This document shows positions 1 through 64,000 of a stretch of DNA of 64,000 nt, piece after piece (position 1 is the first letter of the stretch; each line of letters begins with the position of its first letter). Source of the DNA: Myxococcota bacterium (lineage in GTDB: Bacteria; Myxococcota_A; Polyangia; Nannocystales; Nannocystaceae); assembly GCA_039028615.1 (NCBI GenBank), contig JBCCHT010000013.1:160001-224000 (forward strand), in the 5' to 3' direction. A program made the position numbers and the translations under genes. Under the pieces are notes generated by a model. The model was not told the DNA's origin, did not search any database, and worked only from the letters and a program-made list of their open reading frames with translations.

Positions 1-1623
1 TCGGCCCTGCAAGAACTCGACGATCCGCGGGTGCGGCTTTTGGGGCTGCCCTGCGCCGAAGAGGTCTTGGTGCGGGTGCTCGAGTCGGCGCTGGAATCGG
101 CCGAGACCTTTGCGCGCGCTCGGGTGACCGATCAGCTGCTCGACGTGGGCATGGCGCTCAACGCCGAGCGAGACCCGGCGCGAGTGCTCCAGCTCATCCT
201 CCAGCACGCGCGCTCGATCACCGGGGCCGACGCAGGCTCGATCTACCTCGTCGACGACAAGGGCGAGCGCCTGAGCTTCGAGTTCGCGATCAACGACTCG
301 GTCGAGGCCGACGTGTTCAGCTCGCGCACGATGCCCGTGGACGAGGGCTCGATCGTGGGTGCGTGCGTGCTGAGCCGTAAGGCCATCCGTAGCGCCGACC
401 TCTACGAGGCCGAGAGCCAGCACGACCGCAGCTTCGACCAGCGCTTCGGCTACCAGACCCGCTCGATGATCACCGCGCCGATGATCAACCCCGGCGGACG
501 GGTGCTCGCGGTCATCCAGCTCATCAACGCCAAGCTCGGCACGGCCCCGCTGCGCGACCCCAAGGACTTCGAGGAGCGCGTGCGTCCGTTCTCCGCCGAA
601 GACGAGCGGCTGTGCGCATCGCTGGCCGCTCAGGCCGCGGTGGCGCTGGAAAACGCCCGCTTGCACGCCGAGATCCAGTCGCTGTTCGAGGGCTTCGTGC
701 GGGCGAGCGTGCATGCCATCGAGCAGCGAGACCCGACCACGAGCGGTCATAGCCAGCGGGTCGCCGACCTCACGGTGGCGCTGGCCCGCACCGCGGACCG
801 CACGGTGAACGGGCCCTACGCGGACATTCGTTTCTCCCCCGAGCAGCTGCGGGAGATCGAGTACGCGGGCCTGCTGCACGATTTCGGCAAGGTCGGCGTG
901 CGCGAGGAGGTCTTGGTCAAGGCCAAGAAGCTCTATCCGGCCCAGCTCGAGCAAGTTCAGTCGCGCTTCGCCCACATGCGGACCGCGCTCGAGGTCCAGC
1001 GCTTGCGCGAGCTGTTGGCCTGCCATCGCGGGGGGCGACCCGAGGACCCGGCCATCGATCGCGAGCACGAAGCCCGCGTGCGCGAGCTGGCACGGATGAT
1101 GGACGTCATCACCGAGGCCAACGAGCCCACCGTGCTGCCCACCGACGTGTCGTCGCAGCTGGCCGTCATCGCGGGGCACGAGTTCTGCGACGCGGCGGGC
1201 CATCAGCACGCGCTGCTGCAAGGCGATGAACTCGACGCGCTGCTCATTCGCCGCGGCAGCCTCACCGATGCGGAGCGGATCGAGATCCAGCACCACGTCA
1301 CCCACACCTACGACTTCTTGGTGCGCATCCCGTGGACGGCGAGCCTGGCCAAGGTCCCCGAGATCGCGGCCAAGCACCACGAGTACCTCGACGGCAGCGG
1401 CTACCCGTCGCGCCTGCCCGAGCCCGACATCCCCTTGCAGGCCCGCATGATGACGGTGGCCGACATCTTCGATGCGCTCACCGCTGCCGATCGCCCGTAC
1501 AAGAAGGCGGTCCCCGTGCCGCTGGCGCTCGACATCCTGAGCGCCGAGCAGAAGGCGGGCAAGATCGACCCGCAAGTCCTGGCCTTGTTCATCGAGGCCA
1601 AGCTCTACGAAAGCAAGCCCTGA
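1..1623 (+). CDS. GAF + HD-GYP domain cyclic di-nucleotide phosphodiesterase (5' end probably upstream of window)
   Basis: Frame is open from base 1; GAF segment (ADAGSIYL...TRSMITAPM...QLIN); HDFGKVG and HHEYLDGSGYP motifs. Confidence 0.92.
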   Translation, partial: SALQELDDPRVRLLGLPCAEEVLVRVLESALESAETFARARVTDQLLDVGMALNAERDPARVLQLILQHARSITGADAGSIYLVDDKGERLSFEFAINDSVEADVFSSRTMPVDEGSIVGACVLSRKAIRSADLYEAESQHDRSFDQRFGYQTRSMITAPMINPGGRVLAVIQLINAKLGTAPLRDPKDFEERVRPFSAEDERLCASLAAQAAVALENARLHAEIQSLFEGFVRASVHAIEQRDPTTSGHSQRVADLTVALARTADRTVNGPYADIRFSPEQLREIEYAGLLHDFGKVGVREEVLVKAKKLYPAQLEQVQSRFAHMRTALEVQRLRELLACHRGGRPEDPAIDREHEARVRELARMMDVITEANEPTVLPTDVSSQLAVIAGHEFCDAAGHQHALLQGDELDALLIRRGSLTDAERIEIQHHVTHTYDFLVRIPWTASLAKVPEIAAKHHEYLDGSGYPSRLPEPDIPLQARMMTVADIFDALTAADRPYKKAVPVPLALDILSAEQKAGKIDPQVLALFIEAKLYESKP

Positions 1624-2105
1624 TGAACCCCAGAATCGACGTGTCGCCCGACAAGGATCGATGGCCCGACCGCGCGGTGGTGCGGCAGCTGGCCCGGCGC
1701 CTGCGCAAGGCGGCCCGGGCGATGGGATGTGACAACGAGGAGCTCGAGGGGCTGACCCTGCGCATCGTGGGCGACGGAGAGATGACCGCGCTCAAAGAGA
1801 CGCACTTCGGGGTCGCCGAGGCCACCGACATCCTCTCGTTTCCCGCGGGCGAGGCCATTCCGGGCGAGGACGAGTTCGCCCCGGGCTTGGGAGAGTTGGT
1901 GCTCAACCGCGAGGCGGTGACCCGGCAGGCGACCCGTCCCGGAACGCAGGGCTGGCTCGACGAGGCGACCTCGCTGAGCATCCACGGGGTGGCACATCTT
2001 CTGGGGCACGACCACGGGGAGCGTCGCGAGGCTCGGCGCATGAAGGCCACCGAGCGACGCGGTCATCGGGCGGTGGGGCTGCCCTGCGTCCGTCCCTACG
2101 GCTGA
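1623..2105 (+). CDS. ybeY: rRNA maturation RNase YbeY
   Basis: TDILSFP and HGVAHLLGHDH (H-x3-H-x5-H) motifs; ATG at 1623 overlaps upstream TGA (TGATG). Confidence 0.9.
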   Translation: MNPRIDVSPDKDRWPDRAVVRQLARRLRKAARAMGCDNEELEGLTLRIVGDGEMTALKETHFGVAEATDILSFPAGEAIPGEDEFAPGLGELVLNREAVTRQATRPGTQGWLDEATSLSIHGVAHLLGHDHGERREARRMKATERRGHRAVGLPCVRPYG

Positions 2106-2117
2106 ACGGAGGCGCCG

Positions 2118-3062
2118 ATGTCCAGCGACAAGGTCGTTCCCACCATCGTCGTGCACGGCGGGGCCGGGCTCGTGGCCGACGAGTTTCACGAGGCCGTGGT
2201 CGCGGGCGTGCAGGCGGCCGCCGAAGCAGGGCGCGAGCAGCTGCAGGCCGGTCGAGGCTGCGAAGCGGCGGTCGTAGCCGCGGTGCGCGTGCTCGAAGAC
2301 GTCGAGGTCACCAACGCGGGGCGTGGCGCCTGCATGAACGCGCGCGGTCAGTTCGAGGTCGACGCCAGCCTCATGCGCTCGCGCGACGGGGCCATGGGGG
2401 CCATCGCCGCGGTACCCGACCTGGCGGATGCGATCGTGGTGGCCCAGGCGGTGATGGAGCACTGCCCGCATCACTTGCTCGCCGGTCCGGGCGCGGTCGA
2501 TTTTGCCCGGCAGCACGGCGTGGGCACCTTCTCTCGTGACGCGATGTGGACCGCCAAGGCCCAAGCCCGCTTCGAGGCCGCGCGCGACGGGGTGGGGCAG
2601 AGCGTCGGTCAAGCCGACACCGTGGGCGCGGTGGCCATCGACGCGCAGGGGCACCTGTGTGTCGGCTGCTCCACGGGCGGCGTATTGCTCAAGACCCCGG
2701 GCCGCGTCGGCGACAGCCCCCTGGTGGGCCCCGGCTTCTTCGCCTCGAAGACGCTGGGCGCCGCCTGTGCCACCGGGGTGGGGGAGGCCATCATGAGTCA
2801 CGTCGCCTCGTTTGCCGTCCTGCAACGGAGCGCCCAGGGCATGGACCCTCGCGAGGCGGCGGCGCAGGTGTGTGCCGAAGTCGCCGCAGAGCCGATGGGC
2901 GACGCGACCGCCACCTGTGGGATCATCCTGCTGACCCCAACTGGGCAGCTCGGACTGGCCCACGCCAGTCCACATATGAGCTGGGCGATGGCCCGGGGCA
3001 CGGATCCGGTCGAGGCGGGCCTGCAGCAGCCCCTTGCCCCGCCCACGCGCGGCCGCCTATAA
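2118..3062 (+). CDS. Isoaspartyl peptidase / L-asparaginase (Ntn hydrolase)
   Basis: IVVHGGAG, NAGRGA, DTVGAVAID (nucleophile Thr), STGG, GRVGDSP, ATGVGE. Confidence 0.92.
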   Translation: MSSDKVVPTIVVHGGAGLVADEFHEAVVAGVQAAAEAGREQLQAGRGCEAAVVAAVRVLEDVEVTNAGRGACMNARGQFEVDASLMRSRDGAMGAIAAVPDLADAIVVAQAVMEHCPHHLLAGPGAVDFARQHGVGTFSRDAMWTAKAQARFEAARDGVGQSVGQADTVGAVAIDAQGHLCVGCSTGGVLLKTPGRVGDSPLVGPGFFASKTLGAACATGVGEAIMSHVASFAVLQRSAQGMDPREAAAQVCAEVAAEPMGDATATCGIILLTPTGQLGLAHASPHMSWAMARGTDPVEAGLQQPLAPPTRGRL

Positions 3063-3069
3063 GCCAAGG

Positions 3070-4347
3070 GTGACCCTGCACTGGGCCATTGCGGGCATCT
3101 TGGCCCAACCGGCGGTCTCCACTGCCGTGGCGCACTACGACGCGGCCCCCAGCCAGGGGACGCAGACCGGCCGCCTGGTGTTTCCGCCCGACCATCGGGG
3201 CACGGTCACCGTGCGCGACGCCTCGGGCAACGCGGTGGCCCAGGTCTCCCTCGGACGGCGCGTGATGGTGGAGCTCCCCGCGGGCAGCTACGCGCTGCAC
3301 GACGCCGACGATCGCAAGGTCGGTGAGCTCGAGGTCGAGGCGGGGCAGGTCCAGGGCGTCGAGCTTCCCGAAGCGTGGGCCGTGCCCGAGGCCGAACACG
3401 CCGCGCCGACGCCGGTCGAGACGCCGAAGAATCAACCCGCGGTGACCACCGGGCGGCTCGGCCCCGTCACGCCCGAGGCCGAGCGCGAGGTCGAGCTCGT
3501 TCGCCGCCGTCGCTGGAAACGCTGGGCCTCGCCGCTGCTGTCGGCGGTCGCCCCGGGCGGCGGTCAGGCGCTCAACGGGCAGCCGGGACGTGGATTGGCC
3601 GTGTTCACGGGCACGCTGGGCATGGTGCTGGGCACGGTGGCGCTGTGGGCCGCCCGCGACCCCGCCGAAGGGGCGACCCCCGGGGACCCGGGACGCGGCG
3701 CCCCCGAAGAAGTGACGCGCCTGGCCGGCTTCACCGGTCTCGTCTCCGCCGCGGGCTTGCTGTACATCGGCCAGATCCTCGACGCCCACGCGCAGGCGGT
3801 CGATCGCCGCGGTCCCAAGCCCTGGCGGCGCCACCAGATGGCCTTCGAGGTCTCGCGCTTCACCACCGTGGCCTTCGCCCCCGGGCAGCCCGCCTACGAC
3901 CTGTACTCCGACTGGTCGCTGGCGCTGATGGGGCAGCTCGTGCCGCGGGTGACCTTTGGGCTGTCGGACGCGAGCATCAAGTACTCGCGTAATCGGCAGT
4001 CGCTCACCGTGCAGGCGGGGGTGCGGACCGCCTATCGCTTCTTCGATCGCCGCCGGGTGTGGCTGGCGGTGGGCGGCGGCGCCTTGTTCCAGGGCACCCG
4101 CGCCGACGACCTGCCCGTGCCGCTGGCCGAGGGCCCCGACTCCTTCGCCACCGAGAGCGAGCGGGCCTACACCATCGTGCCCTACGTGCACTTCGACGCC
4201 CGCTTGTTCCTGCTCGACCGCTGGTCGCTCGGGCTCATGCCGCGGGTGAGCCTGCCGCTGCTGCCGCGCCGCTTCGCCCGGGGCCGCGTGCTGCCCCGCT
4301 ACGCGGCGACCTTCGAACTCGGGGCCAACGTGGGGGTGTATTTCTGA
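3070..4347 (+). CDS. Hypothetical exported/membrane protein with C-terminal beta-barrel-like region
   Basis: GC-biased codon usage; signal-like N-terminus, central hydrophobic helices, alternating aromatic strands ending ...LGANVGVYF; GTG start is approximate. Confidence 0.65.
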   Translation: MTLHWAIAGILAQPAVSTAVAHYDAAPSQGTQTGRLVFPPDHRGTVTVRDASGNAVAQVSLGRRVMVELPAGSYALHDADDRKVGELEVEAGQVQGVELPEAWAVPEAEHAAPTPVETPKNQPAVTTGRLGPVTPEAEREVELVRRRRWKRWASPLLSAVAPGGGQALNGQPGRGLAVFTGTLGMVLGTVALWAARDPAEGATPGDPGRGAPEEVTRLAGFTGLVSAAGLLYIGQILDAHAQAVDRRGPKPWRRHQMAFEVSRFTTVAFAPGQPAYDLYSDWSLALMGQLVPRVTFGLSDASIKYSRNRQSLTVQAGVRTAYRFFDRRRVWLAVGGGALFQGTRADDLPVPLAEGPDSFATESERAYTIVPYVHFDARLFLLDRWSLGLMPRVSLPLLPRRFARGRVLPRYAATFELGANVGVYF

Positions 4348-5174
4348 TGCGCCGCTGCGGGAAACTCCACGCGTTCGCGCTTTTGGTGGCCACCGTGGGC
4401 TGTGCCCTGGGCTTCCGCGGCGAGGCACCGTTCACGGGCGAGCATGCGCTCGACACCACCGACGAGCTTCGAATCGAGCTGCCCGACACGCCGCTGACCG
4501 TGCTGGCGTGTGCCGCCGACGATGTGGAGGCGTGTCCGCCCGTGCTTTCGTACGACGGCTCGTGGCTGTCGGTGGCGGGCACTCGCGCCGACGCCCGGGA
4601 CCAGGCCGCCACGCCCGTGCTGCGCTTCGAACGCGCCGATGGCTACGCGCTGTTGCGGGCCGACGTGCCGCTTTCGGTGGTGGGCATCGTCGATCTCGAG
4701 ATGGGCGAGCTGCGCCTGCCCGACGATCGCCATCTCGATCTGCGCACGGGGGTCGGCGACGTCTCCGTCCGCGGCACCGAGGCCACCGTGATCGTGGACG
4801 CCGAGATCGGAGACGTGGAGATCCGAGGGGCCGACGAAGGCCTGGCCGTGCGCACGGGGCAGGGCAACCTGGACGTTCAGACGCCAGGGCACGCCGATCT
4901 CGGCACGGGCTCGGGGCACGTGGAGGTCACCCAGACCGGTGCGCCCCGCGACCTGTTGGTGTCCACCGGGCAGGGGGACATCACCGTCACCCTGGCCAGC
5001 GATGCCGACATCGATCTCGAGATCCGAACCAACGGGCGCATTTCCGTGCGGACGCCGAGCATTACGACGGTGACCTCGGGCCAGTTCGCTCGCCGCAACG
5101 GCAATGGCTCCATCCGGATCGAGCTGAGCAGCCCGCGCGGCGACGTCGAGGTCCGCGGCGTTGATCCCGGCTGA
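4347..5174 (+). CDS. DUF4097-like beta-strand repeat lipoprotein
   Basis: TGATG coupling with upstream gene; lipobox-like VGC; repeats TGVGDVSV, TGQGNLDV, TGSGHVEV, TGQGDITV, SPRGDVEV. Confidence 0.75.
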   Translation: MRRCGKLHAFALLVATVGCALGFRGEAPFTGEHALDTTDELRIELPDTPLTVLACAADDVEACPPVLSYDGSWLSVAGTRADARDQAATPVLRFERADGYALLRADVPLSVVGIVDLEMGELRLPDDRHLDLRTGVGDVSVRGTEATVIVDAEIGDVEIRGADEGLAVRTGQGNLDVQTPGHADLGTGSGHVEVTQTGAPRDLLVSTGQGDITVTLASDADIDLEIRTNGRISVRTPSITTVTSGQFARRNGNGSIRIELSSPRGDVEVRGVDPG

Positions 5175-5200
5175 GGCTCGTGCTAATGCCCTCCTCCCAC

Positions 5201-5284
5201 GCCAGAGTGGCGAAATTGGTAGACGCAGCGGACTCAAAATCCGCCGGGGGTGACTCCATGCCGGTTCGAGTCCGGCCTCTGGTA
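5201..5284 (+). tRNA. tRNA-Leu(CAA)
   Basis: Acceptor stem GCCAGAG/CTCTGGT + discriminator A; D-loop TGGTAGAC; anticodon arm GCGGA-CTCAAAA-TCCGC; long variable arm; T-loop GGTTCGAGTCC; CCA not encoded. Confidence 0.96.
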
Positions 5285-5287
5285 CTG

Positions 5288-5331
5288 CCCGCTTCGGGAG
5301 CCCGAGCAGGGCGCCCGAAGCGGGGGTTCTT
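5288..5331 (+). terminator. Putative intrinsic terminator after tRNA-Leu
   Basis: CCCGCTTCGGG (5288-5298) / CCCGAAGCGGG (5314-5324) stem followed by pyrimidine tract TTCTTCTCT. Confidence 0.6.
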
Positions 5332-5430
5332 CTCTCCTCCGCGCGCCGCGCTACCGTGCATGACGGGTCGGTCGACCTCATACTGTGTAGCGATGCCGCC
5401 GCGTCCCAACGGAGCTTCAGCGTGATCACC

Positions 5431-6039
5431 ATGGACAGCTCGCAGCTGGGCGGTCACCTGCTCGTCGCGGTGCCGCAGCTGCTCGATCCCAACTTCCGTC
5501 GCTCGGTGGTGTTGTTGCTGGAGCACAACGAGGACGGCGCGCTGGGCCTGGTGCTCAACAACCCGCTGCCCAACACCGTGGCTGATGTCGCGCGGGGGCT
5601 CGACCTCCAGTGGGAGGGCGACGAGGAGGCCACGGTACGCCTGGGTGGGCCCGTGGAGCCCATGCGGGGCTGGATCCTCCACGACCAAGCCCAGTGGGAC
5701 TCCACCGCCGACGAGGTGCTGCCCGGCGTCTGGCTCACCACCTCGCTGGAGCCGGTGACCCGAGCCGGCAACCACGTCGTGGGGGCCGAGGGCAGCGAGG
5801 TGCTGTTCCTGCTCGGCTATGCCGGGTGGGCCACCTCCCAGCTCGAGGGCGAGATTGCAGCGGGCAGCTGGATGCCCGTGCCCATCAATACGGCGGGCGA
5901 CCCCACCGGGTACGGCGTTCATCCGCGTTGGGTGTTCGAAGCCGAGCCCGAGGACATGTGGGCCGAAGCGCTGCGGTCCCTCGGCGTCGATCCTGGGCGC
6001 CTCGCCCGCGGCTCCGTCGGCGCGTCGTCGTTCCAGTAG
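5431..6039 (+). CDS. YqgE/AlgH family protein
   Basis: LLVAVPQLLDPNFRRSVVLL, GALGLVLN, GGPV, GYAGW..QLEGE motifs. Confidence 0.92.
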   Translation: MDSSQLGGHLLVAVPQLLDPNFRRSVVLLLEHNEDGALGLVLNNPLPNTVADVARGLDLQWEGDEEATVRLGGPVEPMRGWILHDQAQWDSTADEVLPGVWLTTSLEPVTRAGNHVVGAEGSEVLFLLGYAGWATSQLEGEIAAGSWMPVPINTAGDPTGYGVHPRWVFEAEPEDMWAEALRSLGVDPGRLARGSVGASSFQ

Positions 6040-6215
6040 GTTCGTCGGGGTCGTGCTCTAGGGCGCTCGGCGGAATCGTCGAATCGAGCTTCGATCCCGC
6101 GAGCACGGTCACGCCGGCGAGGGCGCGAGAGTCGAAACATAAGGAATTGCCGACTAGACGCGCTTGGTAGGTATCTGTACGCTCGAACGGGTTCTCTGCC
6201 CGGGGTCGTACCGTG

Positions 6216-7751
6216 ATGCGCCATACAGCTCTGTCCACTTCAGTAGTTTCTCTCCTCGCGTTAGCGAGCGGCACGGCCGTTGCCGCCGAGGTCCCGACGC
6301 ACCCGATCAACCCGGACGCTCCCTGGGCGCTCGAGCTCGAGGACGAGCTGAGCAAGCCGCTGGTCGAGCAGTGGTACGGCAAGCAGGTTCGCCAGGAGTG
6401 GGAAAAGATCGAGCCGCACTGGCAGGGCAACCAGCTGCTGACCCGCGACAGCTTCGACGAGGACATGCTCGAGGGGCTCGACGTCCCGCCCGTGCCGGCC
6501 ATGAACTACGAGGCCGCGCCCGGCGTGGTGTACGTGGCGATGGACGGGGTCACCCTGCGTCCGAACTGCGGCAACGGGGACTCGGCCCACTCGGCGCTCA
6601 ACTGCTCCCCGCTGGTCGACGCCGAGGTCACCTTCGCGCCCTTCGGGGCCCAGGCCGCGGCCGAGTTCCAGCAGCTGCGCAGCTACTACGAGCCCTTCGA
6701 CCTGGTCATGACCAGCTCGCGCCCCCCCGACTGGATTCCGTACACGATGACGGTCATCGGTGGCTCGGCCAACCAGGTGGGCCTGCAGGGCGCCTGCGGT
6801 GTGGCCAACGTGGCTTGTGACGGCCTCAAGCGGAACCACGTGTCGCTCAACTTCCCGCAGTCGTGCAACGGCATGGCCGAGACGGCGGGCCAGGAGACGG
6901 CGCACAACTGGGGCCTCGAGCACACCGACAACCCCAACGACATCCTCTACCCGTTCAACAACGGCGGGAACAAGAGCTTCGTCGACAACTGCATGGACAT
7001 CAGCCACGCCACGGGCGACGGCAACACGGCCTGCGGCTACATCCACGAGCTGTACTGCCCCGCGGGCGCGGGTGAGCAGCAGAACTCCTTCGCCGAGATG
7101 CTCGGCGTGTTCGGTCCGGTCGCGGTGGACGACAGCCCGCCCGAGATCATCTCGGTCTTCCCCGGCGACGGGGCGGTCATCGGCACCGAGGAGGAGTTCA
7201 CCATCACCGCCTCCATCGACGAAAACTCGAACATGGTCGCGGTGAAGTGGACGTGGCTCGAGGGGCTTCCCGAGGGCACCGACGAGTACACCCGCTGCAC
7301 CAACGGCGTGTGCACGACCGACTTCAACCCGGGCGTCAGCTTCACCGCCAGCGAGATCAACTGGGACTTCCTCACCCTGTCCCAGGCCCCGATCGGCACC
7401 TACTCGTTCCAGATCGAGGCGCTCGACGCCTACGGTGGCTACGACAGCCGCACCATCACCATCGAGGTGGTCGAGGGCAGCGGCAGCGTCGGCGGCAACC
7501 AAGAGGGCGGTGGCCTCGACGAGAGCGGGGAAGAAGGCGGAGCGACCGACGGTGACAACCCGGGCGGGACCGCGGCCGAGGATGGCGACGACGGAGCCAC
7601 GGGCCCGACCGTCGGCCTCGACGGCGGCGACGGAGGCGGTGGCGGAAGCACGGGTGGCTGTCGCATCGACGAGCCCGAGCCGACCCGCTGGTCCTGGGCC
7701 GGCCTGCTCGGCCTGGGCGTGCTGCTGATGGGTCGTCGCCGACGCGCCTGA
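6216..7751 (+). CDS. Secreted matrixin-like protein with Ig-like domain and MYXO-CTERM sorting signal
   Basis: Signal peptide; QETAHNWGLEH..DILYP; acidic Gly-rich linker; C-terminal GGC-spacer-hydrophobic helix-RRRRA. Confidence 0.8.
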   Translation: MRHTALSTSVVSLLALASGTAVAAEVPTHPINPDAPWALELEDELSKPLVEQWYGKQVRQEWEKIEPHWQGNQLLTRDSFDEDMLEGLDVPPVPAMNYEAAPGVVYVAMDGVTLRPNCGNGDSAHSALNCSPLVDAEVTFAPFGAQAAAEFQQLRSYYEPFDLVMTSSRPPDWIPYTMTVIGGSANQVGLQGACGVANVACDGLKRNHVSLNFPQSCNGMAETAGQETAHNWGLEHTDNPNDILYPFNNGGNKSFVDNCMDISHATGDGNTACGYIHELYCPAGAGEQQNSFAEMLGVFGPVAVDDSPPEIISVFPGDGAVIGTEEEFTITASIDENSNMVAVKWTWLEGLPEGTDEYTRCTNGVCTTDFNPGVSFTASEINWDFLTLSQAPIGTYSFQIEALDAYGGYDSRTITIEVVEGSGSVGGNQEGGGLDESGEEGGATDGDNPGGTAAEDGDDGATGPTVGLDGGDGGGGGSTGGCRIDEPEPTRWSWAGLLGLGVLLMGRRRRA

Positions 7752-7826
7752 GCGCGACCGGTCGCACCGAGGGCGGCGTGCAGCGTGGCTGCATGGCCGC
7801 CCTCTTCAATTCCCGAGCCCGAGCCG

Positions 7827-8378
7827 CTACGGCGAGAACTCGTTCCAGGCCACGGCGAGCACCCGCTGGGTGCCTACGAGAGCCAGCGCCTCGAGCGGAG
7901 CGTCGTGCAGCGTGACGTGGACGGTGGAGCGTCCGCCGAGGTTGTAGCCGACCAGCTCGAGTCGACGCGCTTCAGGGTCGCAGTCGACGAACACCACGGT
8001 GTCGGTCGAGCCGTACTCGTCGGTGCGCTTGCCCTTGGGCCCCGCGTTCCAGCGGCTGGGGTCCCAGGACGAAAGCTCGGAGAACTGACGGTTTTCCGCC
8101 GTGCGCCAGGCCGTGCCCACGGGGCGGGGCAGCAGGCGATCGAGCTTCTTGGCCGACAGCGAGGCATAGACCACGTTCTCGTCGCGGCCGAAGGTGCGGC
8201 GGACCAGCGGGGCGCAGGTGCGGGGGGGCTCGGCGTCGCGGCCTTCGCTGACGTCCACCACCACGACGCCCAAGGCGCGGGCGCCCGCGTGGGCGGGCGG
8301 CGTGGGGCCGAGCATGAGCGCCCCGGCGAGGCCGAGACCGCAGGCGAGGGCGGGCGCGAGTCGGAAGGGCAGGCTCAT
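7827..8378 (-). CDS. Hypothetical exported protein
   Basis: MSLPFRLAPALACGLGLAGALML signal; ATGA overlap with upstream gene. Confidence 0.65.
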   Translation of the reverse strand: MSLPFRLAPALACGLGLAGALMLGPTPPAHAGARALGVVVVDVSEGRDAEPPRTCAPLVRRTFGRDENVVYASLSAKKLDRLLPRPVGTAWRTAENRQFSELSSWDPSRWNAGPKGKRTDEYGSTDTVVFVDCDPEARRLELVGYNLGGRSTVHVTLHDAPLEALALVGTQRVLAVAWNEFSP

Positions 8379-9181
8379 GGGCTCCTCGTGTTCACCAGCG
8401 GCACCAAAGTCTCGGCGAAGTCGGGCACGCCTTCGCCTCGGGCCTTCAGCGGGAAGGGACTGCCCGGTCCACCGCCGCGCACCTGGGAGTGCATGACCTC
8501 GTGCAGGCCGGCTTCGTCGCGTCGCAGCAGGGCCATGACCTGCACGCCCTTGCCCCGTCGCTTGCCGGACGAAAGCTCCCGCGGCGCGGTGAACCACAGC
8601 ACCAGGGTGGAGCCCGCACCGGACTCGGCGGAGGGGTCGACAGCGTCCTTGGTCCAGGCCGGATCGGCCAGCATCTTCGCGCGAACTTCGGCGTCGCCAC
8701 CGAGCCAGCGCTCGAGCGCGTTGCGTCGGGCATCGGTGAGCGCTCTCGTTCCTTCAGGCGGGGCCGGAGGCTCCACGTCGGGGCGGCTTTGCACCGAGGG
8801 CTCGAACACCAGCGGCGTCGCCCCGAGCTCGGCTTCGAGGCGCTTGTGCAGCTTGGTCAGCTTCTTCATCTGCGAGCTGAGCAGCTCGCCTTCGTGCATC
8901 ACCACCAGCTCGAGGTTGGGCGCGCCCGAGGGCAGGGCAGGGAGCACTGCGGCCGCCTTGGCAGGGGGCGTGGGCTCGCCTTCGTCGGCCGGCTTGGGCG
9001 GCGTTTCTTTGCCCGGTGAAGGCTCTTGGGGGCCCTTTGTCGCGGGTGTGTCCGCCTTCGCGGGGGCGGTCTTGGCGGGCGCCTCGTCCTTGCTCGCGGG
9101 CGGCTTGCCGTCACACGCCCAAAGCCCCGCTGGCACGATCGCCAGCACCCATGTCCGAAGCCGACCGTGGATCATTCGCAT
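8375..9181 (-). CDS. Hypothetical lipoprotein with Pro/Lys/Ala-rich linker
   Basis: MRMIHGRLRTWVLAIVPAGLWAC lipobox-like; lies in a run of minus-strand genes. Confidence 0.7.
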   Translation of the reverse strand: MRMIHGRLRTWVLAIVPAGLWACDGKPPASKDEAPAKTAPAKADTPATKGPQEPSPGKETPPKPADEGEPTPPAKAAAVLPALPSGAPNLELVVMHEGELLSSQMKKLTKLHKRLEAELGATPLVFEPSVQSRPDVEPPAPPEGTRALTDARRNALERWLGGDAEVRAKMLADPAWTKDAVDPSAESGAGSTLVLWFTAPRELSSGKRRGKGVQVMALLRRDEAGLHEVMHSQVRGGGPGSPFPLKARGEGVPDFAETLVPLVNTRSP

Positions 9182-9186
9182 CGTCG

Positions 9187-9585
9187 TCAGGAAGTGGAAG
9201 AAGACGAACGCCGGGCCCCCAGCGCATACACGCCGATCGCAGCCCAGCCCGCCATGAAGCACAGCCCACCCAGCGGCGTGATGGCACCCAGCCATCGCGG
9301 CCCGCCGAGCACCATCAGGTACAGCGTGCCGCTGAAGATGACGATGCCCACGGGCAGCAGCGTGGCCGCGACCCCGAGCGCGCGGCTCGAGCCGCGGGCC
9401 CACAGACCCAGCGCCACGAGCAACACGGCGTGGAGCTGCTGGTAGTGCGCGCCCGTCTGCCAGATCTCGAGGTCACGGGCGGTGACCGCATCGCGCAGGC
9501 CGTGCGCTCCGAAGGCTCCTGCGGCCACGCCCAGCAGGCCGAGGACCGCCCCCAAAATGATGCTGCGGCGATCGACCGGGTTCAT
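9187..9585 (-). CDS. DUF423 family membrane protein
   Basis: GAFGAHGL, YQQLHA, GIVIFSGTLY, LGAITPLGG motifs. Confidence 0.92.
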   Translation of the reverse strand: MNPVDRRSIILGAVLGLLGVAAGAFGAHGLRDAVTARDLEIWQTGAHYQQLHAVLLVALGLWARGSSRALGVAATLLPVGIVIFSGTLYLMVLGGPRWLGAITPLGGLCFMAGWAAIGVYALGARRSSSSTS

Positions 9586-10430
9586 GGCGCACCACCCTGC
9601 GCGACTCGGCCGTGACGCTCGTCGAGCTGGCCGCGCAGCCACTTGGCGAAGTCTTCCTCTTTGCCGTCGCCATGGATCACGCGATAGCGGACCATGCTGG
9701 CGAAGGAATCGGAGGCAATCTCTTCGATGAAGGAGTCGATGTCCTCGATGTCCTTGCCGAGGAACTCCCACTTCTTGCGGAGCATGTCGGCGAACTGCGG
9801 GCCGGTGTACTCCTTGCGCTTGGGCTTGCGCTTGGCGACCGTCTTGGTCGGCTTCTTGACCGGCTTGGGCAGCACCTTGCGAGGCGGCGAGACGAAGCGG
9901 AGCTCGCTGCCTTCCACGATGCGCAGGGCCTCGAGGATGCTCAGCCGTCGGGCGTGTTCCTCGGCCTGACGCAGCGCCTCGGGGTCGGCGGGCGGAGCCG
10001 GGCGCCCCTCGAGCTCGGCGAGCCGCGACTGGTACCAGCTGGCCGCGAGCACCGATTCCTCTTCGGAGATGACGACGCGGTCGGCGGGCTCGTCGTTGCG
10101 CATGGGCGCGGCGATGCGCTCGATGAACTCGCGGGCGCTCTGCACTCCGTCGGGGTCGCGCTCGAGCAGTAGCTGTAGCTTGTCGGCGGTTGCGGCTCCG
10201 TCGCGCTCGATGTCGTCGTGCACGAAGGTGTGCTCGCTGCGACGCACGGCGGCGATCAACGCCTCGATCTTTTCCTGTTCGCTCTTGTCGGCGGACAGCT
10301 GCTCGGAGTGCATGCCCCGGGCCTCCTCGGTGGCGTCGAGGATCCGCGGGTTGGGGGCTCCGCAGGCGGCGGCGAGCCCGAGCAGGCACAGCGCGGCCAG
10401 GCCCGGTTTGGCGGTCGTGCGCGCAAACAC
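9582..10430 (-). CDS. Lipoprotein with two DUF5329-like domains
   Basis: LAAAC lipobox; two related segments (KIEALIAAVRRSEHTF...AREFIERIA and ILEALRIVEGSELRF...MLRKKW...DSFIEEIAS...YRV); start uncertain (GTG 10430 or ATG 10481). Confidence 0.65.
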   Translation of the reverse strand: MFARTTAKPGLAALCLLGLAAACGAPNPRILDATEEARGMHSEQLSADKSEQEKIEALIAAVRRSEHTFVHDDIERDGAATADKLQLLLERDPDGVQSAREFIERIAAPMRNDEPADRVVISEEESVLAASWYQSRLAELEGRPAPPADPEALRQAEEHARRLSILEALRIVEGSELRFVSPPRKVLPKPVKKPTKTVAKRKPKRKEYTGPQFADMLRKKWEFLGKDIEDIDSFIEEIASDSFASMVRYRVIHGDGKEEDFAKWLRGQLDERHGRVAQGGAP

Positions 10431-10500
10431 GGACCGCAGACCTCCCCTTGCCCGGGGGGCGGTGGCGCGGCGTCCGATCATTCGTTACTAGGCTACCACC

Positions 10501-11916
10501 GTGCCCCGCGATGCACACCCGCTCGACATGTTCGAGGAACGTGCGGCATCCGACCCCGCCCTGACCCCGTTGGCCGAGCGGATGCGGCCCCGCTCGCTCG
10601 AGGAGATGGTGGGCCAACGGCATTTGCTGGGCCCGGGGAGGCTGCTGCGTCGACAAATCGAGGGCGGCCGCATCCCGAGCATGATCTTGTGGGGGTCTCC
10701 CGGAACGGGAAAAACGACGCTGGCGCGCCTGCTCGCGGGCCGGCACGGAGCCGCGTTCGAGGTGCTGTCCGCCGTGAGCGCGGGGGTGCGAGACATTCGG
10801 GCCGTCGTCGAGCGAGCCCGCGATCGTCGACGTCACGAATCACGAACCACGGTGTTGTTCGTCGACGAGATCCACCGCTTCAACCGCGCCCAGCAGGATG
10901 CGCTGTTGCCTCACGTCGAAGCGGGCATCTGTCGGCTCGTGGGGGCCACCACGGAAAACCCCAGCTTCGAGGTCAACGCGGCGTTGCTGTCGCGGGCTCG
11001 GGTGTTCCAGCTGCGGCCCCTCGAGATCGGCGACCTGGTCACGCTGCTGCGTCGGGCGCTGACGGATACCGAGCGCGGACTCGGTCGCGCCGACATCGAG
11101 ATCGACGACGGCTTGCTCGCGGCCATCGGCAACACCGCCAGCGGTGATGCGCGCCGAGCCTTGTCCGCTCTCGAGGCCGTGGTCGACCTGCTGCCCCCAG
11201 GCGAGACCAAACTGACCCGCGAGCTCGCAGCCGAAGCGCTCGGCGGTCAGCCGCTTCGCTACGACAAGGATGGCGAAGAGCACTACAACGTCATCTCCGC
11301 CTTCATCAAGAGCATGCGGGCGAGCGATGCCGACGCCTCGATGTACTGGCTCGCGCGCATGGTCGAGTCGGGCGAGGACCTGCGCTTCATGGCGCGGCGC
11401 CTGGTCATCTTCGCGAGCGAAGACATCGGCAACGCCGAGCCGCAGGCGCTGGTGGTGGCTCGGGCCGCGGCCGAAGCGGTGCACATGGTCGGCATGCCCG
11501 AAGCGGTGCTGCACCTGAGCCAAGCCACGCAGTTCATGGCGCTCGCGCCCAAGAGCAACTCGGCGCTGCGGGCCTATGCCGCGGCGCGCAAGGACGTGAA
11601 ACGTTACGGGGCGCTGCCCGTGCCGCTGGTCATTCGCAACGCGGTCACCGACCTGATGAAGGACGTGCAGTACGGCGTGGGCTATCGCTATCCGCACGAC
11701 CTCGGCAGCGGCGTCGACGACCAGCACGTCAGCTATCTGCCCGATGCCATCGTGCGTCGTCGCGAGGCCGAGTCGTTCACGCCTTACGTCGAGCCCAGCG
11801 ATCGCGGCTGGGAGGGCCGGGCCGCGCGTCGACTCGCCGAGCGTCGCCAAGGTTCGTCGGGCGACAACCAAGAGGCAGAGACGGGCGAGTCCGAAGACCC
11901 GCCCGACCCGGCATGA
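10501..11916 (+). CDS. rarA: Replication-associated recombination protein A (RarA/MgsA AAA+ ATPase)
   Basis: PLAERMRP, GSPGTGKTT, DEIHRFN, GATTENP, SAFIKSMR, ASEDIGNA, YRYPHD. Confidence 0.96.
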   Translation: MPRDAHPLDMFEERAASDPALTPLAERMRPRSLEEMVGQRHLLGPGRLLRRQIEGGRIPSMILWGSPGTGKTTLARLLAGRHGAAFEVLSAVSAGVRDIRAVVERARDRRRHESRTTVLFVDEIHRFNRAQQDALLPHVEAGICRLVGATTENPSFEVNAALLSRARVFQLRPLEIGDLVTLLRRALTDTERGLGRADIEIDDGLLAAIGNTASGDARRALSALEAVVDLLPPGETKLTRELAAEALGGQPLRYDKDGEEHYNVISAFIKSMRASDADASMYWLARMVESGEDLRFMARRLVIFASEDIGNAEPQALVVARAAAEAVHMVGMPEAVLHLSQATQFMALAPKSNSALRAYAAARKDVKRYGALPVPLVIRNAVTDLMKDVQYGVGYRYPHDLGSGVDDQHVSYLPDAIVRRREAESFTPYVEPSDRGWEGRAARRLAERRQGSSGDNQEAETGESEDPPDPA

Positions 11917-11939
11917 AGGGTTGTTGGTCGCTCCACCGA

Positions 11940-11964
11940 GTCATGGCGATGAAAACGCCATGAC
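11940..11964. terminator. Hairpin between convergent rarA and small basic ORF
   Basis: GTCATGGCG-ATGAAAA-CGCCATGAC perfect 9-bp stem. Confidence 0.5.
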
Positions 11965-12003
11965 CGCGCGAGCTCGAAGAGGCGAGCCCGCGTCGCGCGA
12001 GGC

Positions 12004-12126
12004 CTAGCTCTGGCCGGCGCGGTCGCGACGGGCCTGCTCGGCCCGTCGAGCCATGCGCTCCTTGAGACGGCGCTGGCGCTTGCGACGGAGCATCTTGAGG
12101 GTGCGGCGGTTGTCTCCCTTGCCCAT
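12004..12126 (-). CDS. Small highly basic protein (40 aa) MGKGDNRRTLKMLRRKRQRRLKERMARRAEQARRDRAGQS
   Basis: Translated by hand (below ORF-track cutoff); ATG to TAG in an otherwise empty intergenic gap; mostly C/G-ending codons; hairpin downstream. Confidence 0.7.
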   Translation of the reverse strand: MGKGDNRRTLKMLRRKRQRRLKERMARRAEQARRDRAGQS

Positions 12127-12189
12127 GGAGCGGTTTTTCGCCGATGCGTGGCTTGGAATCAAGCCCCTGGTCGGCTAGATGCCCCACAA

Positions 12190-12954
12190 ATGGTCCGCCT
12201 CAGCGTCAACATCAACAAGATCGCGACTCTGCGGAATTCCCGCATCCCGCCCGAGGACCACGCGGAGTATTCGGGCGTCCCCAGCATGGAGCGGGCCCTG
12301 CGGGTGTGTCTCGACGCGGGCGCGCCCGGCATCACCGTCCATCCGCGCGAGGACCAGCGGCACATCACCCCCGCCGACGTGCGGCTCGTGGCCGGGCAGC
12401 TGGCCCCGCTGCGCGACACGGTGGAGTTCAACATCGAAGGCGATCCGCGCCCCGACCTGCTGGCGCTCGCGCACGAGGTGAAGCCGCATCAGCTCACATT
12501 GGTGCCGGTCCGGCCCGGCGAGGTCACCAGCGAGGCGGGATGGCCCGCGGATACGCCGCGGGCCGAACTGGGCCAGATCATCGCCGACGCCCAAGCGGCG
12601 GGCATGCGCGTCAGCGTGTTCATCGACGCCAAGGCCGACGCCGTGCGCTGGGCCGCGGGCATGGGGGCCGACCGGATCGAGCTGTACACCGAGCCCTACG
12701 CCGCTGCGTGTCGGCTCGGGGCGGACGCGGCACGAGCGTCGATGGAGCGGTTCCGAGAGGCGGCGCGGTTGGCCCATGAACTCGGGCTGGGGATCAACGC
12801 CGGACACGACCTCGACCTCGACAACCTCGTGCTCTTTCGCGACCTGCCGCACCTCGACGAGGTGTCGATCGGCCACGCGATCATGGCCGAGGCGGTGTTC
12901 GACGGCCTCGGTACGGTGGTCCGTCGCTATCTCGAACTGCTCGCGTCGGCATGA
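12190..12954 (+). CDS. pdxJ: Pyridoxine 5'-phosphate synthase
   Basis: LSVNINKIATLRNSR, GITVHPREDQRHI, IELYT, NAGHDL, EVSIGH. Confidence 0.96.
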   Translation: MVRLSVNINKIATLRNSRIPPEDHAEYSGVPSMERALRVCLDAGAPGITVHPREDQRHITPADVRLVAGQLAPLRDTVEFNIEGDPRPDLLALAHEVKPHQLTLVPVRPGEVTSEAGWPADTPRAELGQIIADAQAAGMRVSVFIDAKADAVRWAAGMGADRIELYTEPYAAACRLGADAARASMERFREAARLAHELGLGINAGHDLDLDNLVLFRDLPHLDEVSIGHAIMAEAVFDGLGTVVRRYLELLASA

Positions 12955-13103
12955 GCCCGAAAAAGGCGCAGACGCCCGGGCAAAACGGCGGGAAAACCGG
13001 GGGGCCAGGCCGCCGGGCGCAGGTCCCGAGGCGGTCCCTTCGGGGTGTTGGGGCCCGTGCGGGCGCTGGACAAAGAGCGAGCGGGTAGGGGACCCTGGCC
13101 AGC

Positions 13104-14084
13104 ATGTCGCGCAGGTGCAGCGCCGTCGCGGTGGGGCTGTCGATCTCGCTGGTCACGGCCAGCGGGGCGGCTGCTGCGACGCGCACCGCCGATGCCACCG
13201 GCCCGGCTGCGCAGGCGCCCGAGAACCTCGGCACCGTCATTTCGGAGGCCGACGCGCATGAGCACGCCGGGCGCTACGCCGACGCCGCGCGTCGCTACGC
13301 CGACGCGTACGCGATGACCTCCAACTCCAACCAGTACCGGGGCACCGACGTGGCGCTGCAGACGGTCCTGGCGTCGGCCAAGGCCTACCGCAGTGCCTTC
13401 GATGCCTCGGACGACGACTACACGTTCGCGGTCGAGTCCAAGGCCCTGCTCGACGCCGTGGTGGCGGAATGGACGGCGATGGGGCAACCGGTGCCGGACG
13501 CCATCCGCAAGGAGCTCGAGTGGGCGGAGGCTCGGATCGCCGAAAAACCCCCGGACCCGGTGGTGGTGCCGCCGACCGAGCCCGAACCGGAACCGGAGCC
13601 GGAGCCCGCCTCCGAACCGGAACCGGAGCCCGAGCCCCAGATCGAGGCCGAGCCGGAGCCCGAACCCGAACCAGAGCCCGATCACTCGCGCCGGGACGTG
13701 GGCATCGCGCTGACCGGCCTCGGCCTGGCCAGCACCATCGGCGGCATCGTGTCGGTGGCGGTGGGCGTGCCCGTCCGGGGCGCGGCCCAGGACTACCGCA
13801 CCGAGGTCCTCCAAAGCCCCCAGTTCACCGCATTGAGCGCCCGCGACCAGGACACGGCGACCTCGGCCCTGCAGACCTACGTCGAGACCGAGACGCGGCG
13901 CGGGGTCATCCTGATGGGGGTCGGCGGGGCGGCCATCGGCGTCGGCGTGACCGGCATCGTCGTCGGCAGCATCATCTTGGCCCGCAGCGGTCGTCGCTCG
14001 GCCCCCGGAGCCCGGGCTCGCCTCTCGCCCCGCGTGGCGATGGGGCGGGGTTCGGCCACGATGGGGCTTCGGCTCCGCTTTTGA
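13104..14084 (+). CDS. Exported TPR-like protein with Glu-Pro repeat linker and C-terminal membrane segments
   Basis: Signal peptide; AGRYADAARRYADAY helical repeat; (EP)n at about 13578-13680; ends ...GLRLRF. Confidence 0.7.
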   Translation: MSRRCSAVAVGLSISLVTASGAAAATRTADATGPAAQAPENLGTVISEADAHEHAGRYADAARRYADAYAMTSNSNQYRGTDVALQTVLASAKAYRSAFDASDDDYTFAVESKALLDAVVAEWTAMGQPVPDAIRKELEWAEARIAEKPPDPVVVPPTEPEPEPEPEPASEPEPEPEPQIEAEPEPEPEPEPDHSRRDVGIALTGLGLASTIGGIVSVAVGVPVRGAAQDYRTEVLQSPQFTALSARDQDTATSALQTYVETETRRGVILMGVGGAAIGVGVTGIVVGSIILARSGRRSAPGARARLSPRVAMGRGSATMGLRLRF

Positions 14085-14096
14085 ACGAGGACGCGC

Positions 14097-15824
14097 GTGA
14101 GCTCTTCCTCCCGTCTCGAAGTCTATCCCGGTCGGCTCAACGATGGCCTCGTCATCGATGGCCGCTACCGGGTGCTCCGCGAGATCGGGCGCGGCGGCAT
14201 GGGGGCGGTGTACGAGGTCGAGCAGATCAAGCTGGAGAAGCGGGTCGCGCTCAAGGTGCTCCAGGCGGGCCGGGCCGACAGCGAAGGCGGCGAGGAGGAC
14301 AACAGCCTCAAGCGCTTCGTCCGTGAGGCCCGGGCCGCCTCCGCCATCAAGCACCGCAACGTCGTCGACATCATCGACTTCGGCGACTTCACCGACGGCT
14401 CGGCGTACTACGTCATGGAGCTTTTACGGGGCAAGGACCTGTCCTCGGTGCTCAAGCGCGAGCAGAGCCTGTCCTGGCCGCGCGCCAAGGTGTTGCTGCG
14501 CCAGGTCCTGAGCGCGCTGGCGGCCGCCCACGAGCAGAGCATCATCCACCGCGACATCAAGCCCGCCAACATCATGCTGCTCGACGAGCCGGACGAGTTC
14601 GGCAACGAGTGGATCAAGGTGTTGGACTTCGGCATCGCCAAGGTCCAGGACACGGGACGCGATGCCCAGGCGCTGACCGGCACCTCCGAGCTGCTCGGTA
14701 CGGCGGCGTACATGGGCCCCGAGGTCGCGCGAGGCGAGCGAGCCTGCCATCGCACCGACCTGTACGCGGTGGGCGTGGTGGCCTTCGAACTGCTGACGGG
14801 CACCGTGCCCTTCACCGCGGCCAATACCTTCCAGGTCCTGCTGCGGCACATCAACGACCAGCCGCCGCGGCCCTCCGAGTACAACGACACGCTCACGCCG
14901 GCCATCGACGCGTTCATCCTGCACTCGCTCGCCAAGCAGACCGAGGACCGCTACGTGGATGCCAGCGCCATGCTGGAGCGGCTCGACGCCATCGACGACG
15001 AGGGCATGATGGCCGGGCCCATCCCCGCGCTGCCCAAGGCGAGCGCGCCAGCCGTGTCCGCCCCCGTTCCGGTCGCACCTCGCCCGACGCCGCAGAAGAC
15101 CGACCTGTACCAGCACAGCGTGCCGCTCCCGAGCGGCCTGCGACCGCCGTCGGAGGTGCTCACCGAGGCGCTCTCGTCCACCGAGCTCGAGACGGCCGCG
15201 ATCTCGCCCGAGGACAGCTCTCGGCGTTCACGGTGGCCGCTGGTGGCGTTTTTTGTCGTGGCCGTGCTGCTGGCCATCGGGGTGACCCGAATGCTGAGCA
15301 CCGATGCCGCGGCCGAGCCGAAGACGGAGCCCGCACCCGCTTCGGCTACGCCGGTCGAGCCTGGGCCCGATGAGCCCGGCGCATCGGCCCATGCGGCAGC
15401 AGCAGACGTCGCGGGCAGCACGGGCGCCGTCGAGGCGGCGGGGGAGGGATCCAGCGGAGGGGAAGCCACCGCCGACTCGAGCACGGGCGCCCCAAACCCC
15501 GAGCCCGACGCGAGCACGGAGACGGGCGAGGCTCCACCGGTCGAGCCCACCCCAGCCAAAAAATGCACCTCGATCGCCTGCCGTCAGCGCAGTGCGGTGA
15601 AGCGAATCCGCGGCTCCATTCGCCGCCGCTGTCGATCGCTGGCCACCGGGGGCTCGGTGAAGGTCAAGCTCACCGTCGGCACCGCGGGGGAAGTGCTCAT
15701 GCCCCGAGCGCTCGCGCCCCACGATCGCTCCGCCCTGGGCAAGTGCGTCATCGAAGCGGTCGCCAAGGGGCGCTTCCCCGCCTCCAACCAGCTTCGGACC
15801 CTCAACCTGGAGTTCCGGCCATGA
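14097..15824 (+). CDS. Membrane Ser/Thr protein kinase
   Basis: GRGGMGAVY, VALK, HRDIKPAN, DFG; TM helix; Cys-containing extracytoplasmic C-terminal domain. Confidence 0.95.
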   Translation: MSSSSRLEVYPGRLNDGLVIDGRYRVLREIGRGGMGAVYEVEQIKLEKRVALKVLQAGRADSEGGEEDNSLKRFVREARAASAIKHRNVVDIIDFGDFTDGSAYYVMELLRGKDLSSVLKREQSLSWPRAKVLLRQVLSALAAAHEQSIIHRDIKPANIMLLDEPDEFGNEWIKVLDFGIAKVQDTGRDAQALTGTSELLGTAAYMGPEVARGERACHRTDLYAVGVVAFELLTGTVPFTAANTFQVLLRHINDQPPRPSEYNDTLTPAIDAFILHSLAKQTEDRYVDASAMLERLDAIDDEGMMAGPIPALPKASAPAVSAPVPVAPRPTPQKTDLYQHSVPLPSGLRPPSEVLTEALSSTELETAAISPEDSSRRSRWPLVAFFVVAVLLAIGVTRMLSTDAAAEPKTEPAPASATPVEPGPDEPGASAHAAAADVAGSTGAVEAAGEGSSGGEATADSSTGAPNPEPDASTETGEAPPVEPTPAKKCTSIACRQRSAVKRIRGSIRRRCRSLATGGSVKVKLTVGTAGEVLMPRALAPHDRSALGKCVIEAVAKGRFPASNQLRTLNLEFRP

Positions 15825-17206
15825 ATCTGCACCCGTCTCGCCCGTCGATGAGGGTCCTGCTCGCGCCGCTGTTGGTGGCGGGGCTGGCATGTGGCCCCAG
15901 CACCTACGAGATCGCGGTCTCCGGGTCCTCGGGAGGGCCGCCGACGGCGGGGACCGAGCCGTCTGCGATGAGCACGGGGCCGACCTCGACCACCCGCGGC
16001 GACACGGACCCCTCGGACACGACCGAGACCACCGTGGCCGCCGACTCGGGCAGCAGCGGGGGCGACTGCGTGAGCCAAGACGACGGGGGGTGGTGGCGGA
16101 CCGAGTGGACTCGCCGACGCCTGCTCGAGATCGACACCACGGTCTTCGACGCGGCCGTCACCGACTTGCCCGTGCTGCTCCGGCTCGACTCGGAGGGGCT
16201 CGGCCCCTCGTGGTCGGAGCGATCCGGCGCCGACCTGCGCTTCCGGGCCGAAGGCGACGTCGAGGTGTCCTACGAAATCGACGACGTCGATTCCGACGGG
16301 AACCTGGCGGTGTGGTTGTCGATTTCCGAGCTCGACCCGGCGGCGGGCTCGATGCCGGTCTGGATGTACTACGGCAATCCGCAGGCCGAGGCCCCCGATG
16401 GCGCCGAAGCGGTCTGGAGCGGACACATCAGCGTGCATCACCTGGGCACCGACCTCGAGGACTCGGCCGAGGACCACACCGGTCGCTCCAACTGGGAGCC
16501 GGAGGTCTGCGACGGCAAGTGTGGCCCCCGGATCGGCGTCGCGCGGCGCTTCGACCCCGAGCAGCTGCACGAGGTCATCTTCGACGGCCACCAAGACTAC
16601 GACCTGGGCGTCTCGCCCTACGAGCCCGCGGTCATGGAGTTCACCATCAGCCTGTGGATGCGGGCCGCTTCGCTGGCCGAGTACCCCTGGGGCGGGCTGG
16701 TGGCCAAGGGCGACGACACCTGGCGGCTGCAGGCCAGCAGCTTCCCCGACGCGCCAAAGCTCGACGAGCGCATCACCTTCGGCTACGACTGCAACCCGAT
16801 CCAGACCGCCTGCACGGGGGCGCCGATCGACATGGCCGGCAACGCCAACCTCGTCTCCAACGTCGCGGTCGACGACAACCAATGGCATCACGTCGCCACG
16901 ACCGTCGAGATCATCGACGAGCCGGTGCCGTTGCCCATCGAGTACATCCCCGACGTCCGAATCCGCATCTACATCGATGGGATCGAGGCCGCAACGCCGC
17001 AGGAAGTGTTCGGGTTCCTGCTCCCCGAGGACGATCAACCAGTTCGCCTCGGCCACAACATCAGCGCGGCCAATCGCTGGCAGGGGGACCTCGACGAGGT
17101 CCGCTTCGAGGCCCGGGCCCGCAGCGCGGCCGAGATCGCGGCCGACTACGCCACCGTCGTCAACGAGCACGTGGCCATCGGGGAGGAGGACGTCCTGTGT
17201 CGCTGA
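15821..17206 (+). CDS. DUF2341 + LamG-like jellyroll lipoprotein
   Basis: GLAC lipobox; WW..W..RR.L, DLRF, YEID, WMYYGN (DUF2341); FTISLW, WHHVA, IYIDG, GDLDEVR (LamG). Confidence 0.85.
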   Translation: MNLHPSRPSMRVLLAPLLVAGLACGPSTYEIAVSGSSGGPPTAGTEPSAMSTGPTSTTRGDTDPSDTTETTVAADSGSSGGDCVSQDDGGWWRTEWTRRRLLEIDTTVFDAAVTDLPVLLRLDSEGLGPSWSERSGADLRFRAEGDVEVSYEIDDVDSDGNLAVWLSISELDPAAGSMPVWMYYGNPQAEAPDGAEAVWSGHISVHHLGTDLEDSAEDHTGRSNWEPEVCDGKCGPRIGVARRFDPEQLHEVIFDGHQDYDLGVSPYEPAVMEFTISLWMRAASLAEYPWGGLVAKGDDTWRLQASSFPDAPKLDERITFGYDCNPIQTACTGAPIDMAGNANLVSNVAVDDNQWHHVATTVEIIDEPVPLPIEYIPDVRIRIYIDGIEAATPQEVFGFLLPEDDQPVRLGHNISAANRWQGDLDEVRFEARARSAAEIAADYATVVNEHVAIGEEDVLCR

Positions 17207-18654
17207 GCCACGCGCGCGCGGGCGCGACGTCCTTGCTGCTGCTGGCGCTGGGATGCCCCACGCCCAAGCCCGTGCTCCCCCAGACCGGAGCCGGGGGCAC
17301 GGCCGACACCACCGACTCCGGCGTCGCCTCCTCGTCATCGACGGGGGCGGGGCCCGAGACGAGCGCGGACACGACCTCGACTGGGGCCGTCGACTCGAGC
17401 ACCACGACCGACCCCGACCCGAGCACCACCGGAGGCACCGACGAGACCGGCAGCACCGACGAGTCGTCCTCGAGCGGCGGTCGGCCGGTCTGCGAGCTGC
17501 CGGACATGGGCTGCACCCCCGCCTCGGCCGAGCCGTGGTGGGACGCGGGCTGGGCCTATCGTCGTCGCATCGAGGTCCTCTCACCGCTCGCGGGGCCGCT
17601 CGACGATGCGGTCGTGGCCATCCGCCTGGACGAAGACTTCGAGCTGGCCTGCGCCGAGTTCTCCGATCCGGCCGACGACCTGCGCTTCGTCGACGGGGCG
17701 GGCCAGCTGCTGTCGCACGAGGTCGAGCGCTGGGAGGCAGGGGAGGGCGCGCTCGTATGGGTTCGCCTGCCCACCCTCCAGGCCGGCGCCAATGACGTGT
17801 GGCTCTACTACGGCGGCGACGCGGCTCCGCCCACGGGAGACGTCTGGCCCGCCTCGCTGTCGCTGCACTCGGTCATGCACTTCGCCGATGACCTCGAGGG
17901 CTCCGGGGGCACGCCCGGGGGCGCGCCCAAGGTCGCGGGCGACCTGTTCTTCATCCCCGGCGTCCTCGGATCTTCGATTCACTTCGAGGACATCCTGATC
18001 AACCGCCGGGTCGAACTGACCAACTCCCAGGCCATCGACGATGCGATCATCGCCGCGGGCGAGTTCACCGTCAGCGCCTGGATCCGCCCGTATCCCGACA
18101 TCGCCGCGCCCAGCCCCTTCAAGAACGTCGTTGGCCGAGGCGACGGTACGTGGGCGCTGTCCGTGTTCGATTCCGAGGGTGCCTTCGACTCGCAGCCCCC
18201 GACCGCCACCTCGTTCTTCACCCACTGCGACGGGATTTCCTTCGATCCCACCGAGTGCGACCCCTCGGTCAACTTCAACAGCAACCATCTGTTGGTGGGC
18301 AGCGTGCCCGTGGTCGAGCACCAGGTGCTCGCCAACTGGCACCACGTGGCCGCGGTCTTCCAGGCCGCGGAGGGGGACGTCCATCAAAAGGACCTGTACG
18401 TCGACGGCCAGCTCGACGCCACGTTCACCGGGCTCCTGCCGCTGGAAGCCGCCGTGTTCGAGTCGCACTCCGTGCCGGTCACCATCGGCACCGGGCCCGA
18501 TGATCCCGACCAGGCGATGTTCCACGGTGAAATCGACGAATTCCACCTCGCATCGATCGCGTGGAGCCCCGAGCGGATCGAAGCCGAGTACGAATTGACT
18601 CGAGAGCCCGGCTCGGAGCCTCGCGTGATCCTCTCGGCGACGCAGTGCCAGTAG
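17197..18654 (+). CDS. DUF2341 + LamG-like jellyroll lipoprotein (paralog)
   Basis: LALGC lipobox; WWDAGWAYRRRI, DLRFVD, HEVERW, LYYG; FTVSAW, WHHVA, LYVDG, GEIDE. Confidence 0.85.
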   Translation: MSLSHARAGATSLLLLALGCPTPKPVLPQTGAGGTADTTDSGVASSSSTGAGPETSADTTSTGAVDSSTTTDPDPSTTGGTDETGSTDESSSSGGRPVCELPDMGCTPASAEPWWDAGWAYRRRIEVLSPLAGPLDDAVVAIRLDEDFELACAEFSDPADDLRFVDGAGQLLSHEVERWEAGEGALVWVRLPTLQAGANDVWLYYGGDAAPPTGDVWPASLSLHSVMHFADDLEGSGGTPGGAPKVAGDLFFIPGVLGSSIHFEDILINRRVELTNSQAIDDAIIAAGEFTVSAWIRPYPDIAAPSPFKNVVGRGDGTWALSVFDSEGAFDSQPPTATSFFTHCDGISFDPTECDPSVNFNSNHLLVGSVPVVEHQVLANWHHVAAVFQAAEGDVHQKDLYVDGQLDATFTGLLPLEAAVFESHSVPVTIGTGPDDPDQAMFHGEIDEFHLASIAWSPERIEAEYELTREPGSEPRVILSATQCQ

Positions 18655-18779
18655 CCTGCCTCTGTGTGCCCGTATTCACAGGGCGTCGAACTTTGTCCTA
18701 TTGAACGTGAATACGTTGAAGAGGGGGGCGTCGGGGTATGCACCGAGCTGGGCGTCGCCGGCTCGGCACGAGGTCCCGC

Positions 18780-19463
18780 ATGCCCACTCTTCGATCCTTC
18801 GCCCGTATCAGCTGCGCTGCCGTCCTCGGACTGGCTGCCGCCGCGTGCTCGTACCCCTTCGCCGTGTCTCCCGGACTCGCCGAGAAGACCGAGGAAATCC
18901 CCGTCGTCAAGCTCGACCGCAAGTCGTGGAACGTCGGGGCCTACGAAGTCCGCGAGATTCGGCGAGGATGGGAGAAGTCCGGGGGGATTTCCATCGGCCC
19001 CGTCTCGGGCAATCAGAAGCAGCGCGACTTCTCGTTTCAGGTAAACCACAGCGGCACCATTCTGCAGGTGCGCTGCGAGCTGAGCTCGGGCTCGAGCGCC
19101 ATCGCTGGCTTCACCGTCAGCGACGGCGAGCAGATGACCTGTGACCTCAACCCCTCCGATGCCTCTGCCGCGTGGAAGGTCATCATCGTGGCTCGTGGCA
19201 CCCGCAACGCCTCCGGGCGGCTGCAGCAGGGCGACAACGAGATGCCCATCGTCTCGGCGCACGGCAGCGGCCACAGTCAATCTCGCGGCTATCTCATCCG
19301 CCAGGAGGGTGATGTCGCCGCCGCCGACGTGCGCGTCGCCACCCGTCGCGTATGGGTCCCCAAAGAAGGCGAGACCAGCTTCAAGGTCGCCTACGTCGGG
19401 GCCGCGGTCACCCTCATGCTCTTCGAGGAGCTGGCCGAGTCCTCGAACCCCTCCTCGTCCTGA
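18780..19463 (+). CDS. Hypothetical lipoprotein
   Basis: MPTLRSFARISCAAVLGLAAAAC lipobox; host-like codon usage. Confidence 0.7.
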   Translation: MPTLRSFARISCAAVLGLAAAACSYPFAVSPGLAEKTEEIPVVKLDRKSWNVGAYEVREIRRGWEKSGGISIGPVSGNQKQRDFSFQVNHSGTILQVRCELSSGSSAIAGFTVSDGEQMTCDLNPSDASAAWKVIIVARGTRNASGRLQQGDNEMPIVSAHGSGHSQSRGYLIRQEGDVAAADVRVATRRVWVPKEGETSFKVAYVGAAVTLMLFEELAESSNPSSS

Positions 19464-19472
19464 AATCGCCCC

Positions 19473-21620
19473 TCAGGGAGCGTTGGGCCCCGCGTCGAGG
19501 CGATCGAGCACGAACGCCAGCGTATCGACCTCGGCGTCGATGCGGTCGCCCACGCGGGGCGAGCCACCGTGGCCTGCCCCTCGTTCGATGCGAAGCAGCG
19601 CATCGGCCCCCGCGTGCTGCATCGCCGCCACGTACTTGCGCGCGTGCATCGGGTCCACGCGGTCGTCGTTGTCCGCCGAGAGCATCAGCAGCGCGGGATA
19701 GTGCCTCTGCGGCCGGACCTTGTGCAGCGGCGAGTAGCCCCACAGCCACCCGAACTGCTCCGGATCCTCCGCCGACCCGTACTCTCCGATCCACGTCGGC
19801 CCGCTGCCGAAGCGATGGAAGCGAATCATGTCGAGCAGCGGCACCGCGCACACCACCGCCCCGAACAGCTCGGGTCGCTGAGTCGACACCGCGCCCACCA
19901 GCAGCCCGCCGTTGGAGCCCCCACGAATCGCCAGCCGTGACGCCTGCGTATAGCCCTCGGCCTGCAGGTACTCCGCCGCCGCGATGAAATCGTCGAACGT
20001 GTTCTGCTTGTTCGCCCGTCGCCCTGCGTCGTGCCACGCCTCGCCGTACTCACCTCCGCCGCGCAGGTTGGGCATCGCCCACACCCCGCCGCGGCCGGCC
20101 CACACCGCCGCCGTGGCCGAGAAGCTCGGCTGCAGCGACACCCCGAAGCCCCCGTAGCCCGTCAGTATGGTGGGGCGGTTGCCGTCCAAAACCACATCGT
20201 CGCGATGCAGCACGAACATGCTGACCGGCGTGCCGTCCCGCGACTCCACGCTGACCTGATGAAGCTCGAGGTGCTCGTCGACCGGCACATCGATCGCCTC
20301 CCAGGTCCTCAGCGTCCCGCTGTCCATCGACAGCGACCCCACCTGTGGCGCGCGGTTCATCGCCCCGTGGTGCACGTACACCACATCCGATTCCGCTCGC
20401 CCCGAGATGGCCGAAATGCTGGTGAACCCGTCGAAGTCGACCTCGTGCACCGCGGCCCCGGACAGCTCGCGAATCTCCAGCGAAGAGCTCGCCTTCTTCA
20501 AGTAGCGAAGCAGCAGCCGTCCGCCGAATACCCCGGCCGATTCCAGCGTGCCGTCTTGCTGTGCCACCACCGTTCGCCAGTGCTCCGGGCTCGGTTGGTC
20601 GGGGTCGACCTCGACCACCCGAAACCGGGGCGCATCGTGGTCGGTGAGGACGAAGTAGCGCCCCTCATGGCTCGACACCGACGCCAGCGCATCGTGCCCG
20701 ACGAACAGGGGGCGCCACGGGACCGCCTCGGTCGTTGCCTCGCGCAGATACACATCCGTCGCCGACCACCCGTGCTGCACGTGAAGCGCCCACGTGCGCC
20801 CCTCGTCGAGCGACTCGACCCCGACGAACGTCGCGGCGTCACCCAAGGGCCCGTAGATGACCTCGTCCTGCGACACTGGAGTCCCGAGCACATGAACCCG
20901 AACCTCGGCGTGTCGGGGCAGCTCGGGCGCGGGGATCGACGGGTCATCGGGCAGCCCCGTATACGCAAACGACCGTCCATCGGCCGCCCAAGCCGCTGCC
21001 GCATAGCGTGCCCCCGCGATCCGATCTGCTCGATCACGCCCCGTATCGACCTCTCGAATGCGTAGCTCGGCCGCGTCGGCCCCATCGAAGCTCCGTAGGT
21101 ACGCCACCAGGCGACCATCGGGGCTCGGCACGAACGCACGCACGCTGATTCGACCGTGCGAGTCCAGCTGCAGCGGATCGAGCACGACCCGCTCGCGCCC
21201 GTCGTCCTCCCGCACGTACCACACCGCATGGTCGTGGCCGGCGGAGCGGCGGGCGAAGAACAACCGCGAGCCGCGATGGACGGGCACTGAAATCGAGTCC
21301 ACGTCGATCAGTGCGCGTAGCTGCTGCGCCAGCTGTTGTCGACGGGGGAGTGCGCTCAGGTCGGCTCGGGCATACTGGTCCTGCGCGTCCATCCACGCCT
21401 GGACCTCGGGTTCATCCACCTCCTCGAGCCATCGATAGGGGTCCGCGACGTCGACCCCATGCATTCGGTCGACGACGTTCTCGCGACGGGTGGAGGGGGG
21501 ACCCTGCCTTCGCACTGCGGCGCATTCATCGACCTCCTTGGTCTCGGCCGTGGGGGGCGTGCAGCTGCCGATTCCAGCCAGCATTGCGGTGAGCATGAGG
21601 CATCGATCGGCGGAACTCAT
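19473..21620 (-). CDS. Prolyl oligopeptidase (S9A)
   Basis: DPYRWLE, GYGGF, NLRGGGEYG, GGSNGG (Ser), DDRV (Asp), AGHG (His). Confidence 0.95.
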   Translation of the reverse strand: MSSADRCLMLTAMLAGIGSCTPPTAETKEVDECAAVRRQGPPSTRRENVVDRMHGVDVADPYRWLEEVDEPEVQAWMDAQDQYARADLSALPRRQQLAQQLRALIDVDSISVPVHRGSRLFFARRSAGHDHAVWYVREDDGRERVVLDPLQLDSHGRISVRAFVPSPDGRLVAYLRSFDGADAAELRIREVDTGRDRADRIAGARYAAAAWAADGRSFAYTGLPDDPSIPAPELPRHAEVRVHVLGTPVSQDEVIYGPLGDAATFVGVESLDEGRTWALHVQHGWSATDVYLREATTEAVPWRPLFVGHDALASVSSHEGRYFVLTDHDAPRFRVVEVDPDQPSPEHWRTVVAQQDGTLESAGVFGGRLLLRYLKKASSSLEIRELSGAAVHEVDFDGFTSISAISGRAESDVVYVHHGAMNRAPQVGSLSMDSGTLRTWEAIDVPVDEHLELHQVSVESRDGTPVSMFVLHRDDVVLDGNRPTILTGYGGFGVSLQPSFSATAAVWAGRGGVWAMPNLRGGGEYGEAWHDAGRRANKQNTFDDFIAAAEYLQAEGYTQASRLAIRGGSNGGLLVGAVSTQRPELFGAVVCAVPLLDMIRFHRFGSGPTWIGEYGSAEDPEQFGWLWGYSPLHKVRPQRHYPALLMLSADNDDRVDPMHARKYVAAMQHAGADALLRIERGAGHGGSPRVGDRIDAEVDTLAFVLDRLDAGPNAP

Positions 21621-21827
21621 CGGCGTTAGGGTAGCGGGTCGGGGGGGATTCGTCCTGTTGGTGGGGGGCGAAAACCTTGGGCGAAGGCGGGGCTGGGGAG
21701 CAAATGTGCAGGGCGTAGGGTGTGGTTGCGGGGCGTTTTTTCGCTTAGCGGAGGGGCGAGAATGTTCGGGCAGAGGTGCGAGATTTAGTTTGGCGATGGC
21801 TTGGAATGCTTGGCGAAGGGTCGAGAA

Positions 21828-21981
21828 TGTTCGAACGGGAGGCTTGCCTGTTGACGGCTGGAACCCTCCCCGGACGTGCTCGGCGGCCGTTGCAACTGGG
21901 TGTTTCTCGAAGGTAGTCGGCGGCCGCCTCCGCGCGACCGGGCCCCCTCCATCCTGCGCGGCTTCGCTTCAGCCCTCCCCG
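21828..21981 (+). repeat. 154-bp non-coding repeat, copy 1 (MITE/REP-like; 12-bp inverted repeats at 21829-21840 and 21991-22002)
   Basis: TGTTCGAAC...GCCTGTTGACGGCTGGAACCCTCCCCGG...GGCTTCGCTTCAGCCCTCCCCG; near-identical to copies 2 and 3. Confidence 0.9.
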
Positions 21982-22102
21982 AACTCGAAGTCCCGTTCGA
22001 ACGGTGGTGTGGGTCCTGCTTGGGTGGGGCTGGTTTTACGTGGGGGGTTGAAGAGGTCGGTGCCTGGTGGAGGAGGGGGGACTTGGAGGTGCGCTTGCGG
22101 AG

Positions 22103-22256
22103 TGTTCGAACAGCGGGCTCGCCTGTTGACGGCTGGAACCCTCCCCGGACGTGCTCGGCGGCCGTTGCAACTGGGTGTTTCTCGAAGGTAGTCGGCGGCC
22201 GCCTCCGCGCGACCGGGCCCCCTCCATCCTACTCGGCTTCGCTTCAGCCCTCCCCG
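22103..22256 (+). repeat. 154-bp non-coding repeat, copy 2 (direct)
   Basis: 136-bp core 22121-22256 differs from copy 1 core 21846-21981 at 2 positions. Confidence 0.9.
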
Positions 22257-22424
22257 CGGCACTGGCTCCCGAGCGGGCGGTTGTGTCATGAGGTGCTCGG
22301 GGGGCGTCGTTGAATTTTTGGGGCGTCGTGGGTGGGGAGCCGGTCGGAACTCGGGAATGAGGCAGTTTGGATTGAGACCTCTGCGAGGAGCGCCGGTGTA
22401 GGGGGCGGCGCCGTGCTAACGTCG

Positions 22425-23138
22425 ATGACGGTGGTTGGGATTCGGGATGGGGCGGTGGTCGTGGTGAGCGTCGTTGTTGGGGTGAGTGGGTGCGGGTCCG
22501 AGGGACCACCAAATCTGATGCCGCAGTCGCCTTATTGCGAACCGGAGGAAGTCGTCGTCGAACTCGATGAGCAGACTCCGCTGGCAGTCAGCCCGCGCGA
22601 TGTGCTCGACCGCGTCTCGGGAACGATGGAGGGGGAACTCGTTTGGTCCGGGGGCGGGGAGGGGGTTGAACTCGGGTTGAGTACCGAGGCGTCGACTTCG
22701 CCGATGACGCTCGAGGTCACCTACGAAGGCGGCTCGATGATTTTCCTCGATCAGGAATTGGTCGAGCCGGAAGGGCAGGTCAATGAAGTCGCAGTGACAT
22801 GTCCGGACCGATTGACCATCGAAGTCGTCGTGTCGTTGACCGCATCGGACGGAACATTGGCGGAGGCATGGACCTCATCGCTCATTGTCGACGCCGATCC
22901 CCAAACGGGCGCCCCCTCCGACCCGAGCCTGGCTGTCGACACCCCCTTCGCGTCACTGCACGGGACCCTGTCCGTGACGGAAATCGAACCCGACACCTGG
23001 TCGGTCTCAAACAACCTCCGCATACAGGCGGCCTTCTCCACTGGCAGTTCGTCCGGACATCTCCAAGTCGCCGTAACCGACCCGGAGGGCACCGTACGAC
23101 TAGCAGAACTCGGTTCCTGGCAAACCCTGCCCCCGTGA
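22425..23138 (+). CDS. Hypothetical acidic lipoprotein flanked by inverted repeats
   Basis: VSGC lipobox; 237 aa; many A/T-ending codons compared with neighbours. Confidence 0.7.
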   Translation: MTVVGIRDGAVVVVSVVVGVSGCGSEGPPNLMPQSPYCEPEEVVVELDEQTPLAVSPRDVLDRVSGTMEGELVWSGGGEGVELGLSTEASTSPMTLEVTYEGGSMIFLDQELVEPEGQVNEVAVTCPDRLTIEVVVSLTASDGTLAEAWTSSLIVDADPQTGAPSDPSLAVDTPFASLHGTLSVTEIEPDTWSVSNNLRIQAAFSTGSSSGHLQVAVTDPEGTVRLAELGSWQTLPP

Positions 23139-23294
23139 CAGTGCCCCCAGAGAGCCTCCCCGCGAACTCACCAAGAGCACACTCGCGAAGGCTTCCAGCC
23201 ACGACTCGGAGTAGGCACGCGAGCCCTCCGTTCAACACTCCAACCCACCACCCAACCCACATCCGCACCTCCCCTCGAACGGAAGCCGAAGCCC

Positions 23295-23448
23295 CGGGGA
23301 GGGCTGAAGCGAAGCCGCGTAGGATGGAGGGGGCCCGGTCGCGCGGAGGCGGCCGCCGACTACCTTCGAGAAACACTCGCGTGTCTCGGCCGCCGAGCAC
23401 GTCCGGGGAGGGTTCCAGCCGTCAACAGGCGAGTCTCCCGTTCGAACA
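23295..23448 (-). repeat. 154-bp non-coding repeat, copy 3 (inverted)
   Basis: Reverse complement of copies 1/2; core differences concentrated in one 10-nt block (AGACACGCGA vs TTGCAACTGG). Confidence 0.9.
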
Positions 23449-23642
23449 TCCTCAACCGCTCGCAAAGCACTCCAACCCATCACCCAAGCCAGCCCCGCGC
23501 CTCCCTCCGACCCAAGAGCAGCACCCCGCGAAGGCCTAAAGCAAAGCCACGACGAACAACGACGCCGTTTCCACCTCAAACAGACGAGCCCGTCACTCGA
23601 CCACATTCCACCACGTGCCTCAGCAAGAACCGCCAGCAGACC

Positions 23643-25352
23643 TCAACTCTCGAGCTCCGCCAAAATCCCCTCAACCCGAACCTGCTCCCGCCGCCTCCCC
23701 GGCACCAACTCCAAGTACCGCCGATAGTGCACCCGAGCCTGCTCCGGATTCCCCAGCTCCCGCTCGATATCCCCAAGCAATCGATGCAACTGCCCGAGAT
23801 CCGGCGCCAACGCCAACGCCACCTGAGCCGACCACCGCGCCCGCTCCGGCAACCCCCGCCCCAGCATCACCCGTGCATGGTCAATCGCATCGATCGCCTC
23901 CTGATAGTCCCGATACTCCTCACTGTAGAGCAGCGGATCCGCCGGGAGGTCATCGAGCGGCGCTGAAGGCCCATCGTTGCGCCCCAGCGTGCGGGAAAGG
24001 TCGATCGCCTGAAAGCGCCCCAGCGTCGAGGGCCCCTCGGCCACCCACATGACCATCGCCGTCGCATCGACCACCACCGAGTGCGTCGTGGCCATGTTCT
24101 CGAGCGCGTTGCGATTGCCCAGCCCGAGCTCCTGCTCGCCCTTGCCCCGCCGGTCTCGAAGCACGGCCACCGCCCGGTTCGCGTCGATGGGCTCCCCCGT
24201 GGTCAGCAGCTCCTCGAGCCGGTCGTAGCGATAGCCCGACGAGGTGTAGCGCCGCACCCAGTCGTTCTGCAGGTCGCTCTCGAACGCCTCGTCCACCATG
24301 TGGTCGGTCGCCCAGACGATGTTCTCGTCCTCGCCCCGCACCACACGACGGTTCTCCCGGTCCCGCGGCGCCGCCTCGAGCACCAGCGCCTTGCGCCGCA
24401 TGCCGTCGCCGATGAGCACGATGCCCGAGCTGCGCAGCTCGGCCTCGCGAATGATCTCGACGGCGCGGTCGAGGGTGTCGGCCTGCTCGAGCACGGTGCG
24501 GAGCACCAGGGGCAGGGGAGCGCCTTCCTCGGGCGGATCGTCGGTGCGCGCCGGATCCAAGGCGACGAAGATGCCCCGCGCATTGATCCCGGTGACGACG
24601 CCCATGAGGCCGGACCACCCCACGGAGGCGAAGGGGTAGCGACCGTCGGGATGATGGAAGGTCACCAGGCGGTCGGCCTCGAAGTCGCGGCCGAGGTCGA
24701 AGCTCAGGGTGCGGCCGATGATGAGGTTGCCCGGCTCGCCCGTGGAGGTGCGCTTGGGGGCGGCGGCGAACATCGTGCCACCGAGCAGGACGTCGTCGAG
24801 GCGCTGCCCGAGCCCGTACACGCACTGGTACAGGAACATGCGGTGGTAGCTGCTGATCCGGTCGTCCTCGTCGGCGGGGAGGGCTTCGGCCATGGCGGCC
24901 AGCTCCTGCCGATGTTCTTCGTCGAGGTATCGATCGGCGCCGCGATAGTCCCAGCGCAGCACCATGGCGGCGGTCCATTGTTCGAGCCAGGCGGCGTAGC
25001 GTCGCTCGAGCATGTCGCGGACGCGATCGTCGAGCTGGCGGAAGAGGCGCTCGGTGAGCCGGCCGCGGGCGTCGCCGAGCTCGACCGGCGAGCCCTCGAG
25101 GTGCAGGCGCCACAGGCGTCCGTCGCGGTCGAGCCAGGAGCGGCCGTAGTTGAGGCGGCGACCGGTGGGGTCGACCTCGAACTCGTAGCGCGGGACCTCG
25201 ACCTGAGGGGCTTCGAGCTCGGTGTAGCTGAGGTAGCCGGAGTACGACAACGCGATGAGCACGAACCCGATCCCCACCAACACCGCGGCGGCGCGGAGGA
25301 GGGCGAAGACGGGGCGACCGGCCGCCCGTGGGGTCGAGGAGAATCGCGCCAT
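23643..25352 (-). CDS. C45 family (acyl-CoA:6-APA acyltransferase-like Ntn hydrolase) protein with C-terminal TPR
   Basis: N-terminal TM; LEGSPVELG; IIGRTLSF; SVGWSGLMGVVTGINARG; RYDRLEEL; LGNRNAL..THSVV; TPR tail. Confidence 0.8.
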   Translation of the reverse strand: MARFSSTPRAAGRPVFALLRAAAVLVGIGFVLIALSYSGYLSYTELEAPQVEVPRYEFEVDPTGRRLNYGRSWLDRDGRLWRLHLEGSPVELGDARGRLTERLFRQLDDRVRDMLERRYAAWLEQWTAAMVLRWDYRGADRYLDEEHRQELAAMAEALPADEDDRISSYHRMFLYQCVYGLGQRLDDVLLGGTMFAAAPKRTSTGEPGNLIIGRTLSFDLGRDFEADRLVTFHHPDGRYPFASVGWSGLMGVVTGINARGIFVALDPARTDDPPEEGAPLPLVLRTVLEQADTLDRAVEIIREAELRSSGIVLIGDGMRRKALVLEAAPRDRENRRVVRGEDENIVWATDHMVDEAFESDLQNDWVRRYTSSGYRYDRLEELLTTGEPIDANRAVAVLRDRRGKGEQELGLGNRNALENMATTHSVVVDATAMVMWVAEGPSTLGRFQAIDLSRTLGRNDGPSAPLDDLPADPLLYSEEYRDYQEAIDAIDHARVMLGRGLPERARWSAQVALALAPDLGQLHRLLGDIERELGNPEQARVHYRRYLELVPGRRREQVRVEGILAELES

Positions 25353-25413
25353 GGCGAATGCGGCGGGTATACCTCAGGGTCGAGGACTACCGTATACTCC
25401 GCGCCCGATGCCC

Positions 25414-26109
25414 ATGCGTGCACGCACGATGAGCGGTTGGCTCCTGGCGGGGGCGGTCGTTTGGGGCGTGGCCTGTGAGCCCGAGCGCCCGCCCGCACCC
25501 GAGCGGACTGCGGCTCCCAGCGATCCCAAGGCGGCCCCCGAAGCCGAATCCGAGGCCTTCCTCGAGCCGGGCGCTGCGCCCGCGGTGCTGACCTTTGCGG
25601 GCGACCGCGGGGCCTTCTCCGACAAGGGCAAGGTCGAGGACGTCCCCGAGGAGGCGCGTGGCCTGGTCCGCGTATCGCTGCTCGAGGGACCCCGTGCCCC
25701 GGCGGGCACCGTCTGGGTCACGAACCTGCGCGAGCCCGAAGAGGACGGCCGCTTTCGCCTCCGCACGGTTCCCCGCGACCTGTTCGAAGAGCTGGCGCTG
25801 GGCCAGGGGCGCAGCAGCGAGGTGGCGCTGCCCGAGGGGCTCGAGGCGCCCGAGCAGGTCGCCGTGGCCGACGGGGTCATCGTCTACAAGACGGCGTGGT
25901 GTGGCGTCTGCAAGAAGGTCGAGTCGTACCTGAAGCGCAAGGGCGTCGACTACGAGGCCAAGGACATCGAAAAAGACCGCAGCGCGGCGGCGGAGCTGCA
26001 GGCCAAGGCGAAGACGCAGGGCGTGAAGACGGGCAGCGTGCCCATCATCGACGTGGGCGGTCAGCTCATCGTGGGCTTCGACCGCGCTCGCCTCGAAAAG
26101 CTGCTGTAG
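25414..26109 (+). CDS. Lipoprotein with C-terminal glutaredoxin (NrdH-like) domain
   Basis: GVAC lipobox; VYKTAWCGVCKK, SVPIIDVGG..IVGFD; start approximate. Confidence 0.85.
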   Translation: MRARTMSGWLLAGAVVWGVACEPERPPAPERTAAPSDPKAAPEAESEAFLEPGAAPAVLTFAGDRGAFSDKGKVEDVPEEARGLVRVSLLEGPRAPAGTVWVTNLREPEEDGRFRLRTVPRDLFEELALGQGRSSEVALPEGLEAPEQVAVADGVIVYKTAWCGVCKKVESYLKRKGVDYEAKDIEKDRSAAAELQAKAKTQGVKTGSVPIIDVGGQLIVGFDRARLEKLL

Positions 26110-26119
26110 GCCCAACAAA

Positions 26120-26154
26120 AATCTCCCACGCCGTCGGACGCGGCGCGGGAGATT
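26120..26154. terminator. Hairpin between convergent glutaredoxin and dsbD-like genes
   Basis: AATCTCCCACGCCG / CGGCGCGGGAGATT stem, preceded by A-run (T-tract on minus strand). Confidence 0.6.
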
Positions 26155-26181
26155 GAGCGAGCAGAGGCCGAGTGTGGCCGG

Positions 26182-27501
26182 CTACTCGATGGGATCGACC
26201 TGCTCGAGGAAGACCTCGGCGTCGACGAAGGTCTTGAAGTGCACGGGCGCGGCGGGCATGGCCTCGCCCTCGCGCAGGGCCTCGAAGTGGCCGCTGAGCT
26301 TTACGTCCTTGGGGTAGACGAGCACGCTGGGCAGGGTGGCGCTACCAAAGGCATCTTGCATGGTGCCGTGGTCGTCGGTGCCCTCGGTGACGTCGACCTT
26401 GATGAGGTGGAAGCGCGTGGAGAGGATGGGCTCGACCGCCTCGTCGTGGAAGGTGGCCAGCTCCATCTCTTTGCAGGGCAGGCACCAGCTGGCGGCAAAG
26501 TCGATGAGGATGGGCTTGCCGTCGGTCTCGGCCTGCTGGATCTGGGTCTCGAGCTCGGCGATGGTGGTGACCCGGTTCCAGTCGGCGGGCGGCACGTAGA
26601 CGAGGTTGTTGACCGCGACGATCGAGCCGAAGACGGTGAGCGCCACCGCGATGGCCTTGCGGAAGCGTTCGCCCGCGGGGCCGTGGAAGGACAGGTGAAT
26701 GGCACCCAGGCCCACGCCCGCGAGCACGACGGTGAGCGCGACCCAGAAGCCCCAGCTGGGGTCGAGGATGAAGTTCTCGAGCGCGGTCGACAGCGGACGC
26801 AGGAACCACAGCGCCATGACGATGAGCATCACGCCGAAGAAACTCTTGATGTACTCCATCCACGCGCCCGGGCGGAACAGGCTCGCGCCCAGGGCCACCG
26901 CGAAGAACAGGGTGCCCATGCCCAGCGCGTAGACGAACAGCAGCGAGCCGCCGTAGAAGATGCCGCTGCCCTCGGCCGAGGCCTTGGCGATGACGGCCAG
27001 CAGCGACAGCAGCACGGGCCCGGTGCAGGGCGCCGAGATGAAGCCGGAGACCAAGCCCATCAAGAACGCACCCAAGGGCCCGGTACCCCCCACCGAGTTG
27101 AGCTTGCCCTGAATGCTGGTGGGCAGCTGCAGGTCGAAGGCGCCGAACATGCTCGCGGACAGGGCCACGAGCAACAGGGCGATGGGCACGACGACGTAGG
27201 GGTTGGCCAGCCACGCTCCGAAGGCGCCACCCGTCAGTGCGACGACGATGCCGAGCGAGGTGTACAGCGTGGCCATGCCCAGCACGTAGGACGTGGCGAG
27301 AAACAGCGCGCGCGCCCGCGGGACGTTCTCGGCCCCGAACACGGCGACGGTGACGGGGATGAGCGGAAAGACGCAGGGCGTCAGGTCGACGAGCACGCCA
27401 TAGGCAAAAGCCCAGGCGTAGGCCCCCAAGCCGCCGCCCGCGAAGTCGGGTTCCATCGAGGCGAGAAGACCGGGGAGGGAGAGGCTGCTGAGCAATTCCA
27501 T
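26182..27501 (-). CDS. DsbD/CcdA-type thiol:disulfide interchange protein (TM domain + thioredoxin domain)
   Basis: LTPCVFPLIP and APCTGP TM cysteines; DFAASWCLPCKEM. Confidence 0.9.
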   Translation of the reverse strand: MELLSSLSLPGLLASMEPDFAGGGLGAYAWAFAYGVLVDLTPCVFPLIPVTVAVFGAENVPRARALFLATSYVLGMATLYTSLGIVVALTGGAFGAWLANPYVVVPIALLLVALSASMFGAFDLQLPTSIQGKLNSVGGTGPLGAFLMGLVSGFISAPCTGPVLLSLLAVIAKASAEGSGIFYGGSLLFVYALGMGTLFFAVALGASLFRPGAWMEYIKSFFGVMLIVMALWFLRPLSTALENFILDPSWGFWVALTVVLAGVGLGAIHLSFHGPAGERFRKAIAVALTVFGSIVAVNNLVYVPPADWNRVTTIAELETQIQQAETDGKPILIDFAASWCLPCKEMELATFHDEAVEPILSTRFHLIKVDVTEGTDDHGTMQDAFGSATLPSVLVYPKDVKLSGHFEALREGEAMPAAPVHFKTFVDAEVFLEQVDPIE

Positions 27502-27579
27502 GGGGGGCCAGTGCGTGCGAAAGACGGCTTCGATGGAGTCAACGGGATGAGGTGGCGGATCGTTAGCCCTGCGCGGAAC

Positions 27580-29433
27580 TCACGGAGCAGAAGCTCCCAC
27601 ACAATGGCCGGCGTCCTGCAACTCCGCAAGATCTCTCGCGGATAGCGCACCACAGCAGGTGTCGTCGTCGAGGGTCCGGATCATCTCGTCGAGCAGGGCC
27701 CGAGGGAGCCCATGACAGCATGCGGGGCGCAGATCCTCGCGGCAAATGGGCATGACCTGGCAGCGGCCCTCGTGAGGGTCCAGGCAGGCCACACGCAGCG
27801 AGGGATTGAGATCCGTGTAGTCCAGGACGGTATCGGTGCCGGCCAGCAGCGCTGTGCCCAGGAGGCCATCGGGCTCGAGCGCGCTGGGATTGACGTCCCG
27901 GCGCAGGGCGAGCACGAGCGGGTGGTCGGCGGGCATGATCGTGGTGGGAATCCACCGAGCGGGGCGCGGCCCGGACGCGTTCGGCTGAAGAGTTCCCTCA
28001 CCGAGGACGGCCAGCGAGGTGCCGCTGGGGTCGTTGGCGTGATTTTCGCCGTCATCGTCGTCGCGCTGCGAGGAGTAGGGCGGCGAGGTGGTGCGGATGT
28101 CGTCGCCGCCGCTGCTGGCGGCCCGCGTGTATCGAACGCACTGGAGGGCGAGGGCGTCGCGGCGATCCTGGGCGCGCAGGCAGGGTTCGTCGGCTTGGCT
28201 CCGGGTGGCCCCTGGCACCAGGGCGAGGCTCCGCACCCGCAGCCGCGTGAGCGGGGTGTCTTCGCCGGCCGAGGGCCAGCCGGCGAAGTGCAGCACGCCA
28301 TCGTCGGTGCCGATGCGACAGACCCGAAGCTCGCTGTCGACCTCGGTCAATGGACTCAAGGTCTCGGGGCACTCCTCGAGGGTGCTGGGGTCGCCGAACA
28401 TTCGGGTCGCGCTGTCGGAGAAAAGCACGAGCCCGGGCACGCCCGTGGCCACCACGAGGCTGGCCGACTCACCGCCGAGCGTGGGGTCGGTGGCGTCGGT
28501 GCAGACCTCCGAGATGGCCGCCTCCGGCCCGCTCCGTAGGCCGCAACGACCCGCACCAAAGGGGTCGTCGGTCGAGGGGGCATAGGCCAGACCGCACGGG
28601 GGAATCGCGACGCAGGCGTCCATCACCATGCGCGAGCTCTGCAGGGGAATCTCGTTGGCGCTGGTGCTGAAGTCGAAACCGTCGACTTCGCACTCGCCTT
28701 CGTCGACCAGGCATCGATCGGTGAGCTCTCGGCCGAGCAAGCTGCCGGGAAACTGCAAGGGGAGGAAGGCGCGGCCCTGGTCGGCCAAGATGGCTTCGCT
28801 GCCCGGAAACTCGGTGTACAGCGTGACCGTGGCCGGGTCTTCGTCGGGGCGCGGCGGCACGGGCGTTCGAATGGCGACGGCAAAGTTGCGCAGCAGGTTG
28901 CCGCCCATGATCCCGCCGGGCTCGACCGTCTGCCGTTGGTTGCCTGCCGTCCACGACCAGCCTTCCTGATCGGGGGCGCGCACCAGCGGCAAATTGCGGA
29001 AGCGAAACCGCGTCACCGCGGCCGCTCGGTCCTCGTCGCTGACGTCCTCGGCGAGCAGGCGGGCGGCGGGGCGCACCTCGAGGCAGTCGGCGGCTTCGAT
29101 GCGCGAGCCGGTGGCGTCGGGATCACGAATGGCGCTGAGGGTGGCGAGCGAGTCCACCAGCATCATCTGGCAGGCGCGATCGCCCGAGGCGTCGCAGCCC
29201 CCGGAGAGTCCCGAGCACCCGTCGTCCACGAAGGCGAGGCGGGGCAGGGGAGACTGGTCGCCCGAGGCCAAGGCCATGGCGCGACCAAACTCGCCTTCGG
29301 TTTCGATCGGGTCGGCACCGCAGCCGAGCGCGAGCGTGGCGAGCAGGCTCGGGCCGAGCACGCGTCGCCACGGCCTGAATCTCAGGCCGTGGATCGACTC
29401 GGCCTCGGGCCGGGGGCTTGCTGCTGCCCGCAC
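27580..29433 (-). CDS. Cys-rich lipoprotein with two degenerate retropepsin-like lobes
   Basis: LALGC lipobox; MLVDSLA...GIMGGNLLRNF and LVVATGVP...DGLLGTALL; start approximate. Confidence 0.6.
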   Translation of the reverse strand: MRAAASPRPEAESIHGLRFRPWRRVLGPSLLATLALGCGADPIETEGEFGRAMALASGDQSPLPRLAFVDDGCSGLSGGCDASGDRACQMMLVDSLATLSAIRDPDATGSRIEAADCLEVRPAARLLAEDVSDEDRAAAVTRFRFRNLPLVRAPDQEGWSWTAGNQRQTVEPGGIMGGNLLRNFAVAIRTPVPPRPDEDPATVTLYTEFPGSEAILADQGRAFLPLQFPGSLLGRELTDRCLVDEGECEVDGFDFSTSANEIPLQSSRMVMDACVAIPPCGLAYAPSTDDPFGAGRCGLRSGPEAAISEVCTDATDPTLGGESASLVVATGVPGLVLFSDSATRMFGDPSTLEECPETLSPLTEVDSELRVCRIGTDDGVLHFAGWPSAGEDTPLTRLRVRSLALVPGATRSQADEPCLRAQDRRDALALQCVRYTRAASSGGDDIRTTSPPYSSQRDDDDGENHANDPSGTSLAVLGEGTLQPNASGPRPARWIPTTIMPADHPLVLALRRDVNPSALEPDGLLGTALLAGTDTVLDYTDLNPSLRVACLDPHEGRCQVMPICREDLRPACCHGLPRALLDEMIRTLDDDTCCGALSARDLAELQDAGHCVGASAP

Positions 29434-29489
29434 GTGGCGATGGTAGCAGCCCCTGGCGCGAGGCCGGAGGAGGAGCAAACGAGGCGGTC

Positions 29490-30098
29490 TCAGCCTTCGT
29501 CGGCGTCGAGGTCAGCGAGCTTCTTGTTCAGGGTGGTGATGACTTCGTCCATCCCGCCCTTTTTGTACAGCTTGTTGATCTCGTACTTGTAGTTCTTCGC
29601 GAGGCTGACGCCCTCGGTGATGATGTCGCGCACGTGCCAGTGGCCGTCGACCTTGTGCATCACGTAGTCGATCTCGACGACTTTGACCTCACCTTGCTTG
29701 TCGGTGAAGGTGACGCGGGTGTCGACCTTGGTGGCTTTTTTGCGGACGTGCTCTTCGATGTACTCGACCTTGCCGCGATCCTTGGCGTCGATGCGCTTGA
29801 GGTAGTTCTTGCGGATCAGCTGGGTGAGCAGGGCCTTGAACTCGTCGCAGCGCTCGGCGCAGCGCTCGTCGTACTTCTTGGGGCCGCCCAGCGCGGCCTT
29901 GGCGATCCAGTCGTAGTCGAGCAATCCATCGACCTTGGCCTGGACGGCGGAGCTGTCGGCGTTGGCGTCGACCAGGGTCGTGACCTCGCCGTGGGAAGTC
30001 TCGAAGGCCTGGAGCGCGCCCGCGCCACCTTCGGCCAGAGCGATGGAGGGCATCAGCAGCGCGCAGCTGAGGGAAAGAGCGGCGATGGTCTTGCGCAT
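29490..30098 (-). CDS. MlaC/Ttg2D family lipid-binding periplasmic protein
   Basis: Signal peptide; LDYDWIAKAALG, IDYVM...WHVRDIITEGVSLAKNYKYE. Confidence 0.88.
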   Translation of the reverse strand: MRKTIAALSLSCALLMPSIALAEGGAGALQAFETSHGEVTTLVDANADSSAVQAKVDGLLDYDWIAKAALGGPKKYDERCAERCDEFKALLTQLIRKNYLKRIDAKDRGKVEYIEEHVRKKATKVDTRVTFTDKQGEVKVVEIDYVMHKVDGHWHVRDIITEGVSLAKNYKYEINKLYKKGGMDEVITTLNKKLADLDADEG

Positions 30099-30220
30099 GT
30101 CGATGAGCTTTCTGAAAACCGGCGTGCGGGGGAGTCGGCTACGAAGCGGCGACTCGGGGCATCTGACGGCCCCTCCCTGCGCAGTATTCACGGAGCCGGA
30201 GCATACCCGAGTGCCCGTGA

Positions 30221-32002
30221 TCACGGCGCAGACCCGGCCGAGGCCGAAGAAGACGCTGTTTTGGGTTTCTGGGGCGCTGCCGGGGATCGCGCGATGAGCG
30301 GAGTCCCGGTCGCGCGCGCGAGACGAGCCACCGCTTCGTTGTGCGCATGAATCGCTTCCGCCTCCTCGAAGCGTTTCTGGTACCAGTTTTTGAGGATTCG
30401 CAGCAGCTCGTTGGTGTTGCCGCCGTCGCTGACGGTGTCGCGCTGCTCGAGGGAGATCACCAGCTGCCAGTTGAGCTCGGTGGCCCGGCGCGCCAGGTCG
30501 ATGCGGTGGTCGGCCTCGACGACGTCTTGGTACGCGATGGTCACGTCTTGGCCGAGGTACAGCTCGGCGGCCTCGCGCTGGTACTCCTGCATGCGCAGCT
30601 CGGCGCGGGCCTTTTGCAGGTCGAAGGCGCTGTTGTGAAAGTCCCAGCGCCAACGCAGCGCGAGCGCAGCGGTGACTCGCGAGTAGTTGAAGTTGTCCTG
30701 GTAGTAGATCTGGTTCATCTCGCGGTCGACCGCGTTCGAGAACGCAAAGCCGACGCCCACGGCGAGGCCGAGATCGGGCAGGAACGCCGCGCGGGCGAGT
30801 TTTTCTTGGGCCTCGCGAGCCTCGACTCCCGCGCGGGCCATGTGGGCCTCGGGTCGCTCGCGAATGGCAATGCGCTTGTACTCCTCGAGCGACTTGCGGC
30901 CGCCCTCGAGCACGAAGGGCTCCAGGTGGTCCTCGCGGACGTCGAAGCCCGCGGGCGCGGCACTGCCCGCGAGGTCCCACAACGCCGCCAGGGCCAGTGC
31001 CTCGGCCCGCAGCGCTTCGCGCATGAGCCCCTCGACCTCGACCTCGGCCAGCTGCACGCGCAGCAGGTCGTTGGGGTCGCGATCGGGGTTGGTGTCGTCG
31101 GGATCGGCGTCCCAGTCCTCTTCGTCTCCGCCCCCGCCCAGGTCGCCCTCGACGCGCGCCAGGGCCTTGTCGACGACCTCTTTGGCATCACGGAGGATCA
31201 CCTGGCTCTCGCGCGCCAGCATGAGCGTGGTGTGGGCCTGCAAGACGAGCTTGATCGTTTCTTGCTGGGTCTGGAGCTTCTCGAGCTCGGCCAGGGCCAG
31301 CCCCGCCTTGGCGAGCCGCTTGGCGTTGCGGATCTTGCCGAAGGTGAAGATGGGAAAGACCGCCTTGGCGTCGAAGGCCACCCGCACACCCGCCCGGCCG
31401 AGCTGGGTGAAGTAGCCCTGCACGGTGTTGAGGTCGAGGTTGGGGTCGGCCCCGGAGCGGCACCACTGGAACTGGAAGTCGTCGTAGCTCGGCGCGCCCA
31501 CGGCCCCCGTGCCGTCGAGGGAGACCCGCAGGTCGTCGCACTCGACGTTGGCCCCCGGCGACAGCGTGGTGACCGTCTCGATGATGGGCAACCACAGGAA
31601 CTTCGCCTTGCGGACCTGCGCCTTCATGGCGTCGACCTTGGCGTCGGCGGCATCGATGAGCGGGTTGGTCAGCGCGTAGCGGAGGATCTGGTCGTGGCTG
31701 AGCCGCGGGACCCCGGCCGGGCGCGGGCCGTAGGGGTCGAGCCGGTCGGCGGCGGGGAGCGCAAACGCGGAGCCGCGCGCGAGGCCCTCGACCTGCGCGG
31801 GGTCGGGGGTGGCCGCTGTGGGTTGGGGCACATCCTCGGCCGGTCGCGGGGCGGGCTTGGGAGGGTCGGGCTCGGCGGTGGCGGCGGGCTCGGTCGGGCC
31901 GACCTCGGGCGCTGCGTGCACGGAGGTGCCCAGCAACGAGACCGTTGCCACCAAGGCCGCGAGGCGAGCCGTGGCGGCGCACGAGCGCAGACGATGCGGC
32001 AT
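30221..32002 (-). CDS. TolC family outer membrane efflux protein
   Basis: Signal peptide; ALTNP, PIFTFGK, RPE...AAFLPDL, LRWRWD, terminal ARLARATG helical repeats. Confidence 0.85.
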   Translation of the reverse strand: MPHRLRSCAATARLAALVATVSLLGTSVHAAPEVGPTEPAATAEPDPPKPAPRPAEDVPQPTAATPDPAQVEGLARGSAFALPAADRLDPYGPRPAGVPRLSHDQILRYALTNPLIDAADAKVDAMKAQVRKAKFLWLPIIETVTTLSPGANVECDDLRVSLDGTGAVGAPSYDDFQFQWCRSGADPNLDLNTVQGYFTQLGRAGVRVAFDAKAVFPIFTFGKIRNAKRLAKAGLALAELEKLQTQQETIKLVLQAHTTLMLARESQVILRDAKEVVDKALARVEGDLGGGGDEEDWDADPDDTNPDRDPNDLLRVQLAEVEVEGLMREALRAEALALAALWDLAGSAAPAGFDVREDHLEPFVLEGGRKSLEEYKRIAIRERPEAHMARAGVEAREAQEKLARAAFLPDLGLAVGVGFAFSNAVDREMNQIYYQDNFNYSRVTAALALRWRWDFHNSAFDLQKARAELRMQEYQREAAELYLGQDVTIAYQDVVEADHRIDLARRATELNWQLVISLEQRDTVSDGGNTNELLRILKNWYQKRFEEAEAIHAHNEAVARLARATGTPLIARSPAAPQKPKTASSSASAGSAP

Positions 32003-32094
32003 ACGAAGATGGGTTACCGCGGAGGCAGCAGGGGATCAAGCGACGCGGATCTCATCGCTTGCGCGCCCGGATCGGGATTGTCATCGTGTGCTCC

Positions 32095-33024
32095 GTGACG
32101 GTCCGCTACGCCCTGCTTCACGAGATCCCCGGCCAGTCCCGCGCTCGCTTGCGGCTGCACGGCCCGGATACCCGGCGATTCCTTCAAGGGACCCTGACCG
32201 CGGACGTCGAGAGCCTTCGCGAAGGCCAGGCCTTGGCCGGGGCCTTGTGTACGGTCAAGGGCAAGCTGGTCACCGAGGTGGTGCTGCTCGCGGGGGCGAG
32301 CGAGGAAGAGGTCTTCGTGCTCGTGCCCGAGTCGCTGGGCGACGACATCGCGCAGCACTTCGACAAGCACATCATCATGGACGAGGTCGAGGTCGAGTCG
32401 CAGGGCTCGGTCGGGCTCGCGCTGGCATGGTCGACCGACAGCGAGGCGCCGCCGGCCATCGAGGGGCAGGCGGGCTACGTCACCCGACACCCCGCGCCGG
32501 GCCGCTTGCTCGTGGGCGACGACGCGGAGCTTCGAGGACTGCTGGCCGCGCATGAAGACGCCGGGGTCGAAGGGTGGAATGCGCACCGCGTCGCCTCCGC
32601 GTCGCCGGCGTGGGGGCAGGAGATCGAGGCCGACTTCTTCCCGCCCGAGATCGGGTTCGTCTACGCGGTGAGCTACGACAAGGGCTGCTTCCTTGGGCAG
32701 GAACCCCTGGCGCGGATCCATGCGCGGGGGCAGGTCAACCGGGTGATGGTGCGGGTCAAAGCCGCGGCCGCGCCCACCGAGGCCGTGGCCATTGGCACCG
32801 CGGACAAGCCCAACAGCGGGCGCTGGACGACCTGGGCCTCCGTCGACGACGGGGTGCAGGGGCTGGCGATCGTGCGCCGAGCGGTGGCCGAGGCCGGCAC
32901 CCCGCTCGTGTCCGTCGGCGACTCGCCGATCGAGCTCGAGGTGGTGAGCGGACCGCTGGGCGACGACCCCGGGGTCGGCAACCGCAAGCGCTCGGCCACC
33001 GTGAAGCTCGGCGGCCGACGCTGA
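32095..33024 (+). CDS. ygfZ: YgfZ/GcvT folate-binding Fe-S repair protein
   Basis: GPDTRRFLQGTLT and signature KGCFLGQE; start approximate. Confidence 0.88.
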   Translation: MTVRYALLHEIPGQSRARLRLHGPDTRRFLQGTLTADVESLREGQALAGALCTVKGKLVTEVVLLAGASEEEVFVLVPESLGDDIAQHFDKHIIMDEVEVESQGSVGLALAWSTDSEAPPAIEGQAGYVTRHPAPGRLLVGDDAELRGLLAAHEDAGVEGWNAHRVASASPAWGQEIEADFFPPEIGFVYAVSYDKGCFLGQEPLARIHARGQVNRVMVRVKAAAAPTEAVAIGTADKPNSGRWTTWASVDDGVQGLAIVRRAVAEAGTPLVSVGDSPIELEVVSGPLGDDPGVGNRKRSATVKLGGRR

Positions 33025-33030
33025 GCGCGG

Positions 33031-34443
33031 TTAGAGCCCGAACGCCTCTTGGCGCGCGGAGTCTTCGATCACCGCCGCCGCGGCATCGTGGCCGCTCTGA
33101 CACGCCGACTCGATGGTCGCGGGCAAGCCCGTGCGGACCCAGTCGCCGCCGAGCAGCAGGCCCGGCACCGGGCTGCGCGTGGGCGGACGCCACTGGTAGG
33201 TGCCCGCGGCGTGCCCGATGGTGGCTCTGCGCTCCTTGATGATCTTGTGGCCTCGCAGCTGCACCGGGCGATCGGGGAAGAAGCGCGCCAGCTCGGCCTT
33301 GGCCATCTCCAGGAGCGTCGAGGGGCGGTCGTCGACCATCCCGCGGGCGCCCGAGATCGTGCAGTTGAGCAGCGTGTCGCCGCCGACCTGACCTTCGATG
33401 CGGCTGCGGTCGAACAGCCAGTGCAGCGGGCTGCTGATGAGCCCCACGAAGGGCGCGTCGATGAAGGGCGACCGGTCGAGCATCATCCACACGTTGATGA
33501 TGGGCGAGGTGGTCAGCCGGGCGACGTCTTGGAAGATGGGGTGACGCCGGGCCGAGTCGGGCAGGGCGTCGAGCAAGGGCTGGGGCGGCACCGTGCTCAC
33601 CACCGTGCGGGTGGCGATGCGCTCGCCGGAACGAAGCACGATGCCACAGACCCCGCGGTCGTCGGTCTCGATGGCGCGCATCGGCTGGCCCATGCGCAGC
33701 TCGACGCCGCGGCGCCGCAGCAGATCGAGCGCATCGTCGACGTACAGGCGTGAAAGCGGCAGGCGGGGCACGCCGAGCCGAGAGTCGTCGCGGGTGCCGA
33801 GGAAGGCCCGCTCGATCACCGCGACCAGCATCGCGGCCGAGGCCACCAGCGGGTCGTCGTTGAGCACGGCCCAGATGAGCGGGTCCCAGAAGGCGCTGCG
33901 GATGCCCTGGGTCTGCCCCAGGCGCGTCAGCCAGGCGTCGCAGGTCTCGTTGTCGTCGGGGCGCTGGACCTCGCCGCGCAGCATGACGCCGGCCCGCAGC
34001 GCGGACGCCTTGTGCAGCAGGCCCAGGCCGCGCATCGAGGCCAGCCCGGCCGCGAGGTGGAAGGGGGCGGGCAGGGCTGGGCAGCGCAGGCGCACGCGAC
34101 CACCCCCCGGGCGCACCATGTCGACCGCGAGGTTGCGCTGGAACTCGATGCTGTCGTCCTTGCCGATGGCCCGCAAAAACGCGAGCGTCTCGCGGTAGCA
34201 CCCCATCAGCAGGTGCTGGCCGTTGTCGAGCTCGAGGCCGGAGGCAGAGTGGGTGAACGAGCGCGAGCGTCCGCCACCGCCACCGGTCGCCTCGACCACG
34301 ATCACGCGGCGACCACTGCCGACCAGGCGGATGGCGGCACTGAGTCCGGCGAAGCCGGCTCCGACCACCACCACGGGCGGCGCTTGTTCGTCCTGGCCCC
34401 CGCGGTTGCCCTGGCGGAAGGACGTGTCGGTGGGACCGTCCAT
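33031..34443 (-). CDS. hpnE: Hydroxysqualene dehydroxylase
   Basis: GAGFAGLSAA, GGRSRSF, DNGQHLLMGCY, GDWVRTGLPATIESACQSG; follows hpnCD. Confidence 0.93.
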   Translation of the reverse strand: MDGPTDTSFRQGNRGGQDEQAPPVVVVGAGFAGLSAAIRLVGSGRRVIVVEATGGGGGRSRSFTHSASGLELDNGQHLLMGCYRETLAFLRAIGKDDSIEFQRNLAVDMVRPGGGRVRLRCPALPAPFHLAAGLASMRGLGLLHKASALRAGVMLRGEVQRPDDNETCDAWLTRLGQTQGIRSAFWDPLIWAVLNDDPLVASAAMLVAVIERAFLGTRDDSRLGVPRLPLSRLYVDDALDLLRRRGVELRMGQPMRAIETDDRGVCGIVLRSGERIATRTVVSTVPPQPLLDALPDSARRHPIFQDVARLTTSPIINVWMMLDRSPFIDAPFVGLISSPLHWLFDRSRIEGQVGGDTLLNCTISGARGMVDDRPSTLLEMAKAELARFFPDRPVQLRGHKIIKERRATIGHAAGTYQWRPPTRSPVPGLLLGGDWVRTGLPATIESACQSGHDAAAAVIEDSARQEAFGL

Positions 34444-34447
34444 GGCG

Positions 34448-35380
34448 CTACCAGGGAAGCCCGGTACGGGCGATGGCCAGCGCGGCCACCTTGAGCTTGT
34501 CGCGGCGACGCAGGGCGGCCCGACGCGTGAACACGTTGAAGTTCCGGGTTCGGATCTCCTGGAGGATCCGATAGTAGGTGCGGCCCATGATCTCGGCCGG
34601 CAGCAGGGCTCGCCCGTCCGCCTCGCTCAGGGCGTTCCAGGCCCGTCGGTACTCGCGCTCGGCCGCATCGGCGAAATCGCTGGCCATGGCCACGAAGCGA
34701 TGATCGTAGCGCTGCTGGACGATGTCTTCGTCGGTCAGCCCGTGGCGATGCAGCAGGTCTTGCGGCAGGTAGATGCGGCCCCGGACGGCGTCTTCGGCCA
34801 CGTCGCGCAGGATGTTGGTGTACTGCAGGGCCAGGCCGAGGTGCTCGGCGTAGCGGCGGGCGGCCTCGCTCTGGTCACCGAACAGCGCGACGCACAGGAA
34901 CCCCACGCACGACGCGACGCGGTAGCAATAAAGGCGCAGCGCCTCGAGGTCCTCGTAGCGGTCGCGCTCGAGGTCCATGGCCACCCCGGCGATGATCTCG
35001 TCGAAGGCCTCGCGCGGGTATTCGAACAAGCGGTTGGTGCGTCGTAGCCCGCGGCCGAGGTCGGTGCGCGGCGGGTCGTTCTCGACGTAGGCGTCGCCGT
35101 AGATCCGCGAGACCTCGGCGCTCCACTCGGACAGCTGGCGGCGAGCGAGGGCATCGCCGGCCGGCCCGGGCTCGCGCTCGTCGACGATGTCGTCCACGAC
35201 GCGGCAGAACTCGTAGACCATGCCGAGTCCCTCGGCGCGCTCGGGCCCCAGGAACAGGAACGCGAACTTGAAGTTCGACGAGGAGCGCTCGGTCATGCGG
35301 CGCAGCAGGCCGGACACCCCGGTGGGGGCGGGCTCCGCTTCGCTGGTGGCCTGGGCTGGGTTGGCGGTCGCTTCGTTCAT
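34448..35380 (-). CDS. hpnD: Presqualene diphosphate synthase
   Basis: SSNF, YEFCRVVDDIVD, YCYRVAS, ALQYTNILRDV.ED..RGRIYLP. Confidence 0.9.
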   Translation of the reverse strand: MNEATANPAQATSEAEPAPTGVSGLLRRMTERSSSNFKFAFLFLGPERAEGLGMVYEFCRVVDDIVDEREPGPAGDALARRQLSEWSAEVSRIYGDAYVENDPPRTDLGRGLRRTNRLFEYPREAFDEIIAGVAMDLERDRYEDLEALRLYCYRVASCVGFLCVALFGDQSEAARRYAEHLGLALQYTNILRDVAEDAVRGRIYLPQDLLHRHGLTDEDIVQQRYDHRFVAMASDFADAAEREYRRAWNALSEADGRALLPAEIMGRTYYRILQEIRTRNFNVFTRRAALRRRDKLKVAALAIARTGLPW

Positions 35381-35384
35381 GACC

Positions 35385-36359
35385 TCAGGCCTCTCCTCGC
35401 CACAAGCGGCGACCGAACGAGAACAGCGAGCGGACCGCGATGCCGGCCATGTCCCGCTTCTCGAGGGTGGGGCGATGGCCGAGGGTCTGGAAGTCGAGGT
35501 CCTCGATGCGCTGCAGCACCGCCATGCCGCCCCGCCACGTGGCCTCGAGCTCCATCGACAGCCCGGGGGACACCCGACGAATCAGCGGACGACCCCGGTA
35601 GAACATCGAGCGCACCCGCGAGACGGAAAAGCGCATGAGTTCCTGGAACTCGGCGGTGGAGCGCCCCGCCAGCAGGTCCTCGTGGGAGACCCCGAAGTGC
35701 ACCAAGTCCTCCTCGGGGAGGTAGATGCGCCCGCGGGGGATGTCGACCGACAGGTCCTGCAGGAAGTTGGCGATCTGCAGGGCGCTGCAGATTTCGTCGC
35801 TGAAGCGGTGCAGCGCCGGATCGCGGTGACCGTGCACGAAGAGCACCAGCTGCCCCACCGGGTTGGCCGAGTACGAGCAGTAGTGGAGGACCTCGCGGAA
35901 CCCGGTATAGCGGTGCTTGGTCAGGTCCATGCGGAAGGCGGTGAGCAGCGCCTTGAGCGGACCGATGGGGATGTTGTGGCGGCGCACCGTGTCGCGCAGG
36001 GCGAGGAAGACCGGGTGCTGGACGTCGCGGTGGAAGCAGGCCTCGAGCAGCTGCTCCCAGGCGTCGAGGGCTTCGCGGCGGCGACCTTCGAAGCGTGGCT
36101 CATCGGCGAAGTCGTCGGCCGAGCGCGCGAAGGCATAGACCGCGGCGATATGCGGCCGCAGGTGCGCGGGCAGGAACTTCGAGGCGACGGGGAAGTTCTC
36201 GTAGTGGGTCGAGGCCATGCGCTCGCACCAGCGATACGCATTGGTCTTGGTCCACGGCCCGGGAGGGGCCCCGTCGGGGGGGTTGAACCGATCGCTCTCG
36301 TCGTCGGCCGCCGGCCGGGTGGGCACGCAGTACAAGCGAGGTTCGGTGGCGTTGACCAT
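35385..36359 (-). CDS. hpnC: Squalene synthase HpnC (hydroxysqualene synthase)
   Basis: HYENFPVAS, FARSADDFADE, SANPVG, ALQIANFLQD. Confidence 0.93.
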   Translation of the reverse strand: MVNATEPRLYCVPTRPAADDESDRFNPPDGAPPGPWTKTNAYRWCERMASTHYENFPVASKFLPAHLRPHIAAVYAFARSADDFADEPRFEGRRREALDAWEQLLEACFHRDVQHPVFLALRDTVRRHNIPIGPLKALLTAFRMDLTKHRYTGFREVLHYCSYSANPVGQLVLFVHGHRDPALHRFSDEICSALQIANFLQDLSVDIPRGRIYLPEEDLVHFGVSHEDLLAGRSTAEFQELMRFSVSRVRSMFYRGRPLIRRVSPGLSMELEATWRGGMAVLQRIEDLDFQTLGHRPTLEKRDMAGIAVRSLFSFGRRLWRGEA

Positions 36360-36393
36360 GACAGGGCTCCTTCGTGAGGGAAAATAGATAGGC

Positions 36394-38670
36394 TCAGGAG
36401 GGGTCTTTGGCCCGCAGCTCTGCGAGGAGCTGCGTGGCGCGACCGGCCTTGATCTCGCCGTCTTCGACGAGGGCGCGGGCCAGCGCTTCGACTTCGTGTC
36501 CCGTGGCTCCGGCCCCGAGAGCGACGGAGCGGGCATGCAGGGACATATGGCCGCGTTGGATGCCCTCGGTGGCGAGGGCTCGCAGGGCGGCGAGGTTGGA
36601 GGCCAGGCCAGCCGCGGCCATGACCTGACCGAGCTCGGCCGCGCTGTCGCAGCCGAGGATCTCGAGCGAGAGGCGAGCGACGGGATGGGTCCGCGTCGCG
36701 CCCCCGACCACGCCGATGGCGGCGGGCAGGCTCATGGTGCCGCACAGGTGGCCGTCCTCGTCCTTGCGCCACACGGCGAGCGGGCCGTACTGGCCGCTGC
36801 GGGCGGCGTAGGCGTGGGCGCTGGCCTCCATGGCGCGCCAGTCGTTGCCCGTGGCCATCACCACCGCGTCGACGCCGTTCATGATCCCCTTGTTGTGGGT
36901 GGTGGCCCGGTAGGGGTCGAGCTCGGCGAAGCGGGAGGCGGAGACGATGCCATCGACGACCTGCGGCCCGGAGAAGCCCTTGCCCGCCAGCGCCTCGGGC
37001 GCGACCCGCGCGGACACGTGGGCGCAGCGTCGATCGGAGAGATTGCTGAGGATCCGCAGGCCCGCCTGCCACCCGGTGAGCGCTTCGAGCTCGGGAGCGA
37101 CCGTCTCGGCGACGGTGTTGAGCAGGTTGGCGCCCATGGCATCGCGGCAATCGACGAGCACGTGCACGACGATCATCGCGGGGTCGACCACGCGGACCTC
37201 GATCTCCCGGGCGCCACCGCCCCGAATGATGAGGCGGGGGTGGGCGGTGTCGGCCAGCTGCACCAGCGCGTCCGCGGCCTCGCGTACGGCGGTGGCCGCC
37301 GTCTCGGCATCCGCGGGGCCGCCGTCGACGGGCACGAGCTGGATCTGGGCGATCATCCAGGGAGGATCGGAGTCGGCCGAGAACCCACCGCCGGCCCGGA
37401 TCATCTTCGCGGCGTTGGAGGCCGCCGCGACCACCGAGGCCTCTTCGACGCACATGGGCACGAGGAAATCGCGACCGTTGATGCGGAAGTTGGTGGCGAT
37501 GGCCAGCGGCAGCTCGAGCGTGCCGACCACGTTCTCGATCATGTGGTTGGCCCGGGCGACGTCGAAGCTGCCCGCGTCGAGCTCGGCCAGGCGCTCGGCG
37601 GCGAGCCCGGTGCTGGCGGAGACGGCCTCGCGTCGTTGCTCGACGCTGAGCTTGAAGAACCCGGCCAGCCGCGAGTTGGTGGGCAGGCGGTCCTCGGCGC
37701 GGAGCCCTTCGACCCCGGCGACCAGGTCGCTGCGGAGCACCAGCCCGTGTTCGCGACGCAGTCGCTCGCCCAGACGATCGAGGGCGGAGCGGTCGGTGGC
37801 CAGCACGACGACCAGATCGCCACCGCTGGCGCCGCTGGGCTTGGCGGCCAGACCCAGCGCTTCGGCCTGCTCGATGATCGTGTTGATCTCGGGCGTCACG
37901 AAGCTGGCCCCGGCCATGGCCTGCAGCATGTGGAGGCCTTTGTTGTGCGACGCGGTGGCTTCGCGGATCTTGGCGAAGCGCTGGTCGAGCACCTCGCCCT
38001 GGATTGCCTCGGCATCTTCGTCCTGGCCGAGCACGTAGGCCTCGATGAACTTGCGCGAGGCGTTCGCCAGGACCTCCATGGCCGCGGCGTACTGCTCGGG
38101 GTGGGCCTTTTCGCCATCACGGACGCGACGCACGAGGTCGCTGGTGATCGCGGCGTAACCGGAGTCCACGAAGCCCAGGTGCAGGCCGGGCAGGGGGGTG
38201 ACCGGGGTGGCCTTGCCCTGCTCGAAGTGCAGCGTGCCGCCGAGTACGGCCGCCGCCACGTCGCCTCCACTGCCGCCGCCACCTTGGGCCTCGGAGTGGG
38301 CCGCAATGGCGATGGCCAGCGCATCCTGCTGGATGGCGGGGTCGCGTGGATCGAGCCCGTTGGCGGCGAGGTGATAGCCGACGACCGCGGCGGTGACCGC
38401 TGCGCTCGAGCCCAGACCCAGCTTGCGCGACCCCAGGTAGAAGCGACCGGTGTCGACGTAGGGATACTCCTGGCCGACCTCTTGGAGGTACGCGGTGACC
38501 CGTCGGTGGGCACACTGCACCACGGAGCTTATCTGCGGGCGGGCGTCGCCTCGCGGCGCGTGGGCGATGGCCCGGACGTCGACCGCAGTGACGATGGAGG
38601 GCGCCCCTTCGAGCACGGCGTACTCGCCGATGAGGAAGGCCTTGCCGGGAGCGGAGACGGAGACGCTCAT
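36394..38670 (-). CDS. Fusion: phosphomevalonate kinase (GHMP) + class II HMG-CoA reductase
   Basis: N-half APGKAFLIGEYAVLEG, KLGLGSSAA, GSGGDVAA, KPSGASGGD; C-half ENVVG, EEASVVAAAS, DAMGAN, THNKGIMNG, GNDWRA, GIQRGHMSLH; single 758-aa frame. Confidence 0.9.
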   Translation of the reverse strand: MSVSVSAPGKAFLIGEYAVLEGAPSIVTAVDVRAIAHAPRGDARPQISSVVQCAHRRVTAYLQEVGQEYPYVDTGRFYLGSRKLGLGSSAAVTAAVVGYHLAANGLDPRDPAIQQDALAIAIAAHSEAQGGGGSGGDVAAAVLGGTLHFEQGKATPVTPLPGLHLGFVDSGYAAITSDLVRRVRDGEKAHPEQYAAAMEVLANASRKFIEAYVLGQDEDAEAIQGEVLDQRFAKIREATASHNKGLHMLQAMAGASFVTPEINTIIEQAEALGLAAKPSGASGGDLVVVLATDRSALDRLGERLRREHGLVLRSDLVAGVEGLRAEDRLPTNSRLAGFFKLSVEQRREAVSASTGLAAERLAELDAGSFDVARANHMIENVVGTLELPLAIATNFRINGRDFLVPMCVEEASVVAAASNAAKMIRAGGGFSADSDPPWMIAQIQLVPVDGGPADAETAATAVREAADALVQLADTAHPRLIIRGGGAREIEVRVVDPAMIVVHVLVDCRDAMGANLLNTVAETVAPELEALTGWQAGLRILSNLSDRRCAHVSARVAPEALAGKGFSGPQVVDGIVSASRFAELDPYRATTHNKGIMNGVDAVVMATGNDWRAMEASAHAYAARSGQYGPLAVWRKDEDGHLCGTMSLPAAIGVVGGATRTHPVARLSLEILGCDSAAELGQVMAAAGLASNLAALRALATEGIQRGHMSLHARSVALGAGATGHEVEALARALVEDGEIKAGRATQLLAELRAKDPS

Positions 38671-39680
38671 GCCTGACCTCCTTGGGTGGGCAGCGGCGAG
38701 ACGGCGGCATCCGGGCCGGGAGCGGCCACCAGCACGCCCAGGACCCCGGGCACCTCGGACAGGCGCTCCCGCAGGGCGGCCGTCTGCGAGGGCTCGCAGA
38801 GCACTTTGACGTGCGGTCCGGCGTCGATGGTCACGTAGCCCATCTGTCCGTCGGCACGGGCCCGCCACACCTCGTGGATGACCCCGACGGTGGTCGGATT
38901 CCAGTAGAGGATGGGGGGGTCGGTGGCCATCATGCTGGCGTGCATCTTGAAGCAGCTGTGCTCGACCACGCGACCGAGCGCGGGCAGGTCGCGCGCCTTC
39001 AGGGCCGCCTCGGCGGCGTCGAGATCGGCCTCGGAGGTGTCGACCCATGCCGGGTAGTAGGGTGACGTCTCGCGGCAGCGCTCCATGCCGCTGGTCGACC
39101 CGAGCGGCTTGCGGCCGGCGGTGGTCTGCACCACGAGCAGCTCGAGCGGCCAGTGCTGAGCATTGGCGATGGGCCGCGCGCGACAATCGCTGCCGTCGTC
39201 GGCCGTGCCTCGGTCCAGGCGCACGAAGCCGCCGAAGATCGATCGCGCCGCGCTGCCCGAGCCCTGCCGGGCCAGCGATGACAGCACCGCGGCGGACAGG
39301 TCGGCCTCGTAGGCTCCGGCCGCGGCCATGGTGAGCGCGGCGAAGCCCGACGCCGAGCTGGCCAGGCCCGCTGCGGTGGGGAAGTGGTTATGCGAGCGCA
39401 CCAGGCAGCGCGGGCGAGCGCCCTCGCGACCGGCGGCTCGCCAGACGCGGTCGAGGTGTCGCCACACCTTGGTCGCTTGCTCGTCGGCGACGGGCTCACC
39501 ATCGAGTTCGAACTGGTCGGCGTCGGCCGGCGCCAGGTCGGTCTCGGTTCGCAGCGCATCGAGGGTCATCGACAGCGAGCCGACGGCGGGAAGATTGAGC
39601 GCAGGCGTGACTCCGGTTCGCTTGCCCCAATACTTGACCAGGGCAATGTTGGAGCACGCGGTGGCGCGGACGGGCTTCAT
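38667..39680 (-). CDS. mvaD: Diphosphomevalonate decarboxylase
   Basis: NIALVKYWGK, GLASSASGFAA, GSGSAARS, TIDAGPHVK. Confidence 0.95.
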   Translation of the reverse strand: MKPVRATACSNIALVKYWGKRTGVTPALNLPAVGSLSMTLDALRTETDLAPADADQFELDGEPVADEQATKVWRHLDRVWRAAGREGARPRCLVRSHNHFPTAAGLASSASGFAALTMAAAGAYEADLSAAVLSSLARQGSGSAARSIFGGFVRLDRGTADDGSDCRARPIANAQHWPLELLVVQTTAGRKPLGSTSGMERCRETSPYYPAWVDTSEADLDAAEAALKARDLPALGRVVEHSCFKMHASMMATDPPILYWNPTTVGVIHEVWRARADGQMGYVTIDAGPHVKVLCEPSQTAALRERLSEVPGVLGVLVAAPGPDAAVSPLPTQGGQA

Positions 39681-40603
39681 GGGGTGAGCTCCACGAGCAG
39701 GGGTTCGTAACCGTCGGCCACGAACGCGTCGACGAGAGGACCGGGCTTGGGCCCGGGAAGGACCAGGATGCAGCCCCCTCCGCCGGCGCCGGTGAGCTTT
39801 GCACCAAGGGCTCCGTGACGTAGTGCGGTGGAGCACAGTGCGTCGAGGGGAGGGCAGGAGATGGCGAACGCGGACAGGACTTCGTGAGCGATCTGCATGA
39901 TCTCTCCGAGCCGCTGGTGGTCACCGCTCAATAGGGCTTCGATGCCTTCGTCGACCGAGCGCCCGAGCGTCTCGAGCAGCGGACGGGTCAGCGAGGGCAG
40001 GCGTTCGTAGCGAGAGCGGACCTTGGCGACCTGTTCGTCGGTGCGGCGCTCGACCCGACTGGGCACCACGATGAACGGCACCGGCTGGGTGAGGGCGACG
40101 ACCGTGGGGGCTTGCCCACGAACAAATCGCAGCATGCCGCCGCGCGCCGCGACCTCGGAATCGATGCCCGAGGGCTCGCCGTGGAATACCCGCTCGCCCG
40201 CCATCGACCCGGCCACGACGGGCTCTGCGTCGGCGTCGGGCCCCAGCACCAGGCGGGCCAGCGCCACCGTGAGCGCGGCGGAAGATCCGAGTCCGGCCCC
40301 GGGCGGGAGCTTGCTGTCGCCCTCGATGATCCAGCCCGTGACCGGACCGTCGCAGTGACCCAAGACCTCGAGGCAGGCGCGGGCCACCGGGTGCTCCGAC
40401 TCGACCCGCAGCTCGAGGTCGAGGCTCCACGCCGGGAAACGCAGCACGCTCGGGGCCTGGCGATCGTCGCGGGGCCTGGCCGTCAGGGTGAGCGCATCGG
40501 GCAGAGCGGCGGCCAGAGCCGGAAAGCCGTAGACCACCGAGTGCTCGCCGAGGACGATCGTCTTGCCGTGAGCAACGGCGCGGGGATGCAGGCGAAGCTC
40601 CAC
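39677..40603 (-). CDS. mvk: Mevalonate kinase
   Basis: HGKTIVLGEHSVVYG, PPGAGLGSSAA, FHGEPSGID, AKLTGAGGGG. Confidence 0.93.
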   Translation of the reverse strand: MELRLHPRAVAHGKTIVLGEHSVVYGFPALAAALPDALTLTARPRDDRQAPSVLRFPAWSLDLELRVESEHPVARACLEVLGHCDGPVTGWIIEGDSKLPPGAGLGSSAALTVALARLVLGPDADAEPVVAGSMAGERVFHGEPSGIDSEVAARGGMLRFVRGQAPTVVALTQPVPFIVVPSRVERRTDEQVAKVRSRYERLPSLTRPLLETLGRSVDEGIEALLSGDHQRLGEIMQIAHEVLSAFAISCPPLDALCSTALRHGALGAKLTGAGGGGCILVLPGPKPGPLVDAFVADGYEPLLVELTP

Positions 40604-40624
40604 GGGGACCCGTTTCTCCGTCGG

Positions 40625-41692
40625 CTAGGGGGTGTTCGATTCGGTCGGGCGCCACGCGGCGAGCCGCGGGCCGAGGATCTTGGGCACCTGGCGGAACTCG
40701 TCGACGGTGCGGGACCCGGTGAGCATCATGACGCTGCGGACGGTCATGATGACGCGCTGGAGGAACTGCTTGGCGCCCTCGTAGCCGCCGGCCTTGTGGG
40801 CCTTGAGCACCTGCGCCGCCATACCGCTGGCGGTGGCACCGAGCGCGACGGCCCGGGCCGCCTCGAGACCGGTTCGCACGCCACCGGTGGCGATGATGTC
40901 CATGCCCAGGCCCTGCAGCTGCAGCACCGAGGCCGCGGTGGGGATGCCCCAGTCCCACAGCTCGTTGGCGACGGCCTTCCAGTCGGGATCGACGGCGCGG
41001 TGCTCTTCGACCGCGACCCAGCTGGTCCCGCCGGCCCCGCTGGTGTCGACTGCCTTCACGCCCGTCTTGGCGATGCGCTGCCCCATGGCGCGGGACAGGC
41101 CGCAGCCGGTCTCCTTGGCGACGATGGGGATCGAAAGCTCTTCGACGAGGCGCGACAGCACGTCGAGCCCGCCCTTGAAGTCGCGGTCGCCTCCCGGCTG
41201 CACGATTTCCATGGCCGGGTTGAGGTGAATGCACAGGGCGTCGGCGCCGACGTTGCCGCACAGGTCTTCGATCTGCGCGGTGGTCATGACGCGGGCCTGC
41301 ACCATGCCCAGGTTGCCGAGCAGCAACACGTTGGGCGCGGCCTCGCGGACCTGGAAGGTCCAGGCGGTGTTCGGTCGCTCGAACATGGCGCGCTGCGAGC
41401 CGAGCCCGAAGCCGAGCCCGAGCTCGTCGGCGGCGCGGGCCAGGTCGCAGTTGATCTTGGCCGCGATGTCGGTGCCGCCGGTCATGGCCGCGACGATGAC
41501 CGGAGCCTTCAGCGTCTTGCCCAGCAGCGGGGTCGAGCTGTCGACCTCGTCCGCGTGCATTTCGGGCAACGCGCAGTGCACGAGCTCGACCTCTTCGAGC
41601 AGCGTGGTCTTTTCACGAAACGCCACATTGGGACCCGCGCAGAGCGCCAAGTGGTCCTTCTTCCGCTGCGAGATGTCGAATCGGTCCGCCAC
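40625..41692 (-). CDS. fni: Type 2 isopentenyl-diphosphate delta-isomerase (FMN)
   Basis: RKKDHL, MTGG, GSQRA, HLNPAME, KETGCG, GGTSW; GTG start approximate. Confidence 0.95.
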   Translation of the reverse strand: MADRFDISQRKKDHLALCAGPNVAFREKTTLLEEVELVHCALPEMHADEVDSSTPLLGKTLKAPVIVAAMTGGTDIAAKINCDLARAADELGLGFGLGSQRAMFERPNTAWTFQVREAAPNVLLLGNLGMVQARVMTTAQIEDLCGNVGADALCIHLNPAMEIVQPGGDRDFKGGLDVLSRLVEELSIPIVAKETGCGLSRAMGQRIAKTGVKAVDTSGAGGTSWVAVEEHRAVDPDWKAVANELWDWGIPTAASVLQLQGLGMDIIATGGVRTGLEAARAVALGATASGMAAQVLKAHKAGGYEGAKQFLQRVIMTVRSVMMLTGSRTVDEFRQVPKILGPRLAAWRPTESNTP

Positions 41693-41834
41693 GTTACGGT
41701 CGGACTTTGGCGTACTCGCCCGGTTGACGCCACCAATATCGAGTGATCGTCCACACGGCACGAATCGGGCATTGGGGGACCGCCCGACGTCGATCGCCGA
41801 GCAGGATTTGCAGTGCTTCCGCAGTTGCGGTGCC

Positions 41835-42779
41835 ATGGCCTCCGTGACCTCGTTCCGCGGCCGCTATGCCCCCACACCGAGTGGGCGTCTGCACCTCGGA
41901 AACGCCCGTTCGGCGCTTCTTGCGTGGCTGTGGACGCGATCGATGGGCGGCCGCTTCGTGATGCGAGTCGAGGACCTGGACCCCGGTCGATGTCGCGCAG
42001 ACTACGAGCGCGATCAGCTGGCGGATTTGCGCTGGCTGGGCCTGCACTGGGACGAAGGTCCAGATGCGGGCGGAGACACGGGACCCTACCGGCAATCGGA
42101 GCGGACCGAGCAGTACCGGGCGGCCCTGGAATCGCTCGCGACATTCGAGTGCACCTGCACCCGCCGTGAACTCCGTGAAGCCACCTTCGCACCCCACGGT
42201 CGCGAGCCGGTGTACCCGGGGACGTGCCGCGGTGGGGTGACGCACCCGGAGCGACCGCGGGCGATCCGTTGGACGCCGCCCGACGAGGTCATCGCGTGGA
42301 CGGATGCGGTGTACGGGGCCCAGCGTCAGGATCTGACCCGAGACGTCGGCGACTTCGTGCTGCGGCGTACCGATGGGGCATGGGCGTATCAGCTGGCGGT
42401 CGTGGTCGACGACGCGGCGATGGGCATCACCCACGTGTTGCGCGGCGCCGACTTGCTCGACAGCACGGCGCGGCAGATCGCCTTGCAACGCACGCTGGGG
42501 CTGCCCACGCCGGCCTACGCCCACGTGCCACTGGTGGTGGGAGAGGGCGGGCACAAGCTCGGCAAGCGCGACGGGGCGCCGGACATCACGCGGCTGCGGG
42601 AGCAGGGCACCGATCCGCAGCGGGTGGTCGCGGTGCTGGCCCAGTCGCTGGGGCTCGTGGGTCCCGCGGTGCAGCGGGTGGAGGCGCGCGCACTGGTGGC
42701 CGACTTCGACATCACCCGGATCCCGGCCGAGGATTCGGTCGTGGACTTCGCCACGCTCGCGTCGTCGCCACAGACCTGA
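41835..42779 (+). CDS. gluQ: Glutamyl-Q tRNA(Asp) synthetase
   Basis: RYAPTPSGRLHLGN, CTCTR...YPGTCR, YQLAVVVDD, RGADLL, KLGKR; no anticodon-binding domain. Confidence 0.92.
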   Translation: MASVTSFRGRYAPTPSGRLHLGNARSALLAWLWTRSMGGRFVMRVEDLDPGRCRADYERDQLADLRWLGLHWDEGPDAGGDTGPYRQSERTEQYRAALESLATFECTCTRRELREATFAPHGREPVYPGTCRGGVTHPERPRAIRWTPPDEVIAWTDAVYGAQRQDLTRDVGDFVLRRTDGAWAYQLAVVVDDAAMGITHVLRGADLLDSTARQIALQRTLGLPTPAYAHVPLVVGEGGHKLGKRDGAPDITRLREQGTDPQRVVAVLAQSLGLVGPAVQRVEARALVADFDITRIPAEDSVVDFATLASSPQT

Positions 42780-42857
42780 GGTTTCGGCTCTGGCGCCGCA
42801 ATTGCGGCGCGGTGGCGGCTTGTCGCGATGGTCCACGCGGCGCTACAACGGCCGGCG

Positions 42858-45086
<2,229 letters not shown>

Positions 45087-45119
45087 TTCGAGCGGTGCGC
45101 GCCGCGTGAGGGAGGTAGA

Positions 45120-46412
45120 GTGCGCGCGATGAGGACGATTGGGGTCTTGCCTCTCGGAATGATGTTCGCCGTGGCCATGAGTCACGGCTGCGGGGACGAT
45201 GGCGGCATGGCGACGCCGACCGACGATGACACGACGGAGGGCGAACAGACGACCGCTCCGAGTGCCGCGGACACGTCGACCGGTGGGGGACCGGTCGCCA
45301 CGACCACGGGCGAAGACGCCGAGTCGTCGGAGACCGGCCCGCCGGGAACGACCTGCGGCAACGGAATGATCGAGGTCGACGAGCTGTGCTTGTTCGACGC
45401 GGTCGACTTCGCGGTGGACATGGTGCCGTCGGATGTCGTCATCGCCGACCTGCAGGGCGACGGCGTGCTGGACATCGTGACCGCGGCCGTCGGGGCCAAC
45501 GGGCACTCGATCATGCTGGGCGACGGCAAGGGCGGGTTCGCCGATCCGACGCTGCTGCTCGGGGGCTCGGGCACTCGTGGTGTGGCCGTCGGGCACTTCG
45601 ATCAAGACGACATCCTCGATCTCGCGGGAGCCAATCCGGGCACCGAGTACGTCGCGGTCTACTACGGGGACGGCAAGGGCGGCTTCTCCATGCAGATGCC
45701 CGTCGGTGCCGCTTCGGGTCCCCGTGCGGTGGAAATCGCCGACCTCGACGACGATGGCTGGGGCGACTTCGTCGCGGCCAGCGAAATCTCGGGCGACATC
45801 ACCGTGCGCCGCGGCGACGGCAAAGGGGGCTTCGGCGAGGCCGAGGTCTACCCGGTGGGCCCCGAACCCTATGACTTGGTCATCGCCGACATCGACGGCG
45901 ACGAGGTGCTCGACGTCGCGGTCGCCAACCAAGCCGAGGACACCATCTCGGTGCTGCACGGCACGGGCTCCGGCACGTTGTCCGAAGAGGAGCGCATCGT
46001 GGTGGGGGCGAGTCCTCGAGCCATCATCGCGGGGGATGCCAACGGCGACGGGATCACCGACCTGCTCACCGCCAACTTCGACGACAACGAGGTCGGGCTG
46101 CTGCACGGCGACGGCAAGGGCGGCTTCCAGGACCTGCAGCAGCACTTCGTCGGCCGCGAGCCCTACGGGGTGGCCCTGGCCGACATGACCGCCGACGGCG
46201 TGCCCGAGATCCTCGTGGTGCGGCGCGAGACGGCGGAGATGGCCGTGTACGGGCTCGAGACCGAAGGCGTCTACGGTGCGCTGGGCGTGTACCTGGTGCC
46301 GCTCAACCCGCTGGCGCTCGACGTGGCCGATCTCGACGGTGATGGAAGCCCCGACGTCGTCGTGGCCGCGGCGGGCGCGAACGCGGTCAGCGTGTTCATG
46401 AGCTTCCCGTAG
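45120..46412 (+). CDS. FG-GAP/VCBS repeat beta-propeller lipoprotein
   Basis: SHGC lipobox; about seven D-x-D-G-D-G-x-x-D repeats; GDGKGGF motifs. Confidence 0.88.
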   Translation: MRAMRTIGVLPLGMMFAVAMSHGCGDDGGMATPTDDDTTEGEQTTAPSAADTSTGGGPVATTTGEDAESSETGPPGTTCGNGMIEVDELCLFDAVDFAVDMVPSDVVIADLQGDGVLDIVTAAVGANGHSIMLGDGKGGFADPTLLLGGSGTRGVAVGHFDQDDILDLAGANPGTEYVAVYYGDGKGGFSMQMPVGAASGPRAVEIADLDDDGWGDFVAASEISGDITVRRGDGKGGFGEAEVYPVGPEPYDLVIADIDGDEVLDVAVANQAEDTISVLHGTGSGTLSEEERIVVGASPRAIIAGDANGDGITDLLTANFDDNEVGLLHGDGKGGFQDLQQHFVGREPYGVALADMTADGVPEILVVRRETAEMAVYGLETEGVYGALGVYLVPLNPLALDVADLDGDGSPDVVVAAAGANAVSVFMSFP

Positions 46413-46523
46413 CTCGGGCGGCCATCGGCGACAATTGCAGTCCGACACGGTGTGCGCCTTCTCGGTGCCCCGTGCGGCCATGACACGTCCCTGACGCATG
46501 AACGATGCGCGTATGATGCGTGC

Positions 46524-47690
46524 ATGGTTTTCCGCGGTCGGGTCGCGTGTCTCGGGTTGTCGTTGTCGTTGGGGCTTTGGGGATGCGGCACGGAGCCGCC
46601 GACCGAAGCCCAGGACTCGGACTCCGAAGGCACGGGAGCGACGGGCGACTCGACCACCGAGGGGCCCGAGGTCTCACCACCCCCCGCCACCGATGACACG
46701 GGCGTCGCCGACGACACGGGGGACTCGGGCGATGGCGAATCGGACGACAGCGGCAGCGACTCCACCGGACCGGGGCAGGGGCCCCCGCTCGACGACGTGC
46801 TGCGCATGAATCACGTGCAGTCCAAGGGCACGCACAACAGCTATCACGTCGAGCCGCTGATCCCGTTCCACCCCAGCCACGAGTACAGCCACGACCCCTT
46901 GCCCGAGCAGCTGGACGCGCACGGGGTGCGGACCTTCGAGATCGACGTGCACCGCAACGTCGACGATACGATCACCGTCTATCACATCCTCGGGATCGAC
47001 CAGGAGACCACCTGCGAGACCTTCCAAGAGTGTCTGCAGGGCATCAAGGAGTGGTCGGACGAGCACCCGCTGCACCTGCCCGTGGTGGTGTGGGTCGAGG
47101 TGAAGGACGACACGGGCGGCATCGACATGAGCAGCCCGCAACAGCTCAACCGTCTCGACGACATCGTCAACGGCGTGTTCCCGCCCGATCAGCTGCTCAC
47201 CCCCGATGACGTGCAGGGCGAGTACGACTCGATCCGCGAGCGCCTGGTGACCGAGGGCTGGCCCACGCTCGGCGAGGTGCGGGGCACGGTCTTGGTCACC
47301 ATCCTCGACGGCGAGCACGGTGAGATTTACTCCGAGGGCTACACGACCCTGGCCGGGCGGGCGATGTTCGTGCGCGTGGGCGGAGGCGAGTTCGACACGC
47401 CGATTGCCGCCATCGCCAAGATGGGCGCCGGGTCGGGCGAGCTGGCCGATGCGCACGCGCAGAACATGATCATCGCCTCCAACATCTGTGCCGCGGACGA
47501 GAGCGACGACGACTGCTTCGCCCAGCGCCAGGAGGCCGTCGACGCGGGCATCCACATGCTCAAGGACGACTACGCGGCGCCCGTCGCCGATCGCGAGTAC
47601 TGGCTCGATCTGCCCGACGGCAACCCGGCGCAGTGCAACCCGGTCACCGCCCCGCCCGAGTGCACCTCGGTCGCGCTCGAAGACCTCTAG
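46524..47690 (+). CDS. Ca2+-dependent phosphoinositide-specific phospholipase C family lipoprotein
   Basis: LWGC lipobox; QSKGTHNSYH, GVRTFEIDVH, VYH, WPTLGEVRG, CNPVTAP. Confidence 0.85.
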   Translation: MVFRGRVACLGLSLSLGLWGCGTEPPTEAQDSDSEGTGATGDSTTEGPEVSPPPATDDTGVADDTGDSGDGESDDSGSDSTGPGQGPPLDDVLRMNHVQSKGTHNSYHVEPLIPFHPSHEYSHDPLPEQLDAHGVRTFEIDVHRNVDDTITVYHILGIDQETTCETFQECLQGIKEWSDEHPLHLPVVVWVEVKDDTGGIDMSSPQQLNRLDDIVNGVFPPDQLLTPDDVQGEYDSIRERLVTEGWPTLGEVRGTVLVTILDGEHGEIYSEGYTTLAGRAMFVRVGGGEFDTPIAAIAKMGAGSGELADAHAQNMIIASNICAADESDDDCFAQRQEAVDAGIHMLKDDYAAPVADREYWLDLPDGNPAQCNPVTAPPECTSVALEDL

Positions 47691-47719
47691 ACACGGTCGT
47701 AGCCAGTTGGCGGCCGAGC

Positions 47720-48337
47720 TCAGTCGCCGTGGTGCAGCCCGGCGACGCCGCTTTGCACCCCGGAGCCTTCGGAGCGCGCTTGTTCGAAGGTTCCGCCGAC
47801 CACCGGGGCGTAGCGACACACGTCGTGCACGATGCGATCGATGCGGTCGCGCAGCTGCGCCGACTCCAAGCGCCCGTCGGTGAAGTCGGGGGGCCGCGCC
47901 GCCGCGTGGTAGGGCAGGGTGAAGCCGTGGCACCAGTTGAAGCAGTTGCGCACCGCGGTGAGCGACATGTCACCGCCACCGCCTCCGGTCACCGCCACCA
48001 CGCCGCCGAACTTGCCCGCCAGCTCGAGGTACAGGAAGTCGAACCAGTTCTTGAGCGCGCCGCTCATGTTGCCGTGATACTCGGGCGTGACGAGCACGAA
48101 ACCTTGGGCCCATGCCGCGTCGGTCCGCACTTGCTGCACCTGGGGTAGCGCGGCCTGCTTCGGATCTTGGTAGGCCATGAGCGGCAGGGCCAGCTGGGTG
48201 AGGTCGTGCACTCGCAGCTGCGCACCGATGCCGTGCACCGTGTCGCACACGTGCTCGACCACGGCGCGCAGAGGGCTTTGTGCTCGGGCCGAACCAGAGA
48301 CCACCAAGACACGAGGGGCCGAGGACATGCGGTGCAT
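47720..48337 (-). CDS. NADPH-dependent FMN reductase
   Basis: VVSGSAR, VTPEYHGNMSGALKNWFD; start approximate. Confidence 0.88.
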   Translation of the reverse strand: MHRMSSAPRVLVVSGSARAQSPLRAVVEHVCDTVHGIGAQLRVHDLTQLALPLMAYQDPKQAALPQVQQVRTDAAWAQGFVLVTPEYHGNMSGALKNWFDFLYLELAGKFGGVVAVTGGGGGDMSLTAVRNCFNWCHGFTLPYHAAARPPDFTDGRLESAQLRDRIDRIVHDVCRYAPVVGGTFEQARSEGSGVQSGVAGLHHGD

Positions 48338-48707
48338 GCTCGACTCCCTCGGGATGCGCTGCAACCGCGATTGGAATGAACGTGGTCCAACCGCAGTCCA
48401 TGGCATGCCGCCCTGCGAATGTCCCTACACAGGGGACAGCCTTGATTTTTGCGGGGAATTGGCCGATCCTCCCCGCGCTTGGATGGGTCGGGGCGGCAAC
48501 TTCGCCGCTCATTGCTAACTCCATCCGCGAGGTGCGCTCCATCTTGCTTTGAAGCGCTGCGCCATTGGCGCTGCGCTCGGAGCCGCCTCTTCGTCCGTAC
48601 TCCGGGCGAGTTTCTGTCTGCGACGTGTCGACCCCCCATTGACGCGCACGCAGTCGTCACCGACCGCGACGATCGTCGCGGCAGGCCCAAACGAAGGCAG
48701 GCCTCGA

Positions 48708-50072
48708 TTGCACCCCATTGCCAAAGATCTCGAAGAACCACAGCGGTATCGCGCCATCACGCGAGCGAGCATCGCCCGTACGCCGCAGTGGAACCGGATC
48801 CCCAAAGAGCTCCAAGAAGCGATTTCGGTCGTTTCGACCGTGCTCCCGTTTCGCACGAACGAGTACGTGATGCGCGAACTCATCGACTGGGATCGGGTCC
48901 CCGACGACCCCATCTACCAGTTGACCTTCGTGCAGCCGGGGATGCTCACACCGGACGACTACGCCACCATGGCGCGTCTGGTCCGCGCGGATGCGCCCAA
49001 GGGTGAGATCAAAGAAGCCGCCGATCGGATCCGTCGCCGTCTCAACCCGCATCCCGCGGGTCAGATGACGCACAACGTGCCCAAGCTCGACGGCCGTCCG
49101 CTGGCCGGCATGCAGCACAAGTATCGCGAGACGGTGCTGTTCTTCCCGAGCCAGGGGCAGACCTGCCACGCGTACTGCTCGTTCTGCTTCCGCTGGGCGC
49201 AGTTCGTGGGCCTCGACGACGTCAAGTTCCAGTCCCAGGAGACGCAGGACCTCGTCGACTACCTCTCGGTCCACCCCGAGGTCAGCGATGTCCTGATCAC
49301 GGGCGGTGACCCGCTCGTGATGCGCACCAAGAACATGCGCAACTACATCGAGCCGTTGCTCACCGACGACCTGGCGCACGTGCAGGACATCCGCCTGGGG
49401 ACCAAGTCGGTGGCCTACTGGCCGCAGCGCTACGTTACCGATCCCGATGCCGACGACCTGCTTCGTCTCTTCGAGCAGGTCGTGAACTCGGGTCGCCACC
49501 TGGCGATCATGGGGCACTACAACCACCCCACCGAGATCAAGACGCCGATGGCCCAAGAGGCGATTCGCCGGATTCGCTCCACGGGGGCCGAGATCCGCAT
49601 GCAATCGCCGCTCATTCGCCACGTCAACGACGACGCGAACGCGTGGGCCGAGCTGTGGCGTACCGGGGTCAAGCTCGGGGCCATCCCGTATTACATGTTC
49701 GTGGAGCGCGACACGGGTCCCAAGCAGTACTTCGAGACCCCGCTGGTCCGTGCCTGGGACATCTTCCGCGACGCGTACCGCCAGGTCTCCGGCCTGGCTC
49801 GCACCGTGCGTGGCCCCTCCATGTCCGCGCTGCCGGGCAAGGTGATGGTCGACGGCGTGGCCGAGGTCCGGGGCGAGCAGGTCCTGGTTCTGCAGTTCCT
49901 CCAGGCTCGCGACCCCTCGTGGGTTCGGCGCCCCTTCTTCGCCAAGTACGATCCAGAGGCCACGTGGCTCGACGACCTGGTGCCCGCCTTCGGCGAGCCC
50001 CAGTTCTTCTTCGAGCGCGGGCCCGAGGGCGTGCCTCGCAGCACGCGTCGCCTGACCGTCGTGGGCGAGTAG
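48708..50072 (+). CDS. KamA-family (lysine 2,3-aminomutase-like) radical SAM protein
   Basis: HKYRETVL, CHAYCSFCFRW, DVLITGGDP, HYNHP, PYYMF, PGKV; TTG start after purine-rich GAAGGCAGG (start uncertain). Confidence 0.88.
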   Translation: MHPIAKDLEEPQRYRAITRASIARTPQWNRIPKELQEAISVVSTVLPFRTNEYVMRELIDWDRVPDDPIYQLTFVQPGMLTPDDYATMARLVRADAPKGEIKEAADRIRRRLNPHPAGQMTHNVPKLDGRPLAGMQHKYRETVLFFPSQGQTCHAYCSFCFRWAQFVGLDDVKFQSQETQDLVDYLSVHPEVSDVLITGGDPLVMRTKNMRNYIEPLLTDDLAHVQDIRLGTKSVAYWPQRYVTDPDADDLLRLFEQVVNSGRHLAIMGHYNHPTEIKTPMAQEAIRRIRSTGAEIRMQSPLIRHVNDDANAWAELWRTGVKLGAIPYYMFVERDTGPKQYFETPLVRAWDIFRDAYRQVSGLARTVRGPSMSALPGKVMVDGVAEVRGEQVLVLQFLQARDPSWVRRPFFAKYDPEATWLDDLVPAFGEPQFFFERGPEGVPRSTRRLTVVGE

Positions 50073-50108
50073 CCGGGGCCACCCCGGGGGCGCTATGGTC
50101 CCCGGCCC

Positions 50109-51227
50109 ATGGATACGCTCAACGAATGGCTGGGTCTGTCCCCGAGCAGCACGATCCTCGGTGACATCGGGCTGGCCCTGCTCGCGGTCACCGTCGGGAT
50201 GATCGCGGGCCGGGTCGCCAACGCGCTGCTCAAGCGCACGCTTGCCGGCCTGACCGATTCGAACCTGCGACGGGCCGCCGTCGAGGCTGCATCCGACCCC
50301 ATCGTCTGGGCGCTGCGACTCGGCGGCGTCTGGATCGGGCTGAGCGTCCTACCGCTGCGAGACATCGAGGTCTTCGACCTCACGCAGCTGTTCGCCGACC
50401 TGTACCAGGCCGCCACCATCGGGCTGGCGACCTGGCTCGGCGTGCGCGTCATCGGAGAGGCCACCGCGCTGTGGGCCAAGCGGGCGTCGGGCACCGAAGA
50501 CACCTTCGACGATCAGCTCGTCCCCATCGTCCGCAAGACGGCCAAGGCCTCGCTGGTCATCATCGGCACGGTGATGGTCCTGCAGAACATGGGCTATCCC
50601 GTGGGCTCGCTGCTCGCTGGTCTGGGTATCGGTGGTGCCGCGCTGGCCTTCGCCTCGAAGGACACGGTGGCCAACTTCTTCGGCTCGCTGGTGATCTTCG
50701 TCGACCGTCCCTTCCAGATCGGGGACTGGGTCGAGATCGGTGACGTCGAGGGCACGGTCGAAGAGGTCGACATTCGCACCACGCGGATCCGGACCTTCGC
50801 CAACAGCCTCATCACCGTGCCCAACTCGCAGATGACGGTCACCGCCATCCAGAACTGGTCTCGCATGCAGAAGCGGCGGATCAAGCTCGAGGTGGGCCTG
50901 AGCTACGACACCACCTCCGACCAGATGCGGGCCGCGGTGCAGGCCATTCGCGACATCATCGAAGGCGACGACCGCTTCCACCACGACTTTTACCTGGTGA
51001 ACTTCCACGAGATGGCCGAGTCGAGCCTGAACGTGTTCTGCTACTTCTTCACCAAGACCACCAATTGGGCGGAGTACATGCAGATTCGCCAGGAGTTCCT
51101 GCTCGCGGTGATGGACGCGACGCAGAAGCTGGGGCTGGAGATCGCATTCCCCACGCGGACGCTGCACTTCGCCAACGATCAGCCGCCGGGAGCTCCGGCC
51201 GCCATGCTGCGCCAGACGCCGCACTGA
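50109..51227 (+). CDS. Small-conductance mechanosensitive channel (MscS family)
   Basis: LAGLGIGGAALAFASKDTVANFFG, RPFQIGDW, GTVEEV..RTTRIRT, VPNS, IAFPT. Confidence 0.93.
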   Translation: MDTLNEWLGLSPSSTILGDIGLALLAVTVGMIAGRVANALLKRTLAGLTDSNLRRAAVEAASDPIVWALRLGGVWIGLSVLPLRDIEVFDLTQLFADLYQAATIGLATWLGVRVIGEATALWAKRASGTEDTFDDQLVPIVRKTAKASLVIIGTVMVLQNMGYPVGSLLAGLGIGGAALAFASKDTVANFFGSLVIFVDRPFQIGDWVEIGDVEGTVEEVDIRTTRIRTFANSLITVPNSQMTVTAIQNWSRMQKRRIKLEVGLSYDTTSDQMRAAVQAIRDIIEGDDRFHHDFYLVNFHEMAESSLNVFCYFFTKTTNWAEYMQIRQEFLLAVMDATQKLGLEIAFPTRTLHFANDQPPGAPAAMLRQTPH

Positions 51228-51314
51228 TCACCGCGATGGTGGGGGCCGCGAAGGCCCATTGTGACTCGCCTCGTGGGGGTCGACCCGTGCGAGGATGCGG
51301 TCGAGGAACGCCCC

Positions 51315-51914
51315 ATGTTGATCCGTCGACCGCTCGTCTTTGCCCTGCTGCTCGGTAGCCTCGTCGCCTGCGACTCGAAGGCGAAGGAGGAAACACCGAA
51401 GGACGCCAAGACCGACGAGGCCAAGGCCAACAAAGACGAGCCGAAGGCCGGCGCCAAGGCTGGCGGCGAAACCAAAACCAAAGCCGACGGTGGGGCAGCA
51501 ATCGAGCCCGAGGCCAAGGCAGAGGCGCCCGCCAAGGCCGATCCTCCCGCGGGCGGCCCCAAGGTCCTGCTCAGCCTCGAAGACGCGCAAGACATCCTCG
51601 GCCTCACCCTCGAGATGGACACGCGCGGCGAGGGCTACTCGTATACGAGCAAGAGCCCGACCGGGAACATCACCGTCGACCTCGTCCCCGCCATGCCGAT
51701 CCGCATGCTCATGGGCAACAAGGAGTCGATCCCGGACATCGGCGACGCGGCATTCTTCCAGGCCAAGTCCAGCCGCATGGCGATCTTGCAGGTGATCAAG
51801 GGCGACAAAGGCCTGACGATCTCGGTGGGCTTCCCCCTGGGGGCGCCGCCCAAGGCCCCCGATCTGGCCGAGGCCGCGCTCGAGGTGGCCCGTCGCGCGC
51901 TGCCCAACGTGTAG
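51315..51914 (+). CDS. Hypothetical lipoprotein
   Basis: LVAC lipobox; Lys/Ala/Pro linker; IPDIGDAAFF segment. Confidence 0.75.
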   Translation: MLIRRPLVFALLLGSLVACDSKAKEETPKDAKTDEAKANKDEPKAGAKAGGETKTKADGGAAIEPEAKAEAPAKADPPAGGPKVLLSLEDAQDILGLTLEMDTRGEGYSYTSKSPTGNITVDLVPAMPIRMLMGNKESIPDIGDAAFFQAKSSRMAILQVIKGDKGLTISVGFPLGAPPKAPDLAEAALEVARRALPNV

Positions 51915-51941
51915 CGCGTCGTCACGCTATGCTCCGCGGCC

Positions 51942-52682
51942 ATGAAGGCGGCGCTACTGGGGGCGACCAAGGGGATCGGGCGATCGATGGCGCGGGCCAT
52001 GGTCGCGCGCGGCGATACGGTGTTCCTGCTGGGACGCAACCCCGAGGACCTGGCCCGAAGCGCAGCCGACCTCGAGGTCCGCGGCGGCAGCGGATCGACG
52101 GTGGGCTTTGCTCCCTGCGATCTCGAAGACCCGGACAGCTTCGAGCCCGCCCTCCACGCCGCCGAAGAGGCGCTGGGCGGCCTGGATGCGGTGGTCGTCA
52201 CCGCGGGCATGTTTGCGCCCCAGGCCACGCTGGAGGGTGATCTCGAGCTGACCCGACGCGTCCTGACGGTGAACTTCGCTCACACGGTGGTGTTCTGCGA
52301 GCACGCCAAAAACCGCCTCATCGCCAGCGGGGGAGGAGTGCTGTGCGTGTTTTCGTCGGTCGCGGGCGAACGCGGGCGCAAACCGGTGGTGCTGTACGGG
52401 GCGAGCAAGGCCGGGCTGTCGAGCTACCTCGAGGGCCTCGACCACCGCGAGCACAGCCGGGGGCTGCGCACCGTGTGCATCAAGCCCGGCTTCGTGCGGA
52501 CCGCGATGACGGCGGGACTTCCCGAGCCCCCCTTCGCTGCCGACCCGGACCCGGTCGCCGCTCGGGCGCTCCGAGCCATCGATCGGTCGCAACCGGTGGT
52601 CTACGCCCCCGGGATCTGGGCTCTAGTGATGTTGGTGATCCGCTGGCTGCCCCGCTTCGTGATGCGTCGCGTGGGCTTCTGA
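51942..52682 (+). CDS. Short-chain dehydrogenase (DprE2-like subfamily)
   Basis: LGATKGIG, SSVAGERGR, YGASKAG, KPGFVRT, C-terminal W.LVMLVIR.LP. Confidence 0.88.
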   Translation: MKAALLGATKGIGRSMARAMVARGDTVFLLGRNPEDLARSAADLEVRGGSGSTVGFAPCDLEDPDSFEPALHAAEEALGGLDAVVVTAGMFAPQATLEGDLELTRRVLTVNFAHTVVFCEHAKNRLIASGGGVLCVFSSVAGERGRKPVVLYGASKAGLSSYLEGLDHREHSRGLRTVCIKPGFVRTAMTAGLPEPPFAADPDPVAARALRAIDRSQPVVYAPGIWALVMLVIRWLPRFVMRRVGF

Positions 52683-52722
52683 GTGGAGCGCAAAACGCGG
52701 TCGGGGAGTCCCTTGCGGTTTG

Positions 52723-55700
52723 ATGTCGACGAGGGGCCCTCCCATCCTCGATACTGATCCCCAAGTGGTGGAGCGGCGATCGAGCGGCGAGATCGTGCGT
52801 CTGGCCCAGTACCAGGTCGATCGACCGACGGTGGACTATCCCCCGGACGTCATCGAACCGGAGACCACCACGTCGCCGACGATGCCCACCAAGATCGGGC
52901 GCTACACCGTTCTCGATGTGCTCGGGGTCGGTGGGATGGGCGTGGTCTGCACGGCGTGGGATCCCAAGCTCGATCGCAAGGTCGCGCTCAAGCTGCTGCG
53001 TCGGCGCAAGAACGACAGCGACGGGCGACTGTCCACGGGGCGAGCTCGGCTGGTGCGCGAGGCCAAGTCGCTGGCCAAGCTGTCGCATCCCAACATCATC
53101 ACCGTCCTCGATGTCGACCTGTACGAAGGCCAGATCTACATGGCCATGGAGTACGTCGATGGCGCTTCGCTCGATCAGTGGGTCATCCGCGGCGAGCGGA
53201 GCTGGCGAGAGGTCATCGCGGTGTTCATCGACGCGGCGCGAGGCCTAGCCGCCGCGCATGCGGCCGGGATCATTCACCGCGACTTCAAGCCGGCCAACGT
53301 CCTCATCGGCAAGGACGGGCGGGTGCACGTGGTCGACTTCGGTCTGGCCAAGAGCCGCGACCAAGACGACAAGTTCGACGAGGGCGACGCCGAGCCCGAG
53401 GCGACCATCGATCCCACCGAGATGCGAGAGCAGGGCGGTCTGTTCGACGTCCTGCGCTCCACCCAAGACGCCAAGCTGACGCAGGTCGGGCGTACGGTGG
53501 GCACGCCCGCGTATATGGCCCCCGAGCAGTTCCTGGGCATGCCGGTCGGGTCTCAGACCGATCAGTTCAGTTTCGGCGTCGCGCTGTTCGAGGCGCTGTA
53601 TGGCTACTTGCCGTTCCCCGACGACTCGCGCGACGAGCTCATCGATCGAGTCACCGAGGGCAAGGTCAACGACCCGCCGCGCGACACCGTCGTGCCCGGC
53701 TGGGTGCATCGCATCGTCCTGCGCACGCTCCAGCCGCGGCCCGAGCATCGCTTCGAGTCGGTCGACGACCTCATCGAGGCGCTGCAGGCCGACCCCGCCC
53801 GACGTCGCCGCCGAATCGCGTTTGCGGCCGGCGGTGCCATGCTGCTGGGCATCGGAGCCTACGGCGTCGTGCAGGGCTTCAGCTCCGACGTCGAGCTGTG
53901 TAAGGGCGCCGACTCGCACATGGAGGCGATCTGGGGCGAGGATCGCAAGGCCGAGGTCAAGCAAGCCTTCGGCGCCATCGATCGCCCGTACGCGGCGGAT
54001 GCCTGGATCCGGGTCGAAGACGAGCTCGATGCTCGAGCCAACGCCTGGGCGCAGCTGCATACCGACGTGTGTCGGGCCACCAGCGTCCACGGCGAGCAAT
54101 CGGCCGAGCTCATGGACGTGCGCATGGCCTGCCTCGACCGGCGGCGCGGCGAGATGGGAGCGGTGGTGGAGGTGTTCGCCACCGCGGACGCTCGCGTGGT
54201 CGAATCGGCCGTCAACGCGGTGCAGAGCCTCGATTCGCTCGATCCCTGCCGCACGCTCACCATCGGGCAGGGCCAGGGCCTCGAGGACCCCGCCCGCCGG
54301 GAGCTCGCCGACGAGATCGAAGCGTTGCTGGCCCAGGCCAAGGCGATGGGGGCGGCGGGCAAGCCCGAGCCCGCGCTCGAGCACGCCAAGAACGCCCTGC
54401 GGATGGCCCGGGACCTCGACCATCGGCCGCTGCTCGCCCGCGCGGCGGTGGTCCATGCCCGGGCGCAGTGGGAGCAGGTCACCGACGACGTCGCGGGCGT
54501 GCGCACCTTCATGGTCGAGGCGATCGAGCTGGCCGCGGCGACCGAGCAGCCCACCCTCGAGGCCAAGGCGTGGTCGATGCTCATCATTCTCGAAGGGCAG
54601 CGCATGCGCCACTTCGACGCCGCGCTCGCCCTCGAGCTGCCGGCTCGCATCGCAGCGTCTCGCGCCGCCGAGCCTCGGGTCGAGGCTGCGCTCGACAGCG
54701 CGGTCGGTACGGTGCTGTCCAAGAGCGGTCGCCACGAAGAGGCGCTCACTGCCATGGTGCGGGCGCTCAAGGGCTACGAAGGGGCGCTGGGGCAGCACCA
54801 CGCCAAGGTCGCGGCCGTCCAGAGTAACCTCGGCATCGAGTACGCCCAGCTGCGGCTGCTGCCGGACGCCCGCCACTACCTCAACGAAGCGGCCAAGACG
54901 GTCGAGCGCGTCTACGGCTCCCATCACCCGTGGCTCGGCAGCATTCGCATCAACCTCGGCGGTCTGGCCAAGATGGACGGCGACACCGAGACGGCCAACA
55001 AGGAGTACCAGCGCGCGGTCGAGATCCTCAGCCGCTCGCTGCCCCATGGCCACCGACGCACGCTCAACGCGATGATCGGGCTGGCGCAGACGGAGAGCAA
55101 AGAGGACCCGCAGCGCGCCGAGAAGCGCTACCGCGACGTCTTGGCGATCGTGAAGGCCCAGCGGGATCCCGACCTGCTCACCATCGTGAACACCTACAAC
55201 TCGCTCGGGTGGTTGCAGCGCAGTCGGGCCAAGACGGCCGAGAGCGAGAAGAAGCCGGAACGGGCGGCCAAGCACCAGCTGGAGGCCTACAAGAGCCTGC
55301 GCGCGGCCCTCGATGCGGCCGAAGCGGCCGGGAGCGGTGCGCTGCCCGACGAGCAGCTGGCCACGGTGCACTCGAATCTGTGTGAGCTCGAGCGAGAGCG
55401 GCGGCGGGCGCAGACCGCCATCGAGCACTGCAAGGCGACCTGGGATCTGTCGGCCAGCGACGATCAGGTCGACAAAGAGGCGGTCGAGGCCCTGCGTGAG
55501 CTGGCGCAGCAGTACCTCGAGCTCGAGCGCCCGGACGACGCGATCCAAGCCCTGCAGGCGGCATTGAAACCGACGCCTATGGCGTTGTCGGTGCCGCTTC
55601 GGATCACCCTGGCCGACTTGCTGTGGAACGACACCTCCACGCGAGCCGAGGCGGTCCAGATCGTTCGCGATGCCCGGCAAGCGCTGCTCACCGAGCCGGA

Positions 55701-55746
55701 CTCCGACGAGCTGTCGGATCTCGAGCGCTGGCTTCGCCAGCACTAG
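52723..55746 (+). CDS. Ser/Thr protein kinase with TM and TPR repeats
   Basis: GVGGMGVV, HRDFKPAN, DFG, GTPAYMAPE; RMACLD; H-P/kinesin-light-chain-like TPRs. Confidence 0.95.
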   Translation: MSTRGPPILDTDPQVVERRSSGEIVRLAQYQVDRPTVDYPPDVIEPETTTSPTMPTKIGRYTVLDVLGVGGMGVVCTAWDPKLDRKVALKLLRRRKNDSDGRLSTGRARLVREAKSLAKLSHPNIITVLDVDLYEGQIYMAMEYVDGASLDQWVIRGERSWREVIAVFIDAARGLAAAHAAGIIHRDFKPANVLIGKDGRVHVVDFGLAKSRDQDDKFDEGDAEPEATIDPTEMREQGGLFDVLRSTQDAKLTQVGRTVGTPAYMAPEQFLGMPVGSQTDQFSFGVALFEALYGYLPFPDDSRDELIDRVTEGKVNDPPRDTVVPGWVHRIVLRTLQPRPEHRFESVDDLIEALQADPARRRRRIAFAAGGAMLLGIGAYGVVQGFSSDVELCKGADSHMEAIWGEDRKAEVKQAFGAIDRPYAADAWIRVEDELDARANAWAQLHTDVCRATSVHGEQSAELMDVRMACLDRRRGEMGAVVEVFATADARVVESAVNAVQSLDSLDPCRTLTIGQGQGLEDPARRELADEIEALLAQAKAMGAAGKPEPALEHAKNALRMARDLDHRPLLARAAVVHARAQWEQVTDDVAGVRTFMVEAIELAAATEQPTLEAKAWSMLIILEGQRMRHFDAALALELPARIAASRAAEPRVEAALDSAVGTVLSKSGRHEEALTAMVRALKGYEGALGQHHAKVAAVQSNLGIEYAQLRLLPDARHYLNEAAKTVERVYGSHHPWLGSIRINLGGLAKMDGDTETANKEYQRAVEILSRSLPHGHRRTLNAMIGLAQTESKEDPQRAEKRYRDVLAIVKAQRDPDLLTIVNTYNSLGWLQRSRAKTAESEKKPERAAKHQLEAYKSLRAALDAAEAAGSGALPDEQLATVHSNLCELERERRRAQTAIEHCKATWDLSASDDQVDKEAVEALRELAQQYLELERPDDAIQALQAALKPTPMALSVPLRITLADLLWNDTSTRAEAVQIVRDARQALLTEPDSDELSDLERWLRQH

Positions 55747-55882
55747 TGCTAGGCGTTAGGCGACGCTCGGTCGTGGTGAGCGGGGCCGATACCCGCCCGC
55801 CAGCGTGGAGCGTCGAAGGCCAAAGACACCGGTCCGGCCCGCCCACGGGGGAGTGGGCGGGCAGCGGAGCCTGGCCGGGGGA

Positions 55883-56512
55883 CTAGTTGGAGAGAGGAGC
55901 TCCGCCGCAGTTGCCCTCGAGCATGGCCGCAACCGCCAGTTTGCGCATGCCCGTGGCGAGGTCGAGTTCTTCGGTCGACTCGGCCACCAGATCCGAGTCT
56001 TCGTTGACGCCGTCGACGATGCCGTCGTCGGTGAAGGTGACCAGCAGCTGGGCGCTGAGGGTCTCGTAGACCTCGACCGGGTTCATGCCGTCGACGTCCG
56101 CGTCACCCTCGAAGACCCACGGGCCCGCCGCGGAGTACAGCACGGTACCGTTGGCATCGGAGAGCTTGTGGAAGGCGCCCTCGGTGGAGCGCGTGCACAG
56201 CACGGTGTCGCCGGTCTCGGAGTAGATGGCGTCATTGGTCAGGCCGACGACGCGACTTCCACTCTGGTCGAGCACGTTGATGTGCTCGAAGACGATGATG
56301 TCTCCACCGCCGGCTCCGGCGTTGGAGTTCCGAATGATCGTCAGGTCGCCGTCACCGGGGTAGCCGGGGATGGCAGGCGACGGAGTCGACCGGAAGTTGA
56401 AGTCGAAGAGCGACTGCTCTTCGTCGGTGGACGGGCCCACCGGTTCGGGATCACAGGCCGCGAGGCCGGTTGCGAGGGCAACGCAGAGGAACGTCGGGAG
56501 AAAACGTTGCAT
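55883..56512 (-). CDS. Hypothetical lipoprotein
   Basis: MQRFLPTFLCVALATGLAAC lipobox; host-like codon usage. Confidence 0.75.
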   Translation of the reverse strand: MQRFLPTFLCVALATGLAACDPEPVGPSTDEEQSLFDFNFRSTPSPAIPGYPGDGDLTIIRNSNAGAGGGDIIVFEHINVLDQSGSRVVGLTNDAIYSETGDTVLCTRSTEGAFHKLSDANGTVLYSAAGPWVFEGDADVDGMNPVEVYETLSAQLLVTFTDDGIVDGVNEDSDLVAESTEELDLATGMRKLAVAAMLEGNCGGAPLSN

Positions 56513-56584
56513 TGCAGGAGTCACCTTAATGGCGGGTGGGGAGATACCCGCGAGAGTTGTGAGGAGTAAGGCCGGGGGATGGCC

Positions 56585-56800
56585 TCAATCAATGTAATCT
56601 ACATTGCACCAAATTTCAGCCTGAAAAATTGTAATGGTCTTCCTGCTTTTGGCAAAGATATATCAATATGGACCTCGTTTTAGGCGTCAAACGTCTGTTT
56701 GGGGTGGTTGGCAGCAGAAGGAGAATCGATAGTAAAACTAAGTTTTATTAGTTTTGTTATGCGCAGAAATTGCGATTCGAAGTGATCCTTACAAAACACG
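56585..56800. promoter_or_regulatory. AT-rich intergenic region with palindromes, upstream of the 55883-56512 gene
   Basis: 22/60 G+C in 56581-56640; CAATGTA-ATC-TACATTG (56590-56606); TAAAACT-A-AGTTTTA (56733-56747). Confidence 0.55.
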
Positions 56801-56818
56801 AGCATCGTCTCCCGATGC

Positions 56819-57658
56819 TCAGCCCACGGCGGAATCGGTCGAACGACGCAGTCGCACCAGGCCATCGGAGGCAGTTGGATCCGATGTACGGGAGGACGAC
56901 GCGTCGGCGGCCCATCGTGGGTCGAGCAGATGCTCGGGCTCGAGGTTGCCGGCGGCAGCGGCGAGATTGGCCCGAAGGTTGGGTACGGTGGTCTCGAGGG
57001 TCGAGATCCATCGTTTCACTTGTTGGCGGCGGCTGTCTGGTTGGGTGCCGCACAGGTTGCAGGGAAGGATGGGGACCTGCAGGTCGCTGGCGTACGCAGC
57101 CAGGTCGTCCTCGGCGCAGGCGAGCAGCGGGCGGATCACGGCGTGCCCGTCGGCGGGGGCGGGCAGCTTGGCGGCCATGCCTCGCAGTCGTCCCGCGAAC
57201 ATCTGATTGAGCAACAGGGTCTCGATCAGGTCGTCGCGGTGGTGTCCCAAGGCGATCTTGTTGGCGCCCAGCTCGTCGGCGACGCGATGCAGGATGCCGC
57301 GGCGCATGCGAGAGCACCGAGAGCAGTAGGTCTTGCCCGCCGGGGTCTTGTCGAGCACCACCGAGTAGGTGTCTTGGACTTCGAGGTGGAACTCGAAGTC
57401 GTGCGCCTTCATGTGGCGCTGCAGCGGCGTGGGGTCGTAGCCGGGTTGGCCCTGGTCGAGGGTCATGGCCACGAGCGAGACGGAAAACGGCAGCTTGCGC
57501 TCGTAAGCCCGCAATAGATGCAGCATCGCCCACGAGTCCTTGCCCCCGGAGCAGGCGACCATGATGCGATCGCCGGGCTCGACGAGGGCGTGCTCTCGGT
57601 TGAGCCGCGAGATCTGCCGTAGCAGACGATCTTGGCGGTTGGAGGAGGGGCTGCCCAT
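56819..57658 (-). CDS. ttcA: tRNA 2-thiocytidine(32) synthetase
   Basis: SGGKDS PP-loop, CSRC, LGHHRDD, IRPL, CNLCG. Confidence 0.94.
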   Translation of the reverse strand: MGSPSSNRQDRLLRQISRLNREHALVEPGDRIMVACSGGKDSWAMLHLLRAYERKLPFSVSLVAMTLDQGQPGYDPTPLQRHMKAHDFEFHLEVQDTYSVVLDKTPAGKTYCSRCSRMRRGILHRVADELGANKIALGHHRDDLIETLLLNQMFAGRLRGMAAKLPAPADGHAVIRPLLACAEDDLAAYASDLQVPILPCNLCGTQPDSRRQQVKRWISTLETTVPNLRANLAAAAGNLEPEHLLDPRWAADASSSRTSDPTASDGLVRLRRSTDSAVG

Positions 57659-57671
57659 GCCGACGGGCCGC

Positions 57672-58124
57672 CTATAACACGCTCCCGTCCTGGGTGAATA
57701 CCAGCAGGGTTACCGGTCCGTCGCAGGTCATTTCGATGTGCATGTGAGCGCCGAAACGACCGGTTTGTACCGGCAGGCCGAGGTCGCGGAGTTCCTGGGC
57801 CACGCGCTGGTAGAGCGCGTCGGCGGCGTCGGGCGCCATGGCGGAGTCGAAGCTCGGGCGCCGCCCCTTGCGAACGGTGCCGGCGAGCGTGAACTGGCTT
57901 ACGACCAAGCAGCCGCCCTCGACCTGCGACAGATCCAAGTCCATCGGCGTGCGACCCGGAAAGATCCGCAGGCTGGCAATCTTGCGCGCGGTTGCGACCG
58001 CGTCGGCCTCGGTATCACCGCGTTGCACCCCGACCAGGAGCATCACGCCGCGGTCGATGCGACCGACAATCTCGTCGTCGACCCGCACCGCGGCCTGCGA
58101 GACCCGCTGAACGACCGTTTTCAT
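57672..58124 (-). CDS. dtd: D-aminoacyl-tRNA deacylase
   Basis: MKTVVQRV, VSQFTL, GRRPSF, DGPVT. Confidence 0.95.
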   Translation of the reverse strand: MKTVVQRVSQAAVRVDDEIVGRIDRGVMLLVGVQRGDTEADAVATARKIASLRIFPGRTPMDLDLSQVEGGCLVVSQFTLAGTVRKGRRPSFDSAMAPDAADALYQRVAQELRDLGLPVQTGRFGAHMHIEMTCDGPVTLLVFTQDGSVL

Positions 58125-58301
58125 GGCGCGCAGGGTACCGCGACCGTCACTGCTGCGGCACGGACGAGAAGTTTGTTGGATGCGCTCTGAGTGCGCCTCA
58201 GGCCCCGATTCGGTCCTGGTCGGAGACCGGACGCTCGCTTGCTCACGCGCGGGGTGGCGGGCTACGGTCCCCGCGAATGCGGAACGGGGCTGTGACACGC
58301 G

Positions 58302-60221
58302 ATGGGCGAGCAAGACGTTACCGAGCAAACTGACGAGATCAGCCAGCGAGTCTTCGTCAAGGCGTTGCTGGACGACGTCAATACGCTCGAGGAGATGCTC
58401 GAACGCGAGATGTTCGAGACCGGGATCCGCCGGATCGGCGCCGAGCAGGAGATGTTCCTGATCGACCGCACGATGGGCCCTGCGCCCGTTGCGACCGAGG
58501 TGCTCGAGCGAGCGAACGACGACCGCCTCACGACCGAGCTGGCGCGCTACAACCTCGAGGCCAACCTCTCGCCGCAGACCTTCGGCGGCGACTGCCTCAG
58601 TCGGCTCGAGGCCGAGCTGGTCGAGATGGTCGGCAAGGCGAGGAAACTGGCCGGGGAGTGCGACGCCGACGTGGTGCTGGTGGGCATCCTGCCGACCCTG
58701 CGCAAGTCGGACCTGGGGCTCGAGAACATGACCCCGAACCCGCGCTACTTCGCCTTGAACAAGGCGATGAGCAAGCTGCGGGGCGGTGACTTCCACGTCG
58801 CGATCAAGGGCCTCGACGAGCTCGAGACGACCCACGACAACGTGATGCTGGAGTCGTGCAACACGAGCTTCCAGATCCACTTCCAGGTGGCGCCCAAGGA
58901 GTTCGCGCGGCTGTACAACGTGGCGCAGGCGATCACGGGCCCGGTGCTGGCCGCGGCGGTCAACTCCCCGGTCTTGCTCGGCCGACGGCTGTGGAACGAG
59001 ACCCGCGTGGCGCTGTTCCAGCGCTCGGTCGACGCCCGCAGCAGCCACCACCAGACCCGAGGCCTGCGCCCGCGGGTGAGCTTCGGCGAGTCCTGGGTCC
59101 GCGAGTCGGTCCTCGAGATCTTCCGCGAGGACATCGCGTTGTTCCGCGTGGTGCTGGGACAGCAGGAGTACCAGAGCTCGCGCGCCGAGCTGGCGGCCGG
59201 GCGCGTGCCCACGCTGCAGGCGCTGCGGCTGCACAACGGCACCGTCTATCGCTGGAACCGGGCTTGCTACGGCTGGTCGAACGGAGTGCCGCACCTTCGC
59301 ATCGAGAACCGGGTCCTGCCCGCGGGGCCCTCGATCATCGACGAGATGGGCAACGCGGCCTTCTACTTCGGGCTGATGTCCGGCATGACGGCCGAGCACC
59401 CCGACATCTCCAAGGAGATGGAATTCGACGACGCGAAGAACAACTTCTTCGCGGCCGCGCGCCACGGTTTGGGCGCCCAGTTCCGCTGGATCGGCGGCGA
59501 GACGATGACCGCGAGCGCGCTCATCCTCGACAAGCTGCTGCCCTTGGCCCGCGAGGGGCTGCGGCTGTCGCAGATCGACGAGGCGGACATCAATCGCTAC
59601 CTCGACGTCGTGGAGGAGCGGGTGCGCTCGCAGAACACGGGCTCGACCTGGGCGCTGCGCTCGCTGAGCGAGATGGCGCCCAAGACTTCTCTCGACCAGC
59701 GCCATCGTCGGATCACCAAGGCGATGCTCGAGCACCAGCGCAACGGGGGCCAGCCGGTCCATACCTGGAGCCCCTGCAGCGTCGAGAAGGACGACGACTG
59801 GCGCGAGGCCTATCGAACGGTGGGGCAGATGATGACCACCGAGCTTCTGACCGTGCGACCCGAGGACATCGTGGACCTGGCCGCCAGCATGATGGACTGG
59901 GAGCGGATCCGGCAGGTGCCGGTCGAGGACGACGAGGGCCTGCTCGTCGGCATCGTGTCTCACCGCGCCATCTTGCGGCTGGTGGCGCGTGGGCAGGGGC
60001 TCGACCGGGAGCCGGTCGCGGTCAAGGACATCATGCGGCGCGACCCGGTCACGGTGACGCCGCAGACCTCGACGGTGGAGGCGATCAACCTCATGCGAGA
60101 CCGCTCGTTCGGCTCGCTGCCCGTGGTCGAAGACGGCAAGCTGGTCGGCATCGTCACCGAGCACGACATCATCGACGTCAGCGCCAAGCTGCTCGAGCGC
60201 TTCCTCGAAGGCGACAGTTAG
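58302..60221 (+). CDS. Glutamate--cysteine ligase (GCS2)-like protein with C-terminal CBS pair
   Basis: IGAEQE, ELARYNLE, CNTSFQIH, HNGTVYRWNR, RIENRVLPAGP; two CBS domains (PVEDDEGLLVGIV, LPVVEDGKLVGIVT). Confidence 0.88.
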   Translation: MGEQDVTEQTDEISQRVFVKALLDDVNTLEEMLEREMFETGIRRIGAEQEMFLIDRTMGPAPVATEVLERANDDRLTTELARYNLEANLSPQTFGGDCLSRLEAELVEMVGKARKLAGECDADVVLVGILPTLRKSDLGLENMTPNPRYFALNKAMSKLRGGDFHVAIKGLDELETTHDNVMLESCNTSFQIHFQVAPKEFARLYNVAQAITGPVLAAAVNSPVLLGRRLWNETRVALFQRSVDARSSHHQTRGLRPRVSFGESWVRESVLEIFREDIALFRVVLGQQEYQSSRAELAAGRVPTLQALRLHNGTVYRWNRACYGWSNGVPHLRIENRVLPAGPSIIDEMGNAAFYFGLMSGMTAEHPDISKEMEFDDAKNNFFAAARHGLGAQFRWIGGETMTASALILDKLLPLAREGLRLSQIDEADINRYLDVVEERVRSQNTGSTWALRSLSEMAPKTSLDQRHRRITKAMLEHQRNGGQPVHTWSPCSVEKDDDWREAYRTVGQMMTTELLTVRPEDIVDLAASMMDWERIRQVPVEDDEGLLVGIVSHRAILRLVARGQGLDREPVAVKDIMRRDPVTVTPQTSTVEAINLMRDRSFGSLPVVEDGKLVGIVTEHDIIDVSAKLLERFLEGDS

Positions 60222-60241
60222 CGGCCAGCAGCGGGCACGAA

Positions 60242-60278
60242 AAAGAGGGTCGAAGGCGACGTGCCTTCGACCCTCTTT
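60242..60278. terminator. Bidirectional intrinsic terminator
   Basis: AAAGAGGGTCGAAGGC-GACGT-GCCTTCGACCCTCTTT perfect 16-bp stem between convergent genes. Confidence 0.8.
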
Positions 60279-60304
60279 GCGTTTCGAATCGCTCGTGTGC
60301 CGAC

Positions 60305-61237
60305 CTAGAACGTGTAGTTCCAGTTGCAGATGCCCTCGTCGCAGATGAAGCCGTCGACGGGCGGGCAGGAGCAGGTGGTGATCGGGGCGTAGGCGCAGCC
60401 TTGCTCGTTGGCCAGGGTTTGCAGCGCGTAGAAGTCGTCCGTGTCCGCGTCGGCGCGGGCGACCCAGTTCATGGTGCAGCCGCAGCTGGTGCCGGTCAGC
60501 GCCTGGCCGCACTCGGCGTCGGCGGTGCAGCTCGAGATGGCGGCGCGCTCGGCCAAGATGTCGGCCACGATCTCGTCGCAGGTGGGGGGCTCGGGCTCGG
60601 GAGCACAGAACTCGCCCACGTCGTCGCAGCAGTCGCCGTACTGCTCGCACTGATCGTCGCACCAACAGCCGCCGTCGGCCTGCTCGTCGCAGTGGCCTTC
60701 GCAGCTGTTGGGATCGGGCTCGGCGCACGCGGTCTCGATGTCGTCGCAGCAGTCGCCGTACTGCTCGCAAAGGTCGTCACACCAGCAGCCGCCGGCGGCC
60801 TGCTCGCCGCAGTTGTCCGCGCAGCTGTCGGCGCCCGCGTCCTCGCAGGCCCCGAAGCAGCCGAGGATGCAGGTCACCCCCGGAGGGCAGGCGGGGATGC
60901 AGACGTCGGTGTTGCAGGTCTGGCCCTCGCCGCAGGCGACGTCGCTGAGGCAGGTGACGACGCCGTCGCAGCTGGTGGGCTTGTCGAAGCAGCAGTCGCC
61001 GTATTGCTCGCACTGGTCGTCGCACCAGCAGCCATCGGCGTGATCGGACTGGCCGCCGCAGAAGTTGGCGTCCTCGGTCACGCAGGTGCCGTAGTCGAGC
61101 TCGGCGTTGCGGGCGGTGACGTCTTCGGTCTGGACGCGGGTCTCGAGGTCGGTCTGCGGCTCGACGTCGCAGGCGGTCATCGAGCTGACGAACAACGAGC
61201 CGGGGAGCAGGGCAATGAGGAGGGTCTTGCGGAACAT
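60305..61237 (-). CDS. Secreted Cys-rich lipoprotein with three somatomedin-B-like repeats
   Basis: MTAC lipobox; 3x GCWCDD[QL]CEQYGDCC. Confidence 0.8.
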   Translation of the reverse strand: MFRKTLLIALLPGSLFVSSMTACDVEPQTDLETRVQTEDVTARNAELDYGTCVTEDANFCGGQSDHADGCWCDDQCEQYGDCCFDKPTSCDGVVTCLSDVACGEGQTCNTDVCIPACPPGVTCILGCFGACEDAGADSCADNCGEQAAGGCWCDDLCEQYGDCCDDIETACAEPDPNSCEGHCDEQADGGCWCDDQCEQYGDCCDDVGEFCAPEPEPPTCDEIVADILAERAAISSCTADAECGQALTGTSCGCTMNWVARADADTDDFYALQTLANEQGCAYAPITTCSCPPVDGFICDEGICNWNYTF

Positions 61238-61442
61238 TGGGGGGTCTCCGAGCGCGGGAAGGGGGGAGCGCTCGGGGGCGTGTATTCCTTGCATTGCTGG
61301 CGCGGTCAATGATCTGAAAACGCCATTGCTCACTGTCAACCAGCGAAACCGACGGACGTAGAGCACACCGATCGTGCCAGTGCGATGCCGCCCTCGATCG
61401 TGAGGCTCGACGGGCAGGACAGGGGCCAGCGGCCGCTTCGAA

Positions 61443-62558
61443 TCACTCGCCGGTCGACGAGGCGAGCGGCGCGGATTCGGAGCTGCTGACCGGCGACACG
61501 GCGGCGGAATCGGCCGCCGCTGCGCTGGGGTCGGCCAGCTGGGGCGCGGTCATGGCCTCGGAGCCGACCGAGCCGAGCTGGCGCGCGGGCGCGATGATGT
61601 CCTCGGAGAAGCCCTTGGTGGCACGAATGGAGAACACTTCGCGCGGCGTGATGGTGGTGCGCACGAGCAGCTCGCCCACCAGGCCGATGCCGATGAACTG
61701 CACGGCCGACAGCGTCAGCAGCACGCCCAAGGTGAGCAGCGGGCGATTGCCGATGGGCTCGCCCATGAACCACAGCACGGTGAGGTACGCGAGCAGCAAG
61801 AAGCCCACGCCACCGCTGGCGGCCCCGAGCACCCCGAAGAAGTGCAGCGGGCGGGTGCGGTAGCGCGTCACCATGAGCACGGTGAGCAGGTCGAGGAAGC
61901 CATCGAAGAAGCGGCCGATGCCGAACTTCGACACGCCATGCTGGCGGGCGCGATGCTGCACCACCAGCTGCTCGACGGAGAAGCCCTTCCACCCCGCGAG
62001 CACGGGCAGGAAGCGGTGGAACCCGCCGTAGACCGACAGCTCGCGGATGCACTCGATGCGGTACGCCTTGTAGCCGCAGTTGAAGTCCATCAGCTGCACA
62101 CCGCTGACTCGACGCACGACGGCGTTGAAGATCTTGGAGGGCGCGGTCTTGTCGAGGGGGTCGTGGCGGCGACGCTTCCAGCCCGAGACGAGGTCGGCCC
62201 CCGCTTCGATCCGCGCGACGAACTCGGGGATCATCGAGGGGTCGTCCTGGAGGTCGGCGTCGAGGGTCATCACGATCTGGCCCTCGACGCGCTCGAAGGC
62301 GGCGTTGAGGGCGGGTGACTTCCCGAAGTTCTTGCGGAAGTGAACCACGCGGCAGTGCGAGTCCATGTCCGTCAGCTCGTCGAGCCGGGCGGAGGAGCCG
62401 TCGGTACTGCCGTCGTCGACGAAGAGCAGCTCGTAGGGGCGGCCCAGGGCCGACAGCGCTGCGGTGAGCTCGTCATGCAGCTGCCCCAACGAGTCGACCT
62501 CGTTGTAGACCGGGATCACGATCGAGATCTCCGGAGGGCGGTGGGCTGGCGCGTTCAC
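61443..62558 (-). CDS. GT2 polyprenol-phosphate glycosyltransferase (ArnC/GtrB-like)
   Basis: SIVIPVYNE, VDDGSTD, NFGKS, DADLQD, two C-terminal TM helices. Confidence 0.92.
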   Translation of the reverse strand: MNAPAHRPPEISIVIPVYNEVDSLGQLHDELTAALSALGRPYELLFVDDGSTDGSSARLDELTDMDSHCRVVHFRKNFGKSPALNAAFERVEGQIVMTLDADLQDDPSMIPEFVARIEAGADLVSGWKRRRHDPLDKTAPSKIFNAVVRRVSGVQLMDFNCGYKAYRIECIRELSVYGGFHRFLPVLAGWKGFSVEQLVVQHRARQHGVSKFGIGRFFDGFLDLLTVLMVTRYRTRPLHFFGVLGAASGGVGFLLLAYLTVLWFMGEPIGNRPLLTLGVLLTLSAVQFIGIGLVGELLVRTTITPREVFSIRATKGFSEDIIAPARQLGSVGSEAMTAPQLADPSAAAADSAAVSPVSSSESAPLASSTGE

Positions 62559-62601
62559 GGTCGGCAGAGACTACCCCAAAGCACGGGCGCGTCTAGAGGC
62601 T

Positions 62602-63540
62602 TTAGTCTCCGACGCCCGCGCAGGGGTCGTCCTCGTCCAGCGTGTCCCCCGGATAGTGGAGGATTCGCACGGGCAGGGCGTCGGGTAGCTCTCCGCGCAG
62701 CGAGGCACGGAGTTCGACGGAGGCGGCGTGCCGCTCGTCGAAGTACTCCACGCGGACATGGTGCATGCCGGCCGCGAGCGGGCGTTCGCCGCCGCGAGAG
62801 CGCTCGCCGTGTCGGCCCCAGTTGTCGACGACCTCTTCGCCGTCGACGTATAGCCGCGAGCCGTCGTCGGAGATCAGCTGAAATGCGATCTCGAGGTCTT
62901 CGGACAGCTCCATGCAGGTATCCCAGCGGATCGAGAAACCATCGTCGGGCAGCGCGGGGTCGGGGCTGCGGCGCTTCCAGTCGTACTTGATGTCGCCGTC
63001 GCGGCGCACGAGCACGGGGTCGCCCGTCAGCTCGACGTTGTCGAAGTAGGCCGCGCGCCAGGGGCCTTCGCGGTAGTCGGGCACGGTCAGGACGAGCGCA
63101 ACGACGACGGGGATCAGCACGAGCACGGCCATGCCGAGGCGGCGCAGCCAAAGGTGTCGGCGATCGCGACGGAGGGTCGGGGCGAAGCGTTCGTCCTGGG
63201 CGCGCCCCAGCGCGCGTCCCAGCGCCGTGCTGAGCCGCAGCAGCGTGGCTGCATCCGCGGGGCCATCGTCGTCGACCCGTGCCAGCGCGGCCGCGATGGG
63301 CTCGGGGTCGTCGACCCAGGGCACGGCGCCCGCGGCGAGAGCCTGCGCCGGATCATCGGCATCCGCCCCCGCGGCGTCGACGAGGGCCGACCACCCGCGG
63401 CGAAGGTGAGTGGCGGCGGTCCACGGGGGCACGGCGGCGTCGTCGAGCAACGACGCCGCGGCCTGACCGTGGGCTCGTGCCCGTTCGAATGCACCTCGGC
63501 CGTGGGCATCCGTCGCGGTCGGCGATGACTCGGTGCTCAT
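62602..63540 (-). CDS. Membrane-anchored PA14 domain protein
   Basis: Single TM followed by AYFDN...FSIRW...SDDGSRLYVDG..VVDNW...HHVRVEYF. Confidence 0.85.
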   Translation of the reverse strand: MSTESSPTATDAHGRGAFERARAHGQAAASLLDDAAVPPWTAATHLRRGWSALVDAAGADADDPAQALAAGAVPWVDDPEPIAAALARVDDDGPADAATLLRLSTALGRALGRAQDERFAPTLRRDRRHLWLRRLGMAVLVLIPVVVALVLTVPDYREGPWRAAYFDNVELTGDPVLVRRDGDIKYDWKRRSPDPALPDDGFSIRWDTCMELSEDLEIAFQLISDDGSRLYVDGEEVVDNWGRHGERSRGGERPLAAGMHHVRVEYFDERHAASVELRASLRGELPDALPVRILHYPGDTLDEDDPCAGVGD

Positions 63541-64000
63541 GGTGATGAATCCGGGGGCGAGGAGGGGCGAGGGCGCAGGGGCGGGGGGAGCTTCTCGCGG
63601 CCCTTTTCGAGGTCGCGGACCAACAGCAGCACCGAGTCCATCCGCTCGACGCGGAGCGTCTCGGGAGCGGCGTCGAAGCGCAGGTGGCAGTCGGACCGGG
63701 TATAGCCCAAGTAAAAGCGCGGGTAGTCGGCGGCCTTGTCCACCCACACCAGGCCGCCCTCGATGTAGTTGCGGGCGACCAGCTCGGGGATGCAGCCGGC
63801 CACCGTGTAGCGGCGATCGAGGAACCGCTCGCGGTCGACCTCCCACAGGTGTTCTTGCAGCGCGCGGAAGCCCTCTTTGTACGACGCGCCGTAGTAGTCG
63901 GTGTCGTAGTTGCCCGAGGCCCCCCGCAGGCCGCCGATCAGCTCGTTGAAGTAGATGTACTGGTAGGGGTGCAGCTGCACCATCGCCTGGACCTGGCGCG
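63537..64000 (-). CDS. C-terminal part of a membrane glycosyltransferase (GT-C/ArnT-like), truncated by window edge
   Basis: HPYQYIYFNELIGG...DYYGASYKE motif; ATGA coupling to PA14 gene; next to a GT2. Confidence 0.65.
   Translation of the reverse strand, partial: RQVQAMVQLHPYQYIYFNELIGGLRGASGNYDTDYYGASYKEGFRALQEHLWEVDRERFLDRRYTVAGCIPELVARNYIEGGLVWVDKAADYPRFYLGYTRSDCHLRFDAAPETLRVERMDSVLLLVRDLEKGREKLPPPLRPRPSSPPDSSP

What the first reader, a model, noticed from the sequence alone, without database searches (positions are those of the whole stretch)
21480..24100. Strong G/T strand skew that follows repeat orientation and rewrites synonymous codons of neighbouring genes
Seen: around plus-oriented copies 1 and 2 the plus strand is G/T-rich (22021-22080: 35 G, 5 C, 14 T, 6 A). 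Around minus-oriented copy 3 it is C-rich (23641-23700: 33 C, 7 G, 11 A, 9 T). The switch occurs inside the enclosed gene, which starts G/T-rich and ends C/A-rich. The 3' end of the C45 gene reads GGG AGG CGG CGG GAG CAG GTT CGG GTT GAG GGG ATT TTG, whereas its 5' part uses the C-ending codons typical of the window (CGC, GGC, CTC). The repeat core itself stays conserved. Inference: a local, strand-specific mutational process anchored on the repeat, such as persistent ssDNA or R-loop exposure, or nick-initiated error-prone resynthesis. This could be an undescribed local diversification mechanism.
Basis: partly seen in the sequence, partly recalled or inferred. Interest (0 to 1): 0.8.

Follow-up and report, generated by a model that had tools for sequence, protein, structure and literature searches.

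The report
Hairpin repeats that recode neighbouring genes
In this marine myxobacterium a 150-base hairpin repeat, present in over a hundred copies, is surrounded by DNA that has lost cytosines on one strand only, silently rewriting the codons of neighbouring genes such as DNA gyrase; the enzyme responsible is not yet known.

Summary
The three copies belong to a family of ~150-nt interrupted hairpins (137 hits of four related families in 66 loci, 31 convergent). In 82 of 85 copies tested the strand that reads the repeat is G/T-rich upstream. The halo follows repeat orientation, not replichore (38 vs 36 copies, equal strength) or host-gene direction (68 of 70 and 19 of 20). Against orthologs, ancestral C is lost near repeats (41 of 48 four-fold, 31 of 52 two-fold sites; far 43 of 214, 11 of 225), G>A is 0 of 48, and protein divergence barely rises. 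New here: the sign reverses ~650 nt upstream, giving a weaker opposite zone to ~3 kb. Both RAYT-like HUH loci of the genome carry the same footprint around unrelated short repeats, but no enzyme lies beside the long hairpins. Best reading: repeated single-strand exposure or resynthesis of the hairpin-bearing strand, perhaps by a trans-acting HUH nickase. It is a directional mutation bias; protein diversification is not shown. It resembles GRINS but fails their definition.

The parts
21825..21981 (+). Hairpin repeat, family A, copy 1
22100..22256 (+). Hairpin repeat, family A, copy 2 (tandem, period 275 nt)
23295..23451 (-). Hairpin repeat, family A, copy 3 (convergent partner)
22332..23138 (+). 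Cargo ORF (268 aa, possibly starting at 22425); lipoprotein-like by inspection, no Pfam/NCBIfam hit, homologs of 23-40% identity in 19 of 36 same-family genomes; G/T-rich start, C/A-rich end
23643..25352 (-). C45-family acyltransferase/hydrolase with TPR tail; last ~130 codons recoded C to T/G
19473..21620 (-). Prolyl oligopeptidase gene; most of it lies in the outer reversed zone; directly follows C45 in G004 (empty site)
21300..22750 (+). Near halo of copies 1-2: plus strand C-poor, G/T-rich
22800..24250 (-). Near halo of copy 3: minus strand C-poor, G/T-rich
18900..21250 (.). Left outer reversed zone (four-fold G-C residual on plus strand -0.25 to -0.52)
24600..25200 (.). Right outer reversed zone (four-fold G-C residual on plus strand +0.34 to +0.46)

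Best explanation
The repeat is a non-autonomous, REPIN-like element whose G/T-rich strand folds into a long interrupted hairpin. Shown: DNA around each copy carries a strand-asymmetric substitution bias set by repeat orientation alone. On the repeat strand C is lost (to T and G) and A is reduced, from ~650 nt upstream to 1-2 kb downstream, with a weaker opposite zone further upstream. Purifying selection keeps the proteins, so the change is mostly synonymous. Inferred: a protein that recognises the hairpin repeatedly opens, nicks or displaces that one strand, so it spends extra time single-stranded (cytosine and adenine deamination) and is resynthesised, while the genome's strong G/C preference converts much of the lost C into G. 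Guessed: the protein is a trans-acting HUH (RAYT-like) nickase that also spreads the repeat, with nicks scattered a few hundred bases upstream explaining the origin-like sign change. Odds: repeat-anchored directional mutation bias 0.9; single-strand exposure or resynthesis of the hairpin strand 0.65; HUH nickase as trigger 0.4.
For: Orientation dependence 82 of 85; independent of replichore and of upstream gene direction; genes coded on the opposite strand shift the opposite way (tmcA-like gene third-position C 0.83, G 0.04 vs orthologs 0.42, 0.47). Polarised spectrum, four genes: C>T 31 of 52, G>A 0 of 48, four-fold C lost 41 of 48. The halo has the same keto signature as the chromosome's own replication skew (sd 0.069) at 7-9 times the amplitude; the strand leading away from dnaA on C18 is mostly G-rich (7 of 9 bins). 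Hairpin: 7 of 24 pairs compensatory, with T.G wobble pairs (23 of 23 and 22 of 23 sequences) that form only on the G/T strand. All four flanks of the two RAYT-like loci show the near halo (+0.54 to +0.95), two show a clear reversed zone. E. coli TnpA-REP cuts single-stranded DNA on both sides of a BIME over more than 400 nt (PMC3333891, section 20 read). Strong halo also in G004 (7 of 7 loci at 300-1000 nt upstream).
Against: No long hairpin lies near either RAYT gene or any of 29 RAYT loci of relatives. G004 has repeats and halos but no RAYT was found (88% complete). RAYT loci of relatives show the polarity only weakly (left positive 15 of 23, right negative 17 of 27). No CT depletion in flanks (o/e 0.99 vs 0.85). 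Both RAYT-like proteins score below the NF047646 cut-off (33-36 vs 80 bits). Four-fold C>G (32) exceeds C>T (7), which deamination alone does not give directly; the outer zone lacks a G>A excess and was not seen in G004 (7 loci). Folding energy is unremarkable (z -0.23 to +1.9) and strand preference by energy is weak. Homologous repeats in G083/G084/G077 have little or no halo.
Confidence: 0.45

Rival explanations
1. The hairpin is a strand-specific loading site for a helicase or primosome, so short tracts of local re-replication or repair synthesis start near it; the halo is an intense local replication skew.
For: Origin-like sign change ~650 nt upstream (58 of 71 loci negative at 800-1000 nt, control -0.02); same G-C/T-A coupling as the chromosomal skew (r 0.93); needs no dedicated enzyme, and none was found.
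Against: The sign change is displaced from the repeat; it is not seen in G004; unrelated short RAYT repeats give the same footprint; it does not explain how the repeat spreads.
Confidence: 0.2
2. Footprint of recombination or break repair at cargo-exchange hotspots: breaks in the variable cargo are resected, exposing 3' tails, with the repeats marking or terminating resection in a Chi-like, orientation-dependent way.
For: At convergent loci the pattern (G/T left, C/A right) is what 5'-to-3' resection from a central break would give (established knowledge); 31 of 66 loci convergent, only 1 with a divergent junction; cargo differs at each locus; the nearest relative of a copy is in the same locus in 24 of 41 pairs.
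Against: Single copies have the same sign on both sides, out to ~1.6 kb downstream (13 of 14 loci at 300-800 nt), so no break is centred on the repeat and no partner is needed.
Confidence: 0.2
3. Transcription-linked cause: R-loops at a 3'-UTR hairpin expose the non-template strand, or selection favours C-poor RNA to avoid Rho.
For: 70 of 90 outermost copies follow a gene in its sense direction; the G/T strand would be the RNA-like strand with G.U pairs.
Against: The halo is as strong when the upstream gene points away (19 of 20); genes on the opposite strand become C-rich, so the C-losing strand is then the template; ordinary 3' ends of 6543 genes show nothing.
Confidence: 0.08
4. Assembly artefact or chance composition of foreign cargo.
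For: Many copies lie at contig ends; cargo has atypical codon use.
Against: Vertically inherited genes (gyrB, pntB, trpS, C45) are recoded relative to orthologs; independent contigs agree; a second species shows it with other genes.
Confidence: 0.01

Closest known systems
[quoted passage not shown]
   Same: Intense, correlated GC and TA skews (here mean absolute 0.25 and 0.22, r 0.72), strongest at third codon positions, both signs close together, mechanism unknown.
   Different: GRINS are duplicated stretches over 500 bp that undergo gene conversion, mainly in PKS genes. Here the recoded genes are single-copy; the skew is anchored on, oriented by and graded with distance from a short non-coding hairpin.
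REP/BIME/REPIN with RAYT (TnpA-REP) (PMC3333891 passages and section 20; PMC8266576, PMC6006769, PMC5581495 passages)
   Same: Intergenic strand-specific hairpins in tandem and inverted pairs, local amplification, arrays bracketing cargo; TnpA-REP cleaves both sides over more than 400 nt; this genome's two RAYT-like genes sit between convergent repeats with the same halo.
   Different: Repeat is ~150 nt rather than 20-40 nt (REP size recalled), has no conserved 5' GTAG, no adjacent RAYT, and no mutation halo is mentioned in the passages seen.
Strand-coordinated mutation clusters in persistent single-stranded DNA, and replication-strand skew (recalled, no call)
   Same: Loss of C and A on one exposed strand; sign switches at origins or breaks.
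   Different: Here fixed in the germ line at over sixty defined sites, independent of replichore, with no deaminase or break site identified.
Diversity-generating retroelements and retron msDNA-like repeats of Nannocystis (the latter seen only as reference titles in PMC6868368)
   Same: Cis element plus local sequence change; repeats in the same bacterial family.
   Different: The only RT found is a retron-like gene ~37 kb from the nearest repeat, with no model match in its locus; change is C-directed, not A-to-N, with no template repeat.

Membership tests
GRINS | [quoted passage not shown] | tested here: met
   0.25 and 0.22 over 21480-24100
GRINS | Duplicated region over 500 bp at over 80% identity | tested here: not met
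   Longest non-self match 519 nt at 77%, made of tandem repeat units; recoded coding flanks are single-copy
REP/REPIN-RAYT | High-copy intergenic palindromic repeats in inverted pairs or tandem arrays | tested here: met
   137 hits in 66 loci, 31 convergent; hairpin with covariation
REP/REPIN-RAYT | Cognate RAYT gene flanked by the same repeat | tested here: not met
   Both RAYT-like genes are flanked by other short repeats; no match in 29 RAYT loci of relatives. Assembly is 96.7% complete and breaks at many arrays.
REP/REPIN-RAYT | Conserved GTAG tetranucleotide 5' of the stem | tested here: not met
   Not in the consensus 5' of the stem in any family
REP/REPIN-RAYT | Strand-specific cleavage by the HUH enzyme | not testable with these tools
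   Needs in vitro assay
Integron attC array | Direct-orientation sites separating cassettes, with an integrase nearby | tested here: not met
   Arrays are convergent; the repeat model finds nothing in 30 tyrosine-recombinase loci
IS200/IS605 or IS91 ends | TnpA/TnpB or Y2 transposase with these ends | tested here: not met
   PF01797 finds only a RAYT-like gene; PF04986 0 in G000, and the G002/G004 hits lack repeats; PF07282 0 of 5 genomes
DGR or retron | RT with template repeat or msr-msd matching the repeat; A-directed change | tested here: not met
Known RNA family | Rfam match | tested here: not met
   0 matches at E up to 5 over 21400-24200

The most novel reading that the evidence does not exclude
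A mobile hairpin element and a trans-acting single-strand nuclease or helicase form a cis-targeted, orientation-specific mutator that raises C-loss roughly 8- to 18-fold on one strand over 1-2 kb, recodes core genes, reshapes captured cargo genes between convergent arrays, and is the anchored form of the unexplained process behind GRINS-type skews across bacteria.
Probability: 0.35. Interest if true: 0.9.

Novelty: categorically new. Interest (0 to 1): 0.76.

Why it matters
Bacterial mutation bias is usually treated as set by replication and transcription. Here a short cis element overrides both and rewrites codons of core genes over hundreds of bases, at more than sixty loci. It gives an anchor, a direction, a length scale and a spectrum for the kind of intense local skew whose origin the GRINS paper leaves open, so that question becomes testable with a 150-nt cassette. 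It would also distort codon-bias, dS and gene-calling analyses near such repeats.

Tried and rejected
Enzyme hunt, all negative: recurring protein families within 2.5 kb of repeats in G000 (2608 ORFs all-vs-all; locus listings were cut in the middle) and in 40 regions of relatives; RT, IS91-type, tyrosine recombinases, TnpB. A small unknown ORF and Rpn-like nuclease genes often lie beside the repeat in G002, but the small ORF has no match in G000, and G000's three Rpn-like genes are not near repeats; the Atlas gave no usable hit. Pattern scans: genome collection 0 and 3 loci, metagenomes 1, viral 8 chance matches, phylum sample 0 of 400; the loose pattern was uninformative. Sequence-context test: no APOBEC-like or CT-specific target. 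A tree-based rate matrix on repeat copies was not decisive. No RNA holder listed; contigs only, so no SNP density. No target-site duplication could be read, the empty site in G004 being too diverged. Literature: ten searches found no paper on repeat-anchored skew halos; the library lacks most subscription journals and no supplements were read.
Full report
Observation. The base counts are exact and the windows lie in the extreme 0.05-0.2% of the genome. The window is part of a 12.3-Mb, 94-contig genome; related loci and gene content point to a myxobacterium of the Nannocystis group (inference), from a marine metagenome. The locus is prolyl oligopeptidase gene, two plus copies, cargo ORF, one minus copy, C45 gene. 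In congener G004 the C45 stop is followed almost at once by the peptidase gene, so the ~2-kb block is an insertion in an intergenic site.

The repeat. A profile found 102 hits. Searching other skewed segments revealed further families: A 78, A2 24, B 20, C 16 hits, plus 3 short repeats beside a RAYT-like gene. After dropping those 3 and one weak C hit, 137 hits form 66 loci: 31 convergent, 34 of one orientation (19 at contig edges), 1 with a divergent junction. A and A2 fold as one long interrupted hairpin with a variable apical loop; 7 of 24 pairs change on both sides and two T.G pairs are nearly invariant. Most covariation reflects the single A/A2 split, and folding energy is not exceptional. 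A loose basal motif is present in 109 of 110 full copies of the four families. There is no Rfam match. A covariance model finds the repeat in 9 of 72 other same-family genomes, three of them weakly.

The halo is general and set by orientation. In 82 of 85 copies the 150 nt upstream are keto-rich on the repeat strand; the mean falls from 0.43 next to the repeat to zero at ~650 nt. The last 300 nt of 50 genes ending at a repeat have four-fold C 0.30 and G 0.58, against 0.51 and 0.39 in 6543 control gene ends. Genes coded on the opposite strand shift the other way. The upstream halo is present whether the neighbour points toward (68 of 70) or away (19 of 20), and is equal on the two replichore strands (0.234, n 38; 0.238, n 36; 10 ambiguous). 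Single copies keep the same sign downstream for about 1.6 kb, so the switch inside the cargo is the overlap of two opposing halos.

It is directional substitution. C45 has 6 C-ending codons in its last 79 against 28-36 in five congeners, whose downstream DNA shows no such skew (repeats there were judged by sequence and skew, not by the model). Pooled over C45, pntB, gyrB and trpS (the last beside a RAYT locus), sites within 450 nt lost ancestral C at 41 of 48 four-fold positions (32 to G, 7 to T, 2 to A) and 31 of 52 two-fold positions; far sites lost 43 of 214 and 11 of 225; G>A was 0 of 48 near and 9 of 144 far (Fisher p about 1e-17, but only four genes). This corresponds to roughly 8- to 18-fold faster C-loss, a lower bound because the insertions postdate the split (my arithmetic). 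Synonymous differences rise (C45 0.60 vs 0.37), amino-acid differences little (0.12 vs 0.13; pntB 0.16 vs 0.11; tmcA-like 0.50 vs 0.43). A is also reduced about two-fold at two-fold sites. No sequence context stands out. The peptidase 5' end gave no clear near signal (40 codons, 2 orthologs).

Four-fold G-C residuals upstream run +0.47, +0.43, +0.33, +0.13 to 600 nt, cross zero, then -0.19 to -0.12 from 800 to 2500 nt (58 of 71 loci negative at 800-1000; 65 of 79 at 1300-1600), against -0.02 for about 1300-1500 control anchors. The window shows all four zones. The outer zone has no G>A excess and was not seen in 7 G004 loci. Family C shows no clear near halo at four-fold sites (6-8 loci), though its non-coding flanks are mostly skewed.

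Other genomes. G004 has strong halos on both sides; G002 weak; G001, G083, G084 and G077 little or none, and the copies of the last three are more alike (median 0.97 vs 0.91-0.93), so they may be younger or lack the factor.

Mechanism. The C-losing strand is the one on which the T.G pairs form, and its signature matches the chromosome's replication skew at several times the amplitude, which points to single-strand exposure or resynthesis of that strand (inference). The two RAYT-like HUH genes (HUH and tyrosine motifs visible; below the family cut-off) lie between convergent short repeats with the same footprint, and E. coli TnpA-REP cuts on both sides of its repeat over more than 400 nt (PMC3333891). 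Against this, no long hairpin is linked to any RAYT, G004 has halos with no RAYT found, and RAYT loci of relatives show the polarity weakly. Other enzyme classes were not found beside repeats. I therefore hold the bias as shown, exposure of the hairpin strand as likely, and the HUH trigger as the best single guess.

Comparison. It looks like GRINS in composition but fails the duplication criterion; it is built like REPINs but lacks the GTAG motif and a cognate RAYT. Ten literature searches found no description of such halos (listed under Tried and rejected). Unchecked notes of this scan report similar halos in unrelated bacteria and phages; they are leads, not support, and gave me the GRINS comparison. 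Verdict: real, general in this genome, undescribed in the library searched, enzyme unknown, effect on proteins small.

Noticed in passing
G000:C13:40521-41393 (L002) and G000:C8:231440-232276 (L127): Two RAYT-like HUH genes, 67% identical, each between its own short convergent repeats; the trpS gene beside the first is strongly recoded (third-position C 0.11 vs 0.56).
   Followed up: yes
L064:3618-4226, 6008-6616; L101-L116: A ~105-aa protein of no known family, 12 matches in G002, mostly within about 1 kb of an A2 repeat; also beside the repeat in L100; not found in G000.
   Followed up: partly
L064:2284-3540; L261:9589-10680: Rpn/YhgA-like nuclease genes and their detached repetitive tails cluster near A2 repeats in G002.
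   Followed up: partly
L064:4200-6050: One A2 copy sits at the centre of a long inverted duplication that includes the small unknown ORF.
   Followed up: no
L001 (G000:C16:158387-162022): Retron-like reverse transcriptase with an upstream inverted repeat and a downstream WGR-like ORF (by inspection).
   Followed up: no
L160, L161: Single, compact IS91-type Y2 genes at a conserved site beside a MATE-like transporter in G002 and G004; none in G000.
   Followed up: partly
G000:C18:300-450: A family A array lies just downstream of gyrB, about 7 kb from dnaA; G000:C18:62484-63875 encloses a macro-like/SEFIR-like cargo gene (by inspection).
   Followed up: no
window 29400-29999: Plus-strand four-fold G-C residual rises to +0.3 to +0.6 with strong T excess and no repeat nearby; possibly a highly expressed gene.
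   Followed up: no
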